From: a virus
Taxonomy: Duplodnaviria; Heunggongvirae; Uroviricota; Caudoviricetes
Direction: 5' to 3' (one strand)
Virus record (IMG/VR): IMGVR_UViG_2548876935_000016
DNA: 11,998 bases
Part shown: positions 1 through 11,998 of the stretch, piece by piece
Position numbering within the stretch: position 1 is the first letter of the stretch
How the letters are laid out: every line of letters begins with the position of its first letter
Made by a program: the position numbers and the translations under genes
The notes under the pieces: generated by a model
Seen by the model: the letters and a program-made list of their open reading frames with translations, nothing else
Told to the model about the DNA's origin: nothing
Databases searched by the model: none

Positions 1-258
1 ATGCAAACCGTTATTTTTGGTCGTTCGGGTTGCCCTTACTGTGTGCGTGCAAAAGATCTGGCTGAGAAATTGAGCAATGAACGCGATGATTTTCAGTATC
101 AGTATGTAGATATTCGTGAGGAAGGGATCACTAAAGAAGATCTACAACAAAAGGCAGGTAAACCCGTAGAAACCGTGCCGCAGATTTTTGTCGATCAGCA
201 ACATATCGGCGGCTATACCGATTTTGCTGCATGGGTGAAAGAAAATCTGGACGCCTGA
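1..258 (+). CDS. grxA: Glutaredoxin 1
   Basis: Complete 85-aa ORF starting at ATG position 1 and ending at TGA 256-258. Contains the CPYC redox motif (GRSGCPYCVRAK) and is near-identical to my recollection of E. coli GrxA. Confidence 0.95.
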   Translation: MQTVIFGRSGCPYCVRAKDLAEKLSNERDDFQYQYVDIREEGITKEDLQQKAGKPVETVPQIFVDQQHIGGYTDFAAWVKENLDA

Positions 259-267
259 TCGTCTGAC

Positions 268-300
268 AAGCCCTCGCGTTGAGGGCTTTACTGATTTTTT
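268..300 (+). terminator. Putative intrinsic terminator between convergent grxA and ybjM
   Basis: Inverted repeat aagccctc (268-275) / gagggctt (281-288) with 5-nt loop gcgtt, followed by tactgatttttt with a T6 run at 295-300. The T run is not immediately adjacent to the stem and the stem overlaps the ybjM 3' end, so this is tentative. Confidence 0.4.
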
Positions 301-665
301 CTGTGCTGTGGTTTAAACAAACTACTGATAAATAAGAAACACAGTGCCCCCAGCGCACACCAGAACACCGCGCTTAGTAACCATGCCAGCTCTTGCCAGA
401 ATGAGCGGGTCGGTGAAAAAAACAGCCGCATAATAAGCATTGAACAGGGTGCCGCCAGCATTGCGCCAAATAGAGGTTTCAGGACTTCTCTACTCTGTGA
501 AAAGAAACTGGCAACTGCTCCAGGAAGAATGAAAAACAGCAATCCGATTTCAGGATGCCCGGCAGCCCGAAAAGCGCCTTTCATGTGCGTCGCCAGAAAA
601 AGGCACACCACAATGAAGAGGACAAAACAGCAGATTGCCCCCGCCCAACGTTGTTTATGTTTCAC
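288..665 (-). CDS. ybjM: Inner membrane protein YbjM
   Basis: 125-aa hydrophobic ORF convergent with grxA. Length, sequence and synteny (between grxA and ybjL) match E. coli YbjM as I recall it. Confidence 0.88.
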   Translation of the reverse strand: MKHKQRWAGAICCFVLFIVVCLFLATHMKGAFRAAGHPEIGLLFFILPGAVASFFSQSREVLKPLFGAMLAAPCSMLIMRLFFSPTRSFWQELAWLLSAVFWCALGALCFLFISSLFKPQHRKNQ

Positions 666-934
666 TCGTTCCTCCTGACACTGCGTCTATCGAACACATT
701 TTTCGCCAGTGTGGCGTTCAGTAAGATAAAGCCGCTTCGCATTCCATGCTAATATAGGCCAACGCAATTCATATAGCCGTTGATACCTAATGTGATTACA
801 CTAGTAAAATATATTGTTACTTTACTATCGTTTAGGTGCGCTGAATGAATCTGCGCCCTGAATTCTGGTAAAAAACATTATCGTAAATTACCATTTCTTT
901 CAACAGCTTACTAGTAAACAAGAAGTTAGCCTCC

Positions 935-2620
935 GTGAATATAAACGTCGCCGAATTGTTAAATGGGAATTACATTCTGTTATTATTTGTGGTCCTCGCG
1001 CTTGGGCTATGTCTCGGAAAGTTACGACTTGGTTCGATCCAACTGGGTAATTCCATTGGCGTTTTGGTCGTATCACTGTTATTAGGCCAACAACATTTCA
1101 GCATTAACACCGACGCGCTTAATCTTGGCTTTATGCTGTTTATTTTCTGCGTCGGGGTCGAAGCCGGACCGAACTTTTTTTCCATTTTTTTTCGCGATGG
1201 GAAAAATTACCTAATGTTAGCACTGGTGATGGTTGGCAGTGCGCTGGTGATCGCCTTAGGGTTAGGTAAGCTGTTTGGCTGGGATATTGGCCTGACGGCC
1301 GGTATGTTAGCAGGCTCTATGACGTCGACACCGGTTCTGGTCGGTGCTGGCGATACACTGCGTCATTCCGGCATGGAAAGCAGGCAGCTCTCACTGGCAC
1401 TGGATAATCTGAGCCTCGGGTATGCCTTAACCTATTTAATCGGTCTGGTGAGTTTGATTGTTGGTGCGCGTTACTTGCCGAAATTGCAGCATCAGGACTT
1501 ACAGACCAGCGCCCAGCAAATCGCCCGCGAACGTGGCCTGGACACTGATGCCAACCGTAAGGTTTATTTACCGGTGATCCGCGCCTATCGCGTCGGCCCG
1601 GAGCTGGTGGCCTGGACCGACGGCAAAAATCTGCGTGAACTGGGTATTTATCGACAAACCGGCTGCTACATTGAACGTATTCGACGTAACGGGATTCTGG
1701 CAAATCCAGACGGTGATGCCGTGCTACAAATGGGCGATGAAATAGCGTTGGTAGGCTATCCCGACGCCCATGCCCGACTCGATCCCAGCTTCCGTAACGG
1801 TAAAGAAGTTTTCGATCGTGACCTTCTCGACATGCGTATCGTCACTGAAGAAGTGGTCGTTAAAAACCATAACGCTGTAGGTAAACGTCTCGCACAACTG
1901 AAGTTGACCGATCACGGTTGCTTCCTTAACCGCGTCATTCGTAGCCAGATTGAGATGCCGATAGATGACAACGTCGTGCTTAACAAAGGTGACGTTTTAC
2001 AAGTCAGCGGTGATGCCCGTCGCGTAAAAACCATCGCCGATCGCATCGGCTTTATCTCGATTCACAGCCAGGTCACTGACCTGCTGGCATTTTGCGCCTT
2101 CTTTGTTATTGGGCTGATGATCGGGATGATCACCTTCCAGTTCAGCACATTCAGTTTCGGCATGGGGAACGCTGCCGGGTTGTTATTCGCCGGAATTATG
2201 CTGGGCTTTATGCGTGCTAACCACCCGACCTTCGGTTACATTCCGCAAGGTGCATTAAGCATGGTGAAAGAGTTCGGCTTGATGGTGTTTATGGCAGGCG
2301 TTGGTCTGAGCGCCGGTAGCGGTATTAATAACGGCCTGGGCGCGATTGGCGGTCAGATGTTGATTGCCGGATTAATTGTCAGTCTTGTGCCCGTGGTTAT
2401 CTGTTTCTTGTTCGGTGCTTATGTATTGCGAATGAACCGCGCACTGTTGTTCGGCGCAATGATGGGCGCACGCACCTGCGCGCCGGCAATGGAGATCATC
2501 AGTGATACAGCTCGCAGTAACATCCCTGCGCTGGGCTATGCGGGCACCTACGCAATCGCCAACGTCCTGCTGACGCTGGCAGGGACAATCATCGTCATGG
2601 TATGGCCAGGATTAGGATAA
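935..2620 (+). CDS. ybjL: Putative transporter YbjL (AAE / aspartate:alanine exchanger family, two membrane domains with central cytoplasmic domain)
   Basis: 561-aa ORF with hydrophobic N- and C-terminal halves around a soluble central region. Starts at GTG 935 ([16 protein letters not shown]...). Matches E. coli YbjL in length and sequence from memory, and in synteny. Confidence 0.93.
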
Positions 2621-2732
2621 AACTGAAGTTGCCCTGAAAATGAAATTTTTTTGCACAACCGCAGAACTTTTCCGCAGGGCATCAGTCTTAATTAGTGCCA
2701 CTGCTTTTCTTTGATGTCCCCATTTTGTGGAG

Positions 2733-2775
2733 CCCATCAACCCCGCCATTTCGGTTCAAGGTTGATGGGTTTTTT
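2733..2775 (+). terminator. Rho-independent terminator-like hairpin downstream of ybjL
   Basis: Perfect 10-bp inverted repeat cccatcaacc (2733-2742) / ggttgatggg (2760-2769) with a 17-nt loop, immediately followed by tttttt (2770-2775). Confidence 0.6.
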
Positions 2776-2855
2776 GTTGTCTGAAATTTATGCCTTTTAA
2801 AATCATGATGTTAGAAGCACTGCTTTTTAACGATGGCGACAAAATGGCGGCAGCG

Positions 2856-3074
2856 TCAAAGAGAGAGCGCCACCTGTCCTGATTTCATTGGATGCGGCTG
2901 AACCGGATTTGACTCTTTTGGCGTTGCAATCGAACGAACAAAAGTTTCATGGGTAACAAAAGTATGGCTGCAGTTAATGTTCTGGCACTGGTTGTAACGC
3001 TCTTTGGTCAATGAAGATACCTGAAAACTGCTGCGAGTATGGGCGGCACTTCCACACAGTGGGCAAATCATCAT
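2856..3074 (-). CDS. ogr: Ogr-family zinc-finger late-gene transcriptional activator
   Basis: 72-aa product MMICPLCGSAAHTRSS...KERYNQCQNINCSHTF with the CxxC...CxxxxC zinc-finger arrangement characteristic of P2 Ogr / P4 Delta. The track ORF starts at 3107, but a GGGGAGA Shine-Dalgarno sits 8 nt upstream of the ATG at 3074, which gives the 72-aa length I recall for P2 Ogr. Position immediately after D at the prophage end matches P2 gene order. Confidence 0.85.
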   Translation of the reverse strand: MMICPLCGSAAHTRSSFQVSSLTKERYNQCQNINCSHTFVTHETFVRSIATPKESNPVQPHPMKSGQVALSL

Positions 3075-3164
3075 TTTTCGAGTTCTCCCCATTTTTGCTA
3101 AATTCACAATAATGATACCGCATTATTCCATTTTGCAAACTTAAAAGTTCTCCATTGCGAAGAA

Positions 3165-4265
3165 TCATTCCATTTCGAAATCATCAATCCTCACTTCAAG
3201 CTCCAGACTGGTTGTAAAACCGTTATCCGGGCTGACGGTATGTGTCAGAGTCGTAATGGTCCATTCCGCATCATCTATCGGCTGTTTAAAACCACTGACC
3301 TTCACAGGCATTTCCGTGTAGAGATCTGCCCGCCCTTCCGCCAGTTGTAGCGAGAATGACGCAACGCCACGTTGCAGGCGTTCCCACTGCATTTTCGCTG
3401 CCCGTTCAGCGTTGCTCCGGTTGGCATAAGTGCGATTAAGTACCAGCACGTTTTCATCCGTCCCCACCAGGTAATCGCCCTGCTTCGCTTCCGGCTCTTT
3501 CTTCTGCTTCTTAGTCCTGCGCTTACGCTTCACCGTAGTGCTTTCTTTCTTCGCGGGTTCGCGGGTATGCAACCAGCTGGCAATTACCCCCGTGTAAGCT
3601 CCGCGATCTGCCAGGGTAAAGCGGTGACTGTCGCCGTCCTTACGTGTGATAGTAATCACCGGCAGTGGTTTACCGCTGGCGCTTTTGCCCTGTCCCTGCC
3701 GGATGAATAACAGATTGCCATTTTTCACCGATGCAATGGCACCGTACTGGCGCGCCAGCCGCATCAAAAAACTGCCGTCACTCTCATTAGTCTGGTCTAT
3801 ATGCTCCACGGGCTTATCCGACAGGTCTTTACCCAGTGCCATCTTCAGCTTGTGCCGCGCGGCTATTTCCTTCACCACTTCCCCGATGGTGGTGTTATGC
3901 CACGATTTTTCACGGCGGGTATTCAGCGTTTCCCGAAAATCAGCACTTCGCGCCCGGATAGTCAGGCGGTCCGGTGCGCCAGTGTGTTCAATCTCGTCTA
4001 CCGTGAATGCCCCTTTCGGGAAAAGCGGCTGCCCCTTCCAGCCCAGCGCCAGCGTAATGACCGCACCACGGCGCGGCAGCACGATTTTTCCGTCGGCGTC
4101 GTCCAGCTCCAGATCAAGCTGGTCCGCTTCAAAGCCCCGATTGTCCGTCAGCGTCAGACTCATCAGGCGGTTATCCAGCACAGTGGTGATATCCTTCCCC
4201 TCAATACTGATGCTGAATGCGGGAGTTTTGTTTCCTTTGTTAAGCAGTTCAGAGCTGAAATTCAC
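3165..4265 (-). CDS. D: Tail protein D (late control gene D family)
   Basis: 366-aa ORF with gpD-like motifs (LTLTDNRGFEADQLDLELDD...). Apparent GTG start at 4265 overlaps the U stop (GTGA), suggesting translational coupling. Position between U and ogr matches P2. Confidence 0.9.
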   Translation of the reverse strand: MNFSSELLNKGNKTPAFSISIEGKDITTVLDNRLMSLTLTDNRGFEADQLDLELDDADGKIVLPRRGAVITLALGWKGQPLFPKGAFTVDEIEHTGAPDRLTIRARSADFRETLNTRREKSWHNTTIGEVVKEIAARHKLKMALGKDLSDKPVEHIDQTNESDGSFLMRLARQYGAIASVKNGNLLFIRQGQGKSASGKPLPVITITRKDGDSHRFTLADRGAYTGVIASWLHTREPAKKESTTVKRKRRTKKQKKEPEAKQGDYLVGTDENVLVLNRTYANRSNAERAAKMQWERLQRGVASFSLQLAEGRADLYTEMPVKVSGFKQPIDDAEWTITTLTHTVSPDNGFTTSLELEVRIDDFEME

Positions 4266-4747
4266 GACAGCAGCCCTCCCACCGTTTTACTGATATCGCT
4301 TAAGGCAGACGTTGCCGTGTCCTGCAGATTATTCAGTTGAGTACTGAGATCACCGAACATATCGGACAGGGATTCATCCACCCGTTTTAGCGAAAGGGTG
4401 AACTCAATCCTGCGCGGCATACCGTCGCGGAAAAACTCCGTTTTAGTCTGATTCAGTCCCTCAATCACATACATGCCGTAAATCGTGCCGCTGCCTTCAA
4501 TCAGGGGCCATGCTTTCCCCTGTTCTGCCATCTGCTCCAGTGCCAGCAACGACAGCCTGCCGCCTGTTATCTCCGGCATAAGAACACCGGAAAGCGTCAG
4601 CATGTCGTTTTCCGGTCCCAGAAACTGCGTGGACGGACGACGGTTTACCCGGCTGTTTGCCGCATGTCGCCAGCTGCGTTGATACTGCAGTTCCTGATAC
4701 GGAACGGTGCGCAGCATAAACACGTACAATCCCAGCACCATCATCAT
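4262..4747 (-). CDS. U: Tail protein U (tail terminator-like)
   Basis: 161-aa ORF beginning MMMVLGLYVF... Its ATG overlaps the T stop codon (ATGA at 4744-4747). Size and order match P2 gpU. Confidence 0.9.
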   Translation of the reverse strand: MMMVLGLYVFMLRTVPYQELQYQRSWRHAANSRVNRRPSTQFLGPENDMLTLSGVLMPEITGGRLSLLALEQMAEQGKAWPLIEGSGTIYGMYVIEGLNQTKTEFFRDGMPRRIEFTLSLKRVDESLSDMFGDLSTQLNNLQDTATSALSDISKTVGGLLS

Positions 4748-7700
4748 GCGTCGTATCCCCCCTGATCGCTGTAGTTACTCCTGGCTTTTGCCTTCAGCCT
4801 GCGTTCACGTTCATCAAGCTGGCGTGCCACCTCCCGCGCAATATCCTGCGCACTTTGTCCTGGCTGCGTCTGAATGATGATCTGCGTCGGTGCCTCAATC
4901 CGTTGAACGAGCGGCACAGTGGCTGCGCGACTCACAATTGCTTCTCCACCTTTCGCGGGAAGTGCCAAAGGGTGCAACGGTGGAAGCTCTGCTGGCGCGG
5001 CAGCAACGCCCATCATTCCGGCAACAACGGCAGCCAGTGCAGCTGTATTTCTCCGGCTGGTCACATTTGCCGGGCCGTTAACAATTTCCGGCCCGTTTTC
5101 ACCGACGATGCCAAACTGCCCGCGCGGGATATAGCCGCCGCTGTCATACATCCCCGCAAAGCCATATCCCCATGACGGAAAACCACCCGATGGCATCATC
5201 ACTTTACCGTCTGCATTCACCGTCGCAGGTTGCTGACGCGTCACGCTTTCCGGCAGTTTCGCCTTTGCAGCCTCTTTACTGACAATGCCGAGTTTATCCA
5301 GCAACCACGACACACCTGATTTAAGCGACTCAAGCGGGTGCATCACCATATTCAGACCTTCTGCCAGCGCCTCACCAAATCTACGGCCCATTGCAGCTGC
5401 GCTGTTCAGTTCCTCAGAAGTCGATTTAACTGGCGAAAGTAAATCAGTGAACCAGCCCCACAATGCCTGCACCTTGTCGCCAATCCACTGGAAAACCGGC
5501 CGCAGTGGTTCAAATGCAGCACTGATCGGGCCAGCAGCCGCTTTAAAGCCTTCAACCACACCACCCAGAAAAGCGCTGATGGGCTGCCAGTATTTCCAGA
5601 CAACCAGCGCCACGCCTGCCAGTGCAGCCACAACCAGACCTATCGGACTGAGCAATACCCCAAGCACGCTGCCAACGCCCACCAGAGCTGCACGCAACAA
5701 CGCAAACGGTGACATGACGAGCCATCTAATCACACCCCCAGCCCCCCTTACCGAAGTAACCAACGGTGCAAAGGCAGCACTTGCCAGCCCGCGAATTTTC
5801 GTACCAAGCAGGCGGACCGCTTCGCCGGGGTTAAGAAAAGAAGACACCAGAGTTTCACCCGCCTGCCGGGCATGTTCTTTGATTTTATCCAGCGCCCCGT
5901 CGCGGAACGCATCCAGGATACCGCCACCGTCATCATCCCCGCCGCCGCTGAGTGCCTCTCGGATACGACTTATCCAGTTAACTGTCTCGCCCGCTTCATT
6001 TCCCGAAAACAGCCCGAATAGTTTTTTCAGTGCATCGCCGGACTGGAACAAACCGGGTGCAAATGAAGTGAACGCCTGGCCCAGGCGCCCCAGCAACGGA
6101 CTGAGCCTGCCAAGACCGGTGAGTGCCAGCGTTTTCATTCCAAAACGCAGCAGGGCGAGCGGCCCCAGAATGGCCGCCATCGCAATCGCCAGGGTGCCCA
6201 GCGCAAGCGTAACCGAAGCCACCACAGCGGCAATCTTCATCAACCGGCCCGCCAGTTCCGGATTAGCTTCCACCCAGCGGCGCATTACTCCCGTCACGCG
6301 CCTTACCGCTTCCATGATTTCCATCAGCGGAGCACGCAGCGTTTCACCCAGGCTGCTGAACGTATTGGTAACCCCGGTTTTCACCAGCAACCACTGAGCA
6401 GAAAGTGAGTCTTTGTTGATGTCGGATTCTTTCTGCATGGAACCGAGCGCATCATTGCCCGCTGTCAGTTTTAGCTGGCGCTGCAGTTCCGGAAGGTTGT
6501 TTGCCAGTTTCGCCGCGTCATCACCAAACTCTTTACCAAACAACATGGTCATGGCAGACAGACGCTTGTCCTGCGGCAGTGCGTTCACCTTCTCCAGCAC
6601 ACGCTGGATAGTTCCCATCGCATCCTTCGTCATCTGCTTTTCAATCACTTCAGGATTGAGTTTCAGCAGATTCATCCCTTCAAAGAAACTCTTGCTTTGC
6701 ATGGTGGCAATGGATAATTCACGCACCATCGCGTTTGCTGCACTGGCTGCAACCTCCGGCGCAGCGCCCAGTGTCAGAAAGGTGGAACCCAGTGCCGCCG
6801 CTTTACGATAATCCAGACGGTCAGCCACACCGCCCAGACGTTGCATCACATCAATGATGTCCGCCCCTTTCGACATGGCGTTATCATCCAGATAGTTCAG
6901 CGCATCGCCGAGCTGTTCAATATTGCGGGTAGGTATTTTGTAGAGCTGGGCGATTTTCCCCAGACTTTCTGACAGTTCATCCGCTGGCAGCTCAAAGGCT
7001 GTTGCCGCCTTTGCTGCCGTACTGGCGAAGGCCAGCAGGTCACGTTTCTGGTCTTCCCAGCTGTCGTCAGGGTTTGCGACGTTCATGCGCGCACCACCTT
7101 CAACCAGTGCAGCGAAATCCACCGCACCGTTTTCCATCGGCAACTGTTCGCTGGCAGCCTTGATGGCATCCTGCATTTCATAAAAACGTGCAGTGCGGTT
7201 GCCATTATCGTCACGCAGACCATTGACCTGCTTTGCCACACCTTTCATGGCATCTTCCATGCTGGTATAGCTTTTTACTGCCGCCATCACTGGTGCGCCC
7301 ATTGCCAGCCCTGCAGCCGTGGTGGTGGCTCCGGCACCTGCAATCCGATCCCTTACTTCAAGACGCCTGGCGTAAGCCCCTCGGGCGGCGTGCATTTTTC
7401 GCTGTTGCTCCCCGACACGTCGTAACCTCGCTTCCTGCTCAGAAAGCTGCCTGTTATAACGCATCGTTTCACGGGTAATGCGGGCCGTCGCACTGGCACC
7501 ATCATTAGCTGAAATACCAGCACGATAAAGTTCTGCACGCACAAGCGCCGTCTGCTGCTGCAGCTTTTTCTGGCGTTCTTCCAGGCGCTGAACAGCCAGC
7601 CGTTGACGGCCCAGAGCAACAACCTGACGTTGCGAAGGCGGCCCCATCGCTCCCAGTTCCTGACTGAGCAAATTTGCACGCTGGCGGGCATAGCTCAGCC

Positions 7701-7917
7701 TGTCGCCTAATTTCTGATTTTCTGCCTGCAGCTTTCGGAAGCTGTCCAGACTGCTCCCGGCCTGATCAAGCTGCTTTATTGCATCGCGGGATTTTTTGAC
7801 AGCAGCAGCCAGTTCTCTTGAACTGGCCTGCGCAGATCGAAATGGGCGGGTGAGCTTGTCAACCGCATTAAGAATGACCTGCAGACGCAGGTTATTGTCA
7901 CTCATGGCTGGCCCCAC
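4744..7917 (-). CDS. T: Tail tape measure protein
   Basis: 1057-aa ORF with an N-terminal coiled-coil-like charged region, Gly/Ala-rich hydrophobic central segments and a C-terminal region, typical of tape measure proteins, in the expected position between E/E' and U. The track start at 7917 is GTG; an in-frame ATG at 7905 overlaps the predicted E' stop and is an equally plausible true start. Confidence 0.9.
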   Translation of the reverse strand: MGPAMSDNNLRLQVILNAVDKLTRPFRSAQASSRELAAAVKKSRDAIKQLDQAGSSLDSFRKLQAENQKLGDRLSYARQRANLLSQELGAMGPPSQRQVVALGRQRLAVQRLEERQKKLQQQTALVRAELYRAGISANDGASATARITRETMRYNRQLSEQEARLRRVGEQQRKMHAARGAYARRLEVRDRIAGAGATTTAAGLAMGAPVMAAVKSYTSMEDAMKGVAKQVNGLRDDNGNRTARFYEMQDAIKAASEQLPMENGAVDFAALVEGGARMNVANPDDSWEDQKRDLLAFASTAAKAATAFELPADELSESLGKIAQLYKIPTRNIEQLGDALNYLDDNAMSKGADIIDVMQRLGGVADRLDYRKAAALGSTFLTLGAAPEVAASAANAMVRELSIATMQSKSFFEGMNLLKLNPEVIEKQMTKDAMGTIQRVLEKVNALPQDKRLSAMTMLFGKEFGDDAAKLANNLPELQRQLKLTAGNDALGSMQKESDINKDSLSAQWLLVKTGVTNTFSSLGETLRAPLMEIMEAVRRVTGVMRRWVEANPELAGRLMKIAAVVASVTLALGTLAIAMAAILGPLALLRFGMKTLALTGLGRLSPLLGRLGQAFTSFAPGLFQSGDALKKLFGLFSGNEAGETVNWISRIREALSGGGDDDGGGILDAFRDGALDKIKEHARQAGETLVSSFLNPGEAVRLLGTKIRGLASAAFAPLVTSVRGAGGVIRWLVMSPFALLRAALVGVGSVLGVLLSPIGLVVAALAGVALVVWKYWQPISAFLGGVVEGFKAAAGPISAAFEPLRPVFQWIGDKVQALWGWFTDLLSPVKSTSEELNSAAAMGRRFGEALAEGLNMVMHPLESLKSGVSWLLDKLGIVSKEAAKAKLPESVTRQQPATVNADGKVMMPSGGFPSWGYGFAGMYDSGGYIPRGQFGIVGENGPEIVNGPANVTSRRNTAALAAVVAGMMGVAAAPAELPPLHPLALPAKGGEAIVSRAATVPLVQRIEAPTQIIIQTQPGQSAQDIAREVARQLDERERRLKAKARSNYSDQGGYDA

Positions 7918-8334
7918 TTCTCTGAATCGCTTTATACCGCCATTCCAGCACTTCGGTCAGCGGCATAACGTCAGTAACGGATGGCGGCCAGTGAAAAATG
8001 GTGGCGATATCTGCCACCAGATCGTCAACCGTCAGGCTGTCGGTAAACCGGCAAGCACCGACTTCTTCAACAAAAAAGTGACAACCTCAACCGACATGGT
8101 TGTGAGATCTGCCGGGTCCATCTCTGCGATTTCCTGTGCAGTCAGTGCCGGACTGGAGATGCGGGGGATCACGGTCATCATCGCGTTCACATCCATATCC
8201 ATAATGGCCTGCAGGCGTGTGCCGCGCAGCGCACCGGACTGCGGTTTACGCAACACAATTTCGGTAATTTCTGTTTTACCGCGCATGATGGGGGTATCCA
8301 GTTGAATGGTCTTTTCAGTCTGTTTATCGCTCAT
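7898..8334 (-). CDS. E': Tail assembly chaperone E+E' (product of programmed -1 ribosomal frameshift)
   Basis: Hand translation: after a -1 slip on T TTT TTG (plus-strand 8071-8077, read on the minus strand) the -1 frame stays open for 57 codons (VEEVGACRFTDSLTVDDLVADIATIFHWPPSVTDVMPLTEVLEWRYKAIQRSGASHE) and stops at TGA 7900-7898, overlapping the T ATG at 7905. Predicted about 145 aa, close to the roughly 142 aa I recall for P2 E+E'. Confidence 0.6.
8032..8334 (-). CDS. E: Tail assembly chaperone E
   Basis: 100-aa ORF directly upstream of T and downstream of FII. Carries a TTTTTTG slippery heptamer 13 codons before its stop, as expected for the E/E' pair. Confidence 0.85.
   Translation of the reverse strand: MSDKQTEKTIQLDTPIMRGKTEITEIVLRKPQSGALRGTRLQAIMDMDVNAMMTVIPRISSPALTAQEIAEMDPADLTTMSVEVVTFLLKKSVLAGLPTA
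8071..8077 (-). other. Slippery heptamer T TTT TTG for the E/E' -1 frameshift
   Basis: Minus-strand sequence gtc ACT TTT TTG ttg in the E frame; heptamer of X XXY YYZ form located 13 codons before the E stop. Confidence 0.6.
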
Positions 8335-8388
8335 TTTGTTGTCCTGTCAATTGGGTTCTGGCGCGGTATCCCGCGCCGTTCAGATATA

Positions 8389-8904
8389 TCAGAGGCCGAG
8401 GGCGTTGCGGTGCGCTTCCATCAGGTCCACACCGTCCACAATTTCCACCATGTTGATAAGGTCCACTTCATAGAGCACCTCACCATTGATGGTCAGCTTC
8501 GCGTAGCTGTTGGTACTGGTCACTTTGGTGGTGTTGCTTTCGCCCGTCTTCCACTCGCCGGAATCCACTTCTTTGTGACGTCCACGCACGACAAGCTCCA
8601 CGGCCTGCACTTCCCCGGTATCGTCACGCTGGATAGAGCCGGTAAAGCGCAGCTGGATGCCATCCACCGTGGATTTGCCCATCTGCTTAAACAGCAGCAG
8701 TTCAGTACCACCAATGGAAAATTCTGTATCCAGTGCACTGTCATCCAGTCCCAGATCCACATCCACTGCACCCGGCATTCCGCCGCCGCGATACTTCTCA
8801 TATTTGCGGGTAAATTTCGGCAGCGTCAGCGACTCAACGATCCCCTGCCAGTTGTTCCCGTCGTTAAACAGGTTCAGGTGTTTTAATTTGCGTGGTAAAG
8901 CCAT
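8389..8904 (-). CDS. FII: Major tail tube protein
   Basis: 171-aa ORF immediately downstream of the sheath gene; size and order match P2 FII. Confidence 0.9.
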   Translation of the reverse strand: MALPRKLKHLNLFNDGNNWQGIVESLTLPKFTRKYEKYRGGGMPGAVDVDLGLDDSALDTEFSIGGTELLLFKQMGKSTVDGIQLRFTGSIQRDDTGEVQAVELVVRGRHKEVDSGEWKTGESNTTKVTSTNSYAKLTINGEVLYEVDLINMVEIVDGVDLMEAHRNALGL

Positions 8905-8913
8905 GTTGTCCCC

Positions 8914-10086
8914 TTACGCGCTGACCTGGCTGGCGAAATTCACCAGGTACTGATCGGTGATGCGCTGACGCAGCATCAGGTTTTCAAGTGGCGGCACTGG
9001 CGTGTAGTCGTAGTCGATGGTGAGTTTTCCGGCTTTCAGCGTGTCTTTGTCGTTCACCGACTCATCCAGCCAGCAATCACCACCAATGAGATAGCCCTGA
9101 CTGACCAGGCTGCGCATTTTGGCGCGGATACCTTCGATAATGTCGCGGGCCAGCGACGGGTTAAGCGTTTTATCCACCGCCCACATGTGTGCTTCTGCCA
9201 TCGTGTCCATCAGCACCTGCGCCGTGCGGGTGTAGTTTTCGAAGGCAAAGAGCGGGTCATCACTCAGGCAGCGGGAACCCCAGAAGCGGAAACCGTCTTT
9301 ACGCACAAGCGTGGTGACGTCGTTCTGGTTCAGCAGACCTGCATCGGTTGCCGGGTCCTGCAGATCCCAGAACACATCTGCAGAAATTCCGGTGACACCG
9401 TTCACGCCCACGTTGGACAGGCTTTTGTGCCATCCGGTCTGCTCGTCAATTTTGGCGCGCAGACCAAGCGCACGGGCGGTGGCATATGCCGTTGCTTCGG
9501 CATTCAGCACCGTGTCCCAGCCAGTAAAGTCAGGCCAGATCAGCATCCCTTCGCGCTGGCTGAAGTTTTCGCGGTAAGTGATCGCCTCCTGCACTGTCTT
9601 GCAGCCATACGCTGACAGGTAAGCAAATCCACGCAGGCTTTGCGCCACGCTCAGCAACTCAGTAGCTACCGCCTTGGTGTCGTGGCCTGGCACGCCGAGA
9701 ATGCGCGGTTTAACGCCGAGCTGTGACTGGGCAGATAACAGGGCTTTCATACCTGTTTTTTTACCTTCAGCAGTCACTGCGCCGATGATATTGGTCGTGG
9801 TTTCGTCTTCCGTTTCACCCTGCGGCACACGCACAACAATGGTCACGGGTTTTGCCTGGTCAGCGATGGCATCCAGCGAACGGGCCAGAGTACCGGACTC
9901 ACCCGCTTTACCGCTGGCAGTCAGCACATCAGTGATCAGCACGGGTTTATTAAGAGGAAACATTTTTGCATCGGCATCATCGCCCGTGCAGACCATACCC
10001 ACGATGGCGGTGCTCACCGTGGTAATAGATCGGGTGCCTTCGTTGACTTCAACAACGCGCACCCCGTGGTGGTAATCCTGAGCCAT
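8914..10086 (-). CDS. FI: Contractile tail sheath protein
   Basis: 390-aa ORF, first gene of the FI-FII-E-T-U-D operon, with AGGAGG 9 nt upstream of the ATG. Sequence family and size match P2 FI. Confidence 0.92.
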
Positions 10087-10162
10087 AGTGGCGAACCTCC
10101 TGATTGGATTAGGCTTCGCCCTATGTTGAAGTGATTGTGCCTGACAAACAGCTAAGCGCAGT

Positions 10163-10180
10163 TGTGTCGTTATTCACACA
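10163..10180 (-). promoter_or_regulatory. Candidate Ogr-dependent late promoter element (TGT-N12-ACA dyad) for the FI operon
   Basis: TGTGTCGTTATTCACACA fits the TGT-N12-ACA dyad I recall for P2/P4 late promoters, and the outer TTGTGT / ACACAA arms are perfect inverted repeats. The dyad centre is about 85 bp upstream of the FI ATG, consistent with a -55 activator site plus a short leader. No strong -35 is visible, as expected for an activator-dependent promoter. Confidence 0.5.
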
Positions 10181-10228
10181 AAATAACGGTATTTGTCTGC
10201 TTGCAGGGATAATCAACATAATGCTGAT

Positions 10229-10795
10229 TCAGGGGGATTCATTGATCTTATTTGCCGGAAATTTTCTATAAATGGTAGAAACGCCTACATCAAAAATCAG
10301 TGCAATACGCTGTCTTGATTCTCCGGCCTCGAGTAAACGCCCAATCTGTGCCCACTGTTCGGTGGTCAACTTAGGACGGCGTCCACCTACTCTGCCTTTG
10401 GTACGAGCTGCAGCCAGCCCTGCCCTGGTACGTTCAACTATCAGTTCGCGTTCCATTTCAGCCAGGGCACCCATGACATGAAAAAAGAAACGGCCCATTG
10501 GGGTACTGGTATCAATACTGTCAGTCAGGCTTCTGAAATTCACACCACGCTGGCGCAACTCTTCTATCAGCGTAACAAGATGCCGCATACTGCGCCCCAA
10601 CCTGTCCAGCTTCCAGACAACCAGCGTGTCTCCTGCCGATAGTATCCTGAGCAGTTTTTTCAGCCCCGGTCTGTCGGACTTAGTGCCACTGATTTTATCC
10701 TCAAAAATCCGCTCACATCCCGCGCAGTTCAGCGCATTGCGTTGCAAATCGGTGTTCTGGTCATTTGTTGACACGCGTACATAGCCAATAAGCAT
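10229..10795 (-). CDS. Serine site-specific DNA invertase (Gin/Cin/Pin/Hin family)
   Basis: 188-aa product MLIGYVRVSTNDQNTDLQRNAL... with the catalytic-serine N-terminal motif and a C-terminal helix-turn-helix, closely resembling Mu Gin as I recall it. The track start at 10801 gives MTM...; the ATG at 10795 has AAGGAGA at good spacing and matches the family N-terminus. Confidence 0.9.
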   Translation of the reverse strand: MLIGYVRVSTNDQNTDLQRNALNCAGCERIFEDKISGTKSDRPGLKKLLRILSAGDTLVVWKLDRLGRSMRHLVTLIEELRQRGVNFRSLTDSIDTSTPMGRFFFHVMGALAEMERELIVERTRAGLAAARTKGRVGGRRPKLTTEQWAQIGRLLEAGESRQRIALIFDVGVSTIYRKFPANKINESP

Positions 10796-10822
10796 GGTCA
10801 TCTCCTTGAATAAAAATCGGGG

Positions 10823-11317
10823 ATGATGCCAGTTAGTCGTAATCGCTGCATTTTCTTAAACGTTGGTTTGGGAGAAGGTGCTCCAGCTATTGGCGTTCCG
10901 TTCTTCTGGCCGTCCGCCGCAATGCCAAATACTGTAATCGACAGTTGGTCCAGTATGGTGTTTTTGAAGTTCAACGGCGCGAAATTCTCTGCCACTGATT
11001 ACCCTGTGCTGGCGAAAGTGTTTCCGGCGCTAGCATTACCTGACGCACGCGGTGAATTCCCACGCATCTGGGATGACGGGCGCGGTGTGGATGCTGGACG
11101 CACGTTATTAAGCTTTCAAAGTGACGACTTTAAGGCCCACGGTCATAACTTCGAATCCTGGCCCGACAGCGGCAATCCGGCATCAAAAGGGGGGGCTGTA
11201 GATGCTCGCGGCGGTAATGGAAATAGATACATCACATCGGGTGTGGTCAAGGAAACGGGAGGCACCGAAACCCGACCAAGAAACATAGCATTCAACTTTT
11301 TAGTAAGGGCGAAATAA
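10823..11317 (+). CDS. Tail fibre variable C-terminal cassette (Mu S / P1 S / Stf-like variable part), currently detached from its constant N-terminal part
   Basis: Open frame ending ...GGTETRPRNIAFNFLVRAK, with the LPDARGEFPRIWDDGRGVDAGR motif typical of invertible tail-fibre C-termini. There is no upstream tail-fibre body on this strand, the frame crosses the crossover site, and its stop overlaps the downstream tfa start (TAATG). The ATG at 10823 is probably not a real start. Confidence 0.75.
   Translation: MMPVSRNRCIFLNVGLGEGAPAIGVPFFWPSAAMPNTVIDSWSSMVFLKFNGAKFSATDYPVLAKVFPALALPDARGEFPRIWDDGRGVDAGRTLLSFQSDDFKAHGHNFESWPDSGNPASKGGAVDARGGNGNRYITSGVVKETGGTETRPRNIAFNFLVRAK
10851..10876. other. 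gix/cix/hix-like 26-bp inversion crossover site (left boundary of invertible tail-fibre segment)
   Basis: TTTTCTTAAACG-TT-GGTTTGGGAGAA: two imperfect inverted 12-bp half-sites around a 2-bp core, matching the TTnTCnnAAACC half-site pattern of Gin/Cin/Hin recombination sites. It lies about 55 bp from the invertase start and inside the tail-fibre reading frame, as gix lies inside Mu S. Confidence 0.6.
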
Positions 11318-11910
11318 TGACACCTGTTTTTGATGAAAATGGACTGGCTACAGTGCCTGGTGATATGCGTTGTTTTTATTATAATGCAGTAACGTATGAA
11401 TATATGGGCTGGTCTGATGAATATATTAATACTGGTGTAAGTATGCCCGCCTGCTCCACTGGTATTGACCCTGGCGAATACATTCCGGGAAGAGTGGCAG
11501 TATTTACGGGTAAGGGATGGAGCCATGAAGAAGACCATCGCAATGAGACCGTTTACTCAACTGAAAATGGCGCAGCTGTTACAGTGGATTATATCGGTGC
11601 CATCAAAGACGGTTATGTCACGCTTTCACCGTTAACGCCATACGATAAATGGGATGGTGAGAAATGGGTGACGGATACCGAGGCACAGCATAGCGCCGCA
11701 GTAGAAGCGGCAGAAGCACAGCGCCAGTCGCTGATTGATGCTGCAATGGCTTCCATCAGTCTGATTCAACTGAAATTACAGGCTGGGCGGAAGCTGACGC
11801 AGCCAGAAAACACCCGACTTAACGCTGTGCTGGATTACATTGACGCGGTGACGGCAACAGATACCAGCACAGCGCCGGACGTCATCTGGCCTGAACTGCC
11901 GGAGGCGTAG
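11317..11910 (+). CDS. Tail fibre assembly protein (Tfa / Mu U / P2 G family)
   Basis: 197-aa ORF translationally coupled to the fibre cassette. C-terminus ...TAPDVIWPELPEA resembles the conserved Tfa C-terminal motif. Confidence 0.88.
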   Translation: MTPVFDENGLATVPGDMRCFYYNAVTYEYMGWSDEYINTGVSMPACSTGIDPGEYIPGRVAVFTGKGWSHEEDHRNETVYSTENGAAVTVDYIGAIKDGYVTLSPLTPYDKWDGEKWVTDTEAQHSAAVEAAEAQRQSLIDAAMASISLIQLKLQAGRKLTQPENTRLNAVLDYIDAVTATDTSTAPDVIWPELPEA

Positions 11911-11998
11911 GCCATTCAATATCTGGCGCACCGGAAGTATCGACCAGTTCCAGTGCGTCCAGATAATCCAGCCACAAATTATATTGCGCCAGTTCCTC
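11882..11998 (-). CDS. Alternative tail fibre assembly protein (Tfa'), 3' end only; 5' part beyond window
   Basis: Hand translation of the minus strand gives ...EELAQYNLWLDYLDALELVDTSGAPDIEWPTPPAVQAR followed by TGA (11884-11882). It shares the ...APD(I/V)xWP..P C-terminal motif with the plus-strand Tfa, and the two genes converge with 3' ends overlapping by about 29 nt. Confidence 0.75.
   Translation of the reverse strand, partial: EELAQYNLWLDYLDALELVDTSGAPDIEWPTPPAVQAR

Follow-up and report, generated by a model that had tools for sequence, protein, structure and literature searches.

Host and prophage genes at the locus

The window, by which we mean the whole stretch of 11,998 nucleotides analysed here, carries on its plus strand the host core gene ybjL (935-2620), which encodes an aspartate:alanine antiporter and is recognised over its full length by NF003440 with 1178 bits. 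It lies upstream of the attachment site and is annotated in every matching E. coli genome when positions 2400-3200 are compared by megablast with 5426 complete E. coli genomes, of which 5419 matched. At the empty locus of K-12 (our locus L001) ybjL occupies 36-1721, RybB 1801-1879 and rcdA (also named ybjK) 1896-2432, leaving 174 nt between ybjL and the convergent rcdA, with the small RNA (sRNA) gene rybB lying in between and nothing interrupting the interval.

Directly after the ybjL stop codon, positions 2622-2686 fold at -22.9 kcal/mol (z -3.1) and contain a gccctg/cagggc inverted repeat on the plus strand, identical in K-12, whose arms (2631-2636 and 2675-2680) lie in host DNA outside the attachment site. 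The repeat was already recorded in the initial annotation of this DNA, with a span of 2631-2690 that has to be shortened, as the second arm ends at 2680. The fold, which may be a 3' structure of ybjL, overlaps the presumed sigma-E promoter of rybB and is followed by no T-run, and the 3' arm of the repeat sits in the spacer of that promoter.

From 2856 onwards the genes read leftward and comprise ogr, D, U, the tape-measure gene T, E, the tail tube and sheath genes and a serine invertase, so that the prophage in the window follows the late-gene order of P2. Its last gene, ogr (2856-3074, minus strand; PF04606 with 78 bits, NF007241), encodes the late-gene activator. The mechanically called reading frame runs to 3107 and has 83 aa from a GTG codon; the NCBIfam match begins at residue 12, and the ogr/Delta protein is annotated at 72 aa (219 nt) in relatives, which gives the coordinates used here. 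Gene D (3165-4265, minus strand), for a late control D or VgrG-like tail protein, is then followed by U, T, E, FII and FI as in P2. At the far end, the serine invertase gene (10229-10801, minus strand), which has Mpi/XisF-type matches, adjoins tail-fibre and tail-fibre-assembly reading frames at 10823-11910. By analogy with relatives that carry opposed tail-fibre assembly genes, 10229-11998 is probably an invertible host-range segment; an inverted-repeat search of 10000-11998 gave no convincing pair of invertase crossover sites, and the partner site probably lies past the end of the window.

Compared over its whole length with the complete E. coli genomes of RefSeq, the window never exceeds 96.3% identity, while the junction region alone reaches 99.6%, which indicates that either the tail-gene block is a mosaic variant or the source genome lies outside the RefSeq complete set. 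Among the related lysogens, strain SA31-1 carries a full 35-kb prophage with the same two junctions. Strain ACN002 (NZ_CP007491.1, our locus L003, 32600-45950) has a 13-kb deletion derivative at rybB, in which pseudogenes of the portal and tape-measure proteins abut in a fusion and which retains int, CI, replication genes and, at the cargo position, a pair of TIR-domain genes.

The passage from host to prophage DNA was located through the megablast comparison. The entire 2400-3200 query is covered in 1115 of the 5426 genomes (20.5%), where ybjL, ogr and D are annotated, and the rybB site is empty in about 80% of complete E. coli genomes. Among the matches listed, which were evenly sampled, the other genomes, K-12 MG1655 included, match query positions 1-392 only, ending at window position 2791; the sole exception among them is strain Z226-7, whose match starts only at query position 357 (window 2756) and lies at a different locus. 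Since the K-12 match ends at 2791 and the prophage match elsewhere starts at 2756, the junction falls inside the 2621-2855 interval to which it had initially been assigned, at 2765-2791. Aligned base by base, window and K-12 are identical through 2778, differ by three mismatches within 2779-2791 and are unrelated beyond, and no K-12-like sequence runs on to ogr. K-12-like DNA thus extends to 2791 and prophage DNA begins at about 2765, giving a 27-nt overlap. The 36-nt overlap of the K-12 and Z226-7 matches (2756-2791) was also considered as the core and was set aside: its additional nine nucleotides on the left (TCAAGGTTa) are host sequence, belonging to the rybB-like secondary attB of Z226-7 and not to phage DNA.

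The att core and the rybB gene

A four-way alignment resolves this overlap into an exact core, ATGGGTTTTTTGTT (2765-2778), followed by an imperfect one, RTCTRAAAYTTAT (2779-2791). The exact core is shared by attB of K-12, attP of phage KP12, the ogr-side junction of the window and the int-side junction of ACN002. Around it, attB reads ggttcaaggttg on the left, then ATCTAAAACTTAT as the imperfect 13 nt and ctactaccc on the right, and attP reads ccgtttacataa, then GTCTGAAATTTAT and gccgttta. The ogr-side junction of the window has the host left flank ggttcaaggttg joined to the phage GTCTGAAATTTAT and gcctttta, and the int-side junction of ACN002 has the phage left flank ccgtttacataa joined to ATCTAAAATTTAT and the host ctactaccc. 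The core variants are therefore of the phage type (G..G) at the ogr-side junction and of the host type (A..A) at the int-side one, which places the exchange to the left of 2779, within 2765-2778.

The int end of the prophage lies beyond the window, and the evidence for both ends comes from related genomes that are 95-99.6% identical at the junction. In ACN002 and SA31-1 the element extends from ybjL and ogr to int and rcdA, with rcdA, core and int adjoining at the far end, and the 27-nt direct repeat bounds the prophage, its copies lying 13.3 kb apart in ACN002 and about 35 kb apart in SA31-1. The same repeat stands at both ends of phage 4LV2017. These two lysogens and the K-12 locus agree with the earlier placement of the site between ybjL and a convergent rcdA, and the search for a direct repeat shared by both junctions, proposed at that stage, has yielded the core described here. 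The ogr-proximal end is likewise the int-distal one, as had been argued from P2, in which the order is ogr, attP, int; the relatives have int at the other end.

Within the Klebsiella phage KP12 record OM835953, int, core and ogr are contiguous, which is the attP arrangement; the int-side match extends to 30259 and the ogr-side match begins at 30233, so that they overlap by exactly 27 nt. This is a 'partial sequence' record of odd taxonomy, and its contiguity could stem from assembly of a circularised or tandem prophage, the arrangement being that of attP either way. Although the entry (our locus L004, 'Klebsiella phage KP12 clone KP12_3') is assigned to Vequintavirinae, this piece is P2-like with the order int-attP-ogr. 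Another phage record, ON470620.1 ('Escherichia phage vB_EcoM-813R9', our locus L006), contains the host genes rcdA, ybjJ and ybjI, and is thus a prophage cut out with host flank.

The core coincides with the end of an sRNA gene. At 2700-2778 the plus strand matches the RybB family RF00110 with 105.3 bits against a gathering score of 40 (E 2e-22), over model positions 1-79 of 79. The 5' end of RybB we take, following its published sequence, to be G2697, which gives a gene of 2697-2778, and the RNA probably spans from G2697 to the U-run at 2770-2775. A presumed sigma-E promoter, GAACTT (2664-2669), a 16-nt spacer and TCTTA (2686-2690), all on the plus strand, was read from the sequence upstream; rybB is established as a sigma-E-dependent gene, and the motif fits the sigma-E consensus. 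The segment 2697-2778 folds at -25.2 kcal/mol (z -3.3), and both the fold and the Rfam consensus structure show a terminator at 2733-2775 on the plus strand, in which CCCATCAACC (2733-2742) pairs with GGTTGATGGG (2760-2769) ahead of six T residues (2770-2775). A consensus terminator scan of 2500-3200 returned nothing, which is uninformative because the 17-nt loop of this hairpin exceeds the 3-8 nt limit of the tool. The hairpin had been described from the outset as the terminator of ybjL; its existence stands, whereas its owner is RybB.

The 27-nt core thus consists of the last 14 nt of rybB and 13 nt downstream, overlapping the 2700-2778 match, and the 14-nt exact core begins with the final five bases of the terminator stem and continues through the U-run into GTT. 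The Rfam score of RybB does not differ between K-12 and the lysogen SA31-1, so integration rebuilds the gene. In Klebsiella, as the record of phage 4LV2017 shows, a stretch of about 65 nt left of the core is nearly unchanged, which fits a conserved sRNA rather than a 3' untranslated region and explains why integrases at least 99% identical occur in phages of E. coli and Klebsiella. In K-12, the stop codon of rcdA lies 3 nt past the core (L001 1893-1898).

No tRNA or tmRNA gene was found by ARAGORN in the window or in two related lysogen loci that span both prophage junctions (L003, from ACN002, and L009), in keeping with the initial statement that no tRNA lies at or by the site. What that statement implied, an unusual site in plain intergenic DNA, has to be abandoned, as the core is the 3' end of rybB and is duplicated at the int-side junction. 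The observation that had been named as telling against it, a tRNA or tmRNA 3' end duplicated at the other junction, is absent in its literal form and present in its sRNA equivalent. The att target is the 3' end of a structured sRNA gene, not a tRNA, and with rybB as the target the apparent oddity of a non-tRNA site is removed.

Attachment-site arms, integrase and known systems

Phage DNA between the core and ogr forms an A/T-rich attP arm (2792-2833), which recurs with the same or almost the same sequence in records of phages and in a prophage located elsewhere. It contains a motif, AATCATGATGTTA (2801-2813), that may be an IHF site; matched by eye to WATCAANNNNTTR, it has one mismatch. Abutting the ogr stop codon are candidate arm-type Int sites on the plus strand (2834-2855), GGCGACA (2835-2841) and GGCGGCA (2846-2852), 11 bp apart. 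They belong to a 22-nt direct repeat, TGGCGACAAARTGGCGGCAGCG, one copy of which is at 2834-2855 next to ogr and the second inside the 3' end of int, each copy consisting of GGCGRCA twice, 11 bp apart. The pattern GGCGRCA-N4-GGCGRCA occurs twice per prophage locus, once in each arm, in every locus examined, and by analogy with P2 these pairs are inferred to be putative arm-binding sites of Int. On the int side, the stretch that separates the core from the repeat pair contains AACTTATTGTTTT in tandem, which is a candidate excisionase site.

The integrase has the domains PF24624 (Int_N) and PF00589 (Phage_integrase) and is 35% identical to P2 Int (E 9e-74) and 49% identical to HP1 Int. Downstream of int, at the int-side junction, the phage CCCGTTTAcatAAATGGG and six T residues form a hairpin in the predicted fold; the 101-nt region around it is overall only as stable as shuffled sequences (z -0.1 to -0.5), and its role as the int terminator is only a suggestion.

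In the P2 record (NC_001895) ogr occupies 24036-24254, attP 24356-24382 and int 24462-25475. The P2 site reads ogr, terminator, Int arm site, IHF site, 27-bp core, Cox sites and a further Int arm site overlapping the 3' end of int, and each of the two arm sites comprises two repeats 11 bp apart (GTGTCCACACAGTGTCCACAG; GTCCACACATTGACCACATC). The system described here shares with P2 the order ogr-attP-int, the length of 27 nt for the core, the repeat pair 11 bp apart after ogr with another at the 3' end of int, and an IHF or IHF-like site between the core and the ogr-side arm. It differs in its arm repeats (GGCGRCA, against the GTCCACA type in P2), in an integrase only 35% identical, in having no separate terminator between ogr and the arm site, and in the early region of its relatives, which is 186-like (CI, CII, Fil, DinI). 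The comparison with known P2-family cores that had been suggested earlier gives a divided answer: the annotated attL and attR of 4LV2017 (19-20 nt) coincide with the rybB core, whereas the P2 core, AAATCTCCCTTACACGGGCTTATTTTTT in the int-to-ogr direction, is unrelated to ATGGGTTTTTTGTTRTCTRAAAYTTAT here. By analogy, the att system acts like P2 site-specific recombination with another core and arm specificity, and it is not that of P2 itself.

The relation to integration into tRNA and tmRNA genes (the scheme of Williams 2002) is similarly close, in that the core takes in the 3' end of an RNA gene that is structured, conserved and present in single copy, and a replacement 3' end brought by the phage leaves that gene intact. 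Here, by contrast, the target is the terminator of an Hfq-type regulatory sRNA. As in those systems, conservation of the target allows its use across genera, in this case Escherichia coli and Klebsiella.

For P2/186-like prophages of E. coli and Klebsiella, among them the Ec86-carrying prophage of E. coli B, rybB is an already published integration hotspot. Together with the account of Archer et al., the insertion site of the Ec67/Ec86 prophage can be taken to be rybB at 19 min. The P2-like prophages Rybb*W, Rybb*B and Rybb*Cr of E. coli W, B and Crooks have the 'rybB ncRNA' as their insertion site, Rybb*B being the one that carries retron Ec86 (Archer 2011, PMC3032704), and rybB has been published as a P2-like integration site elsewhere (Hudson 2014, PMC4048246). 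In defence-island hotspot #29, found in 109 genomes, only Felsduovirus prophages occur, integrated in rybB (Hochhauser 2023, PMC10121019). As quoted in PMC6868368, the host prophage of retrons Ec67 and Ec86 is 186-related and has a common chromosomal insertion site (Dodd and Egan 1996; Lim 1991). Other sRNA genes appear in the literature too: ryeE/cyaR and ryeB are discussed as phage targets (Bobay 2013, PMC3603311), and cyaR/ryeE is also reported as a target of the P2 type (PMC3032704 Table 2; PMC3603311). No dedicated biochemical study of the rybB Int/att system was found in the literature searched.

The known rybB prophages (Rybb*B, Rybb*W, Rybb*Cr, Kpn38RybB, the Elveevirus 4LV2017 and the Felsduovirus of hotspot #29) have in common with the window the host site of ybjL and rybB on one side and rcdA on the other. 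With the type found in the window they share the core, the ogr-side arm and an integrase that is 97-99% identical at the DNA or protein level. The window copy differs only in cargo and mosaic detail and has an invertase and tail-fibre module; the position of retron or defence cargo lies outside the window.

Integration into rybB, strand exchange and implications

Positions 2765-2791 are almost certainly the ogr-proximal junction of a P2/186-like phage (Peduoviridae) integrated in the 3' end of rybB between ybjL and rcdA; in the nomenclature of P2 and 4LV2017 this junction is attR. In the mechanism that we propose, a tyrosine integrase of the P2/HP1 family would recombine the 27-nt attB copy in attP with the 3' end of rybB, a sigma-E sRNA gene, the exchange taking place at or beside ATGG. 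Host DNA to about 2768 and phage DNA thereafter would together restore every base of the gene, leaving the predicted sRNA sequence unchanged. The displaced host copy of the core would end up beside int and rcdA, and the phage CCCGTTTAcatAAATGGG with its six T residues may form a substitute hairpin downstream of int. Given the position of the rcdA stop codon, integration swaps all DNA downstream of that gene, and in a lysogen rcdA transcripts would, to judge from the sequence, head toward the 3' end of int instead of running antisense to rybB.

The point of exchange can be narrowed with the help of Z226-7 (NZ_CP159639.1, our locus L007), in which the same phage type, with an Int 348/350 identical, lies inside a gene for an FAD-dependent oxidoreductase while the rybB site of the strain is empty. 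Of the 3124 genomes with this oxidoreductase gene, 3123 have it without interruption, Z226-7 being the lone secondary-site lysogen, and the reconstructed empty site was recovered at 195/195 identity. The two junctions (L007 6520-6600 and 41760-41800) read ...cctcaaggttAATGG|gttttttgtt and ...gtttacataAATGG|tgaaagtg, with AATGG as the only sequence common to both. This secondary attB mimics rybB TCAAGGTTGATGG; to the left of the junction it copies rybB TCAAGGTT-ATGG, and to the right nothing. Intersecting AATGG with the primary core gives ATGG (2765-2768), in the descending arm of the RybB terminator, and from this one natural event and the core variants exchange most likely took place at or next to these four bases. 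The same comparison suggests that the host-side core site of Int is that descending arm.

An exchange elsewhere in the 14-nt identity, for instance in the T-run and GTT of 2770-2778, with the Z226-7 event being illegitimate or otherwise atypical, is in our view unlikely, if far from negligible. The data from the primary site alone confine the exchange only to 2765-2778, the secondary-site lysogen is a single one among 3124 genomes, and the cuts of a tyrosine recombinase lie 6-8 bp apart, so that one of them must fall beyond ATGG. Against these points, the secondary attB reproduces TCAAGGTT-ATGG on the left only, which fits an Int half-site with exchange at its edge. A more radical reading, in which the block of ogr, D and tail genes is not a phage end and is instead resident or rearranged DNA (a remnant like ogrK-D' of K-12, or a recombinant between prophages), could draw on deleted derivatives at rybB such as the 13-kb remnant of ACN002, and on the mosaic nature of the prophage in the window. 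It is nonetheless very improbable, given full-length 35-kb prophages with the same two junctions, an empty site in about 80% of genomes and a junction whose position matches the attP core of phage records exactly. Integration into plain intergenic DNA after ybjL, with the hairpin as the ybjL terminator and no RNA gene as target, is hardly credible in the face of the full-length RF00110 match, the sigma-E-type promoter motif at the right distance upstream, the near-identity of the sequence left of the core in Klebsiella and the naming of rybB as the target in the literature, even though tRNA and tmRNA genes are absent and the hairpin, 113 nt past the ybjL stop codon and on the same strand, may also stop read-through from ybjL.

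With integration at the 3' end of rybB as the preferred reading, a further conjecture can be put forward, which as a whole we consider improbable. Int may read the descending arm of the RybB terminator, TCAAGGTTRATGG, as its host core site, in which case any gene containing this 13-mer would be a possible secondary site; integration would also replace the DNA just 3' of the RybB U-tract and uncouple the convergent rcdA from the rybB hairpin, and together these effects could alter RybB 3'-end formation, Hfq loading or rcdA expression in lysogens. If this were true, lysogen-specific changes in RybB or rcdA would be present in about 20% of E. coli strains.

To what was known of this hotspot we add the base-level anatomy of the 14+13-nt core, the probable exchange point at ATGG, the P2-like layout of the arms and one natural secondary site. 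This level of detail could help to annotate prophage boundaries, and the defence-island hotspot #29, precisely. The integration of P2/186-like phages into rybB is another case of a phage targeting and rebuilding the conserved 3' end of a structured RNA gene.

Follow-up and report, generated by a model that had tools for sequence, protein, structure and literature searches.

A probable −1 frameshift at the E/E' tail-chaperone locus of a P2-like Escherichia coli prophage

The stretch of DNA analyzed here, which has a length of 11,998 nucleotides and is referred to as the window, carries on its minus strand a series of genes in the order of the late tail operon of phage P2: the sheath gene (8914..10086, Pfam Phage_sheath_1), the tube gene FII (8389..8904, Pfam PF04985 Phage_tube, E = 1.2e-59), gene E, the tape measure gene T (4744..7905, Pfam PF10145 PhageMin_Tail), U (4262..4747, Pfam Phage_P2_GpU), D (3165..4265, Pfam Phage_GPD) and ogr (2856..3107, Pfam Ogr_Delta). 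The tube gene is located immediately upstream of E, and in P2 the E locus is likewise found between FII and T. The phage record closest to the window, Escherichia phage 500465-1 (98% nucleotide identity), belongs to the Peduoviridae and, within this family, to Wadgaonvirus, a genus different from that of P2. The flanking host genes are grxA-ybjM-ybjL of E. coli. The gene for the small RNA RybB (2700-2778, plus strand; Rfam RF00110, 105 bits) is situated directly between ybjL (935-2620, plus strand) and that end of the prophage at which ogr is found, and this position tells us that the P2-like prophage has its insertion point directly 3' of rybB. The E/T region of E. coli SCU-106 is 99.6% identical and adjoins ssrA instead. 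Near-identical tail modules are therefore present in prophages with different attachment sites.

Further observations concern other parts of the tail region. A resolvase-type DNA invertase (10229..10801, minus strand) adjoins open reading frames on the opposite strand for a tail-collar protein (10823..11317) and a tail-fibre-assembly protein (11317..11910), and the whole region from 10229 to 11910 resembles the invertible host-range segments of Gin/Cin/Hin systems. Crossover sites of this putative segment were not located, and the search yielded a single weak inverted repeat (11829/11955). The tape measure protein T consists of 1053 aa, compared to 1025 aa in the closest phage. The ends of the two proteins are nearly identical, and the central part (about residues 530-760) has diverged, is of mosaic nature and contains 28 additional aa here. 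Tandem repeats in T, which were sought as an explanation for the extra 28 residues, were not found. On the basis of the longer T, a slightly longer tail is predicted.

Gene E (8032..8334, minus strand) starts with ATG at 8334, ends with TGA at 8034..8032 and encodes a tail assembly chaperone, the zero-frame product of which has 100 aa. Its codons 86 to 88 read ACT TTT TTG and are overlapped by the heptamer TTTTTTG at 8071..8077, which is consequently phased as X_XXY_YYZ (T_TTT_TTG), just as tandem −1 slippage of tRNAs needs it. The first-pass annotation had placed this heptamer 13 codons before the E stop and had proposed that it is followed by an open −1 frame of 57 codons. Both statements agree with the translation: there are 13 codons from TTG (codon 88) to the stop (codon 101), and 57 sense codons (VEEVGACRF...RSGASHE) can be counted from G8071 to the TGA at 7900..7898. 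A recount for stop codons within the extension found none. The E' extension occupies 7898..8071 on the minus strand, and translation of the E+E' fusion gives 145 aa with the N-terminus of E. The stretch from 8032 to 8070 is dual-coding: it holds the last 12 codons and the stop codon of E (frame 0) and, in the −1 frame, the first 13 codons of E'. Gene T lies in the same frame as E and begins with ATG at 7905..7903, the start codon that is also annotated in relatives. The open reading frames of E' and T overlap by 8 nt (junction sequence ATGAGTGA). The original claim that the TGA of E' overlaps the ATG of T has to be corrected, as the two codons do not share a base and the TGA is located 3 nt downstream, over codons 2-3 of T.

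TTTTTTG is found five times in the window, where 3.8 occurrences are expected, and the window contains 54 open reading frames of at least 50 aa. It could thus be argued that a heptamer that is no rarer than expected coincides by chance, and without biological meaning, with an open frame of a length that is common. Since heptamer and open frame are each insignificant alone, the case rests on a Pfam match of the −1 frame (E = 6e-19), on conservation in 41 of 41 loci and on a switch in codon phase. These three lines of evidence, which are presented in the following, refute a chance coincidence, the probability of which is negligible.

The E protein is recognized by Pfam model PF10109 (Phage_TAC_7; 66 bits with a cutoff of 25, E = 2.9e-18), described in Pfam as 'tail assembly chaperone proteins E, or 41 or 14', and by PHROG 103 'tail' (E = 2.6e-43). 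The −1 extension on its own matches PF06528 (Phage_P2_GpE; 67.7 bits with a cutoff of 23, E = 5.8e-19) and PHROG 1756 'tail' (E = 8e-22), the latter alignment covering residues 3-56 of the extension. When the fusion was used as the query in a tblastn search, 418 phage records matched. Among the best 60 of these, the match consisted of two pieces in different frames wherever both parts were covered, and the three weakest of the 60 records were matched by the E part only. The NCBIfam search gave no match for E or for the E+E' fusion, and the PDB sequence search matched no solved structure. A single-sequence AlphaFold model of the fusion (pLDDT 44.5) was too poor for fold comparison.

The fusion aligned with P2 E+E' over 141 residues without any gap (47% identity, E = 3e-50). 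The junction (VVTFFVEEVGA here, VVGFFVAELGA in P2) and the FHWPPS motif are both part of this gapless alignment. The P2 E+E' query was assembled manually and has Phe as its junction residue; whether this residue is Leu or Phe makes no difference to the result. The alignment of the extension to P2 E' that had been suggested as a check thus gave a gapless match, in addition to the PF06528 match already mentioned. In the P2 record (NC_001895), E extends from 19430 to 19705, the joined E+E' continues to 19857 and bears the remark '-1 frameshift; essential tail protein', and the start of T is at 19850. According to the account in PMC3091744, the shift in P2 takes place at TTTTTTG and results in an E protein of 91 aa and an E+E' protein of 142 aa (Christie et al. 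2002; Xu et al. 2004), and the slippery site is kept in other P2-like phages. The two loci have much in common: the heptamer is in the same phase (GGT TTT TTG in P2), the direction of the shift is −1, the extension comprises 57 codons, and the overlap of E' and T amounts to 8 nt (ATGAGTAA in P2, ATGAGTGA here), the sequence context of the T start being conserved. On the other hand, E is longer here than in P2 (100 versus 91 aa), and the zero-frame tail past the heptamer differs in both length and sequence, with 12 residues (LKKSVLAGLPTA) here and six (SPNSVQ) in P2. In the −1 frame, the dual-coding stretch aligns without gaps and reads VEEVGACRFTDS in this clade and VAELGAVTFPKN in P2. With an end-to-end alignment of the fusion to P2 E+E' and conservation in 41 of 41 loci, the earlier proposal that the P2-type chaperone frameshift arrangement is reproduced here has held up well.

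Conservation was assessed with 49 comparison loci altogether. A scan of species-representative genomes yielded 39 loci, 37 of them complete, with E identities of 60-97%. The scan loci, two phage records and P2 served as the basis for a set of 41 loci from about 20 genera of Enterobacterales (e.g., Escherichia, Citrobacter, Enterobacter, Pantoea, Erwinia, Tatumella, and Buttiauxella). Every one of the 41 loci contains T_TTT_TTG or T_TTT_TTA in phase and has an open −1 frame of 57-59 codons that terminates within the start of T. Although codon 86 is four-fold degenerate at its third base, this base is T in 30 of 30 distinct sequences, compared to a share of 13% for ACT among the Thr codons elsewhere in E. 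Similarly, the codon for Leu 88 is TTR in each of the 41 loci, while TTR makes up 2% of the Leu codons elsewhere in E. It follows from these frozen synonymous sites that the heptamer is held against codon usage.

The distribution of variability over the codon positions points in the same direction. Upstream of the heptamer, the mean pairwise diversity at positions 1/2/3 of the E frame is 0.159/0.083/0.389. From the E stop to the E' stop, the values are 0.101/0.033/0.272 in the E' frame, and past the E' stop they are 0.145/0.123/0.412 in the T frame, which is the same as that of E. In the 36-nt dual-coding stretch, diversity is low at all positions (0.128/0.094/0.186) and neither frame exhibits a clear third-position peak. 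The variability peak therefore changes frame where expected, first from E to E' and then from E' to T, which establishes that the −1 frame is under protein-coding selection where this was predicted. Altogether, we consider it highly probable, with a probability of about 0.92, that 7898..8334 is the E/E+E' tail-chaperone locus of a P2-like (Peduoviridae, Wadgaonvirus-like) E. coli prophage and that its two products would be made by −1 frameshifting.

Public records give another picture of the same region. They contain a stand-alone open reading frame for a 39-aa 'GpE family phage tail protein' that corresponds to 7898..8017 on the minus strand and starts with GTG 8017. It is present as a separate coding sequence of 120 nt in NC_049342, CP019275, the PGAP record of E. 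coli SCU-106, RE-2010, ST258-KPC3phi16.2 and 4LV2017, and records from Pseudomonas, Zymomonas, Acidovorax and Shewanella likewise have two open reading frames, albeit with slightly different lengths. As the close records examined all list a 100-aa 'tail assembly protein' and, with no apparent relation to it, the 39-aa open reading frame, the 145-aa product is absent from their annotation. The initial assertion that pipelines miss E' is thus correct for the fusion and incorrect for E' as a whole, a truncated 39-aa version of which is listed in PGAP and phage records.

Taken literally, this annotation describes two independent genes, one for the 100-aa E protein and one for a free 39-aa GpE peptide starting from GTG 8017, and it dispenses with a frameshift. 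It is used in every close relative examined, the PF06528 model covers only the 39-aa part, and the position of GTG 8017 is occupied by ATG in P2, Burkholderia, Pseudomonas and Shewanella. In principle, GTG 8017 could also start a free 39-aa peptide. However, in 41 of 41 loci the −1 frame can be read without a stop from the heptamer onwards, and its protein sequence is conserved over this whole distance. The 15 nt that separate the E stop from GTG 8017 are no exception: they encode a conserved T-V-D-D-L in the −1 frame and change mainly at third positions. In total, 18 codons ahead of GTG 8017 are conserved in this frame, five of which (T-V-D-D-L) would be 'intergenic' if there were two genes. 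Moreover, the PHROG 1756 alignment begins as early as residue 3 of the extension and the P2 alignment is gapless through the junction. The start codon itself is not conserved, its position being taken by codons for Ile, Trp and Ile in Mannheimia, Vibrio and Acidovorax, respectively, and inspection of the sequence ahead of GTG 8017 revealed no Shine-Dalgarno motif. Two separate genes would also leave the frozen synonymous sites of the heptamer unexplained, and for P2, both the annotation of NC_001895 and the account of PMC3091744 describe a fusion made by frameshifting. We judge the existence of two independent genes to be very improbable, and the 39-aa open reading frame is read as an annotation artefact that represents the C-terminal part of E+E'.

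Eight more distant relatives among the Peduoviridae were included in the comparison, and seven of them have a slippery heptamer at the equivalent position. It is TTTTTTG in the relatives from Burkholderia (Carl1, annotated as joined E+E'), Pseudomonas, Acidovorax and Shewanella, TTTTTTC in the Vibrio relative, TTTTTTT in the Zymomonas relative and GGGAAAG in the Mannheimia relative. The heptamer was left unscored in Ralstonia phage RSY1 (AB981169), in which the annotated ORF30 (352-822) lies wholly in the E' frame and has a distant upstream TTG as its start. The resulting 156-aa 'hypothetical protein' is out-of-frame nonsense in its N-terminal two thirds and is another form of mis-annotation at the E/E' locus.

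The nature of the heptamers also bears on the question of which machinery slips. At a homopolymer run, RNA polymerase might add one U within the run of six, and normal reading of the edited mRNA would likewise give access to the −1 frame, an outcome that sequence alone cannot separate from ribosomal slippage. Yet six T residues are fewer than the runs usually required for efficient polymerase slippage, and the non-homopolymeric GGGAAAG that the Mannheimia relative has at the same place fits re-pairing of tRNAs and not polymerase stuttering. Furthermore, conservation applies to the X_XXY_YYZ phase and extends to the first T, a base of importance for tandem tRNA slippage, and the P2 case is described as translational in the P2 record and in the title of Christie et al. 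(2002) as cited in PMC3091744. Transcriptional slippage is therefore judged to be very improbable as well, and slippage of the ribosome is the preferred reading.

Candidate elements that may stimulate the ribosomal shift can be found on both sides of the heptamer. On the upstream side, a Shine-Dalgarno-like GAGG (8085..8088, minus strand) is located 7 nt 5' of the heptamer. The respective Glu codon is GAG in 29 of 30 distinct relatives, which are phylogenetically related sequences, as opposed to a GAA:GAG ratio of 163:41 (20% GAG) in the rest of E, and there is free variation at synonymous sites nearby. The 7-nt spacing is also seen in P2 (AAGG), Burkholderia Carl1 (GAGG) and Acidovorax Alfacinha1 (GGAGG). 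A possible parallel to the GAGG at 8088..8085 is provided by the Shine-Dalgarno-like element upstream of the frameshift site in E. coli dnaX (gamma/tau), where a tandem −1 slip likewise takes place on a homopolymer-type heptamer. In dnaX, however, the Shine-Dalgarno element is positioned 10 nt rather than 7 nt upstream, the site is followed by a strong stem-loop, and the shift leads to early termination and not to an extension. It is possible that GAGG acts as an upstream frameshift stimulator, and we treat it as a modest lead and not as a finding.

On the downstream side, a hairpin with the outer stem GUCGG...CUGAC is predicted at 8031..8062 (minus strand). Its distance from the heptamer is 8 nt, the E stop codon lies inside it, and the 88-nt fold around it has a minimum free energy of −29.7 kcal/mol (z = −2.9, single sequence). 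Single-sequence folds let the hairpin recur in most relatives, and a modest structure of this kind 8 nt downstream of the heptamer can form in this clade, but not in P2. RNAalifold found no consensus structure for the relatives, and explicit pair counting showed that the pairing is retained in 90% of cells and that compensatory changes do not exceed those in shuffles, because the hairpin stretch is dual-coding and nearly invariant. Given that neither consensus fold nor pair counts provide covariation, a downstream stimulatory structure is not claimed. The idea that GAGG(U/G) 7 nt upstream and the hairpin 8 nt downstream could together set the ratio of E to E+E' in this enterobacterial clade is rather unlikely; if it were true, the P2-type shift in this clade would not be stimulator-free, unlike what is reported for P2, for which PMC3091744, citing Xu et al. 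(2004), mentions that a downstream structure is absent.

The following sequence of events is proposed for the synthesis of the two proteins. Most ribosomes would read E in frame to the TGA at 8034..8032 and thus produce the 100-aa chaperone. A minority would slip by −1 on T_TTT_TTG (8077..8071), whereby the P- and A-site tRNAs on TTT and TTG would re-pair with TTT and TTT. The slipped ribosomes would go on from G8071 and translate 57 codons to the TGA at 7900..7898, which would result in the 145-aa E+E' protein with the same N-terminus. Decoding of TTG ahead of the slip would place Leu at residue 88; in the other case, this residue would be Phe. Classical tandem slippage would accordingly be expected to create the junction peptide ...TTMSVEVVTFLVEEVGACR, with F instead of L if the slip precedes A-site decoding.

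With regard to function, the gpG/gpGT proteins of phage lambda offer themselves for comparison. Similarity to them at the sequence level is not expected. Lambda slips on G_GGA_AAG and has a non-contractile tail, and its T is a separate open reading frame well upstream of the tape measure gene H that does not overlap the start of H. By analogy with gpG/gpGT, the domain that E and E+E' have in common would coat T, the E' domain, which is the rarer one, would recruit the tube protein FII, which would then polymerise around T, and neither E nor E+E' would remain in the virion. In the lambda system, it is the short form that coats the tape measure and the extension that recruits tube subunits (PMC5009743). 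Slippage in the phage studied here and the binding partners of its E proteins are inferred. Production of the fusion and the need for both products in tail assembly are known for P2 only, on the basis of the record annotation and of literature to which PMC3091744 refers.

The locus is an orthologue of a well-characterised recoding site with an already known mechanism: the tail-chaperone frameshift is textbook knowledge, is conserved in tailed phages and has been demonstrated in P2. The practical value of the finding lies in the correction of annotation. About 1000 of 5426 complete E. coli genomes contain the locus. Where E and the 39-aa open reading frame are listed as two genes, 18 codons of real coding sequence are annotated as the tail of E or as intergenic DNA, and a joined coding sequence would be the correct annotation.

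Follow-up and report, generated by a model that had tools for sequence, protein, structure and literature searches.

The question raised by this locus is whether an invertase gene that lies next to tail-fibre genes, at the very end of a contig, belongs to a switch by which a prophage exchanges the tip of its tail fibre. An earlier note, made from the sequence, had read positions 10,229 to 11,998 as the complete architecture of a Mu G-segment-like host-range switch in a P2-like prophage. The stretch that was analysed (11,998 nt, hereafter the window; its source contig, L005, is identical to it) ends where the contig ends and holds the switch only in part. The sequence past 11998 was taken from a longer contig of 20.6 kb (L003), which is 100% identical to window positions 1317-11998. 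From the combined material we conclude that the region is very probably one half, the one on the side of the invertase, of a Pin-type DNA-inversion switch with two states that acts on the tail fibre of an E. coli P2-like prophage. All elements of the claimed architecture exist, but about half of it lies past the contig end, in L003. The features within the window are listed in Table 1.

Table 1. Features of the switch within the window (positions of the window; basis of the assignment in the last column)
Feature	Position	Strand	Basis and details
DNA invertase, Pin/Gin/Cin/Hin-type small serine recombinase, 188 aa (likely start)	10229..10795	-	Pfam, PHROG, structure match, identity to PinE/Gin
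Putative recombinational enhancer at the invertase 5' end	10711..10774		two Fis-like 15-mers
55-bp spacer, invertase start to crossover site	10796..10850		read from sequence
Invertase-proximal 26-bp crossover site, TTTTCTTAAACG-TT-GGTTTGGGAGAA	10851..10876		core TT 10863-10864; pix/gix-type
Alternative C-terminal tail-fibre cassette, collar-type tip, predicted silent	10877..11317	+	PHROG, in-frame fusion
tfaA, tail-fibre assembly chaperone of the predicted silent cassette, 197 aa	11317..11910	+	Caudo_TAP, PHROG 105
tfaB, last 39 codons, convergent, cut by the window/contig end	11882..11998	-	translation

The prophage was classed as P2-like, a member of the Peduoviridae, by a set and order of genes (ogr, D, U, T, E/E', FII, FI ... 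H, I, J, W, V, S, R, lysis, L, M, N, O). The P2-type tail and late genes were found in that order by Pfam matches in the window, the gene tables of L003 and of a related sequence (L001) and comparison with the P2 record, and as far as its sequence extends, L003 lacks none of the P2-type genes for tail, lysis and head. The prophage is integrated at a place that adjoins ybjL/rybB; a tRNA scan recovered no tRNA genes in the window, and the integration site is thus not a tRNA gene. The switch module occupies the Z/fun slot of P2.

The minus-strand reading frame 10229-10801 encodes the expected Gin/Cin/Pin-type serine invertase. Its product contains the Pfam domains Resolvase (1.2e-52) and HTH_7 (1.4e-15), belongs to PHROG 125 ('DNA invertase', 1.3e-99), matches the Mu Gin structures 3uj3/4m6f over residues 1-184 (E 1e-92) and is 84% identical to PinE of e14 and 73% to Gin of Mu. 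With NCBIfam, the matches of the invertase all fell below the cut-off and the fibre and chaperone proteins were without any match. The start codon is likely the second ATG, giving a protein that begins with MLIGYVRVS; this start was preferred because relatives are annotated that way. Within this N-terminus Ser9 is the predicted nucleophile, and it aligns column for column with S9 of Gin. In 3uj3 the crystallised Gin has A at the S9 position. The reading frame is intact and all catalytic and Fis-contact residues are present. The residues for Fis activation are Q150/R153/L154 and K46/K47/R50 in the translated protein, where the numbering is one below that of Hin; Hin Q151/R154/L155 and the basic residues at 47/48/51 are reported to be uniquely conserved in the invertases that are activated by Fis and an enhancer (PMC3798978).

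Two Fis-like 15-mers (G-N13-C), at gene positions 22-36 and 71-85, lie in the first part of the invertase gene; they overlap the coding sequence and together mark a putative Fis-bound enhancer. Measured to the middle of the crossover site, the proximal 15-mer is ~96 bp away, and pinE of e14 and gin of Mu have 15-mers of the same form at the very same gene positions. In the Hin system the proximal Fis site is spaced by ~100 bp and the spacer is AT-rich (PMC3798978), and the present locus agrees in both respects. The enhancer region is also conserved coding sequence, and the conservation of the 15-mers by itself is therefore no proof of Fis binding. The promoter of the invertase gene is presumably located in the 55-bp spacer, which also holds the ATG (10823) of the reading frame of the adjoining cassette. 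A scan of 10050-11998 with the sigma-70 consensus gave no promoter match in this spacer, and with the sigma-70 and terminator consensus together the number of sites in that interval was no higher than in shuffled sequences.

A 26-bp site adjoining the invertase gene and lying within a tail-fibre reading frame had been proposed, and both were recovered: the site falls inside the reading frame 10823-11317, the product of which matches tail-fibre PHROGs (1.3e-54). The site is real, but its best register, with 12-bp imperfect inverted half-sites flanking a 2-bp core (12+2+12), lies 2 bp to the left of the one implied by a cassette that starts at 10877. It is the sole match to the invertase-site pattern in the window; the chance expectation for the exact 26-mer with ≤ 3 mismatches is 0.00, and as positive controls the pattern also recovers the annotated pix sites of e14 and the boundaries of the Mu G segment. 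An inverted second site to the right, which had been set as one test of the proposal, was found outside the window, inside gene H (L003 11372-11397). The two sites read TTCTCCCAAACC-AA-... on opposite strands, with an identical core and an exact inner stretch of 15 bp in common, and they are conserved in the relatives L001, L002 and L011. They bound an invertible segment of 1839 bp core to core (L003 9547-11385), one site being 55 bp upstream of the invertase gene and the other at about codon 350 of H. A shufflon with more than two sites and states, like Min of p15B, would have a precedent in the same phage type, since another E. coli P2-like prophage, from an enteropathogenic strain (EPEC), has a version with three repeats and four variants (PMC4272514). 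For the present locus we regard such an arrangement as next to negligible in probability: L003 has exactly two sites over its 20.6 kb, a third being found neither with the degenerate 26-bp pattern (≤ 4 mismatches) nor with the 15-bp inner half (≤ 3), and its gene table lists only two sets of cassette and tfa between the invertase and H.

These two sets are the substance of the switch. The plus-strand set has the coordinates that had been claimed for it. Its cassette matches PHROG 523 ('tail collar fiber protein', 1.3e-54) and has a weak Pfam Collar match (3e-4, below the curated cut-off); it contributes 146 variable residues when fused to H. TfaA is recognised by Pfam Caudo_TAP (2.2e-27) and PHROG 105 (5.8e-83). 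The second set, said to converge on the first, does exist, but within the window it consists only of the last 39 codons of tfaB, which overlap tfaA by 29 bp and translate as EELAQYNLWLDYLDALELVDTSGAPDIEWPTPPAVQAR*. This end is the C-terminus of a 146-aa Caudo_TAP protein (L003 10566-11006). The minus-strand cassette and the constant region that had been predicted past 11998 are all present in L003, which continues with the remainder of tfaB, a tip of the Gp53-like_C family, the inverted partner site within H and the constant region of H (Phage_tail_fib). Each tip is followed by its own Caudo_TAP chaperone gene, one set per strand and the sets converging, with the invertase gene just outside the segment, as in the invertible tail-fibre segments of Mu (G), P1 (C) and e14 (P). 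The two tips differ in fold or family, one being Gp53-like_C and the other collar-type. Inversion of the segment in silico keeps H in frame both ways, giving proteins of 466 aa and 500 aa with a common N-terminus of 354 residues, the longer of which ends in the collar-type tip. The collar-type cassette is promoterless. It abuts the invertase rather than H, for which reason it is, judging by its position, the unexpressed copy in the sequenced orientation, as the earlier note had held.

Both orientations, the other point on which the proposal was to stand or fall, occur in nature, as seen at the level of assemblies and genomes. In a further contig (L004) the segment is flipped between flanks that are 100% identical to those of L003 over 9.2 kb, and its junction falls within 10863-10877. 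In several assemblies the segment occurs as a stand-alone contig of 1839 bp with its ends exactly at both core dinucleotides. Two of these contigs, L006 and L007 (runs SRR12769927 and SRR28200614), start exactly at 10863, and the former was found in 10 samples; half of the contigs read that carry this tfa (7/14) are shorter than 2 kb. Among complete E. coli genomes the junction of the invertase with the collar-type cassette was found in 231 and that with the Gp53-like cassette in 107. One complete genome (L011) is in the flipped state and has an annotated collar-type H of 518 aa. The source contig passes unbroken through the proximal site, which fits one dominant orientation in the source culture.

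That L005 and L003 both assemble unbroken through this site could also be read as the sign of a frozen relic, in which the module was inherited and inversion was lost, leaving a fixed arrangement with a plus-strand cassette that is never expressed, and decay of this kind is common among prophage modules. We consider this highly unlikely, as the invertase reading frame is intact with all its catalytic and Fis-contact residues, both sites are intact with an identical core, L004 has the opposite orientation between identical flanks, and core-to-core contigs were found in several samples. The orientations and short contigs might, alternatively, have arisen without the invertase, whether related prophages recombined by homology, the genome holds the segment twice or the assemblies contain artefacts; up to 11 similar places in E. 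coli genomes make contig breaks induced by repeats possible. This origin is very improbable too: the breakpoints lie exactly at the 2-bp cores of both 26-bp sites, whereas the common repeat is merely 15 bp, the flanks of L003 and L004 are identical over the full 9.2 kb, and both types of junction are found in finished genomes. Inversion by the invertase remains the preferred reading, and it agrees with the work on P2-like prophages of EPEC, in which inversion was demonstrated by sequencing and PCR (PMC4272514), and with the frequent observation, in the Z/fun hotspot of P2, of invertases with inversion of adjacent genes (bioRxiv 10.1101/2024.10.15.618418).

By analogy with the family, the switch would work as follows: i) invertase dimers would bind both 26-bp sites, and Fis of the host would bind the enhancer at the 5' end of the invertase gene; ii) in the resulting synaptic tetramer Ser9 would cut at the common AA/TT core, followed by rotation over 180 degrees and religation; iii) in the sequenced orientation H would consist of the 354-aa constant part and a 112-aa Gp53-like tip, with the 146-aa TfaB co-transcribed with H from the late operon, while the collar-type tip and the 197-aa TfaA would face away from H and be silent; and iv) after inversion H would be the 500-aa protein with the collar-type tip, made together with TfaA. 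Since inversion swaps the tip of H, a lysogen culture would release the two fibre types as a mixture. The dependence on Fis, the cleavage chemistry and the switching rate would be those expected for an invertase of this family, and the two tips may bind different receptors.

Whichever cassette faces the invertase gains an in-frame ATG (10823) from the flank on that side, and the same is true in e14. From this ATG a tip-only reading frame of 164 aa (or 129 aa) runs, followed by its tfa. It is conceivable, though we think it quite unlikely, that the cassette facing the invertase is not fully silent or, relatedly, that the invertase acts in trans on other Pin-type segments of the same genome. If the lysogen transcribed the tip-only frame from the promoter region of the invertase, in the direction opposite to that gene, a free receptor-binding fragment would be made; if the invertase acted in trans, the states of several prophages would be coupled.

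The switch as such is already known: it is an ordinary, textbook host-range switch of the Hin/Gin/Cin/Pin type, and inversion in E. coli P2-like prophages has been published (PMC4272514). Dozens of complete genomes of E. coli hold this very prophage, module included. Per E. coli genome, up to 11 places are similar to this region. For such lysogens the inversion switch explains assembly breaks at the locus or an orphan contig of 1.8 kb, and likewise the contig end that limits the window. It also explains the labels that pipelines attach to the silent cassette ('phage tail protein' and even a partial 'integrase' pseudogene), and it means that a single assembly predicts just one of the two fibre types open to the prophage.

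Phage P2 (H-G-Z/fun-FI) has the order of the tail genes and their proteins in common with the present prophage (FI, FII, E/E', T, U, D, ogr), as well as a late-promoter dyad upstream of FI, and its H is 53% identical to the constant part of H. As the earlier note had correctly said and the P2 record confirms, P2 has a single fixed H-G pair; the place of its Z/fun gene is taken, in the present prophage, by the invertase and the second cassette. H of P2 contains a single gix-like sequence (4 mismatches to the pattern), without a partner. An origin of the cassettes from P2 was rejected after the G chaperone and the H tip of P2 had been compared with the window cassette, as the relatedness is limited to the constant part of H and the match of G to TfaA is weak (E 0.006). 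The G segment of Mu (S-U / U'-S'; Gin) is the same kind of switch, with the invertase gene just outside the segment, 26-bp sites within the fibre gene and two convergent sets of tip and chaperone. Mu, however, is a transposable phage and its segment is ~3 kb with U and U' not overlapping, against 1.8 kb with overlapping tfa genes here, and the half-sites of its gix differ (TTCCTGTAAACC../..GGTTTTGGATAA). The loci described for the P2-like prophages of EPEC E2348/69 (Goldberg et al. 2014, PMC4272514), likened here by description, are in the same type of phage, occupy the same slot, with the fibre genes on one side and FI on the other, and use the same mechanism of an invertase and inverted repeats; their variants were found experimentally to coexist in culture (PMC4272514), and the locus with three repeats and four variants contrasts with the two sites and two variants of the present one.

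The closest relative, rather than the G segment of Mu that the module had been likened to, is the Pin/P segment of e14 in E. coli K-12 (ycfK/stfP-tfaP-tfaE-stfE-pinE), which matches the present module part for part. The pix site proximal to pinE agrees with the proximal site at 25/26 bases; in the distal sites the inner half and the AA core are the same. From the site to the start of the invertase there are 54 bp in e14 and 55 bp in the present prophage, core to core the segment measures 1829 bp (1.83 kb) and 1839 bp, respectively, and each has convergent tfa genes with an overlap of 29 bp. The identities are 63% for TfaA with TfaE, 60% for TfaB with TfaP, 44% for the collar-type cassette with StfE and 34% for the Gp53-like tip with the C-terminus of StfP; the tips have diverged. 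Finally, e14 is a defective lambdoid element with a truncated fibre gene, whereas the present prophage carries a full-length P2-type H with the Phage_tail_fib N-terminus.

The crossover site beside the invertase gene falls within an ORF (10823-11317) that represents the C-terminal region of a tail fibre (PHROG 523 match, 1.3e-54; 44% identity of the product to StfE of e14). The earlier note had described an invertase, a site and fibre/tfa sets; this description was accurate, except that the register of the site was shifted by 2 bp and that the second fibre cassette lies outside the window. A scan of the 12-kb window with a degenerate invertase-site pattern, TTNTCNNAAACCNNGGTTTNNGANAA (≤ 4 substitutions), returned this site as its single match, and as controls the same pattern recovered exactly the two pix sites of the e14 P segment and the two annotated G-segment boundaries in Mu. 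Shuffled windows yielded ~0.1 matches each at ≤ 4 substitutions, the real sites have one mismatch, and the chance expectation for the exact 26-mer with ≤ 3 mismatches was 0.00. Read on the opposite strand, the window site matches the pinE-proximal pix at 25 of 26 bases.

Features of the prophage right arm and the inversion module (window positions unless stated otherwise)
Feature	Position	Strand	Remarks
ybjL	935-2620	+	Asp-Al_Ex domain
RybB sRNA gene, full-length	2700-2778	+	Rfam RF00110, 105 bits, E 2e-21
ogr	prophage right arm	-	P2-type gene
D	3165-4265	-	P2-type gene
U	4262-4747	-	P2-type gene
T (tape measure)	4744-7917	-	P2-type gene
E	listed between T and FII	-	P2-type gene
FII	8389-8904	-	P2-type gene
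FI (sheath)	8914-10086	-	P2-type gene
Small serine recombinase ORF (invertase)	10229-10801	-	Resolvase 1.2e-52, HTH_7 1.4e-15
Invertase-proximal crossover site	10851-10876		TTTTCTTAAACG-TT-GGTTTGGGAGAA; 55 bp upstream of invertase start
tfaA	11317-11910	+	Caudo_TAP 2.2e-27; 63% identical to TfaE
tfaB (last 39 codons only)	11882-11998	-	convergent with tfaA, 29-bp overlap
Partner crossover site	L003 11372-11397	inverted relative to first site	TTCTCCCAAACC-AA-GGTATGTGAGAA; inside H, same AA/TT core

An exact look-up of the TfaA protein led to contigs that match the window at 100% identity. The source contig (AIAQ01000259.1) terminates exactly at the window end, so that the window stops where the contig does. 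A longer contig, L003 (DAJWUM010000001.1), is identical over window positions 1317-11998 and continues with tfaB (146 aa), followed by the fibre gene H, by I, J, W and V, and by the remaining P2-type late genes. Its H product (466 aa) combines a Phage_tail_fib N-terminus with a Gp53-like_C tip, and both the inverted second site and the fibre constant region that had been anticipated to the right of 11998 were found inside this gene. The two sites have an exact 15-bp inner stretch in common, and no third site was found across the 20.6 kb of L003. In-silico inversion from core to core preserved the reading frame and turned the 466-aa H into one of 500 aa; the first 354 residues are common to both forms and end in ...LLTYLGLGE, which is encoded by the crossover site. 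The plus-strand cassette is indeed the silent copy, as had been proposed, because the window cassette has no fibre constant part upstream.

The proposal that both orientations exist was borne out as well. A different assembly, L004, is 100% identical to L003 over a flank of 9.2 kb (ybjL to invertase) and carries the segment reversed, with the Gp53-like cassette adjoining the invertase. Two stand-alone contigs of 1839 bp (one of them found in 10 samples) correspond to L003 9547-11385, extending from one core dinucleotide to the other, and outside the cores the two junction types diverge from the very next base. Given the behaviour of graph assemblers, a segment contig that ends exactly at the cores would imply that both junction types occurred in the reads; the 15-bp repeat alone would be insufficient for a break in the assembly, because it is below the usual k-mer length. 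Half of the contigs with this tfa that were read (7 of 14) are shorter than 2 kb. Among finished E. coli genomes (query coverage ≥ 80%), the junction of the invertase to the collar cassette was found in 231 and that to the Gp53-like cassette in 107; one finished genome with a related prophage is in the flipped state and encodes a collar-type H of 518 aa. At the sequence level the evidence thus indicates that this very element occurs in both states: the observation is confirmed and its interpretation as an invertible switch is supported.

The invertase start annotated in relatives is the second ATG (10795), which is preceded by AAGGAG and gives a protein of 188 aa with the N-terminus MLIGYVRVS. 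Sequences of Mu Gin crystal structures match residues 1-184 (E 1e-92), and the identity is 84% to e14 PinE and 73% to Gin. In Hin, Q151/R154/L155 and the basic residues 47/48/51 are listed as specific to the Fis/enhancer-dependent subclass (PMC3798978); the counterparts Q150/R153/L154 and K46/K47/R50 are all present here, and by homology the enzyme is probably of this type. Two Fis-like 15-mers, at which Fis would be expected to bind, occupy positions 22-36 and 71-85 of the gene, precisely the same places as in gin and pinE. Of the two, the proximal 15-mer lies ~96 bp from the centre of the crossover site, a spacing that agrees with the ~100 bp quoted for Hin (PMC3798978). As in other members of the family, whose mechanism is established, Ser9 would attack the 2-bp core, the subunits would rotate and the DNA would be religated, and, judging from gene order, H and the downstream tfa would be expressed from the P2 late operon.

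Several further properties of the segment were noted. The invertase-side flank (10823-10850) provides an in-frame ATG to whichever cassette adjoins it, yielding ORFs of 164 aa in the window and 129 aa in the flipped L004 (the e14 analogue is the stfE pseudo-ORF), which annotation pipelines label 'phage tail protein', 'gp53-like domain-containing protein' or, in the related prophage L002, a partial 'integrase' pseudogene. An 18-nt imperfect inverted repeat (11829-11846 and 11955-11972) is built from conserved C-terminal codons (LDYIDA, LDYLDA) of the two tfa genes, which converge and overlap; the source contig ends 26 bp past this repeat (11998), not at a crossover site. The G+C content drops to 42-50% in parts of the segment (L003 9800-11450; window ~11100-11998 and beyond), compared with 55-58% in the sheath and H-constant/I genes on either side, which is consistent with horizontal exchange of the module between unrelated phages of the e14-like lambdoid and the P2-like kind.

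The window opens with grxA/ybjM-like ORFs and ybjL (99.6% identity to E. coli CE0021a), followed by the right arm of the P2-like prophage, and complete E. coli genomes carry this prophage in an identical chromosomal position, at ~96% identity. Since rybB is located between the ybjL stop codon and ogr, and no tRNA gene was found in the window, the prophage ends beside, or integrates at, rybB and not a tRNA gene. Within T, a stretch at ~5654-6155 has no megablast match to the related prophages L001 and L002, which elsewhere are ~96% identical, and the annotated tape-measure product measures 1053 aa in L003, whereas that of L001 has 1025 aa (3078 nt). A variable or recombined block within T is suggested by these differences.

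P2 itself has a single fixed H-G pair, as the earlier note held and the P2 record agrees, and carries Z/fun in the slot that is taken here by the module and is flanked by the fibre chaperone gene and the late promoter of FI. A TGT-N12-ACA dyad, TGTGTCGTTATTCACACA (10163-10180), lies between the invertase stop and FI, and its centre is ~85 bp upstream of the start of FI. This position matches that of the activator-binding site annotated for the late promoter pF of P2, which in the P2 record is ~83 bp from the ATG of FI. The invertase and silent cassette thus form an insertion exactly between pF and the fibre genes, in the Z/fun slot. P2 H also contains a lone gix-like sequence, TTCCTGTAAACCGAGATATTCGATAA (858-883 of the P2 record; 23 of 26 bases match Mu gix), at the YLGL position that forms the constant/variable junction. 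This sequence has no partner, P2 lacks an invertase, and its H does not invert; the sequence may have been left over from an ancestral switch. The e14 P segment is a part-for-part counterpart of the module, alike in its invertase, both sites, 54/55-bp spacer, segment length (~1.83 kb) and 29-bp tfa overlap, and with homologous tips and chaperones, whereas the G segment of Mu (3 kb) is more distant. In P2-like prophages of EPEC, sequencing and PCR have demonstrated phase variation by inversion, in two-variant and four-variant forms (PMC4272514), and the P2 Z/fun hotspot is noted as a frequent location of invertases together with inversion of neighbouring genes (bioRxiv 10.1101/2024.10.15.618418). 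The feature is a switch of an already known type, its location is known as well, and it is widespread in E. coli.

Follow-up and report, generated by a model that had tools for sequence, protein, structure and literature searches.

A predicted Fis-dependent DNA invertase of the Gin/Cin type in the Z/fun position of a P2-like prophage

INTRODUCTION

In P2, the interval between G and FI contains a terminator, the gene fun(Z), which is encoded on the opposite strand, and the PF activator site, in this order. We take Fin of Fels-2 to be a comparable invertase of a P2-like prophage, encoded between the fibre genes and FI. The Z/fun hotspot often encodes a DNA invertase, with the adjacent genes inverted (10.1101/2024.10.15.618418), and sequencing and PCR have demonstrated inversion in P2-like EPEC prophages (PMC4272514).

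The spacing of the two Fis sites in the Hin system is 48 bp. The classical Fis consensus, KNNYRNNWNNYRNNM, reportedly goes back to Hübner and Arber in 1989. Fis sites are characterized by G/C at ±7, Y-R steps at ±3–4 and an A/T-rich centre (PMC4784862), and in Hin about 100 bp separate the proximal Fis site from the crossover site closest to it (PMC3798978). On the protein side, Hin residues Q151, R154 and L155 make contact with Fis; these three, together with the basic residues 47, 48 and 51, are conserved only in Fis-dependent invertases (PMC3798978). In P1, the record NC_005856 annotates an 'enhancer of Cin-mediated C-segment inversion' at nucleotides 19–90 of the cin gene itself. As for the late genes of P2, TGT-N12-ACA is the consensus of the four Ogr-dependent late promoters (PMC3931495).

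Here, we analyse a stretch of 11,998 nucleotides from the IMG/VR virus record IMGVR_UViG_2548876935_000016, referred to as the window, and in particular the gene at 10229–10795. This gene is very probably a Gin/Cin-type, Fis- and enhancer-dependent DNA invertase of a P2-like (Peduoviridae) prophage, and the same high confidence extends to the explanation of the whole locus as a fibre switch. The locus is ordinary, its layout has already been described and nothing about it is new. It would be a textbook example of a host-range switch acting through the tail fibre, in a P2-like prophage that is widespread, and it matters mainly for correct annotation. At least 80% of 10087–10900, that is, the invertase with its flanks, is present in 663 of 5426 complete E. 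coli genomes.

GENOMIC SETTING

The window contains a P2-like prophage tail module, which is encoded on the minus strand. The features on the FI side of the invertase are as follows:

288–665, minus strand: host YbjM-family membrane protein
935–2620, plus strand: host Asp-Al_Ex/TrkA_C permease
2856–3107, minus strand: ogr-type late activator gene (Ogr_Delta zinc finger, 6.7e-22), presumed to act on the dyad upstream of FI
3165–4265, minus strand: D (Pfam gpD)
4262–4747, minus strand: U (Pfam gpU)
4744–7917, minus strand: T, tape measure (ORF list and tape-measure annotations of relatives)
8032–8334, minus strand: E (Pfam)
8389–8904, minus strand: FII, tube (Pfam)
8914–10086, minus strand: FI, tail sheath (Phage_sheath_1, 7.8e-33; Phage_sheath_1C, 6.6e-23)

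The gene order H-G-(slot)-FI-FII-E-T-U-D-ogr matches that of P2, and this synteny places the invertase in the G–FI interval, at the Z/fun position that the original prediction had assigned to it. Host DNA occupies the left part of the window, so the prophage end (att site) should lie between 2620 and 2856. The tape measure protein has 1057 aa here versus about 815 aa in P2 (2448 bp), which would predict a longer tail.

THE INVERTASE GENE AND ITS PRODUCT

10229–10795, minus strand: DNA invertase CDS, Gin/Cin/Hin/Pin subclass of the serine recombinases, 188 aa, intact (Pfam, structure match and identities)

In the program-made list, the open reading frame runs from 10229 to 10801 on the minus strand and encodes 190 aa. 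The Shine-Dalgarno motif AAGGAG at 10807–10802 directly adjoins the ATG at 10801 and is separated by 6 nt from the ATG at 10795, and the homologues have an annotated length of 567 bp. Because of this spacing and these annotations, we take 10229–10795 as the correct CDS, which is also how the gene had originally been delimited.

The identity of the gene is directly supported by several kinds of comparison. The ORF contains the Pfam domains Resolvase (1.2e-52) and HTH_7 (1.4e-15). Among solved structures, the top match is Mu Gin (3uj3, 1.1e-92), and gamma-delta resolvase is matched at 1.4e-33. At the protein level, the identity is 74% to Mu Gin, 77% to P1 Cin and 67% to the Hin-like protein encoded in L050, one of the related loci surveyed below (all designated by L numbers). 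The catalytic Ser9 sits in the YVRVST motif, which is invariant in the alignment, and all columns that are invariant in Gin, Cin and the Hin-like protein are kept. The equivalents of Hin Q151, R154 and L155 are Q150, R153 and L154, likewise invariant in the alignment, and the basic helix-B residues that correspond to Hin 47, 48 and 51 are K46, K47 and R50.

THE PREDICTED RECOMBINATIONAL ENHANCER

10706–10777, minus strand: equivalent of the enhancer (gene nt 19–90), placed by aligning the gene with P1 cin, in which the enhancer is annotated
10759–10773, minus strand: predicted Fis site I, crossover-proximal, TGTCAACAAATGACC (gene nt 23–37, centre 10766)
10711–10725, minus strand: predicted Fis site II, distal, GCGCGGGATGTGAGC (gene nt 71–85, centre 10718)

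The window gene, cin and gin align without gaps over their first 150 nt, with a mean column identity of 85%. It had originally been expected that Fis sites would be found in roughly 10700–10790, and a scan of 10650–10795 for two sites about 48 bp apart had been proposed as the check, the absence of Fis-like sites counting against the idea. Two sites are indeed found, at 10711–10773; both match the Fis consensus and their centres are 48 bp apart. The centre of site I is about 98 bp from the centre of the crossover site. The two-site pattern has one match in the 12-kb window, exactly at this place. The pattern is degenerate, and its chance expectation is 0.79 for the entire window and roughly 0.01 for a 150-bp target. 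By itself, the two-site match is therefore weak evidence, and its weight comes from position and conservation.

Taken singly, sites I and II would be weak Fis sites. At −7 of site I, T stands in place of the preferred G, and the centre of site II (GGATG) is rich in G/C. The enhancers of Mu and P1 have the same two atypical features. The gene would carry in cis a putative enhancer with two Fis sites at the 48-bp distance.

Conservation of the sites was followed in a comparative set of 93 non-redundant invertase genes, which were taken from IMG/VR loci, species-representative genomes, Mu and P1, aligned by codon, and are 59–97% identical to the window gene at the nucleotide level. A perfect match to the consensus is present in 91 of the 93 homologues (98%) at the register of site I (gene nt 23) and in 88 (95%) at that of site II (gene nt 71); at all other registers of the gene, at most 44% of the 93 match. 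Some of the most divergent homologues have Asn instead of Gly at codon 26, by which the Fis site is kept and becomes more AT-rich.

Conservation of codons 8–29 could also be explained by a constraint on the protein or on translation initiation (the region of the catalytic Ser9, or mRNA structure) in a gene with no Fis enhancer. Site I spans the catalytic-serine motif VSTND, which is invariant in the protein, and reduced synonymous variation is common at the 5′ ends of genes. However, the measure applied here takes in only synonymous codon differences between identical amino acids and relates them to the gene-wide expectation. On this scale, the 93 genes vary at 0.08–0.22 of expectation at codons 9–12 (site I) and at 0.21–0.38 at codons 25–26 (site II), and the two strongest troughs of the whole gene are codons 8–12 and 23–29. 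The reduction is bipartite: codons 13–24 in between vary normally, at 1.0–1.3, except for codons 16 (0.66) and 21 (0.87), and the ratio in the rest of the gene is about 1.03. Moreover, codons 2–7, which are nearest to the start codon, are almost unconstrained (0.55–0.99). When five-codon windows are paired at a distance of 16 codons, the pair that begins with codon 8 has the smallest value of all 167, 0.41 against a median of 1.03. Each of the troughs falls on one of the two consensus registers, which are 48 bp apart, and the homologous stretch of the P1 record is annotated as the enhancer of Cin inversion. Against this pattern, we consider a purely coding or translational origin of the conservation to be highly improbable, and prefer the reading of codons 8–29 as a Fis enhancer. 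In practical terms, the first 90 nt of such invertase genes would be both coding sequence and enhancer, and recoding them freely in engineering would be unwise.

THE CROSSOVER SITE AND THE INVERTIBLE SEGMENT

10851–10876, no strand assigned: gix/cix-like crossover site of 26 bp, boundary of the invertible segment, on the plus strand TTTTCTTAAACG TT GGTTTGGGAGAA
10865–11317, plus strand: silent cassette for an alternative tail-fibre C-terminus, in frame from the GLGE codons in the crossover site (weak Collar match)
11317–11910, plus strand: silent alternative tail-fibre assembly gene inside the segment (Caudo_TAP, 2.2e-27)
11885–11998, minus strand: 3′ end of the expressed tail-fibre assembly gene, which runs off the window (L167 CDS 5156–5596, offset 6729)

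The crossover site is an imperfect dyad located 56 bp upstream of the invertase start codon, and it aligns with gixL and gixR of Mu and with cixL and cixR of P1 on the core AAACC-NN-GGTTT. Of the switch itself, the window holds this one crossover site, and the full arrangement is reconstructed from relatives. By equivalence with L167, the partner site would lie beyond the window end, at about 12673–12698. Inverted partner sites were detected in the relatives L006 and L167; in the latter, the partner was missed by the repeat search and was found by a pattern search allowing one mismatch. The two sites are 1.82 kb apart in L167, and the arms in L006 are 1818 nt apart.

The fibre cassette and the assembly gene, both on the plus strand, are oriented against FI and are therefore regarded as silent copies. 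The start of the cassette's ORF at 10823 in the program-made list is incidental. In L006, in-frame fibre ORFs of 473 and 494 aa result from the two orientations, with the joint at ...LGLGE. L006 had been tried as a near-identical proxy for the window; it was dropped, as its segment cassettes differ, and L167, L018, L009 and L028 were used instead.

Inversion is directly visible among these relatives. In L018 and L009, the part corresponding to 11267–11998 is inverted relative to the flank with FI and the invertase, with the break at 10877, and the assembly cassette 11317–11910 is found the opposite way round. L028, in comparison, has the segment in the orientation of the window, and both isomers therefore exist in nature. 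The sequence comparison shows that the segment inverts in the relatives, and the crossover site and silent cassettes adjoining the invertase agree with the original view that the enzyme serves a fibre switch. As for the neighbours named in that view, FI on one side was correct; on the other side, the crossover site and the silent fibre cassette adjoin the invertase, not the assembly gene.

Mechanistically, the invertase would bind two crossover sites, the one at 10851–10876 and its partner beyond the window end, which would lie within the fibre gene at a distance of about 1.8 kb. The two sites in codons 8–29 of the invertase gene, centred at 10766 and 10718, would be occupied by host Fis. The crossover sites, the invertase and the Fis-bound enhancer would then assemble into an invertasome, in which the segment flips. 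Such a flip would swap the C-terminus of the expressed fibre together with the assembly gene, and so change the host range.

Two further observations concern the segment. Firstly, homology with relatives that are 96–98% identical (L006, at position 6209; L018 and L009) ends exactly at the crossover site, 10877/10878, and different relatives have different cassettes within the segment. The crossover site may also be a boundary for the exchange of cassettes. Secondly, the silent fibre cassette of L167 (4130–4591, equal to 10859–11320 of the window) is called a partial 'integrase' pseudogene in RefSeq, which looks like a misannotated cassette of the invertible segment. Silent fibre cassettes beside an invertase are prone to such misannotation.

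THE SPACER AND THE PREDICTED LATE PROMOTER OF FI

10163–10180, minus strand: TGT-N12-ACA dyad TGTGTGAATAACGACACA, predicted Ogr-type activator site for the late promoter (PF) of FI (conservation)

FI lies on the same strand as the invertase, 142 bp downstream, and the spacer between them contains no ORF of at least 50 aa. That the FI promoter region directly follows the invertase had been part of the original prediction, and a perfect dyad is found there. TGT-N12-ACA is present in all 80 of the FI-related loci, with its first T 87–94 nt upstream of the FI start, and it is kept even in loci in which the remaining spacer is unrelated. The annotated PF activator site of P2 lies at a similar distance from FI. 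In cargo-bearing relatives that still align, homology to the window ends at −95/−98, which is the upstream edge of the dyad.

When the spacer was simply aligned to the PF region of P2, the matches were poor and shifted. Because of this, the PF assignment rests on the dyad and its conservation across the 80 loci instead of on homology with P2. On this basis, 10163–10180 is predicted to be an Ogr-type late promoter element upstream of FI, and promoter activity would depend on the ogr-type product.

A scan of 10000–10950 for sigma-70 promoters and terminators returned nothing above chance and no minus-strand terminator, and there was no sigma-70-like candidate for an invertase promoter between 10796 and 10850. 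The lack of a minus-strand sigma-70-like promoter in the spacer is as expected, because the promoter would be activator-dependent.

THE G–FI INTERVAL AMONG RELATIVES

The comparison across P2-like prophages that had been suggested for this locus was carried out on 80 IMG/VR loci with FI 90–100% identical to that of the window, 75 of which are informative by their upstream sequence. An intact invertase lies directly upstream of FI in 31 of the 75, and the invertase–FI gap is the same as that of the window in 27 of those 31. Invertase plus an N6/N4 DNA methylase before FI is found in 4/75 (L070, L077, L078 and L083), and one locus (L050) has another layout. The slot is empty in 17 loci, in which the assembly gene is about 140 bp from FI. 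The remaining 17 comprise eight with a larger gap and nine without a query match; among them are Acyl_transf_3 genes (L032, L043, L044, L056 and L081), a methylase (L082) and an unknown ORF (L067). In several of the nine no-match loci, the slot appears to be empty and to lie next to a fibre type that has diverged. Slot content varies among close relatives.

Invertase remnants make up the last 5/75 loci (L022, L036, L053, L060 and L075). They are fragments of 17–137 codons, and a frameshifted copy is present in L001 (3830–4388). The FI spacer is intact in these cases, which indicates that the switch decays repeatedly.

In the species-representative genomes, 11 of the 77 informative invertase homologues are located just upstream of a P2-type sheath gene (among others in Dryocola, Siccibacter, Pseudocitrobacter, Pantoea, Mixta and Enterobacter), and the rest lie elsewhere.

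The cargo genes deserve a short description of their own. The N6/N4 DNA methylase, with a DPPY motif, sits just upstream of the FI dyad (L070 6169–6920; L077, L078, L083 and L082) and occurs with or without the invertase; in L070 it is in two overlapping frames, which suggests a frameshift. Membrane acyltransferases of the Acyl_transf_3 family are a recurrent cargo on either strand (L032 5572–6678, L043 5585–6769, L044 5684–6772, L056 4570–5637 and L081 4626–5831) and are candidate modifiers of surface polysaccharides. In L050, a Hin-like invertase (4298–4900, minus strand) is encoded at a distance of about 2.2 kb from FI and on the other strand, and a second, truncated invertase ORF (6481–6858, plus strand) lies beside FI; this arrangement may be multi-site and shufflon-like. 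Methylases and O-acyltransferases have already turned up in the G–FI interval, which makes it a promising region of these prophages for finding cargo genes.

The survey bears on whether the window copy could be a decaying relic, either with a non-functional invertase or switch or with a gene before FI deleted. The five truncated invertases listed above and a frameshifted invertase in CP019275 are precedents for such decay, and the partner crossover site lies outside the window. However, the ORF is intact and full-length, with all of the invariant columns of Gin, Cin and the Hin-like protein kept, and the close relative L167 has both crossover sites. Judged by the identical invertase–FI gap, the 142-bp spacer length is shared by 27 relatives, and the spacer is without similarity to the methylase interval. 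We consider a relic very unlikely, and the window's own invertase is predicted to be active. A lost gene between invertase and FI had been named as the finding that would speak against the original view of the slot. An extra gene at this place is a minority state (4 of the 35 loci with an intact invertase), and the 48 bp that separate the invertase stop from the dyad contained no methylase remnant. The description of the slot as holding the invertase and nothing else was right in that no further gene stands between the invertase and FI; as a refinement, the silent fibre cassettes are also located in the slot. In all three of its parts, the position of the invertase, the adjoining FI promoter region and the predicted enhancer, the original view is supported by sequence and comparison.

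It is also worth considering where cargo enters. The actual point of insertion is apparently located between the stop codon of the invertase and the dyad, and the invertase itself seems better seen as part of the switch module. The methylase of L070, L077, L078 and L083 follows the invertase and precedes FI, the homology that cargo-bearing relatives share with the window breaks off just upstream of the dyad, at −95/−98, and relatives without the invertase are generally also without inverted cassettes. On the other hand, the difference is mostly descriptive, as by position the invertase is in the G–FI interval, and the published hotspot analysis counts invertases among the contents of the Z/fun hotspot (10.1101/2024.10.15.618418). 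Moreover, in L032 and L044 the acyltransferase stands at the place of the invertase, not downstream of one. As a replacement for the placement in the Z/fun position, an invertase that belongs to the fibre module alone, with a cargo point that is empty in the window, is possible but somewhat doubtful, and we retain the Z/fun placement.

A more specific proposal can be made, which we hold to be unlikely: cargo would enter Z/fun at a precise junction that directly adjoins the dyad on its upstream side, and the invertase, the enhancer and the crossover site would form a portable cassette bounded by the crossover site. The precise junction is proposed because homology with every cargo type that can still be aligned stops at −95/−98, and the crossover site is proposed as the other recombination boundary of the cassette because homology breaks at 10877/10878. 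If true, the crossover site would be, besides its role in inversion, a junction for module exchange between otherwise unrelated fibre cassettes.

COMPARISON WITH KNOWN SYSTEMS

The arrangement resembles that of Gin and the G segment of Mu, in which the invertase gene also lies outside the segment, with its 5′ end beside a crossover site, and is transcribed away from the segment. As in Mu, the segment holds pairs of an alternative fibre C-terminus and an assembly gene, and the predicted enhancer is in the 5′ coding region. Unlike Mu, the phage is P2-like, the segment is about 1.8 kb rather than about 3 kb, and the downstream neighbour is the late operon of the sheath gene, whereas in Mu it is com/mom.

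With Cin and the C segment of P1, the locus shares an enhancer region that aligns without gaps and similar crossover sites. However, cin is transcribed towards its segment and cixL overlaps the 3′ end of cin, whereas here it is the 5′ end of the gene that faces the segment.

As in Salmonella Hin, the two predicted Fis sites are in the 5′ part of the invertase gene; this comparison is made with the Hin-like gene of L050 and with the literature, not with hin itself. Hin differs in that it is encoded inside its own invertible segment and switches a flagellin promoter rather than fibre genes.

P2 itself is without an invertase, and its fun(Z) is read from the opposite strand. In phages Cartapus and 500465-1 the arrangement is identical, including the 142-bp spacer, and the gene of Cartapus is annotated as 'Mu phage Gin invertase homolog'.

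Follow-up and report, generated by a model that had tools for sequence, protein, structure and literature searches.

The 26-bp element at positions 10851-10876 of the DNA stretch analysed here (11,998 nucleotides, referred to as the window) is very probably the invertase-proximal crossover site, equivalent to pixR or gixR, of a two-site, Pin-type invertible tail-fibre segment in a P2-like Escherichia coli prophage. As judged from its sequence, the element is a crossover site of the Din family of invertases (Hin/Gin/Cin/Pin). Its inverted partner with an identical core lies in the fibre gene H just beyond the window, and the segment between the two sites is found in nature in both orientations.

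The window consists of E. coli DNA that carries, from about position 2850 on, a P2-like prophage on the minus strand (Table 1). Many E. coli genomes match the host part at 99.5% identity. As ybjL is followed by the ogr-like gene and D, the prophage end (attR) should be located between about 2620 and 2856; a tRNA scan of the window for a gene marking the attachment site gave none. Within the prophage part, we observed a tail assembly chaperone pair on the minus strand, composed of a Phage_TAC_7 ORF (8032-8334) and a 39-aa GpE ORF (7898-8017), which runs into the start of the tape measure gene. The pair corresponds to the E/E+E' arrangement usual in P2, in which a programmed -1 frameshift is involved.

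Table 1 Features of the window and of its continuation in the contig L002. Coordinates are window positions.
Feature	Position	Strand	Basis or remark
grxA, ybjM, ybjL (935-2620)	within 1-2620		host
ogr/Delta-like zinc-finger gene	2856-3107	-
D	3165-4265	-
U	4262-4747	-
Tape measure gene T	4744-7917	-
E/E'	7898-8334	-
Tube gene FII	8389-8904	-
Sheath gene FI	8914-10086	-
Serine DNA invertase, Pin subfamily, 188 aa, start MLIGYVRVS	10229-10795	-	Pfam Resolvase 1.2e-52 and HTH_7 1.4e-15
Stretch homologous to the P1 cin enhancer (gene nt 19-90), putatively Fis-bound	10706-10777	-	annotation of the P1 record and homology
55-nt spacer between site and invertase start codon	10796-10850	-	alignment with e14 pixR-pinE and Mu gixR-gin
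26-bp crossover site, pixR type (predicted)	10851-10876	.	match to published sites, top matrix score, inversion breakpoint
Outer half TTTTCTTAAACG	10851-10862
Core dinucleotide TT (AA on the minus strand)	10863-10864
Inner half GGTTTGGGAGAA	10865-10876
Silent alternative C-terminal cassette of tail fibre H, 150 residues, GLGE-GAPAIGVPFFWPS...	10865-11317	+	weak Phage Tail Collar domain, in-frame fusion
Tail fibre assembly (chaperone) gene paired with the silent cassette, inside the invertible segment	11317-11910	+	Caudo_TAP 2.2e-27; annotated so in relatives
3' end of the converging assembly gene paired with the expressed fibre C-terminus; runs off the window	11882-11998	-	continuation in L002
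Gene H, 466-aa fibre	12349-13749 (window-equivalent, beyond the window)	-	L002

A sequence-only reading of this DNA had proposed that the 26-mer at 10851-10876 has the dyad half-site pattern of gix, cix and hix sites. This pattern is present, with two imperfect 12-bp inverted half-sites (TTC....AAAC. and.GTTT....GAA) flanking a 2-bp core. A sequence search located the 26-mer, TTTTCTTAAACGTTGGTTTGGGAGAA, only once in the window even when three mismatches were allowed, and not a single match (at most three mismatches) occurred in 200 shuffles. We also scored the window with a half-site weight matrix derived from published hix, gix, cix and bix sites, from which pix and mix sites were excluded. 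Position 10851 ranked first with 23.8 bits, compared to 14.1 bits for the runner-up and a maximum of 18.2 bits on 200 shuffled windows. The runner-up (TCATGGTATGGCCAGGATTAGGATAA, 2595-2620) is located in the 3' end of ybjL near the prophage boundary; its score falls below the shuffle maximum, and it is probably a chance match.

Read on the opposite strand, the site is TTCTCCCAAACC-AA-CGTTTAAGAAAA, which is identical to pixR of e14 (TTCTCCCAAACC-AA-CGTTTATGAAAA) at 25 of 26 positions. The corresponding numbers are 21 for pixL, 20 for mixMI''L', 19 each for hixL, cixL and cixR, and 17 for gix. The gix, cix and pixR sequences were confirmed in the Mu, P1 and K-12 records, and a published table of Din-family sites gives hixL as TTCTTGAAAACC AA GGTTTTTGATAA (PMC3241671). 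As the matrix score at 10851 is the highest in the window and exceeds those of all shuffles, the resemblance is not confined to AAAC/GTTT and is not due to chance; the alignment to gix, cix, hix and pix sites, proposed as a check of the initial reading, bears this out. The reading had further remarked that the TT core differs from those of both gix and hix. This holds for gix, which has GA, but not for hix, which has the same core (AA on the conventional strand); the apparent difference arose because the opposite strand was read. On the conventional strand, AA is the core of hixL/R, cixL/R, pixL/R and mix, and GA occurs only in gix and bix. The features of the Pin subfamily are found together here: the inner half TTCTCCCAAACC, the AA core, an outer half of the CGTTTA.GAAAA type on the invertase-proximal side, and an invertase to which PinE is closest.

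The neighbouring invertase shares 84% identity with PinE (e14), 77% with Cin (P1) and 74% with Gin (Mu); among solved structures, Gin matches it best (3uj3, E 1e-92). Its ORF is intact, the catalytic Ser in YVRVS is conserved, and transcription runs away from the invertible segment. The protein also retains the Gln, Arg and Leu residues of helix 1 of the DNA-binding domain, which are invariant in the alignment, as well as the basic residues of helix B. According to a study on Hin, these residues are conserved only among the invertases that depend on Fis and the enhancer (PMC3798978).

The spacer between the site and the invertase gene holds an AAGGAG ribosome-binding site and a motif, TGGCATCAT (plus strand ATGATGCCA, 10823-10831), which is conserved in e14, equally far from the site, and nearly so in Mu. 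Wherever it was readable among related loci (82 of 82), the distance from the site to the invertase start was 54-55 nt. A scan around the site for the sigma-70 promoter consensus and for terminators detected neither. Nevertheless, the spacer is probably the seat of the invertase promoter, and a promoter may overlap the site itself. The ATG codons at 10823 and 10826, which open a 164-aa ORF across the site, are probably not real starts; the motif ATGATGCCA more likely belongs to a control region upstream of the invertase.

A recombinational enhancer may in addition lie within the 5' part of the invertase gene. The putative element is 78% identical to the annotated P1 enhancer, compared to 71% for the remainder of the gene, and 88% identical to the corresponding part of pinE, compared to 79% for the remainder. 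Inspection of invertase nt 19-105 by eye gave no convincing pair of Fis consensus sites (G-N13-C with an AT-rich centre, about 48 bp apart). Codons 1-30 show the least synonymous diversity among 68 distinct related invertase genes (0.06-0.22 vs 0.29-0.36 elsewhere), a difference that may also stem from linkage to the site by which the loci were chosen or from constraint on translation initiation. The low synonymous variation at 10706-10795 (minus strand) fits a DNA element within coding sequence, for example an enhancer.

Inside the window, neither the exact and three-mismatch searches nor an inverted-repeat scan revealed a partner site. A single pair of inverted repeats touched the site (629-652 and 10859-10882, 71% complementary) and was dismissed as a chance match to the host region. 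The partner was found in the contig L002 (GCA_026193075.1), which was identified via the 197-aa assembly protein of the window, is 100% identical to window positions 5317-11998 and extends past the window end. There, the sequence TTCTCCCAAACC-AA-GGTATGTGAGAA lies in inverted orientation inside gene H (L002 7372-7397, equivalent to window positions 12688-12713), about 700 bp past the end of the window, so that an inverted partner with the identical core dinucleotide, as anticipated by the sequence-only reading, does exist. In the orientation of the window it reads TTCTCACATACC TT GGTTTGGGAGAA, with the core and the inner half as at 10851-10876 and a different outer half; only 15 bases, 10863-10877 and the partner equivalent, are identical between both sites. 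The two cores are 1839 bp apart. L002 contains only two high-scoring sites, with 23.8 and 22.7 bits, the next best position scoring 12.0 bits. The same pair of sites in the same arrangement is present in the 96% identical prophage of E. coli CE0021a (L001). The existence of the partner is read from these identical and near-identical public contigs.

The invertible segment is made up of two cassette-and-chaperone pairs only. Upon inversion, the silent cassette of the window supplies residues 351-500 of H. The two fibre-assembly genes converge with an overlap of 29 nt (11882-11910), and their 3' ends carry an 18-nt imperfect inverted repeat (GCTGGATTACATTGACGC / GCGTCCAGATAATCCAGC, at 11829-11846 and 11955-11972), which recurs in CE0021a and e14. 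This repeat probably reflects a conserved C-terminal peptide coded on both strands rather than a further site.

The location of the site also bears on how the fibre gene is read. In the ORF 10823-11317, the site is translated in frame (att ttc tta aac gtt ggt ttg gga gaa = I-F-L-N-V-G-L-G-E), in agreement with the approximate FLNVGLGE given earlier. When L002 was inverted in silico between the two cores (1839 bp), an uninterrupted H of 500 aa resulted, in which the first 354 residues were unchanged and the C-terminus was that of the window cassette. The claim that inversion exchanges the fibre C-terminus without breaking the frame is borne out by this constant part of 354 residues, and both H fusions are open reading frames. 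The partner in H reads ...G-L-L-T-Y-L-G-L-G-E-A-A-K..., and the silent copy reads ...F-L-N-V-G-L-G-E-G-A-P.... Mu (FIQN-LGLQE), P1 (VIQY-LGLRE) and the window element (LLTY-LGLGE) have the peptide and the frame across the site in common, and in all three the core occupies the second and third positions of a Leu codon. As the core, the inner half-site and the frame are the same at both sites, each flip joins the N-terminus of H in frame to the alternative C-terminus. The site had been placed at the junction between the constant and the variable part of the fibre. It does mark the start of a variable fibre C-terminus, but the copy at 10851 borders the silent cassette instead of the expressed fibre gene. 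The outer half of this copy (10851-10862) is part of the spacer upstream of the invertase gene and not of the constant fibre part, which is located on the minus strand about 1.8 kb rightward, outside the window.

Natural inversion of the segment is seen in public sequences. L003 (GCA_026208275.1, 7032 nt), which stems from another isolate, is contained letter for letter in the L002 sequence inverted in silico but not in native L002; two sequence-identical isolates therefore differ only in the orientation of the segment. The switch point lies within the 15 bp common to both sites (10863-10877), a resolution coarser than the 2-bp core. L005, a Logan contig of 1839 nt present in 10 sequencing runs, corresponds exactly to the segment from core TT to core AA, and the bases that adjoin the cores on the outside are not the same at the two sites (G or C). 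Such core-to-core contigs are expected of a k-mer assembly graph only if both junctions are among the reads. They are as expected if both orientations are present within the sequenced cultures, for which the contig breaks are indirect evidence. Among 5426 complete E. coli genomes, the junction seen in the window (invertase, site and collar cassette) is covered to at least 80% in 251, and the flipped junction (invertase, site and gp53-like cassette) is covered to the same extent in 108. Matches of the window to phage records in BLAST searches break at 10852-10877. We further observed that L003 (at its position 1), L007 and nine IMG/VR loci end at or near the site. Public assemblies, among them L003, L005-L007 and the IMG/VR loci L017, L037, L039, L042, L080 and L117, often stop within a few bases of it or give exactly the segment as a contig of its own. 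Assemblies thus break at the site repeatedly, and which orientation a finished genome shows is arbitrary.

At least 120 IMG/VR contigs contain the pixR-type 26-mer. In a comparison of 106 distinct contexts, the outer 30 nt are conserved (mean majority fraction of 87%, 24 distinct variants), whereas the inner 30 nt vary strongly (57% and 63 variants) and belong to several cassette families. In 73 IMG/VR loci, two inverted sites are located 1457-1986 bp apart. Three related IMG/VR loci (L052, L117 and L123) carry three to four copies of the core and inner half (TTGGTTTGGGAGAA), several of them in direct orientation, which suggests multi-cassette (Min-like) forms of the switch. In phage vB_EcoM-611R5, the window cassette terminates an annotated side tail fibre gene, and the invertase gene is truncated. 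The exact site is present in three species-representative genomes, two of E. coli and one of Shigella flexneri, a set that holds one genome per species and is uninformative on spread. With a wider query of 1.9 kb, up to 11 matching places were obtained per E. coli genome.

Din invertases introduce staggered double-strand breaks at the core via a covalent phosphoserine intermediate. In the system described here, dimers of the adjacent serine invertase would bind to the site at 10851-10876 and to the inverted partner in gene H, and both sites would assemble with the putative Fis-bound enhancer in the 5' part of the invertase gene into an invertasome on supercoiled DNA. Both sites would then be cut with a 2-nt stagger at the central TT/AA, and one pair of subunits would rotate by 180 degrees before the ends are rejoined, leaving the segment inverted. 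Each flip would couple the 354 N-terminal residues of H to one of two receptor-binding cassettes with the matching chaperone gene downstream; in the orientation of the window, the cassette 10865-11317 and the chaperone gene 11317-11910 would be silent. The dependence on Fis and an enhancer, the staggered cut, the rotation of subunits and the effect on host range are inferred here by analogy; the mechanism itself has been described for Hin, Fis and the enhancer (PMC3798978).

The site might be of the Din type by descent and belong to a switch that is now dead, with the invertase, the enhancer or the partner inactive and the segment frozen. Decay is known for many prophage inversion systems, the fibre gene stfE adjacent to the site in K-12 e14 is annotated as a pseudogene, and the truncated invertase gene of vB_EcoM-611R5 would fit such a fate. 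We nevertheless consider this very unlikely for the window element, in which the invertase ORF is intact with its catalytic and Fis-contact residues conserved and both H fusions are open. Moreover, two 100% identical isolates carry the segment in opposite orientations, and contigs from 10 runs end exactly at both cores. Still less probable is a chance AAAC..GTTT dyad in the AT-rich spacer without any function in recombination. Short dyads are common and the half-sites of the family are degenerate, but chance resemblance is refuted by the 25 of 26 positions shared with pixR, a matrix score above all 200 shuffles, the fixed 54-55 nt to the invertase start in 82 loci, the inverted partner with its identical core, and the natural breakpoints at the site.

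RecA-dependent homologous recombination between the inverted repeats could likewise invert the segment, as prophage inverted repeats can mediate such events. Here, however, the sites have only 15 identical bases in common, the repeat is a canonical invertase site and a dedicated invertase gene adjoins it, which makes this route extremely improbable. Fifteen identical bases are far too short for efficient RecA recombination. Finally, more than two cassettes might be shuffled in a multi-site system such as Min of p15B or the four-variant locus of P2-like EPEC prophages. The three related IMG/VR loci with three to four copies of core and inner half would be in line with this, as would the interlaced inversions in an EPEC P2-like prophage (PMC4272514). 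The chances of this for the window element are nevertheless minimal, as only two positions score in L002 (23.8 and 22.7 vs 12.0 bits) and the segment has just two cassette-and-chaperone pairs. With two sites, two cassettes and a serine instead of a tyrosine recombinase, the element belongs neither to the Min/mix systems nor to the Rci shufflons, which are marked by sfx sites.

As a two-site Pin-type switch, the window element most closely resembles the P segment of e14 in K-12 with pixR/pixL and PinE. The near-identity to pixR includes the unusual CGTTT outer half-site, the AA core and an identical inner half TTCTCCCAAACC. In both elements, the site is followed by an alignable spacer of about 54 nt and an invertase gene (84% identity of the protein) that is transcribed away from the segment, and in both the segment comprises two fibre C-terminal cassettes and two converging assembly-chaperone genes. 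In contrast, e14 is a lambdoid remnant, whereas the window element is a P2-like myovirus prophage beside ybjL; the outer half of pixL is GGTTTTCGAGAG, whereas that of the partner described here is GGTATGTGAGAA, which is closer to cixR (GGTAT...); and stfE is a pseudogene, whereas the two fibre fusions of the window element are intact ORFs.

P1 with cixL/cixR and Cin has in common with the window element the core TT (read outer-core-inner), identical inner and different outer halves, the GGTAT variant at the fibre-side site and the frame across the site (VIQY-LGLRE and LLTY-LGLGE); the P1 record places an enhancer in the 5' part of cin, to which the putative element of the window corresponds. 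P1 differs in that cin points towards the segment and its 3' end is overlapped by cixL, whereas in the window it is the 5' end of the invertase gene that lies towards the site. The C segment of P1 is also larger (4.2 kb) with long internal inverted repeats, and site identity is 19 of 26. In Mu, gixR is likewise separated by a spacer (56 nt) from gin, which is transcribed away from the G segment, Sv/U is swapped for Sv'/U' in the same frame across the site, and Gin is the closest solved structure. Unlike the site described here, gix has the core GA/TC, the two gix sites are identical over 26 bp, only 17 of 26 positions match, and the invertase is 74% identical.

Inversion in e14 and in P2-like E. 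coli prophages (EPEC) has been demonstrated experimentally in a study that also refers to the work of Kutsukake et al. 2006 on the two DNA invertases of flagellar phase variation in Salmonella (PMC4272514). The P2-like loci of EPEC E2348/69 and Salmonella Fels-2 (Fin) are similar to the window element in the type of phage and in the position between fibre and sheath genes, a likeness drawn from their description. The second of the two Salmonella invertases is Fin of the P2-like prophage Fels-2. The system in the window is a member of a textbook family, of a type already known in P2-like prophages, and involves no new principle.

A more speculative idea, which we regard as unlikely, is that the invertase and the pixR-type site take part in cross-talk between prophages, or that the weak outer half-site, located upstream of the invertase gene, also serves the invertase as an operator for autoregulation. 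The cross-talk idea derives from the presence of the same pixR-type site in many different prophages, and trans-complementation among Din invertases is known in principle. If true, invertases might act in trans on each other's segments, or now and then join sites of two different prophages, with large chromosomal inversions or an exchange of cassettes as the outcome.

For the annotation of such prophages, the ORF 10823-11317, listed as "phage tail protein" in the 96% identical relative, would be an alternative fibre tip that lacks a promoter rather than a gene in its own right, and the fibre gene H of the window prophage would have two products. Assemblies tend to break at the site or to freeze the segment arbitrarily in one orientation. 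Taken as proposed here, the system would correspond, in a P2-like prophage, to the bet-hedging switch of host range that is classical in Mu, P1 and e14.
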